This document shows, piece after piece, positions 1 through 64,000 of a stretch of DNA of 64,000 nucleotides (positions are counted from its first letter, which is position 1; the number at the start of each line of letters is the position of its first letter). The notes below the pieces were generated by a model. That model saw only the letters and a program-made list of their open reading frames with translations, searched no databases and had not been told where the DNA came from. The stretch covers positions 265,709 through 329,708 of the forward strand of contig CP129474.1 in the NCBI GenBank assembly GCA_030583765.1. Direction: 5' to 3'. The stretch comes from Minisyncoccota bacterium (GTDB taxonomy: Bacteria; Patescibacteriota; Minisyncoccia; 2-02-FULL-40-12; GWA2-44-9). The position numbers were made by a program, and so were the translations under genes.

Positions 1-830
1 ATAGATTCTAGCATCTGCGTTGCTGTAATTACCGGCTTACCCATCGTGCGGGCAACACGAATCAACTGCTTTTGGATGTGAGGCACCTCTGCAAGAGGGA
101 CGGCAAAACCGAGATCACCGCGCGCAACCATAAGCCCATCTGCTTCGCGTAAAATTTCTTCAACACGATCAACGCCAGCTTTTGTCTCAATTTTTGCGAT
201 CAGCATAGGCGTATATCCCTTAGGGCATGCTTTGCGCACTGCCTTCACGTCAGCCGCACTCTGCACGAAAGAAATTGCCAGCGCATCTGCGCCAACCTCC
301 GCCATCATTTTTATGTCTGCTTTATCTTTTGCAGAAAGCGAAAACGCATTCACGTGCATCCCCTGCGCCGAAAAGCCCATTTTTGATTTCACAACTCCCG
401 GCACGATAACGCGCGCTGTCACTATGCCTTTCTGTATCCGAGTCACTTCTAGTTTTGGCGCGCCATCATTAAGATAAATCTCTGCGCCAACCGCGAGGTG
501 GTCAATAATCTCCGGAAAATTAATCGTGAGCGCATCAGTACCATCGTCACTCTTTACAAAGCGCAGCGTATCGCCCGCCTGCACGTGCCGTTCTGTGGTC
601 ATGCCCGTACGTATCTTTGGGCCTCCGAGATCGCCCATGATCGCCAACGGACGTTGTAGCTTTTCTTCGGCTTCACGCACTGCCTGCGTGCGCGCATGTG
701 ATTCTTCTAGTGTTGCGTGGGTAAGGTTAAAACGGAACACGTCCACGCCAAACTTTGCGAGCTTGAGGATCATCTCCGGTGAATCACTCGCGGGGCCGAG
801 CGTAGCGACAATTTTCACTTTTTTATGCAT
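1..830 (-). CDS. pyk: pyruvate kinase (C-terminus runs off window edge)
   Basis: Minus-strand translation from ATG (rc of 828-830) reads MHKKVKIVATLGPASDSPEMILKLAKFGVDVFRFN..., the canonical pyruvate kinase N-terminus. The frame is open to position 1. Confidence 0.85.
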   Translation of the reverse strand, partial: MHKKVKIVATLGPASDSPEMILKLAKFGVDVFRFNLTHATLEESHARTQAVREAEEKLQRPLAIMGDLGGPKIRTGMTTERHVQAGDTLRFVKSDDGTDALTINFPEIIDHLAVGAEIYLNDGAPKLEVTRIQKGIVTARVIVPGVVKSKMGFSAQGMHVNAFSLSAKDKADIKMMAEVGADALAISFVQSAADVKAVRKACPKGYTPMLIAKIETKAGVDRVEEILREADGLMVARGDLGFAVPLAEVPHIQKQLIRVARTMGKPVITATQMLES

Positions 831-928
831 AGAATGGTTTTTAGACAAAAAGGATATGCATTGTAGCTGAAGCACGGAAAAAAGAAAAGCCCCACAAAGG
901 GGCTTTTCTCGATCAGCGTGCCGCGTGC

Positions 929-1327
929 TTACGATGACAAGCGGCGTGAGAATGCGAGCGGGCCAGGGCCAAAGGCGGACACACAAAGCGCGAGCGCGAG
1001 AAGACCAATTTCAAGCTCATAGCCACCGACAAAGCCCATTTTGAACTTCACCAGCGCGATTGCGCCCACCATCACGAGCGCCAAGAGGCGGCCGGCCCAC
1101 AACGTCCATGCGCCAATGAGCACTGCGATACCGCCCAAGAACTCAACAAGGGCAACGACGTATGCCATGAACGCCGGCATGCCAAGTGTTCCAAAGAAGC
1201 CCACGATTGCATCCATGTTGTTCAGCTTCTGCCAGCCATGGGCAATAAAGACAGCGCCGAGCACTACACGAGCAAGAACAATAACCCATCCTTGCATTTT
1301 CGGTCCTGGAGCAAAAAATTCCTTCAT
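929..1327 (-). CDS. DoxX family membrane protein
   Basis: 132 aa, 4 predicted TM helices, DoxX-like composition (…VFIAHGWQKL…FLGGIAVLIGAWT…). Confidence 0.55.
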   Translation of the reverse strand: MKEFFAPGPKMQGWVIVLARVVLGAVFIAHGWQKLNNMDAIVGFFGTLGMPAFMAYVVALVEFLGGIAVLIGAWTLWAGRLLALVMVGAIALVKFKMGFVGGYELEIGLLALALCVSAFGPGPLAFSRRLSS

Positions 1328-1418
1328 GTGTCACCCGCATGTGTAGGTGCAACGCGTGCCACAGGCCAAGCGCTACATTCACGCATGCGCGTCTTTAATT
1401 GCTGTCTATTGTACACGC

Positions 1419-1934
1419 CTATACTGCACGCGCAATGCCAGCGATAAGGAAAATACCGATCGCGTTCCCCACAAATGCGAGGAGGAGAAATTGCCAGCGA
1501 GCCAACTTTGCAACTCCAAGAACAGCAACCCCTAACTCATCCGGCAATGGGCTTGCGATCACCATGGCACCCAGCACCCACAAGAGCGCGTGCGTAACTG
1601 GAGAGCACGGAGGACGGTGTAGCCAACGAGTCATGCGCTTCATAGGAAGCGCCCGATGAGCGGCAGATAAGAGAAGCGAGTCCCCCAACATGGCGCCAAG
1701 ACCGCCCCACAGCGCCATCACCCATGGCGAGAAAGCGTCAGACATTTCAATAAAGAGCGCGGAGGCTGGCCCCGTAGTAAGGAGTGTCGTGAAACCGATG
1801 CCCGTCACAAATACTCCCAGCCACTTGAGATCAATCAGGAAGCGCACCAAAAAGTCATCGTCCGTCGACGCGAGCATGAAAAGCGCAACGCCAATGCTCG
1901 CGAGCGCGAAGATAAGAACTTTAAGAGCTTTCAT
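1419..1934 (-). CDS. hypothetical polytopic membrane protein
   Basis: 171-aa ORF, strongly hydrophobic with multiple TM segments. No recognisable motif. Confidence 0.4.
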   Translation of the reverse strand: MKALKVLIFALASIGVALFMLASTDDDFLVRFLIDLKWLGVFVTGIGFTTLLTTGPASALFIEMSDAFSPWVMALWGGLGAMLGDSLLLSAAHRALPMKRMTRWLHRPPCSPVTHALLWVLGAMVIASPLPDELGVAVLGVAKLARWQFLLLAFVGNAIGIFLIAGIARAV

Positions 1935-1940
1935 GGGTGA

Positions 1941-2348
1941 TTAGAGCAATCCAAACGTCACGACAAAGAGCACAAGGAAGTTGAGCGCAGACACCACGCA
2001 CCACGTGCAGAACGCACGAATGACGGCTGCCTGTATGTACACAAAGTACATGGAGAAAACGAAGCCGAATGCAACCACTGCTTGGATTGCCGCGAAAGAT
2101 GCAGTGCCAGATGCAACGAGCCCGCTTAACACCAACAACAATGTATAGATACCAAGTCCTGCTACGGAGTTCGGAATGCCGAACGTTTTACTATACGGAC
2201 TGTGCTGCACTTTTCTGCACCACTCCTGCGGGAAGAACCAGCAAGCAACATCGGTGCCCCGCATTTTGTGATAGATCAGGTACAGCGTATCGAGGATGCC
2301 GATCACCGCACACACTTTTACGATTTGAAGCGTCGTTTCCATGAACAT
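1941..2348 (-). CDS. vitamin K epoxide reductase (VKOR) family protein
   Basis: 135 aa, TM-rich, with paired Cys motifs CWFFPQEWC and CTWC typical of VKOR disulfide-forming proteins. Confidence 0.65.
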   Translation of the reverse strand: MFMETTLQIVKVCAVIGILDTLYLIYHKMRGTDVACWFFPQEWCRKVQHSPYSKTFGIPNSVAGLGIYTLLLVLSGLVASGTASFAAIQAVVAFGFVFSMYFVYIQAAVIRAFCTWCVVSALNFLVLFVVTFGLL

Positions 2349-2950
2349 TATTTTCCAGAACCCGCGATGGTGAAGCTCTGTACGAACGCTTCAAAGTCAC
2401 GCGTTACAGAAGAATTTGGTTTATACGGATAGTGTCCTAACGTGATCACTCGACCATCACCTGTGAAATAGACGTAGGTGAGCGTATCGCCATCGGCAAT
2501 GTTTGCGCTCATCACCACGCGCGTCATGGTAAGTGGCCCCACCTTCACCGACCTACGCTCTTTGAGAAATTCACTCCCTAGTACCATGCCATTGCCCGTG
2601 AACCACTCTTGTTCATTGCGCGCTCCACTGCTCTGTCCCAATGGCGCAACGGTTACCGAGAATTGGTTGCCGTATGCGTATCCCTCTGTCCCCTCCAAGA
2701 CCTCAAACTCTTTCTTTTGCGTAAACAAAACATGTCCCGACGTAATCTCATGCGGATACCACCCCGTAGGAACAGAGGCGGTATACAATCCACCCGCTCC
2801 ACGGTATACACCCGTGTTTGAAATATCTGGCGTACCACTCACAGTCGGTTCTGCGGTTTCTGCAGGCGCACTCTCCCCGCCGCGCGTGAACAGCCACACA
2901 CCGAGCACCACCACGAGCAATATTCCTGCAACAACAATAATGCGTTTCAT
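2348..2950 (-). CDS. hypothetical membrane-anchored or secreted protein
   Basis: Likely start is MKRIIVVAGILLVVVLGVWLF (signal/anchor), giving a ~200 aa soluble domain. The longer ORF-track N-extension is Arg/Cys-rich and unlikely to be real. Confidence 0.4.
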   Translation of the reverse strand: MKRIIVVAGILLVVVLGVWLFTRGGESAPAETAEPTVSGTPDISNTGVYRGAGGLYTASVPTGWYPHEITSGHVLFTQKKEFEVLEGTEGYAYGNQFSVTVAPLGQSSGARNEQEWFTGNGMVLGSEFLKERRSVKVGPLTMTRVVMSANIADGDTLTYVYFTGDGRVITLGHYPYKPNSSVTRDFEAFVQSFTIAGSGK

Positions 2951-3051
2951 ATACGTATAGTATACCAAAAAACAAACGGGCACGCCCCTTTGCGTGGCGG
3001 TATTTGACTTATGCGATAAACAGACGTAGTGTATGGCCCGAAGGAGGACGC

Positions 3052-3423
3052 ATGCGCAGTTGGCTTTTGATCGCAGTGCTTGCTCTCGGAGCGCTCTTCG
3101 GATGCACTCCGCCGCAAGAGCCCAAACACCGTCCCCCACAGCCCGTGATGACGCCCACCCCGGAACCGGTGCACTGGTTCCGGATCACGCGCCCCGGCCG
3201 GGAGAACGAGCTCCTAAAGGTCGTGGGGTACATCCGGGTCTACGCAAAGGACGGGTGCGTGACCATCACAAGCGACGCCCCGTTCATAGCCGCCGACACC
3301 AAGTTCCACGAATGTGGAGTCGGGGTCACGAACATCTCCAACCCCAACAAGGTGTCGATCGAGACCGAGCAGCGCCCGGGAACCCCGCAGCCCAAACCGC
3401 CGCAGCCGCTCGAAAAGCCGTAA
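3052..3423 (+). CDS. hypothetical lipoprotein
   Basis: MRSWLLIAVLALGALFGC is a signal peptide with a lipobox (LFGC). Pro-rich C-terminus. Confidence 0.45.
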   Translation: MRSWLLIAVLALGALFGCTPPQEPKHRPPQPVMTPTPEPVHWFRITRPGRENELLKVVGYIRVYAKDGCVTITSDAPFIAADTKFHECGVGVTNISNPNKVSIETEQRPGTPQPKPPQPLEKP

Positions 3424-3560
3424 CTCCCAGCCCCGTGCACGATGTGCTCGGGGCTGTCTTCTTTGCTGGTTACAGATGTCTATAGGGTTACTACACCAGT
3501 CCCCGCCTGCGTATTCCATGGAAGAGTGCCTTACGTCTCAATGATGTACGAAATAGGCGT

Positions 3561-3758
3561 CTAACGATGCTTATCAATCCATCCTGATAAGTAAAATAGT
3601 AATGCCGACGGGATCGCAACAAACAACAACTTTTTTGTTAACTCCTCACTGCAAACAAAACTCGGCCATAAGCAGTTGTAATATCCGTCCACAGAGAGCA
3701 GGATCAGAATCGACGCCAAGACGATAATTGCTAATTGTATTTTTGATATATTGTACAT
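3561..3758 (-). CDS. small two-TM membrane protein
   Basis: 65 aa in an AT-rich segment, immediately downstream of the Abi-like gene on the same strand. Confidence 0.35.
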   Translation of the reverse strand: MYNISKIQLAIIVLASILILLSVDGYYNCLWPSFVCSEELTKKLLFVAIPSALLFYLSGWIDKHR

Positions 3759-3773
3759 AGTGTTTTAGCTTCC

Positions 3774-5021
3774 TCAGGTCTCGGGCGGAAAGTTATCATA
3801 GAGGTTCGCGAGAGCGGCCCCAAATAGCCCTGGCCGCTCCTTTTCAAGCTCTTCCGAGAAATCCCCCCATCCAATCATTTGGTCGTTTGTCTGACTTTCA
3901 ATATACATATTTTCGATATCTTTTTGAGTCAGAACGTCCATAAGAATTCTCATGGCAGCAAAAAATATATCGCTTTGACGATAACTATCAACATTGTAAT
4001 TTGCGATGATCTCATCCTTAATTAGTCTTCGGAGATACATATCGGAGTCAGCTAAGAGCCCTGAAATTATTGTGTCTTCGAGGAGTTCTTTCCTGGAAAG
4101 AAATCTCTTATTACTATTCAATGCAGTTAATAAATCCCTTGCCAAGTGTGTTTTTTGGTCCACCTGAAATTCAAGAGAACTATAAAGAAAGTCGGAAATT
4201 GTCTTGGCACTATCTACAACAAGCTTCGCCTGATGTTTAGCTGGTTTGAGTGAGCGACGATGGCGATCCCCTAGACGATTACTGAGAGAGTCAAGGTTCT
4301 GGATAATACCATTAAACCCTCGGACTAGGCCCTTCATTCCCTCATGCGCATGCTCATCTTCTGAAAGATTTAAGAGGCCTTTCACTTTCTTATAATCCGA
4401 TAGTAGATTCCCAGTCTCCTCCAGTTGCTGACCGGTGCACTGCAGGTACACCTCACCAAGTATGCCTTCGACCAGAGATCGAGCGTTTGTGATTGCGCCG
4501 TCGTAATCACCGGTTTTTAATTTATCATCACACTTTATTATCTGCTCACGAACAAAACTGGAAGAAATTCTTTTCTCGGTGGCAATCTGAATAATTTCTG
4601 TCAGTAGTCGCGCAGCGTAAACGGGTCGCCCAGAAATCATGCGCGATTCAAAAATTTCATAACCATCTCCCTCGAGATGCTGGTTAAAAATCTTTAGGAG
4701 CTTAACGACCTCCTCGGACTTTGTTCGAACAACTGGGTGCAACATCTCGCAAATAAACATCAAAAACTTATCATCAGTGCATGCGAGAAGGTTAATGCGC
4801 TTATCTGTGAATACCCAATTATCTGGCCAATCAGAGTTATGCAACCTGTGCTGAATGATTTCGGCTTCCATGATTGGGAAACGAACATCATATGAAGGCA
4901 TCTCACTCAACCTATACAAACGAGACAGGAAGTCGACCTCACTAAGTCTTCCGTGCCAAGCAAAAGTCGACCCTTGAATTTCATCGATGATATCCCTTCG
5001 AGTTACTTCTGATATAGCCAT
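3774..5021 (-). CDS. abortive-infection (Abi_C/AbiJ-like) protein with HEPN Rx4H motif
   Basis: 415-aa ORF in a markedly low-GC segment. The C-terminal region contains NRLGDRHRRS (R-x4-H, HEPN signature of the Abi_C family), preceded by a long helical N-domain. Confidence 0.5.
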   Translation of the reverse strand: MAISEVTRRDIIDEIQGSTFAWHGRLSEVDFLSRLYRLSEMPSYDVRFPIMEAEIIQHRLHNSDWPDNWVFTDKRINLLACTDDKFLMFICEMLHPVVRTKSEEVVKLLKIFNQHLEGDGYEIFESRMISGRPVYAARLLTEIIQIATEKRISSSFVREQIIKCDDKLKTGDYDGAITNARSLVEGILGEVYLQCTGQQLEETGNLLSDYKKVKGLLNLSEDEHAHEGMKGLVRGFNGIIQNLDSLSNRLGDRHRRSLKPAKHQAKLVVDSAKTISDFLYSSLEFQVDQKTHLARDLLTALNSNKRFLSRKELLEDTIISGLLADSDMYLRRLIKDEIIANYNVDSYRQSDIFFAAMRILMDVLTQKDIENMYIESQTNDQMIGWGDFSEELEKERPGLFGAALANLYDNFPPET

Positions 5022-5063
5022 AATAACCTCCGGTCTCTCTGATGCTTAAAGTCAGCGACCCTG

Positions 5064-5076
5064 GCGGGGCCTGGAC
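5064..5076. repeat. 13-nt copy of tRNA-Gln 3' end (gcggggcctggac), att-like remnant
   Basis: Identical to the tRNA-Gln acceptor/T-stem 3' segment, same orientation, ~300 bp downstream of the tRNA 3' end. Confidence 0.5.
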
Positions 5077-5213
5077 ACAAATCTAACGCTATCTTTTCCC
5101 CACCTTACGCCCTTCGTTTTTCGCATGCAAGACCGCATTCTGGGCCCCAGAACACAAAGCGCCCATACATGGGCGCTTTGTTAAATAGATGTATGTGCTC
5201 ATCGCCTACACTA

Positions 5214-5229
5214 TGCGGGGCCTGGACTC
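5214..5229. repeat. 16-nt perfect copy of tRNA-Gln 3' end (tgcggggcctggactc), att-like duplicate
   Basis: 16/16 identical to 5378-5393 (the tRNA 3' end), same orientation, 149 bp downstream of the tRNA. Confidence 0.6.
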
Positions 5230-5377
5230 ACCTTCCGCTCTCGACCTTGCCGTCGCAAGGTCTCGGCTTCAGGCTCCTGCCCTCGCGGTACCATCTGCTG
5301 ATGATACATCGCTCCGGGCAATGTATGTACCCGCCGCCTACTGGCGCTGGGCACTGCGCTCCTCTTCAGTCGCTTGC

Positions 5378-5447
5378 TGCGGGGCCTGGACTCGAACCAA
5401 GATTTTTAGGGCCAGAACCTAACGTCCTACCATTAGACGACCCCGCA
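5378..5447 (-). tRNA. tRNA-Gln (anticodon CUG)
   Basis: Hand-folded cloverleaf on the minus strand: acceptor TGCGGGG/CCCCGCA, D-arm GTCT…GGAC, anticodon stem TTAGG/CCTAA with loop TTCTGGC (CTG), T-arm CTTGG-TTCGAGT-CCAGG. No encoded CCA. Confidence 0.85.
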
Positions 5448-5530
5448 AGAATCAAACAGCCCCGAGTGTACACGAAAAAGGGGCTTTTTTCAACGGCCCT
5501 CATTTCTGCTCGCCCTAATATTCTGGTACT

Positions 5531-6061
5531 ATGGATGACATGGATACGCTCATTACGTTGAGTGCAGCGCTTGCCCTTGCGACGGTTATTGAATTTTACA
5601 CGCTCGCATTGCGGCTTTCCTTTCATCTCAAATCACGGCACATTCAACAAGATGTGATCCGCATGCCACGCATCCACCACTCCTACCTTGGCATTGCCCT
5701 ACTCATCGTTCACTACGCGTTCTATCCCTCGCTGTGACTTGCGGTCATTGGATGGGCGCTCATTCTCTCTGATGCCTTTCACCACGCCATAGCGCTTCCG
5801 CTCATGAAAAAGCGTGGCTATGACATTGGCATGCGTCGCCATGCACATGCGCACTCCTACTTTAAGCACGGCCTTGCAGTAGTGCTCATTGCAACAGGCT
5901 TGGTAGCATTTCTCACGCCATTCACGCCCGGTTCATGGCTTGTGTTCCCAGGTGTCGCGCTCATTGTTGGCAAAAAAAATGCACGCGCACTTGCACGACG
6001 CATACTAGGAAAGAAGCTCGTGGAGAATCCCCACGTAGCACGCATGCTTCAGAGGTTATAA
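5531..6061 (+). pseudogene. membrane protein reading frame interrupted by an in-frame TGA (or two adjacent small ORFs of 68 and 85 aa)
   Basis: ORFs 5531-5737 and 5804-6061 are in the same frame, separated by a single TGA at 5738-5740. Hydrophobic, TM-like sequence continues straight across the stop (…YPSL*LAVIGWALILSDAF…). Confidence 0.3.
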
Positions 6062-6616
6062 GAGGCGACGTTCGTATGCCCTGGCAACACGAATGAACCA
6101 TGGATCGGCGCTTGGCTCAAAAGGGCGCACGTGGATAGATTTCCACCCCGCCGTATTTGCACCGAGAATATCCGTGAGCACTTGATCCCCAATGTGCACG
6201 CACTGCTGCGGCGCAAGATTCCATCGCCGCTGCGCCACTCGAAAACCGTCAACTGACGGTTTTCTTTTTCGTGCCTGAATGACCGGAATATCAAGAGCTG
6301 CCCCTGCACGAGACACACGACTGCCGATAGCATTCGACAGAACGCACACATTACCACTAAATATGTGTGCCCACTTGGAGAGTATGGGGGCAAGCGAAGC
6401 ATCTACTACACCAGAGCCATAGGCGGCGAGCGTTTGATCAAAGTCAAAACTCACACCACGGATTCCCTGTGCATACAGAGTGTGAGGATCTATGCGCGCA
6501 ACAGATGCGTGGGCCTCCCACGGTCGCAACAACTGCAACGCGCGCTCATTGAGCGCGCGAAAGGGATTGAGATATGGGAGTAGGACAGGGTTCGTGAGAA
6601 AATCGATAGCCACCAT
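6056..6616 (-). CDS. HAD-superfamily IIIA phosphatase (YqeG-like)
   Basis: 186 aa. DxDxT motif (FDFDQTL) and later HAD motifs (SN…, GD). Confidence 0.55.
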   Translation of the reverse strand: MVAIDFLTNPVLLPYLNPFRALNERALQLLRPWEAHASVARIDPHTLYAQGIRGVSFDFDQTLAAYGSGVVDASLAPILSKWAHIFSGNVCVLSNAIGSRVSRAGAALDIPVIQARKRKPSVDGFRVAQRRWNLAPQQCVHIGDQVLTDILGANTAGWKSIHVRPFEPSADPWFIRVARAYERRLL

Positions 6617-6619
6617 TGG

Positions 6620-7531
6620 CTAAATGCGCAGGAAGCGGCGGATGGCGATCGTGCTGGACACAACGCCCAAGAGCACACCGATCACCAGTACCGTCAGCAC
6701 CGTTTGCGGCGCATGACTTATGAAATATTGTGTAAGTGCAACGCCAGGAATTTTATCAGCTACATCGGCGCTAATGAACGAAAGCGCCGGATAAAACACG
6801 GCCAGCGACAGGAGCGACGCAAACACGCCGTACAGCACGCCTTCCACCAAAAATGGTGCGCGAATATGCCAGTTTGATCCCCCCACCAAGCGCATGATCT
6901 CAATTTCTTGGTGTTGCGTGTAGATTGTCAGGCGCACCGTGTTAAAGGTGACCAACACGGCGATGATCGAAAGGAGCAGTGTCGTTGCCATGCCCCAACT
7001 CCGCAAACCCTTAGAAATACTCTGCACGCGCGCGATCACTTGCTCGTTCTCATAGAAGTTAATCTTCTCAATCAGAGGACGAAAGCGCGTGCCTTCAAGG
7101 TAGTTGGCGATGCCCGCATATTCAGATGAGTCTTTCGCTTTGATGTTCACCGATGCCTGGAGCGGGTTATCGTCGAGCTCCGCGAGCGATTCTTGAATGA
7201 GCGCGTTACCCGCATGGCGCGCTTTAAAATCTTCAAAAGCTTTTTCGCGTGAAATGTATTCTACATATGCAACCGCAGGAAGCGCTTCAATGTCTTGCTG
7301 AATCTTTAAAATATCCTCTTCTGCGGTGGTGGTCTTGAAATACACACTCACGTCTACCTTGTCTTCGATGCTCTGGGTAATCGAGTTTGCGATCACATTG
7401 AGCGTCATGAGGCCCAAGAATACAAAGAGCACGAGCGCCATCACTCCCGTAGTGCCGAAGCTCACGTAGCTGTTACGCAGAAAGTTTGTCCATCCGGAGC
7501 GCAAAATGCGCTTAAACATTTCTTGAGACAT
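6620..7531 (-). CDS. ftsX: cell-division ABC transporter permease FtsX
   Basis: 303 aa with 4 TM helices and a large periplasmic loop. Immediately downstream of ftsE. Confidence 0.8.
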   Translation of the reverse strand: MSQEMFKRILRSGWTNFLRNSYVSFGTTGVMALVLFVFLGLMTLNVIANSITQSIEDKVDVSVYFKTTTAEEDILKIQQDIEALPAVAYVEYISREKAFEDFKARHAGNALIQESLAELDDNPLQASVNIKAKDSSEYAGIANYLEGTRFRPLIEKINFYENEQVIARVQSISKGLRSWGMATTLLLSIIAVLVTFNTVRLTIYTQHQEIEIMRLVGGSNWHIRAPFLVEGVLYGVFASLLSLAVFYPALSFISADVADKIPGVALTQYFISHAPQTVLTVLVIGVLLGVVSSTIAIRRFLRI

Positions 7532-7536
7532 AGAAT

Positions 7537-8220
7537 TTAGATAACGTATTTACCACCGTCTTTCTGGTCGCGCACAATCTTTCCCTTCTCCATGGTAATG
7601 ACGCGCTTTTCAAGCGAGTTTACCAAATCACGGTTGTGCGTCACCATAATGACCGTGGTGCCGAGTGAATGAATCTTCTTTAAGAGCTGGAGCACGTCGT
7701 GACTGTTGACGAGGTCCAAGTTCCCCGTTGGCTCATCAGCCAACATAATGCGCGGGCGGTGAATGAGTGCGCGCGCAATGGCAAGACGCTGCTTCTCTCC
7801 GCCAGACATCTGGTGAGGGAAGTTGGTCATTTTGTCTGCAAGTCCTACAATCGCAAGCACTTTAGGCACATCTTCTGCAATCTGGTCATCGCTCGCGCCC
7901 GTCATTTCAAGCGCGAAGGCAACATTCTCATAGGCATTTTTACTGGCGAGCAGTTTGAAGTCTTGGAACACCGTACCGATCTTGCGCCGCAAGAGTGGAA
8001 TGTCAGCGCGGTGTACATCGGCAAGAGAAACGCCATCTACGAGCACCTCTCCATCGCTCGGCTCAAGCTCTTTAATTAAAAGGCGGAGCAACGTCGATTT
8101 GCCCGCACCCGCAGGGCCAACAATGGAGACGAACTCACCATCTTCAATGGTAAGGTCGATAGCGTTCAGTGCTACAAATCCGTCGTTATATACCGATGAG
8201 ACGTTCTTAAATTCAATCAC
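7537..8220 (-). CDS. ftsE: cell-division ATP-binding protein FtsE
   Basis: 227 aa. Walker A GPAGAGKST, ABC signature LSGGEKQR, Walker B LLADEPT. Confidence 0.9.
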   Translation of the reverse strand: MIEFKNVSSVYNDGFVALNAIDLTIEDGEFVSIVGPAGAGKSTLLRLLIKELEPSDGEVLVDGVSLADVHRADIPLLRRKIGTVFQDFKLLASKNAYENVAFALEMTGASDDQIAEDVPKVLAIVGLADKMTNFPHQMSGGEKQRLAIARALIHRPRIMLADEPTGNLDLVNSHDVLQLLKKIHSLGTTVIMVTHNRDLVNSLEKRVITMEKGKIVRDQKDGGKYVI

Positions 8221-8948
8221 GGTGTTGCAAGAAAATCATCAAGATCACCTTCAAGTACACGCTCTGGCTGAGAAGATTTCTTTCCAGATCGGTGATCTTT
8301 CACCATTTGATACGGGTGGAGCACGTAGGAACGAATCTGGCTCCCCCACTCGATAGATCCCGCTTTCATTTCTGGCTTGAGCGCGGAGATCTCGCTCACT
8401 CGTTGCGCCTCCATGCGTTGCATCAGGCGAGCAGTGAGCATACTCATGGCCTTTTCTTTGTTCTGCGCCTGTGAGCGTTCGGTCTGCACTGCTACCGCAA
8501 TACCACTAGGAATGTGTGTGATGCGAACAGCAGTTTCAACCTTGTTCACATTTTGCCCGCCCTTACCACCGGAGCGGAATGTATCAACCCGTAAATCATT
8601 CGGGTTGATAGTGAGCGCCTGGGCGGTGAGCTCGGGAAGAATCTCTACGAGAGCAAACGATGTGTGTCGTAGCTTCTTTGCAGAGAACGGCGAAATGCGC
8701 ACTAAGCGGTGTACGCCACTCTCCCCCTGTAGTATAGCATACACATTCGGACCATTCACCTCACAGGCAACACTTTTTACACCGCCCTGCTCGCCGCGCG
8801 ATTCATCAAGCACAAGAAACTTCCACCCACGCTTCTGCGCGAGGCGACTATACATGCGCAACAGCATGCCCGCCCAATCTTGCGCATCCACCCCTCCCGC
8901 GCCGGCGTAGATGGAAAGAAGCGCTGTATTAGGGTTATGAGGAAGCAT
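8217..8948 (-). CDS. prfB: peptide chain release factor 2, lacking N-terminal domain 1
   Basis: 243 aa. Contains SPF (RISPFSAKK) and GGQ (SGGKGGQNVN) motifs and aligns to E. coli RF2 residues ~118-365. Its ATG is only 11 bp from the tRNA-Thr 3' end, so there is no room for domain 1 or the +1 frameshift site. Has a 4-bp overlap with ftsE. Confidence 0.8.
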   Translation of the reverse strand: MLPHNPNTALLSIYAGAGGVDAQDWAGMLLRMYSRLAQKRGWKFLVLDESRGEQGGVKSVACEVNGPNVYAILQGESGVHRLVRISPFSAKKLRHTSFALVEILPELTAQALTINPNDLRVDTFRSGGKGGQNVNKVETAVRITHIPSGIAVAVQTERSQAQNKEKAMSMLTARLMQRMEAQRVSEISALKPEMKAGSIEWGSQIRSYVLHPYQMVKDHRSGKKSSQPERVLEGDLDDFLATP

Positions 8949-8959
8949 ACAAATAAAAT

Positions 8960-9034
8960 GGAGCCGGAGGTGGGACTTGAACCCACGGCCTATCGCTTAC
9001 GAAGCGATTGCTCTACCGCTGAGCTACTCCGGCG
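8960..9034 (-). tRNA. tRNA-Thr (anticodon CGU), CCA encoded
   Basis: rc reads GCCGGAGTAGCTCAGCGGTAGAGCAATCGCTTCGTAAGCGATAGGCCGTGGGTTCAAGTCCCACCTCCGGCTCCA. Acceptor GCCGGAG/CTCCGGC, anticodon loop CTTCGTAAG. Confidence 0.85.
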
Positions 9035-9061
9035 CGGTTTTAAAAATTGTCATCCTTGCTC

Positions 9062-9102
9062 CCTGCCTGCCGGCAGGCAGGTACCAGCTGAGCTAAGGTG
9101 GC
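9062..9102 (-). other. tRNA 5'-fragment (GCCACCTTAGCTCAGCTGGTA) fused to a 20-bp perfect palindrome cctgcctgccggcaggcagg
   Basis: rc of 9082-9102 matches a canonical tRNA acceptor plus D-arm 5' half. The GAGC D-stem partner appears only after the palindrome, and no anticodon or T-arm follows before tRNA-Thr begins. Confidence 0.3.
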
Positions 9103-9199
9103 AAAAACAAGGCTTACTATAGCGTAGGTGGCCCAAAAATACCAGATACCGATTTGGGCGATATTGGAACGGTGAGATGATACGGGAATCGCCTTCGGG

Positions 9200-9445
9200 C
9201 TATGGCGATGACAGTAGATTTTTTAGCTTTCTCCTCCCAGCACCGCTTTTCCAGTATAGCTCCCTTTTTCGTGCTTCTGCCGACGTCGTAAATGATTCTG
9301 AAAAAATGAGCTGCAGTGGAACTCGGTATTTTGTAGATGCTACCTTTCCTGCGTTGTGGAGGCGTAAACGCGCCTGAAGGTTATTTGTATATCCAACGTA
9401 CGTTCTACCATCCTTAAGACTGCGCAAAATGTAAATATAAAACAT
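9200..9445 (-). CDS. GIY-YIG nuclease domain protein (UPF0213/YhbQ-like)
   Basis: 81 aa: FYIYILRSLKDGRTYVGYTNNLQARLRLHN… shows the GIY…YIG motifs. Confidence 0.7.
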   Translation of the reverse strand: MFYIYILRSLKDGRTYVGYTNNLQARLRLHNAGKVASTKYRVPLQLIFSESFTTSAEARKRELYWKSGAGRRKLKNLLSSP

Positions 9446-9518
9446 TTACGACGAGCGGGTCGCTCCGCCCCTTTTGGGCGAGGCGGACCTCGCTCAAAAA
9501 TTACTGTAATAATTTTTG

Positions 9519-9589
9519 AGCGGGATACGGGAATCGAACCCGTGTCTCCACCTTGGAAGGGTGGCGTACTACCATTATACGAATCCCGC
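9519..9589 (-). tRNA. tRNA-Gly (anticodon UCC)
   Basis: rc reads GCGGGATTCGTATAATGGTAGTACGCCACCCTTCCAAGGTGGAGACACGGGTTCGATTCCCGTATCCCGC. Anticodon stem CCACC/GGTGG, loop CTTCCAA. Confidence 0.85.
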
Positions 9590-9590
9590 A

Positions 9591-9992
9591 CTAACGAAAG
9601 ATATCATACAGCCAGGCGCGTAGATTGGCAAAAACCCCTCCGCCACCAGTTGCGGACACAGACGCCGGTCGCTCCTCATCCGCTAAGTGCACAAAAACCA
9701 CTTCCTCTCCCTCCGCTTGCACATTTAAACGCAGGCGCGCTTGGCGCTCTAAGAACGCCGGATCATACGCACGCGAGGCCCGAAGAGATAGGAGGTCATT
9801 CTCCTCTTTCCCCTTCGCAATACGCTCTTCTAATTCGCGCACTTGGCGCTCCGCTTCACGCGCCTCAATGTGCACGCGTGCCGTAGCAACAAAGAACCAG
9901 AGCGCAAGGAGGCCCAGAGGAATAATGGCAAATGGTGATCGAATGATGCGCTGCCACATATTGCGATTCCGCTCTTCCATGGTAGAGTACAC
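9591..9992 (-). CDS. septum formation initiator (FtsB/DivIC-like) protein
   Basis: 133 aa: N-terminal TM followed by a coiled-coil (REAERQVRELEERIAKGKEEND). Confidence 0.5.
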   Translation of the reverse strand: MYSTMEERNRNMWQRIIRSPFAIIPLGLLALWFFVATARVHIEAREAERQVRELEERIAKGKEENDLLSLRASRAYDPAFLERQARLRLNVQAEGEEVVFVHLADEERPASVSATGGGGVFANLRAWLYDIFR

Positions 9993-10115
9993 GTATTCCT
10001 ATGATTCCTCAATCGTGGCTTCGCCCCATTTCAATGGTCGTTGCGATACTCCTCACCATCAGCATGGTGATCTTCCTCATCTTGCCGCTCTGGTACTAAG
10101 CGCGCAAATACCAGC

Positions 10116-11915
10116 CTAGCGCTTAAGCATGTCCAAGAAGACGCTGTGAGGAATCTCCACTTTCCCGAGTTCTTCCATCTTCTTTTTGCCTCGTTTTTGC
10201 TTTTCGAGAAGTTTCATTTTGCGCGTGACATCCCCACCATATAAATAGCCCGTCACATCCTTGCGGCGTGCTTTGATGGTTTCGCGAGCGATCACCTTGC
10301 CGCCAATAACAGCCTGCAGTGCGACCGCAAACCACTGTGCCGGAATGATATCTTTAAGCTTCTCCACCATCGCACGACCTTCCCGATACGCAAGCGAGCG
10401 CGGCACAATGCGAGAGAACGGTTCAACAAGGTCATCGGCGACAAGAATATCGAGTCGCACTAAGTCGTCGATACGGAATCCGGAAAGTTCATAGCTCAGT
10501 GATGCATACCCAGAAGAAACGCTCTTGAGTTGATCATAAAAATCCGTGATGAGTTCAGCTAGAGGAATGGTGTAGCGCAACACCGCCGTATCGCTACCCA
10601 AGTATTCAGTGGCTTCATAGACACTCCGTCGTGTTGCAGCAAGCTCCATCACCCCACCTACATATGTTGATGGTGTGATAATTTCTACGCGCGCAATAGG
10701 CTCAGCGATCATGGTAACGTGCGAAGGATCTGGCAAGAGCGCCGCGGAGCGAATGAGCAACTCTTCGCCATTTTTTAATGTCACCTGATATTCCACCGAT
10801 GGTGAAGAAACGATGAGCTTCAACTGAAACTCTCGCCGCAGACGTTCAGAAATGATTTCCACATGCAGCATGCCCAAAAAGCCAACGCGAAATCCGCGAC
10901 CAAGTCCCGCCGATGATTCTGGCTCGTAGACAAGTGATGCATCAGTGAGTTTCAACTTCCCGAGCGCATCTTTGAGCACGTCATATTCTTCGCCGTTCTC
11001 TGGAAAAAAACTTGCAAACACCATGGGGGTCGCTTGGCGATACCCTGGCAACGGCTCGAACGCGGTGTTCTGCGCCTCGCGCTGGAGGGTGATGGTGTCA
11101 CCCACGTGAATCTGCCCAGGATCCTTGATCCCCGTAGCGATGTAGCCGATCATGCCGGGCTCGAGAGACTTCTCTGGTGTTTGCTGTGGCGCAAACCAGC
11201 CCGTTTCCAGTACTTCAGCGCGCGCCTTCGTCGCCCATGCAAGCACAGTATCACGATTACCAATTGCTCCGCTTACCATTCGCACGTATGCAATAACGCC
11301 TTTATAGGCATCAAATGAGGAGTCGAAGATGAGCGCGCGCGTTGGCCCATCAACGTGGCGAGGAGGTGGCACATCCCGAACAACGCGATCAAGAAGTTCA
11401 GCAACGCCGGTTCCCTGTTTCGCAGAAATACTAAGGATGGTTTCGGGAGTAATGCCAAGGAGAAGCGAAAGCTGTTCTTTTACAATCTCCGTGCGCGCGT
11501 TTGGTAGATCCACTTTGTTAATCGCTGGGACGATCACTAATCCTTGGCGCTGAGCAAGGTGGAGGTTCGCCAATGTCTGCGCCTGGATCCCTTTTGTAGC
11601 ATCAACAAGCAAAATAGCGCCCTCAACTGCCGCAAGCGACCGTGAGACTTCGTATGAAAAATCGACATGGCCCGGCGTGTCGATAAGATTTAAGGTGTAT
11701 GGCTGCTGTGCGCCCTTTGGTGTGTAGCGCATGCGCACTGGCTGTAATTTAATCGTGATGCCACGCTCCCGCTCAAGATCCATCTGATCAAGATACTGGT
11801 TCTGCATCTTACGACGCTCAACGGCGCCCGTGAGTTCAAGAAAACGATCGGCAAGCGTCGACTTGCCGTGGTCAATGTGGGCGATAATAACGAAGTTACG
11901 TATCAGATCGTGCAT
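10116..11915 (-). CDS. lepA: elongation factor 4 (LepA)
   Basis: 599 aa. G-domain AHIDHGKST, DTPGHVDF, and the LepA-specific C-terminal domain. Confidence 0.9.
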   Translation of the reverse strand: MHDLIRNFVIIAHIDHGKSTLADRFLELTGAVERRKMQNQYLDQMDLERERGITIKLQPVRMRYTPKGAQQPYTLNLIDTPGHVDFSYEVSRSLAAVEGAILLVDATKGIQAQTLANLHLAQRQGLVIVPAINKVDLPNARTEIVKEQLSLLLGITPETILSISAKQGTGVAELLDRVVRDVPPPRHVDGPTRALIFDSSFDAYKGVIAYVRMVSGAIGNRDTVLAWATKARAEVLETGWFAPQQTPEKSLEPGMIGYIATGIKDPGQIHVGDTITLQREAQNTAFEPLPGYRQATPMVFASFFPENGEEYDVLKDALGKLKLTDASLVYEPESSAGLGRGFRVGFLGMLHVEIISERLRREFQLKLIVSSPSVEYQVTLKNGEELLIRSAALLPDPSHVTMIAEPIARVEIITPSTYVGGVMELAATRRSVYEATEYLGSDTAVLRYTIPLAELITDFYDQLKSVSSGYASLSYELSGFRIDDLVRLDILVADDLVEPFSRIVPRSLAYREGRAMVEKLKDIIPAQWFAVALQAVIGGKVIARETIKARRKDVTGYLYGGDVTRKMKLLEKQKRGKKKMEELGKVEIPHSVFLDMLKR

Positions 11916-11935
11916 GGACCCTACCCTACCATGAG

Positions 11936-13282
11936 TCAGCGCTTATCCGCAATTCGTGAAAGTCGCATCTGAAGCACAATAGTCAATACAAGCGCCTGCA
12001 CCACCGAGCCCGCAACAGTCGCGACAATAAGCACCGAAAGAGAGATGGCTCCCTGTATGTATGCGGCTCCGATAATACTTCCCGTGGCAATAATCCCGCA
12101 CAACGCGGCGTAGAGAGGCGTACGCGTATCGTGGAGCGCATAAAATGCACGGGCAACAATGTGAATGAGGCCCTGTGGTACAACACCGATCATAAAAAGG
12201 GCTATGGCTCCCGAAAGCAATGCGGCATCTGGCCCCGTAGGAGTGCCTGCACCAAACGCTATGCGCGCGATAGGCTCGGCAAAGAAAATGCCAAGACCAG
12301 CTGCGAGAAGTAGGAGCCCGGAAATGCGCAGTGCCGCTTTCGATACTAAGCGTCGAAACTCAGGCCACGCCTGTTGTGCCGCGGAGCGAGAGAGCTGTGG
12401 AAATGCCGCAGTAGCTCCCGCAATTGCGATGAGCGACACGGGGACAAAGTGCACATTCGAGGCAAGTGCGAGTATAGAAATACCCCCCGCCGGCAGCAAT
12501 GATGCCGCCATCGTCGTTATGGTCGTGCTCAACTGTTGTGCCCCTAGTGCTAATGTACGGGGCACCATGAGGCGCACGACGGTAAAAAGACCCGTTCCCC
12601 GCAATGCCCACGAGGGAGCCCAGTGGAATCCTGCTCGCCGCGCGGCGATCCACTGCGTACATGCGTGCAATAAAGCGCCCAACAAAACGCCATACACAAG
12701 ACCTGTTACTGGATCCCCTCCAAAACGCATCTCGTGTGGCGCAAGGTAAAGCGCTCCAATAATAATCCCTCCGTTATACAACACAGGAGCAATCGCGTAT
12801 GCAAGAAATCTCTCGCGCGCTTGCAACACTGCGCCCGCGATAGTGCCAATAGCAAACAGCACGGGGCTCCAAGCCATAAGAGCAATCGCCGAGGCAAGGC
12901 GCGCCTGCCCCGCGACATCAAGCCCGGGACCTACAATGCGAGACACCGCATCTGCGCCCAATCCGAGCACAACAACGCCAAGCGCTGTGAGCGTTACCGC
13001 CCACGTTCCAAACACGCGCGCAAGCCTCCATGCCGTATCTTCACGCTTTTCAAGATACGAGACGAACACGGGAATGAATGCGGATGCAACGCCACCAAGT
13101 ACCAACAAATTAAACAGAAGGTCTGGGAATCGAAATGCTGCATAGTAAATATCAAGCGTATCGCCTGCACCGAAAGAGCTGGCGAGAATTCGATCACGCA
13201 AAAGACCCGTCGCCTTTGCAAAGAAGGAAAAGAATGCCAGGAGTATCCCGGCACGCATGAACCCAAGAGAAGAAGTGCGCAT
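11936..13282 (-). CDS. murJ: lipid II flippase MurJ
   Basis: 448 aa with 12+ TM helices and MviN/MurJ-like N-terminal region (…LLRDRILASSFGAGDTLDIYYAAFRFPDLLFNLL…). Confidence 0.8.
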   Translation of the reverse strand: MRTSSLGFMRAGILLAFFSFFAKATGLLRDRILASSFGAGDTLDIYYAAFRFPDLLFNLLVLGGVASAFIPVFVSYLEKREDTAWRLARVFGTWAVTLTALGVVVLGLGADAVSRIVGPGLDVAGQARLASAIALMAWSPVLFAIGTIAGAVLQARERFLAYAIAPVLYNGGIIIGALYLAPHEMRFGGDPVTGLVYGVLLGALLHACTQWIAARRAGFHWAPSWALRGTGLFTVVRLMVPRTLALGAQQLSTTITTMAASLLPAGGISILALASNVHFVPVSLIAIAGATAAFPQLSRSAAQQAWPEFRRLVSKAALRISGLLLLAAGLGIFFAEPIARIAFGAGTPTGPDAALLSGAIALFMIGVVPQGLIHIVARAFYALHDTRTPLYAALCGIIATGSIIGAAYIQGAISLSVLIVATVAGSVVQALVLTIVLQMRLSRIADKR

Positions 13283-13290
13283 ACCCTATA

Positions 13291-15795
13291 CTACTGCGTT
13301 GCGAACCGGATGGCGAGATCGCGATCCAGCGTACCGCTCCACGACCATGCAGCGTCCTTGTGTGCAATATCACCTTCCGCGCGAACATGTGGCGCATCGG
13401 GGAACGTGAACGCGACATCAAGAGGCTTAAGGAGCATGCCCGGCTGCTTTTGCACGGTCAGCTCATACGCTTTCGTGTCGGTCCGCGGAACACTATACGA
13501 GAGTGTAACCGTCTTTTCGGCGCCAGGCTTTGTAACCATCCAAAAGCCAAAGACTGTTCTGTCGCTTTCTGTGGTAACGCGCACACCATTTGCAAGCTCG
13601 GTTCCCTGTTCGATACTCTGCAACACTGGATCGGTAGTCGCGTCTGCATAGGTGACAAGTGGCGCATGCGCCGGAGTATCGTTCCCCGTTATCGCGCTCA
13701 ACTGCGCACCACGCGGCACAACGACGCGCACATATGCCGGATTCTCGGTGTTATAGATGGGTAGCGCATGATCCCCGCCACGGTGCACGCGCGTGAGCGT
13801 GAGCGTGTGCTCGCTTGCAGCGTTATAGACAGTCGTCTTCAAGGATGCGCGTGTATCCGTCAACGCATCGGTCTTGGCCCCTTTCACGTTTGCAAAAACC
13901 GTCATCAAAAAGTCCCCCGTGTCAGAGCGAACGTGGCCGTCAAACCCCTTCTCTCGCGCAAACGCCTGCACATCCTCGTTGCGGAAGTACATGAGCATAT
14001 CTTTTCGCTCAAGTGCCGCAACAAAAATACGCAGCATGGAAAGCCACTGCTCTCTCCCACTCGATGCGATCTTTTCCACGACGAGTGGTGCAGCATCAAT
14101 GATAACCTGCTTGGGTTTATTCTGCTTTCGATTTTCCCCGTATTCCACTTCACGCTGAAGCTCTTCCAAAAATGTATCGCTCTTGAGTGTGATGTTATAT
14201 GCCGGCATTGGGATCGCCCCCACCACATCTAACACTTCACCAAGCACCTTTGTATTAATCGCGATCACGCCATCCGCATCAAGGCCTGTCTCTTTTTTAA
14301 AGAATGAGAGCGTTACCTCCGCTGATGTTGGCCCGTCAATGAACCAACCCGCATCACGCATCGCCCAGTGAGGGGTGATGTGCTGGAGCGCTTTGGGCGG
14401 AACTATTTTTTCTTTTAACTGCCCGTCTGGATTATAAATATCATCTGCCTTAAACGAACTCATGCGACCGCCAGAAAACTCCAAAATGCCATAGCTGCCC
14501 GGAAAACCGCCCATTGGGCGCGCCTCGCTATCGTTCAAGAAGAGCACGAGAAAACGACGATCATCCCCAATCCCGATCATGTACTGGAGGAGGTCGATAT
14601 ACTTTACGCCATCCCGCACCACGGTGTGGAGCGCGGGAAGCTGTTCGGTAAACGTAGCGAGCGCAGCACGCTTGTCTTCGGGAAGCGTGGCGGGGTCAAT
14701 ATCAGCAACGAGCTCTGAGGCGCGCTCCATGTTTGCATCGGCAAGTGCCAGCGCCGCAGCAAGTGGACGAATTTTTTCAGTGACGAGTGTTCGTGTATTT
14801 GCATCCTGCTGCAGTATGGCGCCCGTACTGGAAAGCTTATCAACCGCATCCGCAAGCGCGTGGCCCGCATCTGCGATGAGCGTTCCTGCGCGGACTAAAT
14901 TCCTCCCTGTACGATATGCCTCTGTCCCCGGCAGCTTCGCGATCAGTGCGCCAAGTCCTTCGCCAAAGACATCAACGTCTTTTTGAAGCTGTGAGAACTG
15001 CTCAAATGCAGATAAGAAATTTGCTGACGCATCATGAAAACGTAGCTCTGCGATATGCTGCTTTGCTTGTGATAGGTTATCGATGGCGATCGTTGAGTCG
15101 CGCATGACACGAGACTTCAATTCAGACCCGTAACGAGAAAGGCCGATCATGCCCGCCGTCACCAAGCCCGCGGCAATAAAAAATGCGAAGAGTGGCCCCC
15201 AGCGCATGCGACGGCGCGGTGCCTCAACGCGGATAGGCGGCATATGGATAACGCGCGTGGGATCCGCTGGAGATTGTGCGGAAGCACCGCTCCACCACTC
15301 TCCCACCTCTTCAGATCGCATCGCGGACGCAAAACGCACAGAAGACTCTTGCGGATCTAGGTGCGCCATTACGCTATATTCAGAAACAGGACGCTGGCGA
15401 CGCAGCTCGGTTGCGATATCATCATGCCAACGCTCCGCCACTGCCGGAGATGGCTTTTGGAGCGAACCGCGAATGCGCGTTGGCTTTGGAGCGACTTCTT
15501 GGCTTCCACTCGCAAGCGTTGCAGAAAATGCAACCTCCTTAGCAATAGACTCCTCGAGCATTCGCGAGAGCTCAGCACGAGCTTCCGCATCAGACATGAG
15601 GCGTGAGGTAGCCCGAATCACCGGCTCCGCTTCAAGTGGCGCCGTCGCAGCTACGGCAACGCGCGTTTGGCGTGGCTCAATGCGAAGGTTTACCTCCGCA
15701 GGCAGTGGAGCTTGCGCACGAGAGAAAGCGCCCGTACCTGGTGCGGGTTTTACATCGAAAAGGGCCCCTGTTACGTGTTGGGATTTCTGGGGCAT
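13291..15795 (-). CDS. large membrane-anchored extracytoplasmic protein (possibly DUF4012 family)
   Basis: 834 aa with a single TM near residue 200. Sits in a cell-envelope gene neighbourhood (murJ and glycosyltransferases). The family assignment is from memory only. Confidence 0.45.
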   Translation of the reverse strand: MPQKSQHVTGALFDVKPAPGTGAFSRAQAPLPAEVNLRIEPRQTRVAVAATAPLEAEPVIRATSRLMSDAEARAELSRMLEESIAKEVAFSATLASGSQEVAPKPTRIRGSLQKPSPAVAERWHDDIATELRRQRPVSEYSVMAHLDPQESSVRFASAMRSEEVGEWWSGASAQSPADPTRVIHMPPIRVEAPRRRMRWGPLFAFFIAAGLVTAGMIGLSRYGSELKSRVMRDSTIAIDNLSQAKQHIAELRFHDASANFLSAFEQFSQLQKDVDVFGEGLGALIAKLPGTEAYRTGRNLVRAGTLIADAGHALADAVDKLSSTGAILQQDANTRTLVTEKIRPLAAALALADANMERASELVADIDPATLPEDKRAALATFTEQLPALHTVVRDGVKYIDLLQYMIGIGDDRRFLVLFLNDSEARPMGGFPGSYGILEFSGGRMSSFKADDIYNPDGQLKEKIVPPKALQHITPHWAMRDAGWFIDGPTSAEVTLSFFKKETGLDADGVIAINTKVLGEVLDVVGAIPMPAYNITLKSDTFLEELQREVEYGENRKQNKPKQVIIDAAPLVVEKIASSGREQWLSMLRIFVAALERKDMLMYFRNEDVQAFAREKGFDGHVRSDTGDFLMTVFANVKGAKTDALTDTRASLKTTVYNAASEHTLTLTRVHRGGDHALPIYNTENPAYVRVVVPRGAQLSAITGNDTPAHAPLVTYADATTDPVLQSIEQGTELANGVRVTTESDRTVFGFWMVTKPGAEKTVTLSYSVPRTDTKAYELTVQKQPGMLLKPLDVAFTFPDAPHVRAEGDIAHKDAAWSWSGTLDRDLAIRFATQ

Positions 15796-15852
15796 GCGTA
15801 CCCCTTCAGTATAGCCGTTTTTCCCTCACTCGTGAGTAAAAAATGTGGAGAA

Positions 15853-17001
15853 TCACCCACGCAAAACGGCCAAAGTTGCACGCGCCGCGTCCTCCCACGA
15901 AAAATGCTGCGCACGAGCCTTTCCACGCATAGCCATCATATCGTGTAGCGCATCATCGAGTACCAGTTCACGCATGGCACGAGCAAGCGAATCGCTATGA
16001 TACGGAGAAACGAGAAGTGCGGCATCGTGGAGCACTTCGGGCAACGATCCGACGTCAGACGCGATCACGGGAACGCCCAACGCACACGCGGCAAGAGGTG
16101 GAAAACCAAATCCCTCCAGAAAAGATGGATATACCAGCACGCGCGCACCAGCGAGAAGTGTATCTCGCTCTGATTCAGAAACGTCTGTGCGCACATCGAT
16201 GCGATCACGAAACGGATGCCACTCAATCGCGCTCGAAACAGCGTGCATATCGTGTCCCGCGTAACCCACAAGACAAAGGCGCACATGGGGAATGCGTGCG
16301 GCACACTGCGCAAATGCTTCGAGTACACTTGCAACATTCTTTCGCGGCTCAAACGTTCCCAGAGCCATGATGTACGGATCGCCAGCGCGCACGCCACTCA
16401 CTGAAACGCTTGCATGCGGAAGCCCTGAATAGACGACCCGTACACGCTCATCCGGAATGCCGTACTCACGCACGATATCAATTTTTGTTGCATGCGAGAC
16501 CGCAATCACCGCATCAGAGGCCCGAACGAACCGCCGAGGTTGCATGGCAATGTGCCAGAGCTTCTGTTTTAAGGAAAAGAAATGAGGGGCAACGACAAAC
16601 GAAAGATCGTGCACGGTCGTTACTCGCCGACACTTCTGCGAAAGAGCTCCCGCAAGAATGTGGGGAAAGAAAAAAACATCAGCGCCGCCCACAAGCTCAT
16701 CAAGTGGCAGTGCGCCCAAGAGCGCGGCACCAAAGAGTACGCGGTTAGAAATGCGCCCGTGCACCACATGCACGTTGGGCGCCTGCGGCAGAAGGTCAGT
16801 AGGAACTGGCCGCGCGCCAGCCCAAAAGAGCTTGAATGTAACGTCGGGAGCGGAAGCAATAAGCTGCGGCAACAGCGAGAGGATATACTCCTCAACGCCA
16901 CTGCGCCTCCCCGACCCAAGCGCACGAATATCAACGCCAATAACCATAGCACCAGCATAGAGAAAGATCCGCATAAAAACAAAGGCCCGTGCCGAGAGCA
17001 A
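15853..17001 (-). CDS. glycosyltransferase family 4
   Basis: C-terminal GT4 motif …VYPSFLEGFGFPPLAACALGVPVIAS…. Confidence 0.75.
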   Translation of the reverse strand: MLSARAFVFMRIFLYAGAMVIGVDIRALGSGRRSGVEEYILSLLPQLIASAPDVTFKLFWAGARPVPTDLLPQAPNVHVVHGRISNRVLFGAALLGALPLDELVGGADVFFFPHILAGALSQKCRRVTTVHDLSFVVAPHFFSLKQKLWHIAMQPRRFVRASDAVIAVSHATKIDIVREYGIPDERVRVVYSGLPHASVSVSGVRAGDPYIMALGTFEPRKNVASVLEAFAQCAARIPHVRLCLVGYAGHDMHAVSSAIEWHPFRDRIDVRTDVSESERDTLLAGARVLVYPSFLEGFGFPPLAACALGVPVIASDVGSLPEVLHDAALLVSPYHSDSLARAMRELVLDDALHDMMAMRGKARAQHFSWEDAARATLAVLRG

Positions 17002-17045
17002 TGTGCTACTTTGCCACTTAATTATAGCACTAAATTATACAAAAG

Positions 17046-18125
17046 TCAATCTCGAAAAAGTGCCTGTATTCGGCTTAAAAAGACGCTCGTTGAGAACTGC
17101 TCTGCACGCTTTCTGCACGCTTCTGGCGTGTATGTTTCTCCACGGAATGTATGCAGAGCACTTGCAAATGCTTCCACACTCTGCTCATGCACCAAAGTAC
17201 CCGTGACGCCATCAAGCACCGTTTCTGCCGCTCCCCCACGCGCATACGCGATCACTGGCGTGCCACACGCCATTGCTTCAACGGGCACGATACCGAAATC
17301 TTCTTCTTGCGGAAAGACGAGCGCTTGCGCATGGGCGTACAAATCTCGAAGCTCGTCATCCGACACGCGGCCTACGAACGTTACCGCACCTTGCGCGAGG
17401 CGCTCAAGTCGCGCGCGCTCTGGCCCGTCACCAACGATAACCAGCGGCACGCCAGCCGCCCTTGCTGCGCGAATAGCAATATCAAATCTCTTATATGAAA
17501 CGAGGCGCCCCGCAGCAAGGAATACATCTCTCCGCGCATTCTGCACGGGATAAAATACATCGGTGCGCACGGGAGGATAGATAATAGGAGCACTTCGCTT
17601 CCAGTACGCCTCGATTCGTTCTGCGACAGTACGCGAAATAGCAACCATGTCCGTTGCTCGTTGCGCCGCATGTGCATCCCATAACCGAATGTATGCCTGT
17701 ATGGGCGCAACTGCCGCCCGTGTGATTGCAGGGTACCCAAGGTGTTTCCAAAACGCATGGCTCCCCTCCCATAAAAAACGCGGCGGCGTGAGGCAGTAGG
17801 CAATATGGCGAGTGTGCGGACGAGTGATAATTCCTTTCGCAAATGGACCAGCAATGCTGATCACCGCATCAAACGAAGAGAAGTCCCAGCCCTCTACCGC
17901 AAGTGGAAGAAGTGGTGTATACGCATGCGGATACCGCGTTGCAAGCGGAAGCGATTGAATAAATGATGTTCGAATAACACGTCCTGCGAATACGCCTCCC
18001 GTTCCTTGCTCGTCATACACCGTAGTATATATGGGCGCATCGGGCCACAGCGATGCAAGCGCCTGGAGCACGCGCTCTGCGCCACCAAACTGCGTGAGGT
18101 GATCGTATACGAGCGCTACCTTCAT
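17046..18125 (-). CDS. glycosyltransferase family 4
   Basis: 359 aa. GT1/GT4 E-X7-E region (FPQEEDFGIVPVEAMACGTPVIA). Confidence 0.75.
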   Translation of the reverse strand: MKVALVYDHLTQFGGAERVLQALASLWPDAPIYTTVYDEQGTGGVFAGRVIRTSFIQSLPLATRYPHAYTPLLPLAVEGWDFSSFDAVISIAGPFAKGIITRPHTRHIAYCLTPPRFLWEGSHAFWKHLGYPAITRAAVAPIQAYIRLWDAHAAQRATDMVAISRTVAERIEAYWKRSAPIIYPPVRTDVFYPVQNARRDVFLAAGRLVSYKRFDIAIRAARAAGVPLVIVGDGPERARLERLAQGAVTFVGRVSDDELRDLYAHAQALVFPQEEDFGIVPVEAMACGTPVIAYARGGAAETVLDGVTGTLVHEQSVEAFASALHTFRGETYTPEACRKRAEQFSTSVFLSRIQALFRD

Positions 18126-19522
18126 ACAGCAGTGCGGTCGCTGACCAGCCGCATGAGCGTGCGCACGATAATGCGCACATCCATCCAGAATGACCAGTTC
18201 TCAATATAAAACGTATCGAGGCGTACCTCCTCTTCAAATGAGAGCGTGGAGCTCCCGGAAATCTGCGCGAAGCCTGTTACCCCAGCTTTTATACCCAACA
18301 CTCGCTTATGATGACGCTGGTAACGCGCCACTTCATCGGGTTGATGCGGTCGTGGCCCCACAAGACTAATATCCCCCCGAAGCACATTCCACAACTGCGG
18401 CAGCTCATCCAGGCGCAGACGACGAAGCCAACGACCCACATGCGTTACGCGAGGATCGTTGGTCATTTTAAAGAGCGGGCCGTCGGCGCGTTCATTAAAC
18501 GGCAAGAGTAGCGGTTTCAGCTCCTCTGCATTTTCAATCATGCTTCGGAACTTTAGGAGATAGAACTCCCGATTTTTACTCACACGTGCGAGCCGCACAA
18601 ACACCGGTCCGCGTGTCTCCCATGTAATCGCTAGCGCGATTGCCGCAAAGAGTGGCGAGAGGATGAGGAGGCCAAGTGATGTCGCGCACAGGTCAAAGAC
18701 ACGCTTAAACACCCTCCCCCACCCATCAAGTGACGTGCGCTTGAGCTCGATCACGGGGATGTCACCAATAGCATCGACGCTGTAGTGAGTTGTCAGTGTC
18801 TCGTGCATGTTGGGGACAAACGTGAAGGGAATGTGGTGCTCGTGGCAATACTCGACCAACTCTACGATCGTCGGCGCGTCGAATGTAGGTTGCGCCAAGA
18901 GAACACCATCAATAGCATCCGATCGCCACGCATCACCAATGATATTCATATCAGGCACCTGCATGTGGCGTGCCACCACATATCCAAGATCGCTCTGCGC
19001 CTTAATCGCAGCAATGAGACGTTCCGTCACCACATCATGACCTATCACCAAAAGTCGGTGTATTCCAAATCCACGACGCATCAGGTGTCCATGCATCCAA
19101 CGGATGAAGAGTCTCCCAGCGCAGACGCATATAATGGCAAGGATCCAGGCACCAAGCACCAAGAAGCGTGAGTCGAAAAGCTCTCGGCTGACGAAGATAA
19201 AGACGATGACGCCCAAAATGCCCGCCGACGACGCAAGGGCGACTTTCGCACATTCTTCTGCGCGAGACATGCGAACACCCATCGTGTATAGTCCCGCCAC
19301 TGCATAGCACGCGATAAAGAAAAGCGATGTAGGGATAACAAGCGCAATGTACTTATCTAAAGGCAGCCTGAGCTCAAACAAAACAGGCCGGAATGTATCC
19401 AGAATATTCGTGCGCAACACGTAGGTAAGCACGCCCGCCAAAAAAAGCATGCCCATGTCTACGGGCACCCGAGCTACATTGAGTATAAGATCGGACCGCT
19501 TCATGCGCCGCGAATGTATCAC
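18122..19522 (-). CDS. polyprenyl-phosphate sugar-phosphotransferase (bacterial sugar transferase, WbaP-like)
   Basis: 466 aa. N-terminal TM block plus C-terminal catalytic domain (…PLFKMTNDPRVTHVGRWLRRLRLDELPQLWNVLRGDISLVGPRP…). Confidence 0.8.
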   Translation of the reverse strand: MIHSRRMKRSDLILNVARVPVDMGMLFLAGVLTYVLRTNILDTFRPVLFELRLPLDKYIALVIPTSLFFIACYAVAGLYTMGVRMSRAEECAKVALASSAGILGVIVFIFVSRELFDSRFLVLGAWILAIICVCAGRLFIRWMHGHLMRRGFGIHRLLVIGHDVVTERLIAAIKAQSDLGYVVARHMQVPDMNIIGDAWRSDAIDGVLLAQPTFDAPTIVELVEYCHEHHIPFTFVPNMHETLTTHYSVDAIGDIPVIELKRTSLDGWGRVFKRVFDLCATSLGLLILSPLFAAIALAITWETRGPVFVRLARVSKNREFYLLKFRSMIENAEELKPLLLPFNERADGPLFKMTNDPRVTHVGRWLRRLRLDELPQLWNVLRGDISLVGPRPHQPDEVARYQRHHKRVLGIKAGVTGFAQISGSSTLSFEEEVRLDTFYIENWSFWMDVRIIVRTLMRLVSDRTAV

Positions 19523-19540
19523 TTACGAGCCGGAAACGCA

Positions 19541-19560
19541 AAACGCCCCGAAGGGCGTTT
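19541..19560 (-). terminator. rho-independent terminator of rnpB
   Basis: Hairpin AAACGCCC-CGAA-GGGCGTTT, followed on the minus strand by a U-rich run. Confidence 0.5.
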
Positions 19561-19561
19561 T

Positions 19562-19952
19562 GGGAGGCATACCGATAAGCCGGGTTCTGTCTGGCCTTGC
19601 GGTGAGACTGTCATGTATCTAGGCGTGTCGTTGCCGCCACGCTCAAGCGATCGAACTTTTCGAACCTCGTCTCACGCATTGCTACGTGAGCGGGAACGCT
19701 GATCTTGCACCCGGGTAAGGATTTAGCCGTTTCACCCCAAGCCTTTAATCCCATCAGCTTGGACTTGGCTATGATATGACGAATCACATCACATGGGTTT
19801 GCCACCGATGCCCTTTCGAACATCGAACGTCTCTGCTCGCACCTCTCACATTACTGTGTGCGGGGGTTACCCGCTACCCTGCTCCTCTGCATACGCAAAG
19901 GGAGTGCCCGGACTTTCCTCTCCTGTTAGGGAGCGACAGTCCAGTATACCTC
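19562..19952 (-). ncRNA. rnpB: RNase P RNA (bacterial type)
   Basis: rc contains the universally conserved GGAGAGGAAAGTCCGGGCACTCCC (P4 5' strand) and ACAGAACCCGGCTTATCGG (P4 3' strand). A P1 helix GAGGUAUAC/GUAUGCCUC joins the ends. ~390 nt. Confidence 0.8.
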
Positions 19953-19959
19953 AATGCAT

Positions 19960-19968
19960 ATTATACCA
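19960..19968 (-). promoter_or_regulatory. extended -10 (TGGTATAAT) of rnpB
   Basis: Seven nt upstream of the predicted 5' end of the P1 helix. Partly lies inside copy 1 of the 29-bp direct repeat. Confidence 0.45.
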
Positions 19969-19990
19969 GATTCCCCTGCCGTTGGCGAGC
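19962..19990. repeat. 29-bp perfect direct repeat, copy 1 (tataccagattcccctgccgttggcgagc)
   Basis: Identical to 20491-20519. Together they flank the 20061-20432 gene cassette. Confidence 0.9.
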
Positions 19991-20015
19991 CACTCGCGTT
20001 CATGCATGAAAAAGT

Positions 20016-20045
20016 AAAAGCGGAGGGGTGTTTTCCTCCGCTTTT
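20016..20045 (-). terminator. rho-independent terminator after the 20061-20432 gene
   Basis: Hairpin GCGGAGG…CCTCCGC flanked by A and T runs. Confidence 0.5.
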
Positions 20046-20060
20046 GGATGTGCCCAGCAG

Positions 20061-20432
20061 CTAACGACAGCCCTCGATGGTGCCGCCGAGAAACCGAATC
20101 TCGCGACCATCGGAAAGGTACATCGTGCCGACGCCCTGCGAGATGTATACGCGGTAGGGGTGATACGTTCTGCCCTCCACCATCACCACACAAGCCGACT
20201 CGCTCTCGATGGGCACGCCCGATTTGGCCCTTGCCGCACCCAAGATGCCGATCAGAACAAGTGCCACGCCACCGAACATCATCCAAGTAGGATCTGGCGC
20301 CTGAGACGCAGGAGTCCCCTTGACAAGCCTGTAGACCGCCCCCGCAAAGACCCGCAACAACAACGTAAAACCAACGGCAAGGAACCAAAAAACCGGATCG
20401 GCGATTTGCTCCTGCATCACATCCCTCCCCAA
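20061..20432 (-). CDS. hypothetical membrane-anchored protein
   Basis: 123 aa: two N-terminal TM helices plus a ~50 aa C-terminal domain. It has its own consensus promoter and terminator. Confidence 0.4.
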   Translation of the reverse strand: MGRDVMQEQIADPVFWFLAVGFTLLLRVFAGAVYRLVKGTPASQAPDPTWMMFGGVALVLIGILGAARAKSGVPIESESACVVMVEGRTYHPYRVYISQGVGTMYLSDGREIRFLGGTIEGCR

Positions 20433-20439
20433 AAAAGGA

Positions 20440-20475
20440 CCGAACCACTATCGGAAATATTATAGTACAGTCTTT
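20440..20475 (-). promoter_or_regulatory. near-consensus sigma70 promoter (TTGACA-N16/17-TATAAT)
   Basis: rc reads ttgacaaatataaagactgtactataat, directly upstream of the 20061-20432 ORF. Confidence 0.5.
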
Positions 20476-20489
20476 ATATTTGTCAAAAG

Positions 20490-20934
20490 CTATACCAGAT
20501 TCCCCTGCCGTTGGCGAGCTTCGCGCTCATCGAGGGCGCGGTTCACGAAACCATCTGCTTTTCCGTTCTCTTCTCGCGGAATGTGTATAAAATCAACGGA
20601 ATGAAAATCTTGGCGCGCATTCCAAAGCTCCATAAACAACTGCTTGAGCCCAGCTTCTTTTACACGATACTCGCCGAGCGCTTGGCGCACAACGAGCTGA
20701 CTATCAGCGCGCACAATCACCGCAGATCCTTTTGCAGCTTCAGCGCCAATGAGTAATTTAAGCTTCCGGAGTGCCTCAATGACAGCCCGGTACTCGGCAA
20801 CGTTATTGGTCGTTTCGCCAATGTAGGCGCCGTGGCCGTCCTCCACCCCTTCGCCACTAATAACAAAACCGATAGCCGCCGGCCCTGGGTTTCCCCGCGC
20901 ACCACCATCTGTCCAAATATTATACGTGTTCATA
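20490..20934 (-). CDS. rnhA: ribonuclease HI
   Basis: MNTYNIWTDGGARGNPGPAAIGFVI…AEYRAVIEAL… are RNase H catalytic motifs. Its last 10 codons overlap copy 2 of the 29-bp repeat. The longer ORF-track N-extension overlaps pgk and was rejected. Confidence 0.8.
20491..20519. repeat. 29-bp perfect direct repeat, copy 2
   Basis: Identical to 19962-19990. Confidence 0.9.
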
Positions 20935-22005
20935 GTAACCGATAGCTTCAAGGCCCGGAAGTTTTTGCCCCGCGAGAAATGCGAGCATTGCCCCGCCGCC
21001 CGTCGATACAAATGAGAAGCGATCTCGGATACCGAGCCGATCGATTGCTGCGACAGTGTCACCGCCGCCGATAATGGTGCGCGCTGGCGAGTCAGCAACT
21101 GCGCGAGCAATGGCGAACGTCCCCTCTGCATATCGCTCATCTTCGAATAAGCCAAGGGGGCCATTCCACACGATCATGCGAGCACGAGTAATATGTTCTT
21201 TAAACAAAGCAACCGACTGAGGCCCAATATCAAGCGCGCGACCATCGGTAATAATAAAATCTGGAGAAAGAATAATGCGCTCATCATGCACATCAAGTCC
21301 CGCAAGGAGTTCTCCTATGTTGTCGTCAACCAGTGATGTGCCCACGTCGATGCCTCGCGCTTTTGCTAAATCATTTGCCACGACACCGCCAACAAGCACC
21401 GCTTCAGCGCGAGAGAGAACATGTGAAATAACGGGCACCTTTGTGCTTGCTTTCGCGCCACCAATAATGACTACCTTTCCCGCGGCCGGCGCATCGAGCG
21501 CTTCAGTGAGTGCGTTCGTCTCCGCAACAACCAGTGGGCCAGCATAGGACGGCAAGAGTTTTGCGACCGCATCTACAGAAGCGTGCGCCCGGTGACATAC
21601 CGCAAACGCATTTTGCACATACGCATCCATGCCTTGCGCAAGAGCCTTCGCAAGATCTTCACTATTTTCTGTCTCACCACGCCATGTGCGTACATTTTCG
21701 AGCAAGCCAACGCCTTGTCCATTCTTCTGGAACGCCTCTCGGTCAGCAAGTGTGGGAAGGAGGGTGAGCGCGTGACCAAGCGTCTCTTCAAGCGTCACGA
21801 GAATCGACTTAAAAGAATCAACCGCGGAAATGTGTGCAACGAGCACGACACGCGCGCCCGCAGATACCAACATGTCGAGAACTTCTTTTTGACGAATAAT
21901 TCGGTGATTCGCCTGGATGCGCCCGTCGACAACAGGCACATCAAAATCGGTGCGCACGAGTACCCACTTTCCTTTTAAGTCCATGCCTGGTGTAAGTATG
22001 TTCAT
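20920..22005 (-). CDS. pgk: phosphoglycerate kinase
   Basis: 361 aa. N-terminal LVRTDFDVPV… and the central GGGA/nucleotide-binding motifs. Confidence 0.9.
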   Translation of the reverse strand: MNILTPGMDLKGKWVLVRTDFDVPVVDGRIQANHRIIRQKEVLDMLVSAGARVVLVAHISAVDSFKSILVTLEETLGHALTLLPTLADREAFQKNGQGVGLLENVRTWRGETENSEDLAKALAQGMDAYVQNAFAVCHRAHASVDAVAKLLPSYAGPLVVAETNALTEALDAPAAGKVVIIGGAKASTKVPVISHVLSRAEAVLVGGVVANDLAKARGIDVGTSLVDDNIGELLAGLDVHDERIILSPDFIITDGRALDIGPQSVALFKEHITRARMIVWNGPLGLFEDERYAEGTFAIARAVADSPARTIIGGGDTVAAIDRLGIRDRFSFVSTGGGAMLAFLAGQKLPGLEAIGYYEHV

Positions 22006-22751
22006 GAAAAAAATGGGGTCAGTGCATCTAAAAGCTCTTTCAGTGATTCGGGCGATGCGCTTGCGCGTCCAACCAGCACACCATCTACTACCCCACTTCC
22101 TAATACGCTCCCCACCGTAGCGCCCGTCACCGAGCCACCATACAGAACTGCGTGCGGTTGGGCGCCTTGCAATGTCTCACGAATAACCTGTATGGCGCGA
22201 ACGATATCTTGCGGCTCTTCTACGCGCGCACCTGGCGTTGTACTTATTGCCCACACCGGCTCATATGCAATCACGCATTGCGCAATATCGGTAGCAGATG
22301 CGCCTTCGAATGCTCCGCGCACCTGCTCGCGAAGCTCAGCAAATGATGCGTCGGGAGCATGCTGACCAACGCACACGATCGGGAGGATGTCGTGCGCGAC
22401 TGCCTGCTGCCATGCTGCACGCACATCCGCATTTGTCTCTCCAGACTGAGTGCGTCGATCCGAGTGGCCAATCAACGCCGCGGTGGCACCAGACGCACGG
22501 AGCATGGCTGGAGTAAGTCCGCCCGTCTTTGCATCGGCGTCGAGATATTGCGCACCCACGACAACGCTAGCAAGACGCGCATCTTCTTTCTTGCACGCCT
22601 GCGTGTCATCAATGAGTGTTGTAGGAGGACATATAATGATAGTCCCGCTTGAAACAACTTCGCGCCATGAGGCAAGGACCCCACACAGTGGGCGGATATC
22701 GTCTGCCGACGCAGGATAGCTTTTCCAATTAAGAATGCAGAATGTGGTCAT
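22002..22751 (-). CDS. tpiA: triosephosphate isomerase
   Basis: Start taken at MTTFCILNWK. Contains VIAYEPVWAI and YGGSV motifs. Has a 4-bp overlap with pgk. Confidence 0.85.
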   Translation of the reverse strand: MTTFCILNWKSYPASADDIRPLCGVLASWREVVSSGTIIICPPTTLIDDTQACKKEDARLASVVVGAQYLDADAKTGGLTPAMLRASGATAALIGHSDRRTQSGETNADVRAAWQQAVAHDILPIVCVGQHAPDASFAELREQVRGAFEGASATDIAQCVIAYEPVWAISTTPGARVEEPQDIVRAIQVIRETLQGAQPHAVLYGGSVTGATVGSVLGSGVVDGVLVGRASASPESLKELLDALTPFFS

Positions 22752-23455
22752 GATGTCCATGCGCGCGTAAAGCGCCACCACGCAACCTTACACACATCAC
22801 GGAGCACGCTGACATAAGCTCGTGACGTAACTTTCGTTGCCGGATGGTTCTTCCATACGACGGGTACTTCATCTATACGGTACCCGAGGGCGCGAGCAAT
22901 CGCAAGAACTTCTACGTCAAAACCCCACCCCGTAATGCGCAGTTTTGGGAAAATGGCATCAGCTGCGATACGCGAGAATACTTTAAAGCCCCGTTGCGTG
23001 TCCCAAATTCCTGGGACTGCGAGAGCTTGAATAAAAAGGTTGCCGAGCTTACCGCCCACCACCCGCCACCACGGCTCATGCCCCCCTTCCAAAATACGCG
23101 CACCGGGAAGGGCAAGTGACCCAATAACAATATCAGCGCCGCGCTCGAGACGCTCGAGCATGGGCACAAGATGATCAATCGACGTTGAGTGATCCGCATC
23201 CAGAAAAGCCTTCACATCACCAGTGGCAGCGCGCATGCCCGTGCGCACTGCGGCACCCTTGCCACGCACAGGCTCAAACACAACGGAAACGTCATATGCT
23301 TGCGCTACCGCTCCGGTATCATCCGAAGAGGCATTATCGACAACGATAATCTCAACATCCCAAGGTTGCTGCGCGCAAAACGCCTTTACCGCTTCAAGAG
23401 TGGGGCCGAGGCGTGGCGCCTCATTATATGCGGGAATAATGAGCGATATTCGCAT
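22748..23455 (-). CDS. glycosyltransferase family 2 (polyprenol-phosphate sugar transferase-like)
   Basis: MRISLIIPAYNEAPRL…VVDNASSDDT…DAD are GT2 motifs. Confidence 0.75.
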   Translation of the reverse strand: MRISLIIPAYNEAPRLGPTLEAVKAFCAQQPWDVEIIVVDNASSDDTGAVAQAYDVSVVFEPVRGKGAAVRTGMRAATGDVKAFLDADHSTSIDHLVPMLERLERGADIVIGSLALPGARILEGGHEPWWRVVGGKLGNLFIQALAVPGIWDTQRGFKVFSRIAADAIFPKLRITGWGFDVEVLAIARALGYRIDEVPVVWKNHPATKVTSRAYVSVLRDVCKVAWWRFTRAWTS

Positions 23456-23521
23456 AGCTTTGTGTGCATCATACGCCTTTACGTGCGAGAGTAAAAATTG
23501 ACGCGCTTTTAAAACATCCGT

Positions 23522-24418
23522 ATGCTAGTCTCAAGCATGCGCACTTCTGGTGTTACGCACATAGCGATCACCGACGCCCGTTACCCCGAGCGCCTGCGGC
23601 ACATTCCCAATCCACCGCGCATACTCTACTGCCGCGGCAACATCGCGCTCCTTGCGAGCGAAACGTGCATCGGAATTGTCGGATCGCGCATGCCGACGTC
23701 TTATGGAAAAGATGTCACGCACACCATTGCGACGGCGCTTGCACATGCGGGCGCTGTTATTGTCAGTGGTCTTGCACTTGGCATTGATGGCATCGCCCAC
23801 CGCGCAGCGCTTGCGGCACATGCCCACACTATTGCCGTTATCGGCTCTGGCGTTCATGAGAGCGTACTCTACCCACCAAGCCACCGCTCACTTGCACGCG
23901 AGATCATTGCGGCCGAGGGCCTTATACTATCAGAGTACGAGCCAGGCACGCCCGCCCGTGACTACATGTTTCCAGAAAGAAACCGAATTATTAGTGGGCT
24001 CTCTCGAGGCATTATTGTTACCGAGGCAAACGAAAAGAGTGGCGCATTGATCACCGCACGCTGTGCCGCCGAACAGAACCGCGACGTCTTCGCGGTGCCC
24101 GGCAGCATTCTCTCGCCCCGCTCTGCGGGGCCAAATCGCCTCATTCGAGATGGTGCCACGCCGATCATGGGAGCGGAAGATGTCATTCATGCATATGACG
24201 ACCTGTTCTCAATACAGCCATCGCGAAGAGCGCGCATACAAGATGACCTCCAGCAACGCATCGTTGCAGAGCTCGCCGCGCATGGACCGCAGCACATTGA
24301 TCATCTCACTCGCGCCCTTGCAGTCTCTTCAAGCGAACTTTTTGTAGCTATTACCCATCTCGCTCTCGCAAAACATATTATTCAAAGCGCACCGGACACG
24401 TGGCGCATCACTTCATGA
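23522..24418 (+). CDS. dprA: DNA-processing protein DprA
   Basis: Rossmann-like DprA core GIVGSRMPTSYGKDV…VSGLALGIDGIAHRAAL, plus a C-terminal DML1-like region. Confidence 0.8.
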   Translation: MLVSSMRTSGVTHIAITDARYPERLRHIPNPPRILYCRGNIALLASETCIGIVGSRMPTSYGKDVTHTIATALAHAGAVIVSGLALGIDGIAHRAALAAHAHTIAVIGSGVHESVLYPPSHRSLAREIIAAEGLILSEYEPGTPARDYMFPERNRIISGLSRGIIVTEANEKSGALITARCAAEQNRDVFAVPGSILSPRSAGPNRLIRDGATPIMGAEDVIHAYDDLFSIQPSRRARIQDDLQQRIVAELAAHGPQHIDHLTRALAVSSSELFVAITHLALAKHIIQSAPDTWRITS

Positions 24419-26451
24419 AATTAGTCATCGTAGAAAGCCCAACAAAAGCAAAGACAATCTCCCGTTATATCACGGGAGATGTTGTCGTTCTCTCTTCTTT
24501 TGGTCATGTGCGCGACCTCCCCAAGAGTGATCTCGGTATTGATGTTGAACATGATTTCACGCCGAAGTATGTGGTCCCCACAAAAGCAAAAAAGAACCTC
24601 TCACTCTTAAAGAAGGAGGCGGCAAAAGCAGACACTGTTGTGCTGGCGACCGATGAAGACCGCGAAGGAGAATCAATCGCATGGCACCTCCTTGAGGCGC
24701 TCGGACTTTCGGGTACGAAGAAAAAGAAGACAGAAGAAGGAAAAGATATTCAGCGCATCGTTTTTCATGAAATTACAAAAGAGGCCATCCTCCACGCACT
24801 TGAACATCCGCGCACCATTGACCAAAGTCTCGTGGATGCACAACAGGCGCGACGTATCCTGGATCGCCTTGTGGGATATAAACTCTCACCACTTCTTTGG
24901 AAGCGCTACTATCGCGGCCTTTCGGCAGGGCGCGTACAGTCAGTCGCACTCCGCATTATTGTGGATCGCGAGCGAGAGATCCAGGCATTCAAGCCACAAG
25001 AGTATTGGACCGTTGACGCAACGCTCCTCCCAGAGGCCGGAACATCCTTTACCGCGCATCTCACTGGCGTCGATGGAAAGCCATTGGGTGACATGGATAT
25101 CGCATCACAGACACACGCCGATATTATCACTAAAGATCTCGAGGGGGCGAAGTGGCAGGTACAGGACGTACAGCGCACCGAGGTTACGCGCTCACCGATG
25201 GCGCCATTCACCACGAGCACCATGCAACAAACAGCGTCGCGACGCCTCCGCTTTTCATCAAAGCAGACCATGATGCTCGCCCAGCGCCTCTACGAAGCTG
25301 GATACATTACGTACATGCGTACGGACTCCGTGAATCTCTCCGAAGAGTCCCTCGCAAAAGCAGCGACGTATATTACTGAAAACCTTGGGGCGCAGTACTA
25401 CCAACGACGCACTTTTAAGACAAAGTCTAAAGGCGCACAGGAGGCCCACGAAGCCGTTCGCCCAACGGATCCATTCCGTACCCCAGAAGAAATGGCAAAA
25501 GAACTCGATCCTCGTCAGGCAAAACTGTATGACCTTATTTGGCGGCGCTTCATCGCAAGCCAGATGCCACAAGCACGGATCGATTCTACCGGCATCGACG
25601 TACGCGCATCGCGCGAAGGCAGTGAGCACGTCTACGACTTCCGTGCTACGGGAAGCATTATGACATTTGATGGCTTCACAAAGATTTATCCATCCTCCTT
25701 TGAGGAAACGCCACTTCCGATTGTAAAAGCAAATGATGCTCTCACACTCGAAGCGCTCCTCCCCGAACAACACTTTACAAAACCACCTGCACGATTCAAT
25801 GAAGCGTCGCTCATTAAAGTTTTGGAGAAAGAAGGCATCGGACGACCTTCAACGTATGCGTCTATTATTTCAACGATTGTAGATCGTGGATATGTCGAAA
25901 AGGATAAGTCGCGCTCATTTGTGCCCATGGATATTGGCATGCTTGTCACCGACTTCTTGGTTGAGCACTTCCCCGCTATCGTGGACACCCATTTCACATC
26001 ACACATGGAGGCAAAACTGGATGACATCGCCGAAGGCAAAGAAGAGTGGGTGCCCGTAGTAAAAGAATTCTATGATCCGTTCGCGCAAACACTCGCTGCG
26101 AAAATGGATATCGCGAAAGATGCAAAAGCTGCTGACGTCGAAACCACCGATAAGGTTTGCGACAAATGCGGAAGCCCCATGGTAGTAAAGCGTGGTCGCT
26201 TTGGGAAATTCATCGCGTGCTCTAACTTCCCCACCTGTAAGAACGTACTCAAAGAGAAAAAGGATACGCCGCCGCCAGAGCCAACGGGAGAAAAATGTGA
26301 CAAGTGTGGTGAGGGAGATCTCGTGATGCGCACGGGACGCTTTGGGAAGTTTATCGGCTGCTCTCGCTATCCAAAGTGTAAGAACATCAGAAAGCTTCCG
26401 AAGGAAGAGCGTGACGCACCGGTCGCGAAGCTTGACGAGCAAGAGAAATAG
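24415..26451 (+). CDS. topA: DNA topoisomerase I
   Basis: TOPRIM start MKLVIVESPTKAKTI, the catalytic domain, and two C-terminal Zn ribbons (CDKCGSPM…, CDKCGEGDL…). Confidence 0.9.
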   Translation: MKLVIVESPTKAKTISRYITGDVVVLSSFGHVRDLPKSDLGIDVEHDFTPKYVVPTKAKKNLSLLKKEAAKADTVVLATDEDREGESIAWHLLEALGLSGTKKKKTEEGKDIQRIVFHEITKEAILHALEHPRTIDQSLVDAQQARRILDRLVGYKLSPLLWKRYYRGLSAGRVQSVALRIIVDREREIQAFKPQEYWTVDATLLPEAGTSFTAHLTGVDGKPLGDMDIASQTHADIITKDLEGAKWQVQDVQRTEVTRSPMAPFTTSTMQQTASRRLRFSSKQTMMLAQRLYEAGYITYMRTDSVNLSEESLAKAATYITENLGAQYYQRRTFKTKSKGAQEAHEAVRPTDPFRTPEEMAKELDPRQAKLYDLIWRRFIASQMPQARIDSTGIDVRASREGSEHVYDFRATGSIMTFDGFTKIYPSSFEETPLPIVKANDALTLEALLPEQHFTKPPARFNEASLIKVLEKEGIGRPSTYASIISTIVDRGYVEKDKSRSFVPMDIGMLVTDFLVEHFPAIVDTHFTSHMEAKLDDIAEGKEEWVPVVKEFYDPFAQTLAAKMDIAKDAKAADVETTDKVCDKCGSPMVVKRGRFGKFIACSNFPTCKNVLKEKKDTPPPEPTGEKCDKCGEGDLVMRTGRFGKFIGCSRYPKCKNIRKLPKEERDAPVAKLDEQEK

Positions 26452-26472
26452 CGTATTCTCTGCGCCAAGGAG

Positions 26473-27093
26473 GTGGGTTGGGTGTACATCTATCCGCCGC
26501 AAAAGACGCATGAGATTCGCGAGATTAGAGGGGCGCTCCTAGTGGATCGTCCTCTGTACCATGACGAACGCGGCCAGTTCTCTGAACTCTTGCCTGCGGG
26601 AGGAATACGGCCCCCGCGGGGTCGCGCAATCACGTTCGCAGGCGGACAGACGAACAGCTCCGTGTCGTTCATGGGCGCCGTGCGAGGCATGCACTGGCAG
26701 CATGGGCAGGGAAAGCTCATCACCGTACTTTCTGGTAGGATTCTAGACATCATCCTTGATGTCCGTCATGGGTCGCCTACTTTTGGCGCCACTCATGAAG
26801 TCCTACTCCAGGACACGACGCACGAAGATGTGGTCGCGCAATCACTCTACGTCCCGCCAGGAGTCGCTCACGGATTCATGGCGCTTTGTCCTACAACCCT
26901 GGTATATCACACGACCAGCGCATGGCAGCCCCACAATGAAGGCGGCGTTCGCTTCGACGATCCAGACCTCAGCCTTCCATGGCCCAAAGAGTGTGCGCCA
27001 ATCGTCTCGAAAAAGGACAGTAAGCTCCCCTTGTGGAGCTACTGGAAGCATAACCTAAACAAACTCCCGCAGTGGCCCCGCACCGAAGGGTGA
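26473..27093 (+). CDS. rmlC: dTDP-4-dehydrorhamnose 3,5-epimerase (cupin)
   Basis: …VRGMHWQHG…LDVRHGSPTFG…PPGVAHGF… matches RmlC core motifs. Confidence 0.7.
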   Translation: MGWVYIYPPQKTHEIREIRGALLVDRPLYHDERGQFSELLPAGGIRPPRGRAITFAGGQTNSSVSFMGAVRGMHWQHGQGKLITVLSGRILDIILDVRHGSPTFGATHEVLLQDTTHEDVVAQSLYVPPGVAHGFMALCPTTLVYHTTSAWQPHNEGGVRFDDPDLSLPWPKECAPIVSKKDSKLPLWSYWKHNLNKLPQWPRTEG

Positions 27094-27170
27094 CGGCCCC
27101 TGCACGGGCGCCACCTCTCCCTATGAGGTGGCGCTTTTTCTTGCAAAGAGCTCGCCCGGGTGTACCATAC

Positions 27171-29102
27171 ATGATTACTATGACCCTCCCGGAATCTGGA
27201 GCATCATTTTTAGAAACCCTACATCGTGCGCGGCGCTTTGGTGACGAAGAGCGCGAACGCATCGTGCACGCTTTTGCTATCGCACAACGCGCGCATGCGA
27301 TGCAAACGCGAAAAAGCGGAGAGCCCTATCTCTCGCACCCAATCGCCATCGCACAACACCTTGCAACACTTGGTATGGATGCTGCAACTATTGCCGCAGC
27401 ACTCCTCCACGATGTGCTTGAAGATACCGCAACAGACCAAGCAGAGATTGCGCGCGCATGCGGGAATGACGTGCTCTTCCTTGTACAAGGCGTCACAAAG
27501 CTTTCACACCTTCCCTTTGCGCCTCGCACCACAGCGGAAGCACACGATGCATATGTAGCCTCTTTTAAAAACCTCGTCTTTGCCATGGCGGAAGATCTGC
27601 GCGTCATCATCATTAAACTCGCCGACCGCCGGCACAACCTCATGACCCTCGATGCGCTTCCTGAAGAAGACCGCCAGCGTATCGCGCGAGAGACGATAGA
27701 GATTTATGCGCCCATCGCTTCTCGGCTTGGCATGGGAACAATGCGTGGCGAGCTTGAGGATCTTGCCTTCCCATATGCGTACCCCGAAGCCCATGCTCAC
27801 CTTTCTTCACTGGTACATGAGACCTATGATGACCGTCTCGCCTATACCAAACGCATCACCCCCATTGTTGCACGAACCCTTGATCTCGCCGGCGTGCGCG
27901 TGCGCGATATTCATGCACGCGCAAAACATACATGGAGTTTGTACCAAAAAATGCAACGCGACGGCCTCACAACGCTCGACACCATTTTCGATCTCGTGGC
28001 GCTGCGCGTCATCGTAGATTCAATTCCCGCATGCTATGAAGCCCTAGGCGCCATCCACGCCCGCTATAAACCTCTTCCAGGCCGCATTAAAGACTATATC
28101 GCCCTCCCGAAGCCAAACGGGTATCGCTCGCTCCACACGACAGTGTTTTGTGAAGAAGGCCGCGTCACCGAAATACAAATACGAACTCCGGATATGCACG
28201 CGCATGCAGAGCATGGTATTGCGGCGCACTGGGCGTATAGCGAGTCAGGAAAGGTACGAGGATTTACCGCCGACACCAATCACGCCGCGTGGGTTGCCTC
28301 TCTTCGCGACACCCTCAAAGATATTAAAACAAGCTCTGGCATGGCGCGCGCAACTAGCGACTTTTTGAAAAACCGCATGTATGTATTCACGCCACAAGGC
28401 GACGTAAAAGACCTCCCCGAAGGCTCGACTCCGGTCGACTTTGCATACGCGGTACACACAAATCTTGGGCACGCGATCGTAGGGGCAAAAATAAATGGGG
28501 CAATCGCACCACTGAGTGCCTCTTTGCATAATGGAGACGTCGTTGAGGTTCTCAAAAGTAAAACGCAAAAGCCGTCCTTTGACTGGTTGGCATTTGTACG
28601 CACATCGCACGCACGGCAAAGCATTCAGTCATGGTTCAAGAATAATGACCCACGAACCATGATAGCCAACGGGAAGGCCCTTCTCGCAAAAGAACTCCGA
28701 CGCATTGGCATTGCGTGGGATAGTATCCCGCGCGCAACTATTGTCCAGATGATTCATACCTATTCCGCGCGCACCACTGATGGACTCCTTTCTCGTATCA
28801 GCGTGGGGGATGTAAGCGCATCTGAAGTAGTAAAAAAGTTTTTCCCTGAAGCGCGGACGCCTCGCAAGCAACAGAAAAGAAAGAAATCAACCAAGGCACC
28901 CCAGCGCACTCAAGCGCTTATCGTGGCGCACGACCCAACGCTCCCGTGGCGTATTGGCAAGTGCTGCGCCCCAGAGCAACCCGAGCGCATTATCGGATAC
29001 ATCACCCGCGGCAAGGGCATTACTGTACACGCACGCACGTGCACAAACGCACAAACCGCCCCCAAGGAGCGGCTTGTGTCTGCAAAGTGGAATGCAGATT
29101 AG
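27171..29102 (+). CDS. bifunctional (p)ppGpp synthetase/hydrolase (RelA/SpoT family)
   Basis: HD domain (HDVLEDT), synthetase domain (…YRSLHTTV…), TGS and ACT regions. Start chosen at MITMTLPE after the rmlC stop. Confidence 0.85.
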   Translation: MITMTLPESGASFLETLHRARRFGDEERERIVHAFAIAQRAHAMQTRKSGEPYLSHPIAIAQHLATLGMDAATIAAALLHDVLEDTATDQAEIARACGNDVLFLVQGVTKLSHLPFAPRTTAEAHDAYVASFKNLVFAMAEDLRVIIIKLADRRHNLMTLDALPEEDRQRIARETIEIYAPIASRLGMGTMRGELEDLAFPYAYPEAHAHLSSLVHETYDDRLAYTKRITPIVARTLDLAGVRVRDIHARAKHTWSLYQKMQRDGLTTLDTIFDLVALRVIVDSIPACYEALGAIHARYKPLPGRIKDYIALPKPNGYRSLHTTVFCEEGRVTEIQIRTPDMHAHAEHGIAAHWAYSESGKVRGFTADTNHAAWVASLRDTLKDIKTSSGMARATSDFLKNRMYVFTPQGDVKDLPEGSTPVDFAYAVHTNLGHAIVGAKINGAIAPLSASLHNGDVVEVLKSKTQKPSFDWLAFVRTSHARQSIQSWFKNNDPRTMIANGKALLAKELRRIGIAWDSIPRATIVQMIHTYSARTTDGLLSRISVGDVSASEVVKKFFPEARTPRKQQKRKKSTKAPQRTQALIVAHDPTLPWRIGKCCAPEQPERIIGYITRGKGITVHARTCTNAQTAPKERLVSAKWNAD

Positions 29103-29986
29103 TCAATAATATTTCGAGCGATGAGGTTGAGCTCTTCGTGATCTGCGAAGCGAATAACAATTTGTCCGCCACGAGCGCCCGTCTTGATAAGTACCGGGGC
29201 TTTTAAGCGCTCACACAGCGTACTCTGAAGCTCTTCAAACCGACGATCTGCGTTCGTACCCGCACGGCCGCCCTTATCACGTGACGAAGCAAGTTCGATG
29301 TCAGACTTTGAAAACCCGTCCTCAACGATGCGCCGGAACATTTCTTGCTGCTTCGTAGGGTCAGAGAACGCCAAGAGTGCGCGCCCATGCGTAGCGCCAA
29401 TTTTCCCACTACGAATCGCCTGTTTAATGTTATCCGGCAACTTCATGAGACGCATGGTGTTGGCCACCGTTTCACGAGACTTCCCCACTTTTTGAGCAAT
29501 TTCTTGCTGGGTAAGGCCAAACTCGCTTGCGAGACGAGCATAAGCTTCCGCTTCTTCCATGCCGTTCAGATCATCGCGCTGTACGTTTTCAATGAGCGCT
29601 ACCTGAAGGCGCGTAGACTTCTCATTGCCAAGATCGTCTTTGATGATAACAGGAACGGTTGGTAGACCCGCCATCTGCGCTGCGCGTAAACGACGTTCAC
29701 CGGCAATAAGCTCATAGAACACGTCCATGCCCCGCGGACCATGATCCTCTTTCTTTGAAACCAAAAGCGGCTGGAGCACCCCATAGCGCCGGATAGAATT
29801 CGAAAGTTCCTTCAACGCATCTGCGTCAAAATCCTGGCGCGGCTGATCTGGGTTCGGACGAATCTTGCCGACTTCAATATAAAAGACACTCTCTTTCACT
29901 GCAGTCGCCTCTGCGCTCCGCACGCTTGAGTCTGCAGGAATGAGCGATCCGAGCCCCTTACCAAGTCCAAATAATTTTTTCACCAT
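29099..29986 (-). CDS. parB: chromosome partitioning protein ParB
   Basis: ParB box GERRLRAAQMAGLPTVPV and an HTH (LTQQEIAQKVGKSRETVANTMRL). Confidence 0.85.
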   Translation of the reverse strand: MVKKLFGLGKGLGSLIPADSSVRSAEATAVKESVFYIEVGKIRPNPDQPRQDFDADALKELSNSIRRYGVLQPLLVSKKEDHGPRGMDVFYELIAGERRLRAAQMAGLPTVPVIIKDDLGNEKSTRLQVALIENVQRDDLNGMEEAEAYARLASEFGLTQQEIAQKVGKSRETVANTMRLMKLPDNIKQAIRSGKIGATHGRALLAFSDPTKQQEMFRRIVEDGFSKSDIELASSRDKGGRAGTNADRRFEELQSTLCERLKAPVLIKTGARGGQIVIRFADHEELNLIARNIID

Positions 29987-29988
29987 AA

Positions 29989-30753
29989 TTACGCCAGTTT
30001 AATAATTTCTTCTGCAAGCTGTCGGTATGCGTACGCTGCTTTTGAATACGGATCGAACTGAAGAATTGTTTTTCCAAAACTCGGCGCCTCTGCAAGCGAT
30101 ACGGTGCGCGGAATGACTGAAGAAAACACTCGGCCCGGGAAATGTTTCATCACTTCGTTCACGACTTGGTTCGCCAACTGGTTACGCTTGTCATACATTG
30201 TAAGCACCACACCGAGTACTTGCAAATCATGATTCAATCCATTGCGCACCAACTCGACAGTGCGCAATAGCTGCCCCAATCCTTCAAGCGCAAAATATTC
30301 ACACTGCACTGGGATCATCACCTTCTCCGCAGCCGCAAGCGCGTTAATAGTGAGAAGGCCAAGTGATGGCGGGCAATCAATGAGCACGTAGTCATAGTTG
30401 TGCCGCACTGCGTCAATCGCACGCTTGAGACGACTCTCGCGAGCATCCATAGACACGAGTTCAACGGTAGCGCCCGCAAGATTCTGCGCCGCGGGTAGCA
30501 CATCAAACCCAAAAAGCTGCGTGCGCTTTAGGATGCGTTGCGGATTTTGATCACTGACAAGCACGTGGTACACATTCGCGCCTTCATTGTCTTCGTGGCC
30601 CAATCCCAAGCCTAATGTTGCGTTTGCTTGAGAGTCTAAATCTACCAAAAGCACATACTTTCCGAGCGCCGCCAAATATGCGGCAGTGTTGATAGCCGTC
30701 GTTGTTTTTCCTACGCCCCCCTTCTGGTTGCACACTGCGATAACGCGGGCCAT
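29989..30753 (-). CDS. parA: chromosome partitioning ATPase ParA (Soj)
   Basis: Deviant Walker A KGGVGKTTT. Start at MARVIAVCNQ. Confidence 0.85.
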   Translation of the reverse strand: MARVIAVCNQKGGVGKTTTAINTAAYLAALGKYVLLVDLDSQANATLGLGLGHEDNEGANVYHVLVSDQNPQRILKRTQLFGFDVLPAAQNLAGATVELVSMDARESRLKRAIDAVRHNYDYVLIDCPPSLGLLTINALAAAEKVMIPVQCEYFALEGLGQLLRTVELVRNGLNHDLQVLGVVLTMYDKRNQLANQVVNEVMKHFPGRVFSSVIPRTVSLAEAPSFGKTILQFDPYSKAAYAYRQLAEEIIKLA

Positions 30754-30805
30754 AGCTGTACCTGCATCGTAGCACGCAGGCATACGGGGGGCAATGAAGA
30801 AGCGT

Positions 30806-30835
30806 TGAAAAACCGGCTTTTCCGTGGTACGCTAT
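30806..30835 (+). promoter_or_regulatory. candidate promoter for tRNA-Leu (TTGAAA-N17-TACGCT)
   Basis: Hexamers read directly upstream of the repeat/tRNA leader. Confidence 0.3.
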
Positions 30836-30852
30836 GCCCGCAGTAGTTAGCG

Positions 30853-31076
30853 CAGTGAAGCGAAAAAATGCCGGGGTGGGTTGATATCGAGCATCATGCA
30901 CAGATATCAACGGGTTTCAACAGAAACCCGGGCCACAACCCCGCTCCGCTTTTACAGCGGAACACAGTGAAGCGAAAAAATGCCGGGGTGGGTTGATATC
31001 GAGCATCATGCACAGATATCAACGGGTTTCAACAGAAACCCGGGCCACAACCCCGCTCCGCTTTTACAGCGGAACA
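30853..31076 (+). repeat. perfect tandem repeat, 2 x 112 bp, each unit = 27-nt tRNA-Leu leader + first 10 nt of tRNA, followed by an 85-nt hairpin-rich segment
   Basis: Copies 30853-30964 and 30965-31076 are 112/112 identical. A third start of the unit (cagtgaagcgaaaaaatgccggggtgg) continues into the genuine tRNA-Leu. Confidence 0.9.
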
Positions 31077-31093
31077 CAGTGAAGCGAAAAAAT

Positions 31094-31179
31094 GCCGGGG
31101 TGGTGGAATGGCAGACACGATGGACTCAAAATCCATTGAGGGCAACCTCGTGAGGGTTCAAGTCCCTCCCTCGGCACCA
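31094..31179 (+). tRNA. tRNA-Leu (anticodon CAA), long variable arm, CCA encoded
   Basis: GCCGGGGTGGTGGAATGGCAGACACGATGGACTCAAAATCCATTGAGGGCAACCTCGTGAGGGTTCAAGTCCCTCCCTCGGCACCA. Anticodon stem ATGGA/TCCAT, loop CTCAAAA. Confidence 0.9.
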
Positions 31180-31185
31180 GATCAG

Positions 31186-31665
31186 ATGACCCCCCAAGAA
31201 GCCACGTTCCATAAGCTCGTAGACCCAACAAAAGTGCAGGTGTTTGTATTCACGTGCCCTGCGAATATCCCAACGAACATCGGTGCGCACCCTTGGTTCG
31301 TCGTTAATCGACACGGCACGCTCTCGCGATGGGAGGTGCTTTTTCAGAAAAAATCACGATCCGCACAGCATTGGGGCCACATTTTTAAAGATGCCTTCCC
31401 TCCATTCTCTGGCATCAACATTTTTCCCTTTTTCTACGCTCCACGCTGGAATGCTACGCTTCTCGAAGTAGTTGAGGGCGAGACCGCAGAACTACTCGCT
31501 CAACGTATAGAAAACTCACCAACAGAATATCCATTGCGGGATACTTATTTCATCCTCGGCCCCAATAGCAACACGTACGGACAATGGGTTTTAGATACGC
31601 TCCCCATCCCTACCATCAAACTTCCCTGGAACTCATTTGGAAAAAACTACAGGCCCCGCACCTAG
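31186..31665 (+). CDS. hypothetical protein
   Basis: 159 aa from ATG 31186. The ORF-track start at 31108 lies inside the tRNA and was rejected. Confidence 0.4.
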   Translation: MTPQEATFHKLVDPTKVQVFVFTCPANIPTNIGAHPWFVVNRHGTLSRWEVLFQKKSRSAQHWGHIFKDAFPPFSGINIFPFFYAPRWNATLLEVVEGETAELLAQRIENSPTEYPLRDTYFILGPNSNTYGQWVLDTLPIPTIKLPWNSFGKNYRPRT

Positions 31666-32483
31666 AGCTCGCAGAGATTTTCAAGCATTGCGGCAACCAT
31701 AATAGGCCCCATGCCGCTGGGCACAGGAGTGAGAAGGTCGGTAAGCGAAGCAACCGATGTTGCGTCCACATCCCCCACTACCTTTCCTTTCTGGAGTGCG
31801 TAGCCAAAATCAATCACTGTCGCACCTTCTTTGATCCATTTTTTCGTAATCAGTTTTGGCTTACCTACTCCTGAAACAATGAGGTCTGCACGTGATGCGA
31901 TTGTGGCGGGATCTTTTGTGTACTCATCAATAACCGCAACGACTGCACCTTGCGCCTGAAGCCAGCGCGCGACGGGCTCGCCAACGAGCTGGCCCCCGCC
32001 CACGACAGCACACTGCATGCCGGGCAACACAACACCGCGCAACTCGCACACTTCACGCAACGCTCGTACCGTTGGAGGCAAGAGCACGAGACCAGCGGGA
32101 TCGGCATGGAACATCGCGCGGCGCTGGGAAGTGAGCACATCAACATCCTTACGAGGATCAATGAGATCCATACATACACTTGAGTCCATACCAAGAGGCA
32201 ATGGAAGCTCTAAAAAGATGCCGGTTACTTCATCATCTGCATTGAGAAACGCAATGGTCTCGCGCAAGCTCGCATCAGAAACATCTTCGAGAACGTATGA
32301 TGAAAACAATATGCCGCACCGTTCAGCGGCCTTCTTTTTGATAGCAATAAACTTTTCAACCGCGGGATTTTTTCCCACAGACACTGCCGCGAGCATGGGC
32401 GCGACGCCAAGCGCATCAACGCGCGCGCGAATACGCTCATGCATGTGCTCCGCGATGATAGTGCCATCAAGAATGGTTGCCAT
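31662..32483 (-). CDS. folD: bifunctional methylenetetrahydrofolate dehydrogenase/cyclohydrolase
   Basis: MATILDGTIIAEH… plus the NAD(P)-binding GxGxxVG region (AVVGGGQLVGEP). Start at the internal Met. Confidence 0.85.
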   Translation of the reverse strand: MATILDGTIIAEHMHERIRARVDALGVAPMLAAVSVGKNPAVEKFIAIKKKAAERCGILFSSYVLEDVSDASLRETIAFLNADDEVTGIFLELPLPLGMDSSVCMDLIDPRKDVDVLTSQRRAMFHADPAGLVLLPPTVRALREVCELRGVVLPGMQCAVVGGGQLVGEPVARWLQAQGAVVAVIDEYTKDPATIASRADLIVSGVGKPKLITKKWIKEGATVIDFGYALQKGKVVGDVDATSVASLTDLLTPVPSGMGPIMVAAMLENLCEL

Positions 32484-33135
32484 GGGCTTCTGTTGCATGA
32501 GTAATGAGCGAGAATGTACGGAGTAGGTCTTCTGGTTTTGCTGCACCAACGCGCGTAATGCGCGGCTGCGCCCCCGTGAGATCTACAATGGTAGACGGGG
32601 CCGATGCAGGCAGCGTTCCCACGTCAATCACAATATCAGGTTTGAGACGAGAAAACGATGCCAAGATGCTCTCAACATCACGAAGCGGCTCCTGCCCTGA
32701 AACATTCGCCAATGTGAGCGTGATTGGGTACCCGAATGACCGAAGCACGGCGTCAACGAGAGGAGCAGCGGGGGCCCGAAGCGCAACCGCCTGCGTGTGC
32801 GCCGTAACGATCTGTGGCACGATATCGCGCGCTTCAAGCACTACACAAACGGGACCAGGCCACACAGCCTTAAGGAAGGCCCCTTGCCTGGTGTTCACAT
32901 GCGCAAGCTCTGTCGCCCACCGATCATCACGCACGCCAACGGGTACTGGCTTATGCTCTGGCCTCCCTTTAATGCGAAACACGTGGCGCACATCTTTTTC
33001 ATTGAGTGCATTAGCGCACAACGCATAAAGCGTATCAGTGGGAAGCATAGCAACGCCACCACGAGAGAGCACCCACGTCACACGTTGGACAATGTCTTCG
33101 GAGATAGTGTCGGGGGTACAGCGAATAACTTCCAT
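32467..33135 (-). CDS. tsaC: L-threonylcarbamoyladenylate synthase (TsaC/YrdC/Sua5 family)
   Basis: YrdC fold motifs (LPTDTLYALCANALNEKDVRHVFRIKGRPEHKP). Start at MEVIRCT to avoid overlapping rpsP. Confidence 0.7.
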   Translation of the reverse strand: MEVIRCTPDTISEDIVQRVTWVLSRGGVAMLPTDTLYALCANALNEKDVRHVFRIKGRPEHKPVPVGVRDDRWATELAHVNTRQGAFLKAVWPGPVCVVLEARDIVPQIVTAHTQAVALRAPAAPLVDAVLRSFGYPITLTLANVSGQEPLRDVESILASFSRLKPDIVIDVGTLPASAPSTIVDLTGAQPRITRVGAAKPEDLLRTFSLITHATEAHGNHS

Positions 33136-33184
33136 GGGATAAAACACAACGAGGGCCCCGTGGCCCTCGTTCTCTGCTCGGGCA

Positions 33185-33469
33185 TTACGCCGTCGCCGCT
33201 TTCTTCTTTGGCTTCCAACTCTGCACTTTCTCGCGGTCAAGAATCTTGTGATTTGCGAGAAGATTATTAGCCGTTGGGCTCAAGAGTGCGCCTTGGCTCA
33301 GCCAGAACGTAATGCGCTCAGTTTGCGCCGCAAGCCTCTTTGCGTGCGGATCATAGGTACCCAAAAGCTCCTGGTATTCACCCTGGGGCTTTTTGGTGTG
33401 CTCAGTGAGCACAACGCGAAAATAGGCTTGTTTCTTCTTGCCAACGCGTTGGAGACGGATCATTAACAT
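33185..33469 (-). CDS. rpsP: 30S ribosomal protein S16
   Basis: MLMIRLQRVGKKKQAYFRVVLTEH… is a canonical S16 N-terminus. Confidence 0.85.
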   Translation of the reverse strand: MLMIRLQRVGKKKQAYFRVVLTEHTKKPQGEYQELLGTYDPHAKRLAAQTERITFWLSQGALLSPTANNLLANHKILDREKVQSWKPKKKAATA

Positions 33470-33694
33470 GGTGCGGAATATACTAGCACAGACTCAAAAA
33501 AAGACAAGTAGCGCCATTCGGTAATGGCCTCAGCCTTTTGGGCATGAAAAGCATAGGGGTCCCGAGACCATTCGGAGCCCGAGCGGGCAGGGTGTCTCCG
33601 TGAGGAGACGAGCGAGGGCGAGTGAGACCGCGCAGTCCCGCTGGGACTGCGACGGGAGTCGGAGGGACCTCTGTGCTGCATCATGCCCCATGCC

Positions 33695-34393
33695 CTATTT
33701 CCCCCACTTTTTCCTTGCGAGAGCGTCCTGCGCTGCCGCCTGTTGTGCATCTTGCTTCGATGGACCCTCGCCTACGCCAACCTGCTCGCCGTTTAGGAGC
33801 ACCCCGACACGGAAATGTCTCGCATGATCTGGGCCCCACTCTTCAAGCACTTCATATGTGGGCGTGGCGCTGACGCGCTCTTGCGCCTCTTCTTGCAAGA
33901 CGCTCTTTGGGTCGCGATAAAGACGCTTTTCAATAATATCAGGAAGGCGGCTCAGTACGTGCGTTTGGATAAGGGCTGCCGCGGGAGCATACCCTCCGTC
34001 TAGATATACAGCACCAATGAGTGCTTCCATAGCATTTGCGAGAATGTACTGTCGTGCGCGACCGATATCACGAGCCTCCCCCTTAGAAAGGAGCATGCAC
34101 TCATTCAGCGCAAGGTCGCTCGCGATAATGGCCAGCGTATTGGCGTTCACGAGCGCTGCGCGCCAATTCGTAAGCTCCCCTTCGGGATTTGGGTATGTTT
34201 GGTAGAGGTGCTCCGTCACCACAAGCTCCAGTACGGCGTCGCCCAAAAACTCAAGACGCTCATTGTGATCCAATGGCCACGAAGGATTCTCGTTGAGGTA
34301 GGAGCGGTGCGTCACCGCCTGCTTGAGTAGCTCTGGCTGTGCGAACGTATGCCCGATAGCCTCTTGAAGGCGGGCAAGAAGTGCGTCGTGTTC
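33695..34393 (-). CDS. rnc: ribonuclease III
   Basis: RNase III signature ERLEFLGDAVLELVV and a C-terminal dsRBD. Confidence 0.85.
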   Translation of the reverse strand, partial: EHDALLARLQEAIGHTFAQPELLKQAVTHRSYLNENPSWPLDHNERLEFLGDAVLELVVTEHLYQTYPNPEGELTNWRAALVNANTLAIIASDLALNECMLLSKGEARDIGRARQYILANAMEALIGAVYLDGGYAPAAALIQTHVLSRLPDIIEKRLYRDPKSVLQEEAQERVSATPTYEVLEEWGPDHARHFRVGVLLNGEQVGVGEGPSKQDAQQAAAQDALARKKWGK

Positions 34394-34439
34394 CATGCGA
34401 GGTTCACGCATGGCAACAGAGAACATGACGATTCACAAC

Positions 34440-34964
34440 TTACGATTGTGCACTGTCATGTGCGCTGTCTGCCTCTGCGGTATCAGCGGAATCTGAAGGC
34501 TTTTTTGCGCCCTCACTGCGATGGGGGGCGTCGTCTTTTCCTGGCTCCCCGATCTCACGATAGACCGTCCCTAAAACACCATTCACAAATCGTCCTGATG
34601 CCTCGCCGCCAAATGATTTTGCCAGTTCAATCGCCTCATTAATAGCAACTTTCGGAGGAACCGCGGAACGATCTCCGAACAAAAGCTCATAGAGACCGAG
34701 GCGGAGAATGTTGCGATCAACAATTGCGATCTGATCGAGCGGCCATGCAGGCGCCGCTTTTTCAATAATCTGGTCGAGCGCTTCGCGATGCGCCAAAACG
34801 CCCTTGATAAGGTCGCGGACGAACTGTGCGTCGTCGAGTCCGGTTCCGAATTCGACGAGATTCTTTTCAATAACAGCATCTAACTTCTCCTCATTTTTGT
34901 CTCGGAAATCCCACTCGTAGAGTGTCTGCAGTGCGATCGATCGAGAGAGGTGTCGTGATGCCAT
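34440..34964 (-). CDS. nusB: transcription antitermination factor NusB
   Basis: NusB fold motifs (…RSIALQTLYEWDF…WPLDQIAIVDRNILRLGLYEL…). Has an acidic C-terminal tail. Confidence 0.75.
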   Translation of the reverse strand: MASRHLSRSIALQTLYEWDFRDKNEEKLDAVIEKNLVEFGTGLDDAQFVRDLIKGVLAHREALDQIIEKAAPAWPLDQIAIVDRNILRLGLYELLFGDRSAVPPKVAINEAIELAKSFGGEASGRFVNGVLGTVYREIGEPGKDDAPHRSEGAKKPSDSADTAEADSAHDSAQS

Positions 34965-34974
34965 GCTTGAAAAC

Positions 34975-35199
34975 CTAGGATGCGGTGCGCTGACGGGCTT
35001 TCTCCTGCTTGCGGAGCGCCTTGCCAACAACGTCCACTACCTGACGCCCTTTGTAATACCCACAGTATTTGCAGGTTGTGTGGGGGCGAATCATTTTTTT
35101 ACAGTGTCCGCACGCGCTCAACCCTGCTGGCTTTCGTGCCAGGTGGCTGCGACGGCGACCCTGTCGGCCTTTGGCCAAATGGTGTCGTGGTACTGCCAT
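34975..35199 (-). CDS. rpmF: 50S ribosomal protein L32
   Basis: MAVPRHHLAKGRQGRRRSHLARKP…CGHCKKMIRPHTTCKYCGYYKGRQV is an L32 Zn-ribbon form. Start at the internal Met of the ORF-track entry. Confidence 0.75.
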   Translation of the reverse strand: MAVPRHHLAKGRQGRRRSHLARKPAGLSACGHCKKMIRPHTTCKYCGYYKGRQVVDVVGKALRKQEKARQRTAS

Positions 35200-35293
35200 A
35201 CGTGAGGCACAGAATACCACGGAAAGATGCCCCCTGCAAGCGTCATCGGTTATCCATTGCAGACAGCCTCTGGTCGGGCCACAATGGGGACGC

Positions 35294-38200
35294 ATGCGGT
35301 TCACTCATTTGCACACCCATTCGCACTACTCCCTCCTCGACGGCCTTTCAAAGGTTGATGCCATTGTCTCACGCGTCAAAGAGGCTGGGATGGATTCAGT
35401 CGCCATTACGGACCACGGCGTCATGTATGGCGCTATTGAGTTTTATAAAAAAGCAACAAAGGCCGGCATCAAGCCAATCATCGGGTGTGAAATGTACATC
35501 ACGAGCGGATCGCGACATGACAAACGACCCGGGATCGATGATCAACGCTATCACCTTATCCTCCTTGCAGAAACAAATGAAGGCTACCGCAACCTCATGA
35601 AGCTGGTTACGGCAGCGCACCTTGAAGGCTTCTACTACAAGCCGCGCATCGACAAAGAAATTCTGCGCCAGCACAGTAAAGGACTCATTGGCCTTTCGGC
35701 ATGTCTTGCCGGAGAAATCTCACGTGCGCTCACTGGCAATGATTACCCCGCTGCGTGCGCAAAAGCGCGTGAGTATGAAGACATTTTTGGAAAAGGAAAT
35801 TTCTTTATTGAGCTCCAACAGCACACCAGCATCCCCGACCAAAATATGGTGACGCCCCAGCTCGTGCGCCTTGCACGCGAGCTCGACATCCCTATGGTTG
35901 CCACACAAGACTCTCACTACACACACCACCACGATCAAGAGGCCCACGACATTCTCCTTGCAGTCCAAACGGGCAATAAGCTCGACGATAAAGATCGCTT
36001 CAGTATGAATCAAGATGACTTCTCCCTTCTCACCGTTGAAGAGATGCGCGAGAAATTTCTACCACTGGGAGAAGATGTCATGCACGAGGCATTTGAGAAC
36101 ACGGCGAGGATCGCAGATCGCTGTTCCCTCACTATTGAGATCGGCAAAACACAACTCCCCTCGTTTCCTCTTCCCACGGGACACACCGACGCTTTCGCGT
36201 ACCTCACCGAGCTCGTCGCACAAGGCGTGAAACGCCGATTTGGCGAAACAGAGCGCGTTGATGTCACCGAGCGTATCGCCTATGAAATGGGGGTTATCAA
36301 AGAAACCGGGTTCGCCTCCTACTTCCTCATCGTCCAAGACTTTGTGAACTGGGCAAAGCGTCAAGGCATCATTGTGGGACCAGGCCGTGGCTCCGCCGCA
36401 GGAAGTCTTGTCGCCTATGTTTTAAACATTACCAACATAGACCCACTCCACTACAGCCTCCTCTTTGAGCGATTCTTGAACCCCGCGCGTATCTCCATGC
36501 CTGATATCGACCTCGACTTTGCCGATCATCGACGCGATGAAGTACTGCACTACGTGTCAGAAAAGTATGGCAAAGATCACGTCGCGCAGATTATCACTTT
36601 CGGAACGATGGCTGCTCGTGGGAGCATCCGCGACACCGGTCGTGCGCTTGGACTCAGTTATGATTTTTGTGATCGCGTCGCGAAGATGATCCCGTTCAAC
36701 CCGAATGCGGGCGGCGACAAAACGGGACAACTAGCGAAGGCTCTTGAAAGTGTTGCGGAACTCAAAGAAGCATACGATAAAGATCCCGACATCAAGCGCC
36801 TCATTGATTCCGCTGCCAAGCTTGAGGGCGTCGCACGACATGCATCTACACACGCGTGCGCTGTAGTGATCTCCCCACAGCCACTCACGGAATATCTCCC
36901 CCTCCAACAGGGCACCGATGATGGCGACATTATCACGCAGTATGAAATGCATGCTGTTGAAGATCTTGGGCTCTTGAAGATGGACTTTTTAGGACTTGCC
37001 AACCTCACCATCATTGAGCGCGCCCTGTCTATGATTAAAGAGCGTCACAACGTCAGTATAGACATGGACGCCCTCCCCCTTGATGACGCAAAAGCATTCA
37101 AACTCCTGCAAGAGGCAAAAACAACAGGAGTATTCCAGCTAGAGTCCGCCGGCATGAAGCGCTACCTCAAAGAACTGCGCCCCACCACTATTGAAGACAT
37201 CATCGCCATGTGCGCCCTGTACCGCCCAGGACCAATGGACCTCATCCCCGACTACATCAATCGCAAACACGGACGCAGTAAAGTCACCTATCTTCACCCC
37301 GCGCTTGAACCAATCCTCAAAAACACCTACGGCATCATGGTATATCAAGAGCAGCTCATGGCCGCCGTGCGCGCGTTGGCCGGATTCAGCCTTGCTGAAG
37401 CGGACATCATGAGAAAGGCGGTTGGCAAGAAGATTAAATCACTCCTCGACGAGCAGGAGGGCAAATTTAAAGACGGATGTGCGCGCGTTGGAACCCCGAA
37501 AGATGTTGCCGAAACATTCTGGGGACTCGTTGAACCATTCAACCGCTATGCGTTCAATAGAAGCCATGCCGCATGCTATGCAGTCATCGCCTACCAAACG
37601 GCCTATTTGAAAGCCAACTTCCCCGCCGAGTTCATGGCCTCATTCATGAATAGTGAAACGGGTGACGTAGAACGTATTGCCTTTTTAATCGATGAGTGCC
37701 GCTCCATGAAGATTGAGGTCCTCCCTCCTGACATCAATCAGAGTGGTGAAAGGTTTGCTGTCGTCTCAGATTCACCGGCAGCAATCCGCTTTGGGCTCAC
37801 CGCCATTAAAAACGTTGGCGAACATGCCGTACAGGCGCTCATCGCTGAACGTGCAAAGAACGGCCCCTTCACCAGCGTCGCCGACTTCGTCACTCGCATT
37901 CCTTCAAAGGACCTCAATAAAAAATCACTGGAGAGCCTTATTAAATCAGGCGCGCTTGATGCATTTGGTGAGCGTGGCGCATTACTGGCGAGTATGGACA
38001 ATCTTCTCAGCTACGCACGTGATCACCAAAAAAATGCGTCGAGTGGTCAAGTAAGTCTCTTTGGTGAACACACTGCAACGGCGCTTCCTCCAGTCAGTTT
38101 AGTGAAGGCAGAACCAGCAACGACATGGTCGCGCCTCTCGTGGGAAAAAGAGCTTCTCGGACTCTATGTCTCCGAGCATCCGCTCGATTCATTTAAAACA

Positions 38201-38512
38201 CAGCTTGCGCAAGAACGCGTCATTCCTATTAAAAATATCGTGCCGCGCGTCACGCACTCATTTGCCATCGGAGGTATGGTGACTCGGGTGCAAAAGATTA
38301 TTACCAAAACAGGAAAGCCGATGGCGTTTCTAGAACTTGAAGACCTTACGGGGAAAATGGAGGCGGTAGTTTTTCCAACAGTGCTCGCAAAGTTTCAAGA
38401 CATTTGCACCGAAAACCACATTCTTGTCGCACAAGGAAAAGTGAACGAACGAGATGGACGTGTTTCATTCCTCTGCGATTCACTTAAGTCACTCGCGGAG
38501 CTCGGAAAATAA
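35294..38512 (+). CDS. dnaE: DNA polymerase III alpha subunit
   Basis: PHP domain start MRFTHLHTHSHYSLLDG, polymerase core and OB-fold. Start at the internal ATG 35294. Confidence 0.9.
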   Translation: MRFTHLHTHSHYSLLDGLSKVDAIVSRVKEAGMDSVAITDHGVMYGAIEFYKKATKAGIKPIIGCEMYITSGSRHDKRPGIDDQRYHLILLAETNEGYRNLMKLVTAAHLEGFYYKPRIDKEILRQHSKGLIGLSACLAGEISRALTGNDYPAACAKAREYEDIFGKGNFFIELQQHTSIPDQNMVTPQLVRLARELDIPMVATQDSHYTHHHDQEAHDILLAVQTGNKLDDKDRFSMNQDDFSLLTVEEMREKFLPLGEDVMHEAFENTARIADRCSLTIEIGKTQLPSFPLPTGHTDAFAYLTELVAQGVKRRFGETERVDVTERIAYEMGVIKETGFASYFLIVQDFVNWAKRQGIIVGPGRGSAAGSLVAYVLNITNIDPLHYSLLFERFLNPARISMPDIDLDFADHRRDEVLHYVSEKYGKDHVAQIITFGTMAARGSIRDTGRALGLSYDFCDRVAKMIPFNPNAGGDKTGQLAKALESVAELKEAYDKDPDIKRLIDSAAKLEGVARHASTHACAVVISPQPLTEYLPLQQGTDDGDIITQYEMHAVEDLGLLKMDFLGLANLTIIERALSMIKERHNVSIDMDALPLDDAKAFKLLQEAKTTGVFQLESAGMKRYLKELRPTTIEDIIAMCALYRPGPMDLIPDYINRKHGRSKVTYLHPALEPILKNTYGIMVYQEQLMAAVRALAGFSLAEADIMRKAVGKKIKSLLDEQEGKFKDGCARVGTPKDVAETFWGLVEPFNRYAFNRSHAACYAVIAYQTAYLKANFPAEFMASFMNSETGDVERIAFLIDECRSMKIEVLPPDINQSGERFAVVSDSPAAIRFGLTAIKNVGEHAVQALIAERAKNGPFTSVADFVTRIPSKDLNKKSLESLIKSGALDAFGERGALLASMDNLLSYARDHQKNASSGQVSLFGEHTATALPPVSLVKAEPATTWSRLSWEKELLGLYVSEHPLDSFKTQLAQERVIPIKNIVPRVTHSFAIGGMVTRVQKIITKTGKPMAFLELEDLTGKMEAVVFPTVLAKFQDICTENHILVAQGKVNERDGRVSFLCDSLKSLAELGK

Positions 38513-38562
38513 AAGAAGGCCGGCGACACCCTAAGGTATCTCCGGCCCGGAAAGAACTTGAG

Positions 38563-38751
38563 CTAGTGGGCCTCGCGGCACCACACGTGGGGAGGGGCGC
38601 ACACAGGACGAGACGAATTCGACACGAGGATCTCTCGCTTGAGCTCCTCGACGGCGCGCTCCATCTCCTTGAGCGCGGTCGCAACGGGCACGCCGCGCGC
38701 CATGTCGTCCTGGAGAATCTTCTCCAGACGACCCTTCGTTTCGAGCTTCAT
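38563..38751 (-). CDS. small hypothetical protein (62 aa)
   Basis: K/E-rich helical composition. Second gene of a two-gene minus-strand pair in a locally GC-rich segment. Confidence 0.3.
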   Translation of the reverse strand: MKLETKGRLEKILQDDMARGVPVATALKEMERAVEELKREILVSNSSRPVCAPPHVWCREAH

Positions 38752-38759
38752 GCCTCCTC

Positions 38760-39008
38760 CTATCCCACGCCGCCAACGGCGATGAACCGGGCGGTTGCCT
38801 CGGGCACCAGGCGCACGGTGCGCAAGTGGGCAGCGCGCAGGCCGTGCGGTTCGCCGAACACCTTGCGCTCCGCAGCGGTGTCCGTGGTATGCCCCGTCAC
38901 GTGAAGCACGCTCATGGCCTCTTCACGCGAAGCGCCACGCTCCCGCATGCCACACAGGAACTCCTCCTTCAGCTCGAGGGATTTTTCCTCGAACGTCTTC
39001 TGCTTCAT
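38760..39008 (-). CDS. small hypothetical protein (82 aa)
   Basis: First gene of the pair. Protein-like composition, in contrast with the Arg-rich plus-strand alternative. Confidence 0.3.
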   Translation of the reverse strand: MKQKTFEEKSLELKEEFLCGMRERGASREEAMSVLHVTGHTTDTAAERKVFGEPHGLRAAHLRTVRLVPEATARFIAVGGVG

Positions 39009-39111
39009 CTGCCCTCCTTGATGTAACGACGAGAGAAGCCATTATAATACAGTTTTATGGATAAGTCAAAACCTTTCATTCGTGGGCATTATTCGGTATT
39101 CTACAGAAACT

Positions 39112-40854
39112 ATGGCACAGCAATTAGAACACATTCGGCATTCTCTCGCGCACCTGTTAGCCGCCGCGGTTATCAAACACTTCCCCGACGCACAGCGAAC
39201 GCTCGGGCCAGCTATCGAGCATGGGTTTTACTACGACTTTCTCTTCCCGACGCCCGTCAGCGAGCATGACCTTGAAAAAATAGAGGCAACCATGCGTAAG
39301 CTGCTTCCTGCGTGGACTTCATTCACACATCGAGAAGTATCTGCAGATGAGGCGCGCGAAGCGTTCAAAGGCAACCCTTTCAAGCTGGAAATGATCGAAG
39401 AGATTGTTGCCAAGGGCGAGCCCATCACCCTCTACACGAGCGGCGAATTCACCGACCTGTGCCGTGGAGGCCACGTCGAAAACCCTGCACAAGAAATCCC
39501 CGCCGATAGCTTTAAGCTTGAGAAGCTCGCAGGCGCCTACTGGCGCGGCGACGAAACCAAAGCACAGCTGACGCGCATCTACGGGCTCGCCTTTGAATCA
39601 AAAGAAAAACTTGAAGCGCACATCGCCATGGTTGAGGAAGCAAAAAAGCGCGACCATAAAATCCTCGGGCCCGCGCTCGACCTCTTCACCTTCTCGGACC
39701 TTGTTGGCGCCGGATTGCCGCTCTGGACACCAAAAGGAACCCTTCTCCGCAACATTCTCGACGACTTTGTGTGGTCGCTCCGCGCAAAGCGCGGCTACAT
39801 GAAAGTAGAGATTCCACACATCACCAAGAAAGACCTCTACGTCACCTCGGGCCACTGGGAGAAATTTAAAGACGACCTCTTCCGCATCACCACGCGCGAG
39901 AAGCATGAGTTCGCTATGAAGCCAATGAACTGCCCGCACCACACGCAGATCTACGCACGTAAGCAGTGGAGCTATCGTGAGCTCCCCCAGCGCTATGCGA
40001 ATACCACGATGTGCTATCGCGACGAACAGTCAGGTGAGCTTTCAGGCCTCTCTCGCGTACGAAGCTTCGCGCAAGACGATGCGCACGTCTTTTGCCGCAT
40101 GTCACAGGCACGAGAAGAATTCTTGAAGATCTGGGATATTATTCACGAATTCTACACACCATTTGGCTTTGAGCTCCGCGTACGCCTCTCGCGGCACGAT
40201 CCCGCACAGCCAGAAAAATATCTTGGGGATCCGCAGCGCTGGGAAGCTGCAGAAGGCATTTTGCGAGACATAGTCAAAGAAAAGAACGTCGACGCAATAG
40301 ACGGGCTTGGCGAAGCTGCATTCTATGGACCGAAGCTCGATTTCCTTGCACAAGATTCTCTGGGCCGCGAGTGGCAAGTTGCCACCATCCAGCTCGACAT
40401 GAACATGCCCGAGCGCTTTGACCTCACCTGCGTAAACGAAAAGGCAGAGAAGGAACGCATCGTCATGATCCACGCCGCAATCATGGGTTCCATTGAGCGC
40501 TTCCTCTCCATCGCCATCGAACACTTTGCGGGAGCATTTCCACTCTGGCTCGCGCCGGTGCAAGTTGCCGTGCTGCCTATTTCAGAAAAACAGCTTGAGT
40601 ATGCACAGAGCGTTGTGAGCGCGCTCGCCACTGCAGGATTTCGCGTAGAACTGCGCGATGAGAACGAAAGTATCGGCAAGAAAATCCGCGCCGCAGAGAT
40701 GATGAAGATTCCATATCTTCTCGTAGTGGGTGCGAAAGAAGTAGAAGCGCAAGCCGTGGCCGTACGTCAGCGCGGTGCTGGCGACACGGGCGCCGTATCA
40801 CTCGAAGCATTTATTGGGAAGGCAAAGGGAGAGATAGCGCAGAAATCACAGTAA
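39112..40854 (+). CDS. thrS: threonyl-tRNA synthetase (lacks N1/TGS domain)
   Basis: Editing domain H-x3-H/CRGGH motifs, class II catalytic core, C-terminal anticodon-binding domain. ~580 aa. Confidence 0.85.
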   Translation: MAQQLEHIRHSLAHLLAAAVIKHFPDAQRTLGPAIEHGFYYDFLFPTPVSEHDLEKIEATMRKLLPAWTSFTHREVSADEAREAFKGNPFKLEMIEEIVAKGEPITLYTSGEFTDLCRGGHVENPAQEIPADSFKLEKLAGAYWRGDETKAQLTRIYGLAFESKEKLEAHIAMVEEAKKRDHKILGPALDLFTFSDLVGAGLPLWTPKGTLLRNILDDFVWSLRAKRGYMKVEIPHITKKDLYVTSGHWEKFKDDLFRITTREKHEFAMKPMNCPHHTQIYARKQWSYRELPQRYANTTMCYRDEQSGELSGLSRVRSFAQDDAHVFCRMSQAREEFLKIWDIIHEFYTPFGFELRVRLSRHDPAQPEKYLGDPQRWEAAEGILRDIVKEKNVDAIDGLGEAAFYGPKLDFLAQDSLGREWQVATIQLDMNMPERFDLTCVNEKAEKERIVMIHAAIMGSIERFLSIAIEHFAGAFPLWLAPVQVAVLPISEKQLEYAQSVVSALATAGFRVELRDENESIGKKIRAAEMMKIPYLLVVGAKEVEAQAVAVRQRGAGDTGAVSLEAFIGKAKGEIAQKSQ

Positions 40855-40963
40855 GAAAAAAGCCCCCGGTGGAGTGAGTGTGTTTGGTAAACACTCCACG
40901 CGCGGGGGCCGGTTGCTACTCGGATGACATTATGGGCCGCGATGCCCTCCTGTCTCCTTTCGC

Positions 40964-40990
40964 GTCCCCACCTTCAGGCGGGGACTTTTT
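40964..40990 (+). terminator. rho-independent terminator downstream of thrS
   Basis: GTCCCC-ACCTTCAGGC-GGGGAC followed by TTTTT. Confidence 0.45.
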
Positions 40991-41088
40991 CATGTCACCC
41001 AGGGATTCAGATTACCTGTCCCCGGGCCCGGTTATGCTGTCCGCTTACTGGGCCTCGAACCCAGTGCGGAAGCCGGCAACCTTGGCAG

Positions 41089-41125
41089 CCATTGCATATA
41101 TATTACCATATGGTATATATTCTGT
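41089..41125 (+). promoter_or_regulatory. candidate miaA promoter (TTGCAT-N17-ATATAT) containing the 12-bp palindrome taccatatggta
   Basis: AT-rich block immediately 5' of miaA. Confidence 0.3.
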
Positions 41126-41128
41126 CAA

Positions 41129-42013
41129 ATGTCTCAAAAAGGCTCCCCAGACAAGCCGAAGCTCATCGTTATCGCCGGCCCCACTGCATCAGGAAAATCT
41201 GATCTTGCTATTCGTCTTGCTCGCGCGCTCAACGGCGAGATCATTTCCGCAGACTCGCGGCAAGTGTATAAGGGCATGGATATTGGGACCGGCAAAGTTA
41301 CGAAGCGCGAGCAAAAACTCGCACGACACTGGCTCATTGATGTCGCCTCCCCTACGCGCCAGTACACGGTCGCCCACTTCGTGCGCAACGCTACAAAAGC
41401 AATCCGCGACATCACCAAGCGCGGTAAGGTGCCTATCATCTGCGGTGGGACAGGTTTTTGGATTGATGCGCTCGTCTATGGCACTTCCATTCCTGATGTA
41501 AAACCTGATGCCAAACTGCGCGCTAAATTACAGAAACTTTCAACCTCACAGCTTTTTTCAAAACTACAGAAGCTTGATCCCACCCGCGCCCAATCCATTG
41601 ATCCCAAAAACCCTGTGCGCCTCATCCGCGCGCTGGAGATTGTAATGAAAACAGGAAAGCCGGTGCCCCAGCAAAGCGCTACCACTCCCTATCACGTCCT
41701 CTATCTCTGTGTTTCGCGTAACGCGGAAGAGCTCCGCGCTCGCATTGAAAAGCGTCTTGATGCACGCTTGCGCCAAGGCATGATTGCGGAAGTACAAAAA
41801 CTCCACACACAAGGCGTAAGCTGGAAAAAGCTTGAATCTTTCGGCCTTGAGTACCGCTGGGTTGCGCGCTTTCTCCAAAAGAAAATCGCACGCGATGAGA
41901 TGCGCACCGCGCTCCTCCACGACATCATCGCCTACTCAAAGCGCCAGCTCACCTGGTGGCGGAGGAATGGGGATGTGAGGTGGGTAAAAGCTGGCATTGC
42001 GCAGATGGTATGA
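41129..42013 (+). CDS. miaA: tRNA dimethylallyltransferase
   Basis: P-loop GPTASGKS and MiaA core (…VYKGMDIGT…IICGGTGFW…). Confidence 0.85.
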   Translation: MSQKGSPDKPKLIVIAGPTASGKSDLAIRLARALNGEIISADSRQVYKGMDIGTGKVTKREQKLARHWLIDVASPTRQYTVAHFVRNATKAIRDITKRGKVPIICGGTGFWIDALVYGTSIPDVKPDAKLRAKLQKLSTSQLFSKLQKLDPTRAQSIDPKNPVRLIRALEIVMKTGKPVPQQSATTPYHVLYLCVSRNAEELRARIEKRLDARLRQGMIAEVQKLHTQGVSWKKLESFGLEYRWVARFLQKKIARDEMRTALLHDIIAYSKRQLTWWRRNGDVRWVKAGIAQMV

Positions 42014-42052
42014 GTACGCTAGGATGTCCGCGGTTCTTTCTAGGAGGCATGA

Positions 42053-42502
42053 GTGGGGATTGCGGACGGCAACGTGACGCTCGCCATGGTAAAGCCGTGG
42101 CCAGAAATCGAGACGCGCTACGAGATCCGTTGTTTGGCGCGACAGATGTACCACGACGCCGAACTGCGCGTCGTACAGGAACACGAGATGCAGTTCACGT
42201 ATCTGGGAGCCGCGGAGTTCTACGCGGAGCACCGCAACAAAGGGTGGTTCGAGCAACTCGTTGCCTACATGGCATCTGGCCCCGTGTGGGTCATGCGAGT
42301 CGAAGGGCTCGACGCCATAATTAACGTGCGCCTCATTAACGGGGCCACAAACCCTCGCGAAGCGGCGCCGACAAGCATTCGTGGCAGGCTACGCGAACGC
42401 TTCGATCCCGCCAAGCCGGCTGCCAATTTCATCCACGGATCCGATTCACTGACAGCAGCACGGCGTGAGCTCGCGCTCATGGGCCTCTGGATGAAGCGTT
42501 AG
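42053..42502 (+). CDS. ndk: nucleoside diphosphate kinase
   Basis: MVKPW… GPVWVMRVEG… NFIHGSDS (active-site His region). Confidence 0.8.
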   Translation: MGIADGNVTLAMVKPWPEIETRYEIRCLARQMYHDAELRVVQEHEMQFTYLGAAEFYAEHRNKGWFEQLVAYMASGPVWVMRVEGLDAIINVRLINGATNPREAAPTSIRGRLRERFDPAKPAANFIHGSDSLTAARRELALMGLWMKR

Positions 42503-42541
42503 CACACGGGCGCGTCAGCAATGACGCGCCCACTTTTCTTT

Positions 42542-44029
42542 TTATTGAAGCGCTTTGAGAATTAACTCTTGAGCAACTTGTGGGTTTGCCTTCCCTTTTG
42601 AGGCCGCCATTACTTTTCCCACGAGGAATTTCAGCGGAGCTTCTTTTCCTGCTTTAAAGTCTGCCACTGCCTTTTCATTCTCTGCAAGTACACGAGATAC
42701 AATTTCCAAAAGCGCACGAGAATCAGAAACTTGAGCAAGATCTTTCTCTCGAATAATAGCCTCTGGCGATGCGCCGCTTGCGAACATGCCGGCGATGAGT
42801 GCCTGTGCGCCAGACGAAGATACTTCTCCATGGAATACGCGGACAATTGCATCAGCGAAATGCTCTGGGGAGATAGGGCACTGCGAGATGTGTAGCCCGG
42901 CGGCATCAAGATGGCGCGCAAGCTCTGTCATGAGGTAGTTCGAAGCGAGTTTATATAAACGAGGCACGTGCTCTACGCCTGGGCGGTTGAGGTGAGAAAG
43001 TTTTTCAAATGAGGCAAGCTCACTCGCCACATGTTCGAAATAGTCACCGAGTGCGCGATTCGTGGTCATCACTTCGATATCGTGTTCTGGAAGGGCATAT
43101 TCCTTCGTAAAACGAGTGCGGCGTTCTGCGGGAAGTTCTGGAACCAGCATTTGCACATCGGCGAGCCATTCGGGCGTGAGTACGATAGGTGGCAAATCCG
43201 GCTCTGGGAAATAGCGATAGTCCGCGGCCCCCTCTTTCACGCGCTGTGAGATCGTTTTTCCTTGCACCTCGTCCCATCCGCGCGTTTCTTGAATCACGCG
43301 CTCTCCAGAGCGAAGCGCGTCTGCTTGGCGCTCCATCTCATAGGTTGCCGCGCGTCCAGCGGCGTTGATTGAGTTAATATTCTTTACTTCAACTTTGGTT
43401 CCAGTGCCTGGCGCATTACTTGGAGCCATGGAGATGTTTACCTCAACACGCATCTGCCCCTTTTCCATGTCAGCATCGGAAACACCTGCATAGCGCAAAA
43501 TAAGGCGGAGCTCTTCTGCAAAGGCAACCACCTCTTCTGCAGAAGAAAAGTCGGGTTTCGTTACGAGCTCCATAAGCGGCACGCCGGCGCGGTTAAAATC
43601 AAGAAGCGTGTCGCTCCCATCGGCGCTGTGATATGAGCGGCCTACGTCTTCCTCAAGGTGGATACGTTCAATACGGATTGTTTTAGGCTTTCCCTCCCCA
43701 TCAGGAATGGTGAGTGCCCCATCTTTACAGAATGGTCGCTGATATTGGGTAATTTGGTAACCCTTAGGAAGGTCAGGATAGAAATAGTTCTTACGCTCGA
43801 AAAATGTTTCCGGGTCGATTGCGCACCCCAACGACATGCCGGCAAGCACCACCTTACGGATGGCTTCTTCATTTGCCACTGGAAGCGTGCCCGGATGCCC
43901 CATGCACACGGGACAAATGTTCGTGTTCGGACGCTTCTCGTCGGGGTCGTTCAAAGACGCGCAGAACATCTTCGTGCGCGTCTTGAGCTCGACGTGAATC
44001 TCAAGGCCAATAGTAGGCGTATATTCCAT
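42542..44029 (-). CDS. gatB: Asp-tRNA(Asn)/Glu-tRNA(Gln) amidotransferase subunit B
   Basis: MEYTPTIGLEIHVELKT… is the canonical GatB N-terminus, with a C-terminal YqeY-like tail. Confidence 0.85.
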   Translation of the reverse strand: MEYTPTIGLEIHVELKTRTKMFCASLNDPDEKRPNTNICPVCMGHPGTLPVANEEAIRKVVLAGMSLGCAIDPETFFERKNYFYPDLPKGYQITQYQRPFCKDGALTIPDGEGKPKTIRIERIHLEEDVGRSYHSADGSDTLLDFNRAGVPLMELVTKPDFSSAEEVVAFAEELRLILRYAGVSDADMEKGQMRVEVNISMAPSNAPGTGTKVEVKNINSINAAGRAATYEMERQADALRSGERVIQETRGWDEVQGKTISQRVKEGAADYRYFPEPDLPPIVLTPEWLADVQMLVPELPAERRTRFTKEYALPEHDIEVMTTNRALGDYFEHVASELASFEKLSHLNRPGVEHVPRLYKLASNYLMTELARHLDAAGLHISQCPISPEHFADAIVRVFHGEVSSSGAQALIAGMFASGASPEAIIREKDLAQVSDSRALLEIVSRVLAENEKAVADFKAGKEAPLKFLVGKVMAASKGKANPQVAQELILKALQ

Positions 44030-44113
44030 ACGAATACCCAACGGTAGCATGTTTTGTTGGCAAAAAAAAGCGCCCCCAGACTCGAAAGTCTGAGGGCAGT
44101 TTTCCACTTACGC

Positions 44114-44758
44114 TTACGCTGCGTAGTGCGGAGAGAACTTGCGGACCACGCGAGAGAAGATCTCGTGATGGATCTCTTCAATGCTCTTAGTGCCGTCATC
44201 GACGACAGCGGAGCAATTGGGCGAGACAGAGATCCACTCTCTGAATCCTTCATGTACGCGGCGATGGAACGCGAGCTCTTCACGCTCGAAACGATCCATC
44301 TTCTCGCCACGTCCGTGCACGCGACGGATCCCCACCTCGGGCTCCACAAGAAGCACGATCTGCAGATCGGGCATCAGACCACCCGTCGCAAGGTTGATGG
44401 CCTGCATCCGAGCATCGCGGTTGTCCATGTCTCGAGCAACCAACTGGTAGGCAAACGTGGATCCGATGTAGCGATCGCTCACCACCCAATCACCTCGCTT
44501 GAGCGCGGGCTGTACGATCTCGCGGACATGTTGAGCCCGGTCCGCAAGGAAGAGAAAGAACTCCGCATCGGGGTACAGGATGGTATTCCGCGGGGTAAGC
44601 AGCAGTTCACGGACGCCTCGACCTACGGCGGTATCCGCGCCAGGCTCCTTGGTTAGTACTGCATTTCGCCCCAAAAAGCCGTGAAGCATAGAAACGAGTC
44701 GCCTCGCCTGCTCCGTTTTACCAGCGCCCTCAATTCCCTCAAATGTGATGAACGGCAT
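44114..44758 (-). CDS. tmk: thymidylate kinase
   Basis: MPFITFEGIEGAGKT (P-loop), DRY motif, LID region. Confidence 0.85.
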   Translation of the reverse strand: MPFITFEGIEGAGKTEQARRLVSMLHGFLGRNAVLTKEPGADTAVGRGVRELLLTPRNTILYPDAEFFLFLADRAQHVREIVQPALKRGDWVVSDRYIGSTFAYQLVARDMDNRDARMQAINLATGGLMPDLQIVLLVEPEVGIRRVHGRGEKMDRFEREELAFHRRVHEGFREWISVSPNCSAVVDDGTKSIEEIHHEIFSRVVRKFSPHYAA

Positions 44759-44770
44759 GCACGCCTCCCC

Positions 44771-44803
44771 TCAATAAAGAACGACGCCCTGGTGGGCGTC
44801 GTT
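44771..44803 (-). terminator. rho-independent terminator after rplK
   Basis: AACGACGCCC-TGGT-GGGCGTCGTT hairpin plus U-tract on the minus strand. Confidence 0.5.
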
Positions 44804-44835
44804 CAGTCTAAGCGAGATTCTCTATGCATGCAACC

Positions 44836-45258
44836 TTACTTCACTTCGATGCCCATTGAGCGGGCGGTGCCTTCAACAATCTTCATTGCAGCCTCTACGT
44901 CGTTTGCGTTGAGATCCTGCATCTTTTTCTCTGCGATCTCGCGCACTTGCGCCTTGGTGACAGAGCCCACTTTCTTCTTATTTGGCTCACCAGAACCCTT
45001 CTCAAGACCTGCGGCTACCTGCAGAAGATATGCTGCTGGCGGGGTCTTAAATTCAAGAGAGAACGAGCGGTCGTCATAGATAGTAACAATGACCGGCGTC
45101 ACCTCGCCCGGACGATCCTTTGTTGCATCATTAAACTGCAGAACAAATTGCTGCAAGTTGATACCAGTTGGACCGAGTGCCGTACCCACTGGAGGTGCCG
45201 GAGTTGCCCGACCGCCGGGAATCTGAAGTTTTGCGACTGCTTTGATATTCTTTGCCAT
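44836..45258 (-). CDS. rplK: 50S ribosomal protein L11
   Basis: [30 protein letters not shown]…. Confidence 0.9.
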
Positions 45259-45321
45259 GTATACGTGCTTTGCGCGGGAGAAGCATCACCGCACCAAAGC
45301 GATAAGCCAAACGAGTATATA

Positions 45322-45867
45322 CTACAACTTCTTCATCTGCAAGAAGTCAAGTTCCACGGGCGTTTCGCGACCAAAGATCGTTACCAACACTTTGACGCGG
45401 CCACGCTCCGGATCTACTTCTGCGATTTTACCATCGAAATCTTTAAAGGGGCCGTCAGTGATCTTCACGCGCTCCCCAACCGCAATGTCCACTTGGTACG
45501 AAGGCTCCTTTGCGCCGGAGCGAGCAAGAAGATCATTTACCTCCGAGGCAGAGAGTGGGGTTGGCACCGTGCCAGCACCGATAAAGCCGGTCACGTTTGG
45601 CGTGTTGCGCACTACATACCATGACGCGTCATTGACGAGCATCTCCACGAGCACATAACCTGGGTAGATCTTTTCTTCGATCGTTTCACGCTTGCCGTTG
45701 CGGATACGAATCTTCTTTTCTTTTGGAACGAGAATGTTGAAAATCTGATCTTCAAAACCGAGCGTTTCCACGCGTTGTTTTAAACTGCGGCATACGTTGT
45801 CTTCGTAGCCAGAATACGTGTGAATAGCGTACCAGCGGCGCTCTTCAATATTAGCTTGCTTTGCCAT
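45322..45867 (-). CDS. nusG: transcription termination/antitermination factor NusG
   Basis: NGN domain (WYAIHTYSGYE) plus KOW (GERVKITDGPFKDFDGKI). Confidence 0.85.
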   Translation of the reverse strand: MAKQANIEERRWYAIHTYSGYEDNVCRSLKQRVETLGFEDQIFNILVPKEKKIRIRNGKRETIEEKIYPGYVLVEMLVNDASWYVVRNTPNVTGFIGAGTVPTPLSASEVNDLLARSGAKEPSYQVDIAVGERVKITDGPFKDFDGKIAEVDPERGRVKVLVTIFGRETPVELDFLQMKKL

Positions 45868-45870
45868 AGG

Positions 45871-46044
45871 TTAAGAAACAATAAGCGTGAGGATGTAGGT
45901 AAACAACGCATCCAAAACACCTAGATAGGCGGACATTACAATCGTGATCGCGAGAACAACACCCGTATAACGGATGACTTGCGAGCGGCTTGGCCAACTT
46001 ACTTTTGCTAATTCTGTGCGTACTTCTTGTAAAAAGGTAGTCAT
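45871..46044 (-). CDS. secE: preprotein translocase subunit SecE (58 aa)
   Basis: Hand translation: MTTFLQEVRTELAKVSWPSRSQVIRYTGVVLAITIVMSAYLGVLDALFTYILTLIVS. Under 60 aa, so it is absent from the ORF track. Confidence 0.7.
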   Translation of the reverse strand: MTTFLQEVRTELAKVSWPSRSQVIRYTGVVLAITIVMSAYLGVLDALFTYILTLIVS

Positions 46045-46122
46045 GTCGTGGTAGAGAAAAACGCCCGGGGGCGCTTACAGACGATAACGATAGCACGTCT
46101 GCAAGCGAACGTCAATTCCCTT

Positions 46123-48201
<2,079 letters not shown>

Positions 48202-48248
48202 CTACGCTGATAACGTGGGATATTCAACCCTTGCCAGGGTGGCTCGAC

Positions 48249-49415
48249 CTACCGCATATCTGCCTTGAAAAGGCGTGCAGTTTCGGCATAGATATTCGCC
48301 TGAATAGGGTCGATTTCCTCAGTAGTGAGTGTGCGCTCATTGCTGCGATATACAATGCGATAGGTGTAGCTCCGTCGGCCAGCACCAAACTTCTCCGCGT
48401 TCTCATACGTATCGAGTAGTTTCACTTCTTCAACGAGATCGCCTCCAAGGTCACGGATAACGTCGAAGTAATTGTTTGGGATAAAGTCATTACTCACCAC
48501 AAAAGAGATGTCTCGCGTGATTGGTGGGAACTTGCTTACCGGCACAAACGTGCGACCGAGCTGAAGCTGCGCCTTTACGCGCGGATCAGTGGACCAGAGC
48601 AATCGGATGTCAGGAAGCGCCATGCTAATAATCGCAAGGCGCTCTAAGCCAAACCCGAACGCCCATCCTGTATACACATTCGGATCAACATTCAGCTTTT
48701 CGAGAACACTTGGGTGCACAATGCCGCCGCCGAGCACCTCAATCCAGCGGTCGCCCACTTTTACTTCCATCTCGAGGCTCGGGTGTGTGTACGGAAACGT
48801 ATCTTCGTTAAAGCGATACTCAATCTCACCACCATAGAGTCCTTTTGCCACCTCAACAAGCGCCTCTTCTAAGTCTGCGCGGGAAAGATCCTTTTGCGCT
48901 TTTGGCACCATGTAGAGCCCGTCCATTTGATGGAAGATGTTCATGTGGTTCCGATCGATCTCATCTTTGCGGTACACCTTTCCATGTGAGAACACGCCGA
49001 ATGCTTCGTTGTTCGCAATGCGTTCGCGCACGACATCGGATGCAAAGTAGTAGTACCACATCACCGTGGTATGCGTGCGGAGAATGTGTGTGTCCGTAAC
49101 GTAATAGGTGTCAGAACGACTCCGCGCAGGGTGGCTCGGAGGAAAGTTGAACAGATCAAAACTGATATCAGCGCGCACAATTTCGGGCACCTCGATGCGG
49201 TCGAACCCTTGGAAATAAGGGCGCTCAACAATACGGCGCACCAGCTCAGCGATAGGGCTTTCTGGTGTGCGGGACAAATCGGGCATGCCGAGATAACGCT
49301 TGAGGCGTTCGCTATCAGCGTCGTTTCGTGTCTGTAATTCGGTACGGAGCGCCTGCTCTTCAGAACGATCAATCTGGATATCTGCACCAGTCGTGCGGGT
49401 AATAAGTAATGACAT
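48249..49415 (-). CDS. pheS: phenylalanyl-tRNA synthetase alpha-type catalytic subunit fused to a C-terminal FDX-ACB-like domain
   Basis: Class II motif 2 (FPYTHPSLEMEV) and motif 3 (GWAFGFGLERLAI). Then ~95 extra residues (…PPITRDISFVV…DLVEEVKLLDTYEN…RRSYTYRIVYRSNERTLTTEEID…) resembling the PheT/mitochondrial PheRS anticodon-binding FDX-ACB domain. Confidence 0.75.
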   Translation of the reverse strand: MSLLITRTTGADIQIDRSEEQALRTELQTRNDADSERLKRYLGMPDLSRTPESPIAELVRRIVERPYFQGFDRIEVPEIVRADISFDLFNFPPSHPARSRSDTYYVTDTHILRTHTTVMWYYYFASDVVRERIANNEAFGVFSHGKVYRKDEIDRNHMNIFHQMDGLYMVPKAQKDLSRADLEEALVEVAKGLYGGEIEYRFNEDTFPYTHPSLEMEVKVGDRWIEVLGGGIVHPSVLEKLNVDPNVYTGWAFGFGLERLAIISMALPDIRLLWSTDPRVKAQLQLGRTFVPVSKFPPITRDISFVVSNDFIPNNYFDVIRDLGGDLVEEVKLLDTYENAEKFGAGRRSYTYRIVYRSNERTLTTEEIDPIQANIYAETARLFKADMR

Positions 49416-49519
49416 AACGGGAAAGAATATGTGAGAGTGTAGCATAGCACACCATGCTCTGCATCTTGACTTCAGTTAGAAAAATTGGTATTCCTACCAC
49501 CCAGAGGAGGCTGACGGTT

Positions 49520-49909
49520 ATGCAAGAAAACGTGATCCGGTCAGGATCTCTCCTGCTGGTAATCAACCCGAACAGACCGAATTTCGGAAAGATCGTCGTC
49601 GTGGAGACACTCTCCCCACCCGACATGGCATTGTGTGTGGAGCAAGACACACCGAGCGGGCGCCTCGATAGCTACTTGCTGCCAGGCGACCACGGGGGAA
49701 TGGAGGATGCGATCCCCGTTCAGCTCAAAGACTTGCCGCCAGACAATGCCTTCGTGAGGGCGCTTCGGGCAGCCAGAATCACCCTCGGCCCCTGGTGGGA
49801 AGAGATCCACTACTTCAGCAGAGGGGCTGAGACACTGGAATCTCGGGCGAAATACCGAGAACACATCCTGCGCCTGGCGTGGAGCTGGTGCGGAACCAAG
49901 GAGGCTTGA
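49520..49909 (+). CDS. hypothetical protein
   Basis: ~130 aa, no recognisable motif. One of only two plus-strand genes between pheS and tRNA-Asp. Confidence 0.3.
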   Translation: MQENVIRSGSLLLVINPNRPNFGKIVVVETLSPPDMALCVEQDTPSGRLDSYLLPGDHGGMEDAIPVQLKDLPPDNAFVRALRAARITLGPWWEEIHYFSRGAETLESRAKYREHILRLAWSWCGTKEA

Positions 49910-50265
49910 TGAGCGCCCCCCAGCAGTTCGGGATCATCACTGATCCCGATAACGAGTACTTCGCACGGGTCTGCATGATCACGAAAGTGACTCCTGCGGG
50001 CTGGTGCACGGTGCGAGTCGGAAACCACGAGATGCGCCTGCAGGAGCACACCTGTATCGACGCTCCCGATGTGCCTCAGGTGATGCGGGTCGCCTCGCCT
50101 GAGAACCGCGCACTCCCTCTGGAGCGGGCGCTCAAAAACTTGAGCAGACCGCTCACCCACTTCGCGGCGCGCATCCGGAGGAGTAGCGATCCCATCGCCG
50201 AACGCCAGACAGCGCGCGGCGAGTTCATGAAGACGCTCTTTTCCGCGAGCCAAAGCACGCGGTAG
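49909..50265 (+). CDS. hypothetical protein
   Basis: ~118 aa from MSAPQQFGIITDPDNEYFARV…. No recognisable motif. Confidence 0.3.
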   Translation: MSAPQQFGIITDPDNEYFARVCMITKVTPAGWCTVRVGNHEMRLQEHTCIDAPDVPQVMRVASPENRALPLERALKNLSRPLTHFAARIRRSSDPIAERQTARGEFMKTLFSASQSTR

Positions 50266-50366
50266 AGACAGAAAAAGCGCAGCCCCGCAACACATCGCGG
50301 GGCTTTTTCTTTATTCGCATCCGGCCCAAATATATATCCCCCAGAGGGGGGGGGATATATAACTTG

Positions 50367-50441
50367 CGCGGGCGGCCGGATTCGAACCGGTGACCTCTTC
50401 CGTGACAGGGAAGCGCTCTAAACCAGCTGAGCTACGCCCGC
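50367..50441 (-). tRNA. tRNA-Asp (anticodon GUC)
   Basis: rc reads GCGGGCGTAGCTCAGCTGGTTTAGAGCGCTTCCCTGTCACGGAAGAGGTCACCGGTTCGAATCCGGCCGCCCGCG. Anticodon stem CTTCC/GGAAG, loop CTGTCAC. Confidence 0.85.
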
Positions 50442-51163
50442 AGCGTGCTATCGAATTGCCTGAATATCTTACTTGCTTTCTGGAAAATTTTCAACTTGCG
50501 CGGGAGAAAAAGGGTCTCCCCATCTCTCTTCTTATACATTAAAGCGTAAAGCCCAGCAGAGTCGCGCCAAGAAAAAACAAGGTCAAAAGATCTATTTTTT
50601 TGATATATAAACCCAGATTGCACAGCGCCAGTGGCTCTGAGAGCCGAAAGAAGGGCTAATAAAAAGTCTTTACTCCCCGAAGAAAAGCGTGATGTTATCG
50701 TCCAGCGGTATGCATTGTTCTCTGAGCGCTTATAGCGCCCAAAACTAATACATCCATCGCCATCAAAGTAACCCCTTACGAATGAGGCGAAAAATTTCTT
50801 TGGGATTTTAGGGAGCTGAATAGAGAAGCTTTTATTCGCAACAACTCCTAATTTCTCTAGATCACGCACCCAAGCAACCGACCCTATCTGGACGCGATAT
50901 GCGATCTTCCAACGCACATTCTGTTGGGTACGCCTTACGGGACGAACTGGGTGAGGAAAGCCAATCCTCTTTTTTAACTGCCTCAACAACACAACATCGG
51001 TACTATAGAGAGATACATACCGAGGCGGGCTGCCTTCAACTGCGCCGTCCGCACAGATAAACCCGAGCGCATACGCCATGTCATCACTCCACTTTTTGAA
51101 GAAGTCATCCCATTTATCCATAGTGCATTCTAACCATTTTTGAAAGAAAAGGCCAGCGCCCAT
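50432..51163 (-). CDS. free-standing LAGLIDADG homing endonuclease (two-motif)
   Basis: Two LAGLIDADG motifs: LGFICADGAV and VRGYFDGDGCIS. Low-GC gene. Its stop overlaps the tRNA-Asp 5' end by 10 nt. Confidence 0.7.
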   Translation of the reverse strand: MGAGLFFQKWLECTMDKWDDFFKKWSDDMAYALGFICADGAVEGSPPRYVSLYSTDVVLLRQLKKRIGFPHPVRPVRRTQQNVRWKIAYRVQIGSVAWVRDLEKLGVVANKSFSIQLPKIPKKFFASFVRGYFDGDGCISFGRYKRSENNAYRWTITSRFSSGSKDFLLALLSALRATGAVQSGFIYQKNRSFDLVFSWRDSAGLYALMYKKRDGETLFLPRKLKIFQKASKIFRQFDSTLRA

Positions 51164-51178
51164 CTACACCACCCCGCC

Positions 51179-51775
51179 TTACAAACGAGACACGATGCAG
51201 ATGAAGCGCTGGCGGAAACCAGCGAGAAACTGGTCGTTGGTCAGCACGCGATACCCTTTCTCGCGCGTAGACTCTAGTGGGTCTTGCACAACAACATGTC
51301 CCCCGTCAGCGCCAACAACTACGACGAGGTGCCCGCTCTTTGACCGTGGGTGGAAATCTTTCCACACCGATGCGATCACCGGCCCTTGTGCCAGCGCCTT
51401 GCGCAACAGTTCGAGCGATGCGACGGGACTTTCGGGTGTTTTAGATTGTGGCGCGAAGTCAGCATTATAGCCGTCGAGGCCGTACTGCCGTGCAAGCGAA
51501 ACAAGCCCTGCATGTCGCCACCCAACGCCGGACATGTACGCTCCTATGGCGACCCCCTCAGCGAAGAGATCGTCACAGGTTTCTTTTCGGAGCTCTGGCT
51601 TCCAGAATTCAATAACGCTCTGCAGCGCAGCGATGCCGCACCCTTGCGAGCGCCATGTCTTGTTCGTAAAGTCCGTGACTTGCGAATGCCACGGAACGCG
51701 CCATTCACGACGCGGCGCTCTACGCATCAAGCTTGGAGTGCCAGTAGATACGGACGATCTTCCTTGTGTTGCCAT
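51179..51775 (-). CDS. C39-like (papain-fold) cysteine peptidase domain protein
   Basis: …WRSQGCGIAALQSVIEF… fits the C39 catalytic Cys context, with a downstream His (SGHLVVVVGADGGHVV). Confidence 0.45.
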   Translation of the reverse strand: MATQGRSSVSTGTPSLMRRAPRREWRVPWHSQVTDFTNKTWRSQGCGIAALQSVIEFWKPELRKETCDDLFAEGVAIGAYMSGVGWRHAGLVSLARQYGLDGYNADFAPQSKTPESPVASLELLRKALAQGPVIASVWKDFHPRSKSGHLVVVVGADGGHVVVQDPLESTREKGYRVLTNDQFLAGFRQRFICIVSRL

Positions 51776-52166
51776 AGGTGTAGTGATGCGCGTGCGGAAT
51801 CAGCGTTCCGTTGGAATCGTTGCTGACGGCCTCTTCGCCACCGACAAAGAATCCAGCGTGATCATGCATGGAGCCATCGGTACCAGGACGCGCCTCCCAC
51901 ACGATCACAGCGCCTTCGCGGAGCTCATCGATCAACTGCCAGCCGGAAGCGCGCATGTCGCGCTCAAGACCGCCAACGCCTGCGTGCATCTCGGCGATCA
52001 GCCCGTTCATGAGGAGAACGCCCGACACGAACAGCCCACATGAGCGAGCCCCTCCCCGTACGATGTCTTCCTCGACGCCATCGACTTCAGCGAAGAGCGT
52101 TTGGAACATGTGATTCTCGCCACGAGCCGCGTTGCGGATCATGGCAAGGTAACTTTTGGTACGCAG
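51720..52166 (-). CDS. predicted papain-fold (NlpC/P60- or CHAP-like) cysteine hydrolase
   Basis: Start at MRAMSVKLL. Cys (ARSCGLFVSG) then His (HDHAGFFVGG) then His (IPHAHH) is the order expected for NlpC/P60-CHAP. The longer Arg-rich ORF-track N-extension was rejected. Confidence 0.35.
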   Translation of the reverse strand: MRTKSYLAMIRNAARGENHMFQTLFAEVDGVEEDIVRGGARSCGLFVSGVLLMNGLIAEMHAGVGGLERDMRASGWQLIDELREGAVIVWEARPGTDGSMHDHAGFFVGGEEAVSNDSNGTLIPHAHHYTYGNTRKIVRIYWHSKLDA

Positions 52167-52267
52167 AAGCTTTACACTCATAGCCCGCATAGTATCAGAC
52201 TCCTCACAAGAAGCACAAGGAAAACAAAAGGCCCTCGGTGTGTTGAGGGCCTTGCCACCACCTCTCG

Positions 52268-53194
52268 CTACGGTGTGACGAGAGAGCGCGGGAGAGAACA
52301 CGCGAGCGTTACGCGTATCGGGAGCACGTGCGACACAGCACCCCCTTGCGACGCGGCGCCCATGAAGCGCGCATAGTCCGGCGTTATGCCGGGCCATGCG
52401 GTGCCAGGTTCGGCAAACTGCATGAGCCAGAGCGCGCGACGCTCTGCCGGAATGAGCGAAGGATAGTCCCAGCTTACTCCGGTGCGAGACATGAGCCCCT
52501 CTGCCCGATGCAGATGACCCAGACCAAGCGCATGGACCAGTTCGTGAGCCAGCGTGTGGCTTTCGAAGTACGCGGAGCGCAATTCGATGTAGGCCTCCGT
52601 GATCACCGAGCCTTCGGTGATAGCCCACGCCCACCCAGCAACGTTCTCTGGGATGCGATCATTCACGTACACGTATACGCGAGTCGCATTCGTGGGCATG
52701 GCCTGCTCCGGCCTCCGCTCCACCAGCCTAATCCACGGCACTGCCGGCTGAAGATCTGCGATCGCCTTACTCACCGCATCGGGATCGCGCACGCCGCGCA
52801 GTGGGCTCATGACAGTGATCACGAACTTCTCCGCGACAGGACGCGTGAGGAGCTTCTCACCCTCATCACCCGCCGTGCGGTACCACAGCTCGTAGAGCGT
52901 GGTGAGCTCGTTGTCATCCCCACTCGGGGTGAGTTTGATGACCTCCTCGCCTTCCCACGGCGCGATGCCGAAGTGAGGAAGAAAGCCATCCGCTTGAGCG
53001 ACGAAGAACGAGCCTGGTCGCACAATCGTACGTGAGCCCGCGGCAACGACAATGCCGCTCGGGTCTCCAACCGTTGCGGCGACGCTTCCACCTCCTCCCA
53101 AAGCAGTCGCGTCACGAAACTTCAGAACCGCTTCCTGCGCGAGCGCCGAAGCGGTTGAGAGCACGAACACGGCCGCGATCAAGAAGGGCTTCAT
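52268..53194 (-). CDS. secreted metzincin-type zinc metalloprotease
   Basis: Signal peptide MKPFLIAAVFVLSTASALA, and HELVHALGLGH (HExxHxxGxxH). Confidence 0.65.
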   Translation of the reverse strand: MKPFLIAAVFVLSTASALAQEAVLKFRDATALGGGGSVAATVGDPSGIVVAAGSRTIVRPGSFFVAQADGFLPHFGIAPWEGEEVIKLTPSGDDNELTTLYELWYRTAGDEGEKLLTRPVAEKFVITVMSPLRGVRDPDAVSKAIADLQPAVPWIRLVERRPEQAMPTNATRVYVYVNDRIPENVAGWAWAITEGSVITEAYIELRSAYFESHTLAHELVHALGLGHLHRAEGLMSRTGVSWDYPSLIPAERRALWLMQFAEPGTAWPGITPDYARFMGAASQGGAVSHVLPIRVTLACSLPRSLVTP

Positions 53195-53360
53195 CCCCTG
53201 CCTCCATACTACATATTATGCATTAAAAACAAAGAATTGCAAGAGGCTTATATCTCTCTCGCAAGTCCCGCCGATTTCAATCCCACGCTCTGCGACATCT
53301 GTCCCCAGTAGGGGCCAGTTCTCCCGCCCGCGGTATGCACTACATGCATAGCGCGGGCTT

Positions 53361-54581
53361 TTATTTTTTAATAAATACCCTTCCCTCTCCACTTAAAAAC
53401 TTTTGGTAGGTGCGCATGAGCGTCTCGGTATCCATCCGCTCTGCAATAGCCAAAAGCTCAGAAAACGCAGGTGGCTCATCAAAGAATTTCATGAGTTTCT
53501 GCATCTTTGTGAGAGCGCCATCATGCTCCGCGATAGCACGGCTCGTAAGTCCCTTAAACTGTGATGCGAGCCACGCCACATCTTCATGTGGTATTTGTAC
53601 AGCGAGTTCTTTGATAACGTTTTGTACAACACTGGCGGCCTCTTCTGGATGTTGCGATGGGCCATCTATAAAGAAACAGAAGGCGTTTCCAAATATCTCA
53701 TGGTATGCATTAATTTCATATACAAGCCCACGCTTCGTTCTGAGCTCGTCACGCAACAAAGAAGAATATCCAACGTTAAGGCGGTGGCGTAAAAATTCAA
53801 GCGCAACAAATTCTTCACGCAAGGGCTTTTCTAAAGATGGATACGCCACCATCCAAAACGACATTTGTCCATTCACGGAAATAGATGAGCCACGGTCTGA
53901 GACTGTGACAGGTGGCAACTTTGGAAGAGTGAAGGCTCCTGATATTGGCCATACTTTAAATGCCTCTTCGACTTGTGTCCGCGCTTCATTGGCCGAAATA
54001 CCACCAACAATGAGTAGGGTTGCGTTTTGTGGGACGATCATGTGCCGCCAATATGCAATAAGGTCTTCACGAGATGCCCTTCCTATAGCCTCTAAGCTGC
54101 CGAGAGAATTTAGTGCGGAAGGGTGTCGAGAAAATAATGCTGCTACAGCTGCATCATAAAACATCCTGTGGGTGTTTGCTTGAGATCTCGCGAATTCCTC
54201 GCCAATAACTTTTTTCTCATTTTCAAGCACCGCTGGATCTATCAGTGAATCAGTGACGTCGTCTCGCACAATATTTAGTACAAGAGGAAGGTCATCTCGA
54301 GCTCCCTGCATAACAAAGGTAAGATGAGTAGCTCCTGTATTTGCACTAACAAACGCTCCAATGCGGTCTATCTCCTTTCCAATTGCCATACTTGAAGGAC
54401 GCGCTTTCGTGCCTTTCAAAAGCATGTGCTCAAGTAGGTGCGCGTATCCCTGCTGATCCTCCTGCTCATAGGCGCACCCTGCACGAAACACGAGATTCAT
54501 TGTTACCACTGGCGCATCGGGCTGTTCTAATACGGCAAGTCGCATGCCGTTAGGGAGGGTTGTCCAAGAAAAATCATTCAT
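53361..54581 (-). CDS. M16 (pitrilysin/insulinase) family zinc peptidase
   Basis: Inverted zinc motif HLLEH (GYAHLLEHMLLKGT), plus the M16 N- and C-domains. Confidence 0.8.
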   Translation of the reverse strand: MNDFSWTTLPNGMRLAVLEQPDAPVVTMNLVFRAGCAYEQEDQQGYAHLLEHMLLKGTKARPSSMAIGKEIDRIGAFVSANTGATHLTFVMQGARDDLPLVLNIVRDDVTDSLIDPAVLENEKKVIGEEFARSQANTHRMFYDAAVAALFSRHPSALNSLGSLEAIGRASREDLIAYWRHMIVPQNATLLIVGGISANEARTQVEEAFKVWPISGAFTLPKLPPVTVSDRGSSISVNGQMSFWMVAYPSLEKPLREEFVALEFLRHRLNVGYSSLLRDELRTKRGLVYEINAYHEIFGNAFCFFIDGPSQHPEEAASVVQNVIKELAVQIPHEDVAWLASQFKGLTSRAIAEHDGALTKMQKLMKFFDEPPAFSELLAIAERMDTETLMRTYQKFLSGEGRVFIKK

Positions 54582-54604
54582 TGCTAGATTGCGAACGTTT
54601 GATA

Positions 54605-55078
54605 TTATTGTATGCCTTCTAACCCCATTTTGATACGACGCTTTTCCAGGTTCTTCGGATCCTTCACGGGAAGCATCTTAAGCGTCCCGTCTGATAGGCG
54701 CTGGCGCTGTGTTCCGTAGAGTTGTAGCTCTCCCCGATTGATAAGGACGCGATCCGTAAGGTGCGCTTTTTCGTTTGGTTCAAAGTCACAATACTTAAGG
54801 CACTGCTCTTGGAGTTTGGTATCGTGCATGACGTGCTGCACGAGCAGAAAGAGTGCTTTCATCGCCTCTGCGCCAACCATCTTCTGCGTTGGGTATCCGT
54901 ATTCTTTGATAATCTGACGCACATTCTGGTAGTGAAGTGTGTCTATGGCGTAGATAAGATAGTTCACCAGCTCCTTCCCAGGCTTTGATTGAAGACGCAA
55001 CTCCTGTTCAACCGCCGCCATTTCTAATATGTAGCGCGAGAGCGATTGTTTTTGTTGTACGGTAAGTTTTTTGGGCAT
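54605..55078 (-). CDS. hypothetical protein (157 aa), low GC, inside candidate RiPP cluster
   Basis: No recognisable motif. Located between the ATP-grasp and M16 peptidase genes on the same strand. Confidence 0.4.
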   Translation of the reverse strand: MPKKLTVQQKQSLSRYILEMAAVEQELRLQSKPGKELVNYLIYAIDTLHYQNVRQIIKEYGYPTQKMVGAEAMKALFLLVQHVMHDTKLQEQCLKYCDFEPNEKAHLTDRVLINRGELQLYGTQRQRLSDGTLKMLPVKDPKNLEKRRIKMGLEGIQ

Positions 55079-55131
55079 GTATTGATTATATAAAGAAGTG
55101 GGGTACTAGGCTTTGCCGTTCCCCCATTGTC

Positions 55132-56118
55132 CTACACGAGCAAGTCCGCAATCGCTTCAGCGATTCGGGCCTGCGTCCTTAGCTGCACGAAGTACCATTG
55201 GCCATTCGGATTGATTTCGAGAAAAATGTAGTCGCCACTTGGCGAAACAATCATATCGATACATCCGAACCTTAGGCCAAGCTTTGCCACCAGCTTGAAG
55301 AGACGAGCCTCAACATCACTAGGCAGCGTGACTGAGCTCATCTTTAAATCCGTGTCGTTTAGTCTCGGCTTGCGGCGCCAGTCCACTGCCGTTTCAGGAT
55401 CTACTTGGGAGTCGATTTTTGCAGCGAAGATCTTGTCACCAACAACCGTGATACGAAGTTCGTATGCCTTTTCGACATACCCCTGGAAGATTGCGGGGGC
55501 CTGCTTGATACGATCAATCCCCGCCAGAGCTTCCTCAGAAAGTCTGTTCGTGTACATCACGTTGTTCATGATCATGGCAGGAGCTAGGAGCTTCATTATC
55601 ACACCCCCGCTCTGCTGATAGAAAAACGCGCGCACACGATCGGGGTCCGATGTCACAAGCGTTGGTGGGATCGAAAAACCAAGATCTGTCGCTACCTTTA
55701 GCTGCAGCAGTTTGTTCTCAGCTATGGCTTCTGCCCAGGGATCGTTAACCCACTTCTTGTCTCGAAAAAGCGTCCGGAGCGCATGACGCATCTCCTGGAA
55801 CTGCCTGTTCACCATCTGCCGATACTCACCGGGCTCTAGTAAGAGCAGCTCCTTTGGTAAGTGCGGCTTGAGGTACCAGATTCCCGTGAAGTCGTCGATG
55901 CAGTAGGGCGTCGAGTCGATGACGACATCATACCGAACTCCGGTAGCATTGGCTTGATAGACGAGAAAGTCAGACTCCAGGCACTTGTCCTGCCGAAACA
56001 GAACAACTTTGTTTACACCACGACTCTGAAGAGCTGTCACAACGGATTGGAACGCTTCTACTTCATGGATTCCAGAATTGCCAATTGCAAGTATCATCTC
56101 ACCCTCCTCCTCGCCCAC
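55132..56118 (-). CDS. ATP-grasp ribosomal-peptide maturase, MdnC/MvdD (microviridin/graspetide) family
   Basis: C-terminal half reads …AYELRITVVGDKIFAAKIDSQVDPETAVDWRRKP…RFGCIDMIVSPSGDYIFLEINPNGQWYFVQL…IAEAIADLLV. This is near-colinear with MdnC from memory (ALELRITIVGEQIFTAAINSQ…DWRKEG…YGAIDMIVTPDERYIFLEINPVGEFFWLE…ISQAIAEILVN). Probable start at MILAIGNSG (56097). Confidence 0.8.
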   Translation of the reverse strand: MGEEEGEMILAIGNSGIHEVEAFQSVVTALQSRGVNKVVLFRQDKCLESDFLVYQANATGVRYDVVIDSTPYCIDDFTGIWYLKPHLPKELLLLEPGEYRQMVNRQFQEMRHALRTLFRDKKWVNDPWAEAIAENKLLQLKVATDLGFSIPPTLVTSDPDRVRAFFYQQSGGVIMKLLAPAMIMNNVMYTNRLSEEALAGIDRIKQAPAIFQGYVEKAYELRITVVGDKIFAAKIDSQVDPETAVDWRRKPRLNDTDLKMSSVTLPSDVEARLFKLVAKLGLRFGCIDMIVSPSGDYIFLEINPNGQWYFVQLRTQARIAEAIADLLV

Positions 56119-56151
56119 TACCGTACATTTAAATTATTGATTAGTCAAGCA

Positions 56152-56198
56152 TCTTTTTAAAAAGAGGGGCGCTGAATCCCGTTAAGGAATCAGCGCCC
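56152..56198 (-). terminator. intrinsic terminator/attenuator between precursor gene and ATP-grasp gene
   Basis: 12/13-bp stem GGGCGCTGAATCC/GGAATCAGCGCCC with loop CGTTAA, followed on the minus strand by CUCUUUUUAAAAAG. Confidence 0.45.
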
Positions 56199-56214
56199 AA
56201 AGGCGTGAGGCTTG

Positions 56215-56439
56215 CTACGTCGCGTCGAGAGCGTCGGTGTCGTTCCAGTACCCGGTCGAGGTGCCAGCGAAGACACCTTCACGGTACTCGAAGTAGTCCA
56301 TGATGAACGGCTTGGGGCTGTTGGACGGAAGCTGCTGGGGCCGAGTGGCGGCGAGAACGCTCGCCGGGATCCTCGGTTGCGTCGAAACGGCCTGTGCGAT
56401 TTCCATGAGCCTTACTCCTAACAAATACGGTACTGACAC
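56215..56439 (-). CDS. candidate graspetide precursor peptide
   Basis: 74-aa ORF (shorter if started at MEIAQ) immediately upstream of and co-directional with the ATP-grasp gene. The leader-like segment KPFIMDYFEY is followed by a Thr/Ser/Asp-rich C-terminal core TSTGYWNDTDALDAT. Confidence 0.5.
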   Translation of the reverse strand: MSVPYLLGVRLMEIAQAVSTQPRIPASVLAATRPQQLPSNSPKPFIMDYFEYREGVFAGTSTGYWNDTDALDAT

Positions 56440-56470
56440 TAGAATACTTCTTTCTAATAATTCGTCAAGA
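56430..56470 (-). promoter_or_regulatory. candidate promoter of precursor gene (TTGACG-N16/17-TATTCT)
   Basis: rc of 56463-56468 is ttgacg. There is a weak -10. Confidence 0.25.
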
Positions 56471-56493
56471 ACCTCGGAAGGTCGCGGAGCACA

Positions 56494-56535
56494 TGAAAGA
56501 AAAAGAAAAGCGCCGAAGGGGTGAACCTTCGGCGC
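56494..56535 (-). terminator. rho-independent terminator after lipoprotein metzincin gene
   Basis: 10-bp stem GCGCCGAAGG/CCTTCGGCGC with loop GGTGAA, followed by a U-rich tract on the minus strand. Confidence 0.5.
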
Positions 56536-56607
56536 GGTGGCAAGAACGGGACGGTATCACATCGCCCCGCGATCGCCGGAAAGAACAGAGAGTGGGAACG
56601 GGTGAGG

Positions 56608-57519
56608 CTAGTGGAGCGGGCAGTCGATCTCCACGGTGCTGTGCGCCGTCGAGAGAGCGGTGGTGACGTCACGATCGTTGTCGGGGGCCGAAGTCCCCGG
56701 CCGACGACGGAACATCATGCGCATGACGTAGGCTTCGGTGTTCGTAAACACCGGCTGGAACAAGGCTCCGTTCGAGTGCATCGTATCTCGAGCATCGATT
56801 GAATGCCCCATACCCAGGCCATGACCTGCCTCATGGCAAATCGCAAGCCTCGCCTTCTCAACGCTCGAGAATCGCATACGCGACGAGGAGATGAGATTCC
56901 CTGCGAACGTGTTTCCGGTTATCCCGAAAGCTTGCAGCGATGGGTCGATGAGGAGCGTGAACTGCACGCCGGATCCACCAACCGAAACGCTCGCCCTCTG
57001 GGTCGCAGTCGTCATCTCGCCAGCGCAGGCATTGATCACGTTCATCGCCTGCGCATCGGCGGAGATTTCCGCGGACGGCGCGAGTCCGATGGAGCCCGCC
57101 GCAGGACGGGACAGGCGGTTGCCCGGCGCCCACTGATGATACACCAGTGCGTCGATGTACTCTCCAGACACCACGGTGGTATTCCAGAGGTACACGTTCC
57201 ATGGCGACTCCCCACGATACGCCGTGTTGAAGTCGCGGTGACCGGAAGCAGAGACGTCCACCGCATCACCCGAACGGAGCGACACGGAGACCTCGCCGCT
57301 GGCGTTCGTCGTCACGCGACCTGAAGGGGTCGCGATGGACGCGCCGGCCAACGGCATGTCGTCCCAGCCCGAGAACACTCGGACCGAAACGGTCTGCGCG
57401 CCCGGGGTGGGCGTTGCCGTCGGCCCCGGGGTGGGGCCAGACGGGCTCCCCCCTCCGCCGCACGCGGCGAGGGAGAGGAGGACGAAAGCCACCAGAAGGC
57501 GGCTCATCATCTTCGTCAT
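56608..57519 (-). CDS. lipoprotein metzincin-type zinc metalloprotease
   Basis: Lipobox LLSLAACGGGG, Pro/Thr linker, and HEAGHGLGMGH (HExxHxxGxxH). Confidence 0.65.
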   Translation of the reverse strand: MTKMMSRLLVAFVLLSLAACGGGGSPSGPTPGPTATPTPGAQTVSVRVFSGWDDMPLAGASIATPSGRVTTNASGEVSVSLRSGDAVDVSASGHRDFNTAYRGESPWNVYLWNTTVVSGEYIDALVYHQWAPGNRLSRPAAGSIGLAPSAEISADAQAMNVINACAGEMTTATQRASVSVGGSGVQFTLLIDPSLQAFGITGNTFAGNLISSSRMRFSSVEKARLAICHEAGHGLGMGHSIDARDTMHSNGALFQPVFTNTEAYVMRMMFRRRPGTSAPDNDRDVTTALSTAHSTVEIDCPLH

Positions 57520-57659
57520 GTTACTACCCTCCTACCGCCATACGGCGGCGAAAACGTGTGAAAGAACTTGTATATATTATACCACAAAAAATGGTGTTTT
57601 AGCAAGATGCTCTTTTTGCACCAAAAAGCCCCATTTCTGGGGCCTTTTTGTATCTACCG

Positions 57660-59297
57660 CTATTGTGGTAGCACTTCCTTCCACTTCGGAAGCGGGAGCG
57701 TTTCTACGGTGATATTCTGACTCGCAGGCGCTGCGGGGCAGGTGTATCCCTCGTTATCTGTAACCTGCATCGTTGCGGTGTATGTCCCCTCTGCAGAGTA
57801 GGCGTGTGAGGTATTGCCAAGGTTCGCGCCGGGGCCAGCGCCCGTGCCGTCACCAAAGTTCCATGTCCACGAAGCGCATGCCTGTGGGTTGCCGCCGCCG
57901 TTGTAGCACACTGCTTGGGAAGCAAACGCTACGTTCTGGTTAATGCGTGGGGTTTGTGGCGTCGCAGTAAACGTTGCACTGGAAGGATATTGGTGTTGTG
58001 GCGAAGACCACGACTGTTGGTTTGCCGCACATCCAGGACCCGTGCAGAGCGACATGTTCGCGTAGCTTGAGACAAGACCGCCAGCGTCCCACGTGCGCAC
58101 GCGGGCGTAATATGTTCTGTTAAATGCTAGTTGGCCCTGCGGAATGCTGTATGACGTTGCAGAAGAGGAAACCTGTCCTGAGTCATGGTTGACACTCGTA
58201 AAGCCGCTGTTGTCATCCACTTGGACTTGGTAGGCGCTCTGGGTATCTCCTGCATCATTGAACGTCCATGAGACAATACCTCCAGGACCAAGGGCGCAGT
58301 AGTCTGGCTCAGTGAGGCGCACACTGCTTACCGTTGGCGCACTATTTGCAGCCACGGTTACCGTAACGCTATCTGCGACACCGTTACAGGTGAGCGTATA
58401 GGTTCGTGTGCTGGTAAGGGCGCCGGTAGATTCACTGCCACTCGTTGGCTTACTCCCCGACCACGCGCCCGATGCCGTGCAGGAAGATGCATTGCTGGCA
58501 CTCCACGAAAGCGTAGCACTTGCACCATTTTGAATGGAACACGAATTTGCATTGTTACACTGAATGTCTACCGTTGTATTCGGAGCATAGGTAAGAGTCC
58601 ACGAAAGCGTCACTGTGCCCTCTGCGCTACCGCGCGTTTGTGTAGCGCCTGGTGAAACACTCTGGAGCGTATAGCCGTTTCCGCTACCCGCAGAGAGCGT
58701 GTAATCTCCTTGGCCGGCGAGATCTCCTTGGTTTGATGCATATGAACTCGTACCAGAAAGCGGGCATTCACTATTCTGGTTGGTGTCTGGGCATGAAACG
58801 CTCCAGGAACCACCGTTAATGGCGTTGCCACTCGTATCTTGCACATTCACTACAACATTCACCCACTTTGTAGTAGGGGTCGGTTCGGGGGTCGGTTCGG
58901 GGGTCGGACTCAAGAGAGGCCCACTAGGCACTGTCTCGGAGCGAAGCTCATATTCCCCTATCTCACTCCAACACTCAGTAACAAAATCATTGTTCCCAGC
59001 AACTAATGCAATGTCATTCCTTGTCAGGGAGGCATTTTGATACAGCTGGTTTGATGCCGCGCTCCCCGTTGGCCACATACTGGAAACCCACACCGTCCAC
59101 TCACCGCCTCCAGAACCAACCTGCGCGCTTAAGTCTACAGTAGAGCCATCATAGCCCGAAAGCCCTTGAAAACAGGACATTGGGCAAAGGTTTTCTTCAA
59201 TACCTACGGAGCAGAGGGCTTCTGCAGGAAGCGGTACTACGAACGTAGCGCTCATCAGGACTACTGCGGAAATAATGAAAAGACGGAATGCGTTCAT
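57660..59297 (-). CDS. secreted surface protein with Ig/PKD-like repeats and TPEPTPEPTP linker
   Basis: 545 aa. Signal peptide, Ser/Thr/Gly/Asn-rich beta-repeat composition, (TPEP)n linker. Confidence 0.5.
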   Translation of the reverse strand: MNAFRLFIISAVVLMSATFVVPLPAEALCSVGIEENLCPMSCFQGLSGYDGSTVDLSAQVGSGGGEWTVWVSSMWPTGSAASNQLYQNASLTRNDIALVAGNNDFVTECWSEIGEYELRSETVPSGPLLSPTPEPTPEPTPTTKWVNVVVNVQDTSGNAINGGSWSVSCPDTNQNSECPLSGTSSYASNQGDLAGQGDYTLSAGSGNGYTLQSVSPGATQTRGSAEGTVTLSWTLTYAPNTTVDIQCNNANSCSIQNGASATLSWSASNASSCTASGAWSGSKPTSGSESTGALTSTRTYTLTCNGVADSVTVTVAANSAPTVSSVRLTEPDYCALGPGGIVSWTFNDAGDTQSAYQVQVDDNSGFTSVNHDSGQVSSSATSYSIPQGQLAFNRTYYARVRTWDAGGLVSSYANMSLCTGPGCAANQQSWSSPQHQYPSSATFTATPQTPRINQNVAFASQAVCYNGGGNPQACASWTWNFGDGTGAGPGANLGNTSHAYSAEGTYTATMQVTDNEGYTCPAAPASQNITVETLPLPKWKEVLPQ

Positions 59298-59301
59298 GGG
59301 T

Positions 59302-59778
59302 TTAGCGTTGGATAAAAATAATATATGCGTTCGACTGGGATTGAATCCCTGTTACCGTTACCTCGATGGACTGCGCCATACGTGTAGCGCGGAGCGTGAA
59401 CACGCCGTTACGCTCTTCGTCGCTCGTAATGTTCCACTGTGCATTTTTCAGAAACATGCGATACGCCGCGGCAAGGCGCTGAGGCTCATCGCCCGTTCGC
59501 GTGCGGATCCACAGCGGACGGTAGTCGTCTGGGTATCCCGCGTCTACTATGCGCCCACCAGCGAGCACTTCTGGAGCTGTGCCAAGTACCGCATAGGGCG
59601 GCATACCATTAGGCATGTTGCTTTTTGAGGCTGCAGAAATCTGAGGCAGTTTTATAGAAAAGGAGTATGTCCCCGGCTTCATGTCGCCACCAGAACGCGT
59701 CGTGAAGTATGCGACGACGATCACTGCAAGGAGTATCCCTGCACCACTCAGCAACGTGCGACGTGATTGCATGTCCAT
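59302..59778 (-). CDS. hypothetical membrane-anchored protein
   Basis: 158 aa with an N-terminal TM (LLSGAGILLAVIVVAYF). Confidence 0.4.
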   Translation of the reverse strand: MDMQSRRTLLSGAGILLAVIVVAYFTTRSGGDMKPGTYSFSIKLPQISAASKSNMPNGMPPYAVLGTAPEVLAGGRIVDAGYPDDYRPLWIRTRTGDEPQRLAAAYRMFLKNAQWNITSDEERNGVFTLRATRMAQSIEVTVTGIQSQSNAYIIFIQR

Positions 59779-59873
59779 GTGCCCTTATTGTACCACTCTT
59801 GACCGCTCCATATTTACGTTTCTGTGTGGATAAGAAAAGCCCCCTACGCACACAGTGTGTGGCGCAGGGGGCG

Positions 59874-60167
59874 CTAGGGCTTGTGACGGCGATTGTACTG
59901 CAGATGCTGATCTGCGAACACTCGCCACGAGAGATCTGGAATGAGGATGCCCTCCGCAAGCGCGACGGCTTCCAGCCGTAAGCGAACGGCGTTGAACGCC
60001 GACTCCGCCTGCTCTCGTTCGTGGGTTTCACCGGGAAGCTCACCGAGGAGCTTCCCGCGAACGCGCAGGAATGCGGGATCATACGAGAGGCCCCACAGCA
60101 GCTCCCAGAGCGGTGACAGCGCGGGCCGACGACGGCACTCACGCGCGAATGCCCTCAGTTCTTCCAT
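59874..60167 (-). CDS. hypothetical protein
   Basis: 97 aa, helical composition. Confidence 0.3.
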   Translation of the reverse strand: MEELRAFARECRRRPALSPLWELLWGLSYDPAFLRVRGKLLGELPGETHEREQAESAFNAVRLRLEAVALAEGILIPDLSWRVFADQHLQYNRRHKP

Positions 60168-60182
60168 AGGAGCAGAGCCTCC

Positions 60183-60623
60183 TTACCCTGCAATTGCACG
60201 AGCGACGGCAAGCGCCCATCGCCCTACAACAGTCCTATCAAGCGGATGCAATCCTACAACATCTTTCCACTTCGTGTCAAGTTTCCCCTTTACGCATGCG
60301 CGCATGATAGCATTCAGCGTGCTAATGAGCGCATCGTGTACCCGCGTGCGATTGTCATCCGCGCCCTCAATTGCCTGAAGTTCTTCGGCGGTTGCAGAGC
60401 GCCCCTCTACAACGTCGCGCAACTGATTGTGCTTTATAACCGCGCCCGCATACGCAGAAAGGCCCTGTTTTAATTCTGGGATAAAACGCCGCACATCTTC
60501 ACTCTTCTCCCCAAGATCTACGAGATACCAAAATATATCAAGCGCCTCTTCTTCGGGAGTAGGAGCTCCGTGCTCATGGTCTGCCTTTCTCTGCCACAAC
60601 TCTTCAAGACTCGGTTCACTCAT
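60183..60623 (-). CDS. hypothetical protein
   Basis: 146 aa, acidic. Has a 4-bp overlap with the upstream glyQS stop. Confidence 0.35.
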   Translation of the reverse strand: MSEPSLEELWQRKADHEHGAPTPEEEALDIFWYLVDLGEKSEDVRRFIPELKQGLSAYAGAVIKHNQLRDVVEGRSATAEELQAIEGADDNRTRVHDALISTLNAIMRACVKGKLDTKWKDVVGLHPLDRTVVGRWALAVARAIAG

Positions 60624-61921
60624 AGGCGGATAGCGTTAGCGATAATGCTGTCCAGCTCGCTGATGGGCACCCGCTTTTGTTCTGCAGTGTCACGGTCGCG
60701 AATAGTCACCGTGTCATTTTCGAGCGTATCAAAATCAATGGTGATGCAGAATGGCGTGCCGATCTCGTCTTGCGCAAAGTAGCGCTTGCCAATGTTGCCG
60801 CGGTCATCCCACGCAACCATATATTTTTCACGGAGCGCACCAAACACGGTGCGGGCCTTCGTAACCAGCTCTGGCTTGTTCTTTAAAAGTGGAAACACTG
60901 CGGCCTTAAACGGTGCGAGCGCGGGGCGCAGCGCAAGGTAGGTGCGCTCGCCGTCTTCGCGATACGCACTGCAGAGCACCGCAAGCACCGTGCGGTCTAC
61001 GCCCCATGTCGGCTCGATCACGTGCGGAATCGACTTCTCTCCCGTTTCTGGATCGGTGTATTCCAGCGATTGCCCGGAAGCTTCTTGGTGGTTGCGCAAG
61101 TCAAAGTCGGTGCGATATGCCAAGCCGTAGAGCTCCTTGGTGCCGAATGGAAACTCAAATTCAAAATCGATGGTGCGCTTTGAGTAGTGCGCACGCTCGC
61201 CATCGGGTACATCGAGCTCGTGTACTTTTTCGGTATCAATGCCCACGGCGGTCATCCACGCGAGCATTTCTTTGCGCCAGTGTTCAAATGACTCCTGCCA
61301 CTCTGCATCCGCTTTCGGCGATGGAATAAAATATTCTATTTCCATCTGCTCAAACTCACGCGTACGGAAGATGAAGTTGCCCGGCGTGATTTCATTGCGA
61401 AACGCTTTCCCTACCTGCGCGACACCAAAGGGCAGCTGCACACGCGTTGAATCAAGGACGTTCTTAAAATTCACGAACATGCCCTGCGCCGTTTCTGGAC
61501 GAAAGTATGCAACATTCGCCTGCTCTTGCGCCGCACCGATGAATGTTTGGAACATGAGATTGAACTGCTTTGCGGGCGTAAACTCTTTTCCACCACACGA
61601 AGGACACTCGCCTTCCATTTGGTCTTCGCGCAAACGTGCGTGGCACTTTTCACACTCAACAAGCGGATCAGAAAAACCAGCTACGTGCCCGCTCGCCTCC
61701 CACACTTTGGGGTTCATGATAAGCGCGGCATCAATGCCTACTACATCGGTGCGGCGGTGCACAAAGCGCGACCACCAGGCGTTTTTAATGTTGTTTTTGA
61801 GCTCTACACCCAAAGGACCGTAATCCCACGAATTCGCGAGGCCGCCATAAATCTCCGACCCTGGATAGATAAAGCCGCGGCGTTTGGCGAGAGAAACAAT
61901 CGTATCGAGTGACAATGTCAT
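60620..61921 (-). CDS. glyQS: glycyl-tRNA synthetase (alpha2 dimeric type)
   Basis: MTLSLDTIVSLAKRRGFIYPGSEIYGGLANSWDYGPLGVELKNNIK… is the canonical GlyRS N-terminus, with a class II core and a Zn-binding insertion. Confidence 0.9.
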   Translation of the reverse strand: MTLSLDTIVSLAKRRGFIYPGSEIYGGLANSWDYGPLGVELKNNIKNAWWSRFVHRRTDVVGIDAALIMNPKVWEASGHVAGFSDPLVECEKCHARLREDQMEGECPSCGGKEFTPAKQFNLMFQTFIGAAQEQANVAYFRPETAQGMFVNFKNVLDSTRVQLPFGVAQVGKAFRNEITPGNFIFRTREFEQMEIEYFIPSPKADAEWQESFEHWRKEMLAWMTAVGIDTEKVHELDVPDGERAHYSKRTIDFEFEFPFGTKELYGLAYRTDFDLRNHQEASGQSLEYTDPETGEKSIPHVIEPTWGVDRTVLAVLCSAYREDGERTYLALRPALAPFKAAVFPLLKNKPELVTKARTVFGALREKYMVAWDDRGNIGKRYFAQDEIGTPFCITIDFDTLENDTVTIRDRDTAEQKRVPISELDSIIANAIRL

Positions 61922-61927
61922 GGTGTG

Positions 61928-63688
61928 CTATTGTACGGCACCGTTGTTCCGTTGGTCAACGAGATCATCGGTGGTGAGGGTGCGCGAGCTCGTGGTCATT
62001 ACCTGCCCCGTGAACGCGTCAGTTGCGGTCAGCGAGATGTTGCGCAAGAGCGTTATCACCGATCCGCGCTGAATGAGTGAGGGCGTTACCGACACCTGAA
62101 ATGCCGCTTCTGGTTTTGCGCCAGAAAATCCGGCACCCTGCGCAACTGATGCGAGCGACCACGCCACGGTGCTCGTGTTTGCGTTGTATGCTGGTACGCC
62201 AAATCCGCCACCCCCTGCAGGACCGAGGAACTGCACACCCGGCGGGAGCAGTGCAGAGACGGTAACGTTGCGAATGTCATTGCCCGGGTTCGCGACACTC
62301 CAGCGCACCGTGTACGTTGTCGCCTGATCTACCTGTGGTGGGAATGGGCCCGTGGCGCCCAACGAAGGGTCGTTGTAGTACGCTTGTGTGCCAAGGCTCG
62401 GCTGTGTGCTGATCTTTGTAGTAAGTGAGTCTTGTGCGGCTACGTCTTCTCCGTCGACGCCAGAAGGAACATTAGGCGTGATGAGATTTGCGCTTGCCTT
62501 TACAGAGAATGCGCGCGAACCAAACGAACCGCTGGGGAACTGCTCTTTCAAGACGATAGAGAAGCGCGTTTCGCCGCTCGCTCCTGGCGGGAGTGCCGCA
62601 AACTGCGGCACCGCAGCAGAATTCCATGTGATCGTTTGTGTAGCGCCATCAAAGAAGCCGCCCTGCGTGTTAAGTGTTGCAAGGTTGTACATGTCTCCCT
62701 CAAGGCGGACGCCGAGCGTTAAGCCAATGAGTGTTGTATTTGATGTATTGCGCCACCGCACGTAGTAATCGAGACGGTCCCCTACGCCAGCAACCACGTC
62801 ACGCGCACCCGCGATAGAAAGCTGCACAGAAAGAAGTGGGCTTGAAATAATTGTTGCCGCCGACGCTTTTTCGTAATCAAGATACTGGTCATTCACCTTG
62901 CGCTGGAGCACGATATCAAGGGTCTTCGTCTCCCGCTCTACACCTGAAAGCGTCCCTGTCACCGCAATGCGGGCCCCCTTGTTTTGAGCCAACGTACGCA
63001 CGTCCCAGATGTTTGTGCCTTCGGTAGGCGCCGGCGTTGCGCGCTTAGGCGTGAAGCCATCAGGAAACGTGAACACAAAGCGAAGGTCGGAGATATCATC
63101 AGTGGTTGCATTCCGATAATCTAAAATGTACGAAACTTCCTGCCCCGAAATAGCGTTCGGTGGCACAGAAAGCGAGAGTGGCACAGGAAGATCTGCGATG
63201 GTCGTGCTGACGGAAGCGCTCTTTTCAAACACGGAGCGAAGACCCTTTGCAGAGAACGCCATCTCGAGTGTAGCGTTTTTAATATTTCCCTTGTCACCGA
63301 TAAGATAGACGGTAAATGTCTGCTCACCCGATTTTCCTGAACCAACATCGCCCACCTCAAGCACTTCGTTCACTACGGGAGAGAACGTACCGTCACGCTC
63401 CTGCACGGAGCCTTCTGGGTAGAAGAGGCGCATGCGCACGTCGGTGAGATCTACTTTCGTGTTGTTCTGCCACTTGGCCGTATAGGTGATCTGATCACCA
63501 GAAGATGCTTGTGGCGCAGCCTCAAGCAAGAGCACGACGTCACTCTCACGGAACGATGGCGCACTGTAGAGAAGCATACCAATGCTCACCACCACCAAGA
63601 GCCCCGCAAGGCCCATAAGCCATGCAAGCGCTTTGCGAGAGCGCGGCTGTGCTGGAGTAGTCCATTGTTGTTCCATCATAGATACCAT
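61928..63688 (-). CDS. membrane-anchored protein with DUF11-like repeated beta domains
   Basis: 586 aa. N-terminal TM, then three or more repeated ~110-aa modules (…DQITYTAKWQNNTKVDLTDVRMRL… / …GQEVSYILDYRNATTDDISDLRFVF… / …GDRLDYYVRWRNTSNTTLIGLTLGV…). Confidence 0.5.
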   Translation of the reverse strand: MVSMMEQQWTTPAQPRSRKALAWLMGLAGLLVVVSIGMLLYSAPSFRESDVVLLLEAAPQASSGDQITYTAKWQNNTKVDLTDVRMRLFYPEGSVQERDGTFSPVVNEVLEVGDVGSGKSGEQTFTVYLIGDKGNIKNATLEMAFSAKGLRSVFEKSASVSTTIADLPVPLSLSVPPNAISGQEVSYILDYRNATTDDISDLRFVFTFPDGFTPKRATPAPTEGTNIWDVRTLAQNKGARIAVTGTLSGVERETKTLDIVLQRKVNDQYLDYEKASAATIISSPLLSVQLSIAGARDVVAGVGDRLDYYVRWRNTSNTTLIGLTLGVRLEGDMYNLATLNTQGGFFDGATQTITWNSAAVPQFAALPPGASGETRFSIVLKEQFPSGSFGSRAFSVKASANLITPNVPSGVDGEDVAAQDSLTTKISTQPSLGTQAYYNDPSLGATGPFPPQVDQATTYTVRWSVANPGNDIRNVTVSALLPPGVQFLGPAGGGGFGVPAYNANTSTVAWSLASVAQGAGFSGAKPEAAFQVSVTPSLIQRGSVITLLRNISLTATDAFTGQVMTTSSRTLTTDDLVDQRNNGAVQ

Positions 63689-64000
63689 TATTGTAGCACA
63701 GCTCGCAGCAGCGGTAGAGACGCAAAGCGAGCGCCAGCAGTCATTTCAAATTGAGCACCTACATCACCAGCACCCGCACCAGAAGCAGTAAGCGAGCCGT
63801 GCGGAGCGCAGGACGCGCACACGCGCCCGCCAATATCGGCGTGCGTGAACCACCCATCGGGATGCTCCTCGCGAAGGCACAGAGCGCAACGACCTCGCGG
63901 GCCCGGATATCCCAACACCGCAAGTAGCGCCTCTTGGCGAGCGGTTATCGCGGCACGCGTAAGGAGGCGTCCAGCATTTAAATCTTCATATGTCTGCGTA
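63688..64000 (-). CDS. partial CDS (5' end beyond window). C-terminal CxxC…CxxC zinc ribbon, possibly an aminoacyl-tRNA synthetase (IleRS-like) C-terminus
   Basis: …RCALCLREEHPDGWFTHADIGGRVCASCAPH… resembles the IleRS C-terminal Zn-finger pattern. The ORF is open to the window end. Confidence 0.3.
   Translation of the reverse strand, partial: TQTYEDLNAGRLLTRAAITARQEALLAVLGYPGPRGRCALCLREEHPDGWFTHADIGGRVCASCAPHGSLTASGAGAGDVGAQFEMTAGARFASLPLLRAVLQ

Follow-up and report, generated by a model that had tools for sequence, protein, structure and literature searches.

A free-standing LAGLIDADG endonuclease gene at the 5' edge of tRNA-Asp in Patescibacteria, a probable homing cassette

Homing endonucleases are familiar from introns, inteins and phage genomes. 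A bacterial homing endonuclease linked to a tRNA gene, which is not known to be a LAGLIDADG enzyme, is encoded inside a group I intron of the anticodon loop. In phage T4, the free-standing endonuclease SegB is encoded in a tRNA cluster; its 27-bp site contains a conserved tRNA motif, and it promotes the inheritance of its own gene together with the neighbouring tRNA genes (PMC2330249). Collaborative homing pairs have been described for F-CphI with a psbA intron and for T4 mobE with the I-TevIII intron (PMC3984707, PMC6083498, PMC2790892). In the CPR, LAGLIDADG endonucleases sit inside insertions or introns of genes for 16S and 23S rRNA (PMC11270868, where tRNA is mentioned nowhere).

The gene analysed here lies on the minus strand of a 64,000-nt stretch of a Minisyncoccota bacterium genome (contig CP129474.1; hereafter the window) and runs into the 5' end of a tRNA-Asp gene. 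Like segB it is a free-standing homing endonuclease gene among tRNA genes, but SegB is a GIY-YIG enzyme of a phage that acts in co-infections, whereas the window protein is a LAGLIDADG enzyme of cellular Patescibacteria with an ORF overlapping the tRNA and a presumed rather than a mapped target. The F-CphI/psbA and mobE/I-TevIII pairs concern phage protein-coding genes and other nuclease families; here the gene involved is a cellular tRNA, and the window has no intron. With the rRNA-insertion endonucleases of the CPR it has in common the radiation, the superfamily and highly conserved RNA genes as putative targets, yet the window family is found not within the RNA gene but along its 5' edge. 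The likeness to the anticodon-loop intron endonuclease consists in the association with a tRNA gene, although that enzyme is encoded within the intron and ours is free-standing. Literature searches returned no paper on tRNA-flanking LAGLIDADG genes in the CPR, and a LAGLIDADG family at tRNA 5' edges in Patescibacteria is apparently undescribed.

The longest ORF at the locus, 50432..51163 (minus strand, 243 aa), is intact. Judging from alignment, the true start is probably the ATG at 51121 rather than that at 51163, giving a CDS of 229 aa at 50432..51121 (start MDKWDD..., stop TAG at 50434-50432): the homologues begin at this position, the N-terminus can be aligned with 46 of them, and the NCBI protein QY311_01635 is identical to the 229-aa form. 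The 14 in-frame codons further upstream (51122..51163, minus strand), which the earlier note had included, are missing in the homologues and probably untranslated; ATG 51163 falls within the 3' arm of a hairpin at 51152-51213.

Both LAGLIDADG motifs are present as the earlier note had claimed, motif 1 (LGFICADGAV) at 51038..51067 and motif 2 (VRGYFDGDGCIS) at 50744..50779, both on the minus strand, with catalytic Asp codons at 51047-51049 and 50756-50758. The corresponding residues, Asp25 and Asp122 in the 229-aa numbering, are the acidic residues that end each LAGLIDADG helix and show no variation among family members (77/77 and 78/78, respectively). An alignment of 47 sequences likewise shows both motifs conserved, with the motif 1 Asp and RGYFDGDG invariant, and the window protein is full length and retains every invariant family residue. 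Of the Pfam models proposed as a check, LAGLIDADG_3 (PF14528) matched in two stretches at 34.8 bits against a cut-off of 22.5, which puts the motifs above a family threshold and leaves this objection named in the earlier note without force; LAGLIDADG_1 (PF00961) fell just under its cut-off (19.7 vs 23.1 bits). The protein also matches PHROG 4645 "endonuclease" (1.7e-32); a PDB sequence search returned no match at E ≤ 1 and an NCBIfam search no meaningful match.

The AlphaFold (AF2) model is confident (pLDDT 90.7, pTM 0.89) and corresponds to a monomeric, two-domain LAGLIDADG nuclease with the pseudo-dimeric alpha-beta-beta-alpha-beta-beta-alpha fold, as seen in the model and in Foldseek; neither Pfam nor the model indicates an extra domain in the 229-aa form. 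Foldseek returned 139 PDB matches at E ≤ 0.001, the best being I-Tsp061I (2dch, TM 0.66/0.73), I-AabMI, I-AniI and E-DreI, with I-SceI further down, and the matches listed comprise LAGLIDADG nucleases together with a maturase and an endonuclease domain of an intein. The protein thus shares with the monomeric enzymes I-Tsp061I, I-DmoI/E-DreI, I-AniI and I-SceI the two motifs with catalytic Asp, the twice-repeated fold and a size of ~200-250 aa (TM 0.60-0.73, probability 1.0), but identity among the named matches is only 11-18%. Most of those enzymes are encoded in introns or inteins; the window gene is free-standing and tied to a tRNA flank. Motifs and model together point to an active-looking monomeric two-domain LAGLIDADG homing endonuclease, with presumptive nuclease activity.

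The gene has its own start and no extein-like flanks, an Rfam intron search of the window found none, and the adjoining tRNA is complete and uninterrupted; the gene is therefore not within an intron or intein, in agreement with the initial description. Its reported low GC content also holds, at 0.455 against 0.57-0.59 in the flanks and a window median of 0.535, which places it in the 2nd percentile of same-size windows. A nearby native-looking M16 peptidase gene is also low in GC (0.464).

The tRNA-Asp(GTC) gene at 50366..50441 (minus strand; ARAGORN; Rfam tRNA, 64.7 bits) has no intron, and the CDS overlaps its 5' end by 10 nt (50432..50441, minus strand), which bears out the claim that the stop lies in the tRNA. 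The final two codons and the stop of the CDS are tRNA-Asp bases 2-10, with the TAG formed by U8-A9-G10. An identical 10-nt overlap was found with ARAGORN at loci L001, L006 and L007, which show the same tRNA abutment, and at 19 GTDB loci; L048 and L089 have the same junction as judged by eye. The window tRNA-Asp is identical to those of the endonuclease-free relatives L211 and L212 at 74/76 and 73/75 positions, and its D-loop of 10 nt (AGCTGGTTTA) has one extra T relative to them (window allele GGTTTAGAGC; canonical L211/L212 allele GGTTAGAGC).

A sigma-70-like promoter sequence (TTGAAA-17-TAAGAT, 50466..50494, minus strand) is contained in the 3' end of the CDS and stops 24 nt short of the tRNA. 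It could be a tRNA-Asp promoter brought by the cassette, but the evidence is suggestive only; a search of the region gave one site against 1.1 expected by chance. Across 77 loci, such sites are enriched close to the tRNA, with 38 in the last 120 nt before it, while bins of 40 nt at more upstream positions of the ORF contain ~1-4 each. On the other side of the gene, a long hairpin followed by a U-rich tract (51152..51213, minus strand) spans the stop of the upstream C39-peptidase gene; its predicted RNA fold has -41.6 kcal/mol (z = -3.98, with 0/200 shuffles equally stable), and it is terminator-like, parting that gene from the endonuclease gene. Two further terminator-like hairpins lie just 3' of tRNA-Asp (50281..50355, minus strand; 50338-50355 and 50281-50304). 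The Peptidase_C39_2-like gene itself (51179..51775, minus strand; Pfam 38.1 bits) sits between a conserved 157-aa gene and the endonuclease gene and is missing from the syntenic site of L211 and L217. Between tRNA-Asp and pheS the window has a 920-nt segment (49446..50365, GC 0.586) whose two plus-strand ORFs gave no family matches; in L211 tRNA-Asp is only 3 nt from pheS. A possible tRNA remnant or homing scar 5' of the gene was also considered, namely GCGGG-GTGGTGTAG at ~51162-51175, the window's best match to the 5' end of an L217-type tRNA-Asp (14/15). It was dismissed: Rfam finds no tRNA there, no remnant of this kind occurs at other loci, and the matching stretch is itself the 3' arm of a strong hairpin.

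The number of species genomes that encode relatives of the protein is at least 503; almost all of them carry the label Patescibacteria. The family comprises about 1,822 clusters at 50% identity, so the earlier note's view of such genes as rare does not apply to this family. In ~73/76 GTDB loci the end of the ORF falls at -24 to +110 nt relative to the 5' end of a same-strand tRNA, from 24 nt within the tRNA to 110 nt ahead of it. Among these ~73 loci the linked tRNA is an intron-less tRNA-Asp in ~41, an intron-containing tRNA-Asp in ~21 and tRNA-Cys in 11, the last reflecting one clade that adjoins tRNA-Cys(GCA) instead of tRNA-Asp. Upstream neighbours are variable (tRNA-Met in about half, tRNA-Val, or protein genes), which leaves the tRNA as the only constant partner of the endonuclease gene. 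The tRNA abutment is a family-wide trait and not a local accident, and the window gene is part of a large Patescibacteria (CPR)-centred family. Its members are free-standing endonuclease genes that have the 5' flank of tRNA-Asp(GTC) as their niche. Most family branches are long, near-identical copies across species are few, and dN/dS of about 0.08-0.16 indicates purifying selection; truncated copies occur at L021, L039 and L045. Phage genomes contain relatives of only 24-30% identity, some annotated as mobile-intron or intron-encoded. The nearest homologue of the window protein is just 45-47% identical, so no recent donor of this copy is visible and its description as recent mobile DNA was not borne out.

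Comparisons with the closest relatives and between family members show that the endonuclease gene is dispensable and mobile. In L211 and L217/L218 the order [157-167-aa gene]-tRNA-Asp-pheS-gyrB is kept and the endonuclease gene is absent, and it is likewise absent beside the tRNA-Asp of L212; the gene is thus not conserved at this position in all relatives, whereas such conservation would have spoken against the earlier note. The tRNA-Asp genes of L211 and L212 are virtually identical to that of the window. At L216 and L131, tRNA-Met and tRNA-Asp are 12-48 nt apart with nothing in between, while L098, considered as a decayed copy, was discarded because its 936-nt tRNA-Met/tRNA-Asp gap holds an unrelated gene on the opposite strand. 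A metagenome scan with the 14-mer GAGCGCTTCCCTGT gave mostly random matches; only ~17 were tRNA-Asp genes, and they yielded a few empty sites but no usable frequency. A PheS identical to that of the window occurs on 4 Logan contigs. Between L067 and L087 the endonucleases are 81% identical, compared with 46-55% for the flanking IF-2 and other host proteins, and nucleotide identity rises from ~0.5 to 0.8-0.95 over the ORF and tRNA-Cys and then drops again. Endonuclease identity correlates with host-protein identity only at r = 0.13 across 418 locus pairs. Nor do the tRNA-Asp alleles follow host phylogeny: L211 and L217 are 87% identical in PheS and match at just 60/77 tRNA-Asp positions, whereas the window and L211 are 71% identical in PheS and match at 74/76. 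Truncated copies are expected from a cycle of invasion and decay. These horizontal-transfer signatures were seen in the clade at tRNA-Cys and in a small number of tRNA-Asp pairs rather than in the window's lineage; the only mobility evidence for the window copy itself is presence or absence against relatives ~70% identical in PheS, and the long family branches are also compatible with long vertical residence.

We consider it probable that the gene is a selfish cassette whose homing is specialised on the tRNA-Asp gene, with a presumed target site, and the selfish passenger offered among the earlier proposals is the best reading of the gene. By analogy, the cassette is best read as a cellular LAGLIDADG counterpart of phage T4 SegB. 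In other genomes, the enzyme would cut those alleles of the highly conserved tRNA-Asp gene that lack the endonuclease, presumably within the tRNA gene itself, and the endonuclease-carrying allele would then serve as repair template for the break. As the gene is pressed against the tRNA and borrows U8-A9-G10 as its stop, it would be co-converted in almost every repair event. The conserved tRNA gene, with the upstream tRNA-Met where present, would provide both the target and the homology for movement between diverged genomes. If tRNA-Asp is the target, the window's own intron-less allele should need protection, which we conjecture may come from the extra D-loop base; in other genomes an anticodon group I intron may protect against cleavage. 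The gene and tRNA-Asp may also be co-transcribed or linked through their promoter arrangement.

An unlikely alternative to the homing cassette is a domesticated LAGLIDADG protein, encoded by a vertically inherited host gene rather than a mobile element, whose function would be tied to tRNA-Asp. It might, for example, control how the tRNA operon is transcribed or processed, or serve the group I intron of tRNA-Asp as a maturase. The stereotyped position across hundreds of species, the strong purifying selection (dN/dS about 0.1-0.16) and the long terminal branches with few near-identical copies across species would all fit such a protein, as would the intron in about a third of the linked tRNAs and the LAGLIDADG maturases (I-AniI, bI3) among the structural neighbours. 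Yet about two thirds of the linked tRNA-Asp genes, the window's included, have no intron to mature, and the closest relatives lack the gene at the syntenic site, although virtually the same tRNA-Asp is present in two of them (L211, L212). Both catalytic Asp residues are invariant, unlike in domesticated LAGLIDADG proteins, truncated copies are known, and in some pairs the endonucleases are far closer than the flanking host genes, with a block of identity that ends sharply at the cassette edges. The marks of WhiA-type or pure-maturase proteins (catalytic acids lost, added binding domains, universal vertical inheritance) were not found. That the window copy is an inert relic, once mobile but now cleaving nothing and decaying slowly, seems very improbable: its long isolated branch, the lack of known close relatives and a host tRNA allele that appears uncleaved agree with this, but the ORF is full length with all invariant family residues, the structure model is confident, purifying selection acts on the family as a whole and the clearly truncated copies (L021, L039, L045) look different. 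We give equally little credence to a recent arrival that brought in its neighbours or caused their insertion, a role the earlier note had also raised. Relative to L211 and L217 the window does have additional DNA flanking the tRNA, with the C39-like gene upstream and the 920-nt block downstream, and the endonuclease gene is low in GC; the extra segments, however, are higher in GC (0.57-0.59 against 0.455), the terminator-like hairpin stands between the C39 gene and the endonuclease gene, a Pfam scan of seven neighbouring ORFs found no integrase or transposase family, and no close donor is known (best match 47% identical). Homing endonucleases, moreover, copy themselves via break repair and do not insert unrelated DNA.

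Collaborative homing, for which there is phage precedent (PMC3984707), also has to be weighed, though we judge it improbable for this locus. Here the endonuclease would target the point in the tRNA-Asp anticodon at which the intron is inserted (U35/C36), a group I intron lacking an ORF would be the protecting partner, and the window would represent a state in which the intron was lost or never gained. Such an intron, of 196-241 nt and at one position, occurs in ~21/62 endonuclease-linked tRNA-Asp genes, for example that of L018; the Rfam gathering score of 50 misses it, but a local E-value search detects it (RF00028, 44 bits, E = 3.7e-10). No clear intron was seen in ~15 endonuclease-free tRNA-Asp genes, a small and taxonomically mixed sample. 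Unusual D-loops are found in 13/19 intron-less linked tRNA-Asp genes of the GCTC type, compared with 2/14 intron-containing linked and 2/13 endonuclease-free ones (Fisher p = 4e-4 combined, in a test devised after seeing the data and ignoring shared ancestry), a concentration that alternative routes to immunity would produce. The comparison was limited to the GCTC type because tRNA type confounds a test on D-loop length alone: L217, which lacks the endonuclease gene, has a GTGT-type D-loop that is also 10 nt long. Against this stand the intron-less tRNA-Asp of the window itself and the same anticodon-arm sequences in intron-less linked, intron-containing and endonuclease-free alleles. In the same genomes, tRNAs for Met, Arg and Leu also commonly contain similar introns, according to an ARAGORN survey in which neighbouring endonuclease genes were not scored, so the co-occurrence may reflect a high base rate.

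The homing-cassette reading can be extended into a joint one, which we put forward tentatively and think rather doubtful as a whole. The family might be a tRNA-gene-targeting homing system with a recognition site from the D-loop to the anticodon of tRNA-Asp, whose carriers would evade self-cleavage interchangeably by a small D-loop indel (the window's extra T) or by the anticodon group I intron, amounting to collaborative homing in a cellular tRNA gene. With tRNA bases 8-10 as the stop codon, RNase P processing of a co-transcript would strip the stop from the mRNA; expression of the endonuclease would then be coupled to tRNA maturation.

We found no description of a cellular free-standing LAGLIDADG family at the 5' edge of one essential tRNA gene, present in hundreds of Patescibacteria species and often ending within the tRNA. 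If the homing-cassette reading is true, it would account for a recurrent "hypothetical protein" in CPR genomes and would offer a large and varied set of compact meganucleases of natural origin whose targets are related. It would also provide a natural setting in which to study how an association arises between free-standing endonucleases and ORF-less group I introns. The tRNA-Asp and tRNA-Cys loci would then be gene-conversion hot spots between diverged ultrasmall bacteria, which fits the observed lack of agreement between tRNA-Asp alleles and host phylogeny.

The free-standing endonuclease gene reported in the earlier note is borne out: its longest open reading frame (ORF; 50432–51163, minus strand, 243 aa) encodes both LAGLIDADG motifs (51038–51067 and 50744–50779, minus strand), and it overlaps the abutting tRNA-Asp(GTC) by 10 nt. 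The protein passes the Pfam LAGLIDADG_3 cut-off (34.8 bits vs. 22.5) and falls slightly short of that for LAGLIDADG_1 (19.7 vs. 23.1). The top PDB matches of its AlphaFold2 model (pLDDT 90.7, pTM 0.89; 47 homologues as input) are the monomeric LAGLIDADG nucleases I-Tsp061I, I-AabMI, I-AniI, and E-DreI, with I-SceI lower; as a protein it is unremarkable within the superfamily. The GC content of the gene, 0.455, lies at the 2nd percentile among same-size windows of this sequence, and its immediate flanks are at 0.57–0.59. Translation likely starts at ATG 51121, giving 229 aa, because that is where homologues and NCBI protein QY311_01635 (615-kb contig of a Candidatus Paceibacterota MAG) start and because the upstream ATG sits within the 3′ arm of an imperfect 62-nt hairpin (51152–51213, minus strand; −41.6 kcal/mol, z = −3.98). 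This hairpin, which holds the stop codon of the upstream Peptidase_C39_2-like gene (51179–51775, minus strand; 38.1 bits) in its loop and has a U-rich tract after it, is probably the intrinsic terminator of that gene, a resemblance that also argues for the downstream start.

The tRNA-Asp gene (50366–50441, minus strand; ARAGORN, Rfam 64.7 bits) has no intron. The ORF ends in …CTG CGG GCG TAG and the tRNA starts at the final G of CTG, so that the last two codons and the stop form tRNA bases 2–10, the stop being the conserved U8-A9-G10. One idea is that RNase P cutting at the tRNA 5′ end would strip the stop codon from a co-transcript; the class A bacterial RNase P RNA found in the window (19560–19952, minus strand; 119 bits) bears on this idea.

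The nearest homologues (~225 aa) are only 45–47% identical to the window protein; where a source is named, the label is mostly Patescibacteria. With each GTDB species represented by one genome, at least 503 genomes have a relative, and searching 1.84 billion representatives with a profile gives 1,822 clusters at E ≤ 1e−30. The gene is thus not rare, as had been proposed, and at such distance from its closest homologues a recent arrival is not demonstrable. In all of the first three contexts checked, the ORF stops exactly 10 nt within tRNA-Asp(GTC) despite differing acceptor stems, often directly downstream of tRNA-Met genes. Of 76 scorable GTDB loci, ~73 have a tRNA on the same strand that begins −24 to +110 nt relative to the end of the ORF: ~41 intron-less tRNA-Asp, ~21 tRNA-Asp with an insertion, and 11 tRNA-Cys(GCA). 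The ORF overlaps the tRNA in ~60% of the tRNA-Asp cases, and U8-A9-G10 (−10) or bases 13–15 (−15) recur as its end frames. Upstream neighbors differ (tRNA-Met in about half, otherwise tRNA-Val or protein genes); the tRNA is therefore the sole constant partner, and abutment is a trait of the whole family. The tRNA-Cys-linked genes form one clade, and this monophyly points to a single change of tRNA partner. The branch (loci L061, L066, L067, L069, L070, L074, L078, L079, L080, L085, and L087) lies 5′ of tRNA-Cys(GCA), usually with tRNA-Leu next. Longer family members of ~315–330 aa carry a ~90-aa N-terminal extension (P0041, encoded at L007 4001–4948; P0030, P0040, P0044, and others). PHROG 4645 (308 positions) aligns to the window protein only across its positions 99–305, and a longer form is therefore also present in phages.

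The interrupted tRNA-Asp genes were found where ARAGORN had at first reported none: a 5′ half up to …CCTGT is followed by 196–241 nt and then by …G|CAC and the 3′ half. The ORF-less insert of locus L011 (3778–3988), between anticodon U35 and C36, matches Rfam Intron_gpI across the full model in a local search (E = 3.7e−10), at 44 bits and so below the gathering score of 50. Further tRNA-Asp introns occur in L012, L013, L016, L018, L021, L024, L025, L029, L030, L032, L033, L047, L048, L052, L063, L065, L073, L075, L088, and L089. Introns of ~180–300 nt also interrupt tRNA-Met, tRNA-Arg, and tRNA-Leu genes of family genomes (L013 2120–2421, L016 4982–5234, L029 6156–6465, L032 1447–1743, L046 4486–4750, L052 5933–6234, L075 5156–5477, and others), two of which reach the gathering score (L013 2184–2396 and L075 5179–5389). 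Group I introns in tRNA genes thus seem common within this radiation, which weakens the link between intron and endonuclease.

The nearest relatives by PheS (~70% identical to the window) lack the endonuclease gene and keep the order metalloprotease-like gene, 157–167-aa gene, tRNA-Asp, pheS, gyrB. The 159-aa gene of L211 ends 27 nt upstream of the tRNA, the corresponding gap in L217 and L218 is 33 nt, and L212 has a 220-nt non-coding gap 5′ of tRNA-Asp; in L216 and L131, tRNA-Met and tRNA-Asp are 12 and 48 nt apart, and the interval is empty. In the window, the Peptidase_C39_2-like gene separates the endonuclease gene from the conserved 157-aa gene; neither L211 nor L217 has it at the corresponding site. 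A 920-nt GC-rich segment between tRNA-Asp and pheS (49446–50365), whose two overlapping plus-strand ORFs (49454–49909 and 49879–50265) have no Pfam or PHROG match, is likewise absent from L211, with 3 nt from tRNA to pheS. No evidence was found that the endonuclease inserted these neighbors, a role the earlier note had entertained. The window phenylalanyl-tRNA synthetase (48249–49445, minus strand) consists of one 398-aa chain that combines tRNA-synt_2d and FDX-ACB domains and has thousands of database homologues; gyrB follows directly, with no pheT there, and pheS and pheT are distinct genes in other CPR loci (L007).

The tRNA-Asp genes of L211 and L212 match that of the window at 74/76 and 73/75 positions, the main difference being one additional T in the window D-loop. 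The close relatives L211 and L217 have 87% identical PheS, but their tRNA-Asp genes at the same syntenic site (L211 5921–5997 and L217 1919–1996) agree at only 60/77 positions, with a GCTC-type versus a GTGT-type D-arm downstream of the same promoter, whereas the window, L211, and L212 have a single allele in common despite greater distance. This suggests that the tRNA-Asp locus undergoes allelic replacement, and the pattern fits repeated gene conversion.

Whether the gene is a selfish homing element or a domesticated host gene was weighed on several lines of evidence. Function appears to be retained, with both catalytic Asp residues invariant (77/77 and 78/78 members) and dN/dS of 0.08–0.16 in the eight closest pairs; a few copies, in L021, L039, and L045, are truncated. 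The syntenic loci L067 and L087 have endonucleases that are 81% identical, against 46–55% for IF-2 and other flanking proteins, and their nucleotide identity rises from ~0.5 upstream to 0.8–0.95 over the ORF and tRNA-Cys before falling to ~0.6. Across 418 locus pairs, how similar the endonucleases are says little about how similar the host proteins are (r = 0.13). Dispensability, apparently retained function, horizontal movement, and tRNA allele replacement, taken together, speak for a selfish homing element rather than a domesticated gene, in agreement with the earlier suggestion of a selfish passenger.

For such a homing element, the target would most likely lie inside the tRNA gene, since the tRNA alone is constant across loci. 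A position flush with the tRNA would maximize co-conversion of the endonuclease gene alongside the repaired break, and the conserved tRNAs would supply homology where genomes have otherwise diverged. A sigma-70-like motif, TTGAAA-17-TAAGAT (50494–50466), lies inside the ORF 3′ end, 24 nt upstream of the tRNA, and such motifs are enriched across loci within the final 120 nt upstream of the tRNA. Because a clear TCGACK-17-TAYTAT promoter stands at the corresponding place in relatives that lack the endonuclease gene, the cassette may carry a replacement tRNA promoter, although this is only suggestive. Among GCTC-type tRNA-Asp genes, unusual D-loops (a 1-nt insertion, at several positions, or deletion) occur in 13/19 intron-less linked, 2/14 intron-containing linked, and 2/13 endonuclease-free cases (Fisher p = 0.004 and 0.005, combined 4e−4, in a post hoc test that ignores shared ancestry and includes a few mis-parsed entries). 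These counts are as expected under the hypothesis that the site spans the D-loop to the anticodon and is disabled by an indel or by an intron, which would protect the carrier from its own enzyme.

T4 SegB, a free-standing endonuclease among tRNA genes whose site includes the conserved T-psi-C motif, is a precedent for a tRNA-gene target but belongs to another nuclease family (GIY-YIG) and to a phage (PMC2330249). Phage collaborative-homing pairs are similar but involve protein-coding genes (PMC3984707, PMC6083498, PMC2790892), and the LAGLIDADG genes of CPR rRNA insertions lie inside the RNA gene, in a paper that does not mention tRNA (PMC11270868). No description of the tRNA-edge arrangement was found in the literature searched. 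What is new is this arrangement: a cellular family of free-standing LAGLIDADG genes limited to the 5′ edge of tRNA-Asp and tRNA-Cys genes, frequently ending within the tRNA and frequently adjoining an intron-bearing allele.

Follow-up and report, generated by a model that had tools for sequence, protein, structure and literature searches.

The window is a stretch of 64,000 nucleotides from a metagenome-assembled Candidatus Paceibacterota genome. A short peptide gene, an ATP-grasp gene and a DUF6624 gene follow one another on its minus strand, flanked by peptidase-like genes. The features of this region are as follows, from upstream to downstream.

56608..57519, minus strand: secreted protein of the HExxHxxGxxH metzincin type with a lipobox (LSLAAC), in the upstream flank of the cluster.
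56441..56468, minus strand: promoter-like site, TTGACG, 16 nt, TATTCT; sigma-70-like in a consensus scan and kept in the related loci L001 and L162.
56415..56419, minus strand: Shine-Dalgarno sequence AGGAG, 8 nt ahead of the ATG of the peptide gene.
56215..56406, minus strand: putative precursor peptide gene, 63 aa plus stop, MEIAQAVSTQPRIPASVLAATRPQQLPSNSPKPFIMDYFEYREGVFAGTSTGYWNDTDALDAT; homologues lie beside homologous ATP-grasp genes.
56159..56198, minus strand: intrinsic-terminator-like hairpin, GGGCGCTGATTCC-TTAA-GGGATTCAGCGCCC and then CTCTTTTT, between the precursor and ATP-grasp genes.
55132..56097, minus strand: predicted ATP-grasp macrocyclase gene, 321 aa (NCBIfam and PDB matches; 833 homologues).
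54605..55078, minus strand: DUF6624 protein gene, 157 aa (Pfam PF20329, 8e-16), the third conserved component.
53361..54581, minus strand: M16 (insulinase-type) peptidase gene (Pfam M16 and M16_C), with an intact HLLEH as its HxxEH motif at residue 48.
52268..53194, minus strand: a further secreted protein of the HExxHxxGxxH metzincin type, in the downstream flank of the cluster.

An earlier note on this DNA had proposed a peptide reading frame at 56215..56439, and such a frame is indeed present on the minus strand, running for 74 aa from a GTG and with its C-terminus …KPFIMDYFEYREGVFAGTSTGYWNDTDALDAT as described. A likelier start than the GTG lies 11 codons further in, at the ATG of 56406..56404, which has the AGGAG ahead of it, is picked by gene callers in three related contigs and gives a product of 63 aa instead of 74. 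The preceding gene terminates in its own terminator (56535..56510), and behind GAGGAGGAGGG the ATP-grasp gene begins at 56097, 117 nt downstream of the precursor frame and on the same strand. Plus-strand frames of 69 and 74 aa overlap the precursor, and in DNA of 62% GC a frame of this length is unremarkable alone; it stands above chance because it is conserved across genomes.

No NCBIfam, Pfam or PADLOC model matches the precursor, a word-indexed protein search with the peptide found one near-identical homologue, and an exhaustive phmmer search gave four matches with P0127 and P0128 as the true relatives; the other two, P0129 and P0130, were set aside as repeat proteins unrelated to the family. 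Since the small frames are mostly uncalled in databases, the family was recovered from the DNA flanking the enzyme, using loci chosen by enzyme alignment, 80 of them out of species-representative genomes and 80 out of metagenomes. Conservation of the frame beside homologous ATP-grasp genes had been proposed beforehand as a test, and a homologous same-strand small frame was found at 23 of 24 non-redundant loci with an ATP-grasp at least 44% identical, usually 14-110 nt upstream of the enzyme gene. The exceptions in placement are L089, with its precursor 600 nt upstream, and L084, with its precursor downstream of the enzyme, and at L091 there is no homologous small frame within range of the enzyme gene. 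Six distant loci, with enzymes 37-40% identical, carry a variant whose motif and core, described below, stand 6-7 residues further apart. The hosts are mostly Patescibacteria (Yanofskybacteria, Uhrbacteria, Tagabacteria, Saccharibacteria and Paceibacterota), together with one Chitinophagaceae genome and several bins labelled Gammaproteobacteria. Nearly all members have a start supported by a Shine-Dalgarno sequence, and their lengths run from 32 to 63 aa, that of the window being the longest.

The peptide divides into three parts, given here by residue number of the 63-aa product.

Residues 1-32 (56311..56406, minus strand): lineage-specific N-terminal leader extension under relaxed constraint, unrelated and 0-32 aa long elsewhere.
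Residues 33-44 (56275..56310, minus strand): PFIMDYFEYREG, a leader recognition-type motif, family consensus PFILxFLExxxG.
Residues 49-63 (56218..56262, minus strand): TSTGYWNDTDALDAT, the core, with putative acceptor hydroxyls T49, S50 and T51 and putative donor carboxylates D56, D58 and D61.

Counted over 24 ungapped main-type sequences, the individual positions are occupied as listed below.

Position 33: P in 23.
Position 34: F in 22.
Position 35: I or V in all 24.
Position 36: L or M in all 24.
Position 38: F or Y in 19.
Position 39: L in 18.
Position 40: E in 17.
Position 44: G in all 24.
Position 45: A in 19.
Position 49: T in 22, with A in L011 and K in L085.
Position 50: T or S in all 24.
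Position 51: S or T in 23.
Position 52: G in all 24.
Position 53: T in 18.
Position 54: W or Y in 20.
Position 56: D in 21, the other three having N, each with D at 55.
Position 58: D in all 24.
Position 61: D in all 24.

The family pattern is thus P-F-I-L-x-F-L-E-x-x-x-G … T-[TS]-[ST]-G-x-x-x-D-x-D-x-x-D, in which G44, T/S50, G52, D58 and D61 are invariant, and every member keeps three acidic residues and, at positions 49-53, no fewer than two hydroxyls. The stretch PFIMDYFEY, put forward earlier as leader-like, turns out to be the local form of the conserved PFILxFLE, and P33-F-I-M-D-Y fits the published graspetide leader signature Phhx(1,2)h, which has itself been likened to PFFARFL (PMC8939145). 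The assignment of Thr/Ser and Asp residues to the core likewise holds up, T49, S50, T51, D56, D58 and D61 all falling on conserved positions; T57 and T63 are the exceptions, being unconserved across the family (T57 is Ala in the two closest relatives). Residues before position 32 are unrelated among members and wholly absent in some, which begin MPFIL…, and P0127 (61 aa) and the L002 peptide retain the core GTSTGYWNDPD(A/S)LD behind quite different N-termini. The earlier expectation had been of a conserved leader and a hypervariable core, and the reverse was found, the core being the most conserved part and the N-terminal extension the hypervariable one.

The same division is seen in the substitutions. 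The window and L001 are too close for a selection test (4 differences in the frame), and so L162, with an ATP-grasp 88% identical, was used. In codons 32-63 there are 4.0 synonymous and 1.0 non-synonymous differences (pS 0.197, pN 0.013), and in codons 1-31 there are 3.5 and 7.5 (pS 0.144, pN 0.109). These values suggest purifying selection on the C-terminal half, from very few substitutions whose direction agrees with the family pattern. Between the same two loci (window 55132..56406, L162:4806-6081) the precursor gene as a whole has a pS of 0.17 and the adjacent ATP-grasp gene 0.59, and the intergenic DNA flanking the precursor is ~90% identical; this low divergence of the precursor suggests either a mosaic history or an extra constraint on the precursor RNA.

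Some members depart from the pattern in ways that bear on their chemistry. Position 49 is Lys in L085:692-898 (VKTSGTYGDIDSADTN) and Ala in L011:3735-3953 (GATTGTWSDIDASD), so the first core Thr is not obligatory, and the Lys could permit a lactam in that one member. A Cys stands at position 59 (A59 in the window) in 7 of the 24 members, and some members, L003 among them (MVCATTSGTWDDIDCSD), have extra Cys around positions 45-47, which may point to a disulfide, or to some other use of Cys, in a subset of the members. At L012:3822-3935 a precursor-like frame, …RLYFFLEEYEGAESVTTCGTWDDIDAADGQ, lacks an ATG, GTG or TTG start as well as the motif proline, and may be a pseudogene, use an unusual start codon or reflect an assembly error.

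Between precursor and enzyme the stem-loop itself spans 56167..56198 (32 nt, 13 pairs, 4-nt loop) and begins 16 nt after the precursor stop codon, the intergenic fold having an energy of -41.8 kcal/mol with z = -2.7 against dinucleotide shuffles. An attenuator-like hairpin upstream of the maturase had been noted previously, and it is real and a trait of the family: by a criterion of z < -2 against mononucleotide shuffles, a stable stem-loop lies between the precursor stop and the ribosome-binding site of the enzyme at 23 of 25 family loci, with a median z of -4.7. The hairpin sequences are mutually unrelated, and a T-run follows about a third of them. An Rfam scan of 55900..56800 found no known RNA family. 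A TTGACT at 56148..56143 with a weak -10 element may be an extra internal promoter. The hairpin would give more precursor than enzyme transcript, either by partial termination or by stabilisation of the 3' end, and such an arrangement of precursor-over-enzyme message is known from other RiPP and bacteriocin operons.

The ATP-grasp protein is identical to the NCBI protein with locus tag QY311_01665. Its NCBIfam matches are MvdC (2e-63), SAV_5884 (6e-60) and MvdD (4e-57), with RimK-type models at 3e-10, and it falls below the curated cut-off of every NCBIfam maturase model. Its PDB matches are the microviridin ligases 5ig8 and 5ig9 (E = 5e-42 against a microviridin ligase structure), AMdnB 7m4s, CdnC 7mgv and 7drm. 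Together these matches place the enzyme in the RiPP macrocyclase clade of MdnB, MdnC and PsnB.

Searches by tblastn with the window proteins place DUF6624 directly downstream of the ATP-grasp at 28 of 34 related loci. Across 40 sequences H82, D109, R110 and G122 are invariant and Q25, R28, D46, Q90, Q119 and T123 nearly so, and the proteins at family loci are mostly without a signal peptide. An AF2 model (pLDDT 86) has a helical bundle and a small beta-hairpin, and a comparison of it with the PDB gave no informative fold match. Of the related loci, L001, L162 and L016 alone have the M16 peptidase, and within the family the HExxH proteins are confined to the close relatives L001 and L162. As DUF6624 is retained and the M16 and HExxH genes are restricted, the conserved unit under selection is the precursor, the hairpin, the ATP-grasp and DUF6624. 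The M16 gene, the two HExxH genes, a C39_2-like gene and a 156-aa gene were each considered as conserved members and rejected, being absent from other family loci; the flanking HExxH proteins could be leader peptidases, targets of the peptide or unrelated to it. No exporter was recognised among the adjacent scanned genes or the genes called in the syntenic contig L001, and PADLOC returned nothing meaningful for the cluster.

The downstream edge of the cluster has a history of its own. The window M16 is 54% identical to those at L001:11826-13049 and L162:6632-7855, which are mutually 90% identical, and the adjacent ATP-grasp proteins are 99% (L001) and 88% (L162) identical and the DUF6624 proteins 92% and 91%. 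Synteny at the nucleotide level is lost between about 54207 and 53251, and the divergence of the M16 looks like an allele replacement at the cluster edge. Where the window has only about 170 nt (53195..53360), the close relative L001 has four extra genes separating M16 from the downstream HExxH gene (L001:13133-15825); three encode products of 182, 89 and 231 aa and the fourth a D-Ala-D-Ala-ligase-like ATP-grasp of 326 aa. Within 53361..56118 the GC content is 51% for the ATP-grasp gene, 48% for DUF6624 and 46% for M16, the precursor gene and both metzincin-type genes have 62-64%, and the whole window has 53.5%, so the cluster region is a compositional mosaic.

Graspetides are ribosomal peptides cross-linked by an ATP-grasp enzyme. 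That 56215..56406 encodes a graspetide precursor, predicted to be cross-linked by the adjacent ATP-grasp, is the reading we favour, at a probability of roughly 85%, and the proposal of a precursor-type peptide for that enzyme is well supported by the co-occurrence of homologues and by their conservation. By analogy with the microviridin, plesiocin and chryseoviridin enzymes, the ATP-grasp would bind the conserved leader motif PFIMDYFEYREG and activate the core carboxylates of D56, D58 and D61 as acyl phosphates, which the hydroxyls of T49, S50 or T51 would then attack to give omega-ester (macrolactone) rings. Lactams are not expected in most members, since the core has no conserved Lys. The invariance of T/S50, G52, D58 and D61 and the near invariance of T49 and D56 point to at least two rings across a turn at G52, and from the residues present we infer two or three; quite which is not readable from sequence, nor are the ring partners, given that T49 is A or K and D56 is N in some members. 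A nested, hairpin-like arrangement of the rings around G52 is a guess. DUF6624 would act as an obligate companion, possibly a partner protein or a tailoring enzyme, and in this lineage alone the downstream M16 peptidase seems the most plausible agent of leader removal. Our search of the literature found no published experimental work on any member of the family.

The explanation that competes most closely keeps the peptide as substrate and has the ATP-grasp perform some other ligation, such as attaching amino acids to the C-terminus or onto Asp side chains in the manner of RimK, or has DUF6624 as the main modifying enzyme. It would account for an enzyme that lies under every curated maturase cut-off and for a DUF6624 that is linked as tightly as the ATP-grasp and keeps invariant His, Asp and Arg residues, a family that has been termed a possible undiscovered class of biosynthetic enzyme; moreover position 50 is the sole strictly invariant hydroxyl. 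We nevertheless consider it improbable, because every top match in the PDB and NCBIfam is an omega-ester or omega-amide macrocyclase (1e-33 to 1e-63), RimK-type models are about 50 orders of magnitude worse, and each member has the two or more hydroxyls at 49-53 and the three acidic residues noted above.

Still further from the evidence is a regulatory leader peptide, whose translation together with the hairpin would attenuate the ATP-grasp operon, the peptide being no substrate. A terminator-like hairpin directly after the frame and ahead of the ATP-grasp gene speaks for such a mechanism, but leader peptides of that sort are constrained in codon content and not in a C-terminal Thr/Gly/Asp pattern, and what is kept across phyla here is the amino-acid sequence, the hairpins being unrelated in sequence. 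The stem starts 16 nt past the stop codon, an alternative anti-terminator pairing was not seen, and the motif matches the published leader and core signatures of graspetides, so that attenuation by the peptide appears very unlikely. Harder yet to credit is that the frame is open by chance, within GC-rich intergenic DNA or a 5' UTR. The opposite strand does carry overlapping frames of similar length, Pfam and NCBIfam are without a matching model and the word-indexed search found a single homologue, but some 30 homologues are placed alike with respect to the enzyme, in otherwise unrelated genomic DNA, with Shine-Dalgarno sites and with purifying selection on the C-terminal half, and the loci differ in contig, taxon and sequence and are not assembly duplicates.

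A wider proposal is that a Patescibacteria-wide family of hundreds of loci, including 32-aa precursors in which the recognition motif abuts the core, has an undescribed ring connectivity across T-T/S-x-G…D-x-D-x-x-D and a DUF6624-dependent biosynthesis; this is tentative, and we lean somewhat against it. If it were true, DUF6624 would be a new kind of partner or tailoring enzyme, and the window locus with its M16 and metzincin genes would offer a tractable peptide natural product from an episymbiotic bacterium of reduced genome. To our knowledge almost nothing is known of the peptide natural products of CPR bacteria or Patescibacteria, whose genomes are tiny and which live attached to other microbes; graspetides are mostly protease inhibitors. 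The N-terminal leader extension is evolutionarily dispensable, and the invariant residues together with the conserved unit lead to a minimal three-gene construct for heterologous expression.

Compared with known systems, the locus shares the general features of the graspetide class, namely a clustered ATP-grasp, a leader motif and a core with Thr/Ser and Asp. The microviridins (group 1; MdnA, MdnB and MdnC) have a homologous ATP-grasp and a Pro-hydrophobic leader motif of the helix type, and the same Thr/Ser-Asp ester chemistry would be expected. In contrast, the window core TSTGYWNDTDALDAT has no TxKxPSDx(E/D)(D/E) and no Lys, and hence no Lys-Glu lactam; the microviridins have two ATP-grasp ligases and a GNAT acetyltransferase where the window has a single ATP-grasp and no GNAT; and the leader motif of the window family stands 4 residues from the core region in precursors as short as 32 aa. 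Adjacent Thr, a turn and clustered acids reportedly give nested rings in plesiocin and thuringinin (work by Lee in 2017 and 2020 and by Roh in 2019). The window peptide resembles these graspetides of groups 2 and 3 in having adjacent Thr, then a turn, then clustered acidic residues, and differs from them in that its Asp are arranged as DxDxxD and not EE, its core is single-copy and not repeated, and its partner is DUF6624.

Closer counterparts exist among predicted loci. Graspetide loci in CPR bacteria were described by Makarova et al. 2022 (Biol Direct 17:7, PMC8939145), including a cluster 23 protein with conserved His and Arg and, as cluster1865, three near-identical predicted precursors from Candidatus Giovannonibacteria, MEKVDLKQTKEQEPTRQLPFILGFLEYREGAMAPTTCGIITDIDAYDAA, …LPFILGFLEYREGAMAPTTCGIITDIDAYDAA. 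Window residues 33-62 are identical to the cluster1865 peptide at 16 of 30 positions (53%, pairwise E = 5e-11), and the two share the PFIL..(F/L)EYREG motif, the T.xG...DxDxxD spacing and a CPR host, and group together in one family alignment. The exact peptide is present at L089, beside an ATP-grasp 53% identical over 317 aa with DUF6624 downstream, so cluster 23 is probably DUF6624. They differ in the N-terminal extension (18 residues against 32 in the window), in having TTC and II where the window has TST, YW and M36, and in the 600 nt between the L089 precursor and its enzyme, with an opposite-strand frame in between. This frame (L089:3445-3891, minus strand) encodes 148 aa, the N-terminal part of which, …HEHDQTRRR…, is reminiscent of the DUF6624 motif DQxxR. 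As cluster1865 consists of three almost identical sequences, its conserved positions are not definable from them.

The survey of Carter, Ramesh, Saad, Mubarik and Mitchell 2026 (ACS Chem Biol 21:698, PMC13097080) finds DUF6624 frequent in groups 18, 20, 23 and 42, and its new RODEO group 42 comprises 22 BGCs from candidate phyla, represented by MKKNSTPKPLILDRLRQPIEDIYKGGEKAMEGFTTHGTPNDPDSGGTD, with DUF6624 in 82% as the sole co-occurring family (PMC13097080). Group 42 resembles the window locus in its precursor, graspetide synthetase and DUF6624 with no transporter, in its candidate-phyla hosts, in a P-L-I-L-D leader motif and in a T-T-x-G-T-x-x-D-x-D core. Its representative matches only the distant subtype (L014 and L017-L019), with enzymes 37-38% identical to that of the window, and this subtype differs in the 6-7 extra residues between motif and core and in a displaced third Asp; the main-subtype strings PFILGF and TTSGT are absent from the supplement of that paper (PMC13097080). 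The suggestion in the earlier note of a new core motif therefore stands against the named, characterised graspetides and does not stand against the catalogued predictions, its homologues being cluster1865 and its related subtype group 42. On this comparison the window locus appears to be a genuine addition to a graspetide family predicted in silico and chemically uncharacterised. Published predictions that were thin, with 3 and 22 sequences, now become firmer through the invariant residues G44, T/S50, G52, D58 and D61, and the value of the locus lies in these defined residues and the three-gene unit rather than in a new kind of system.
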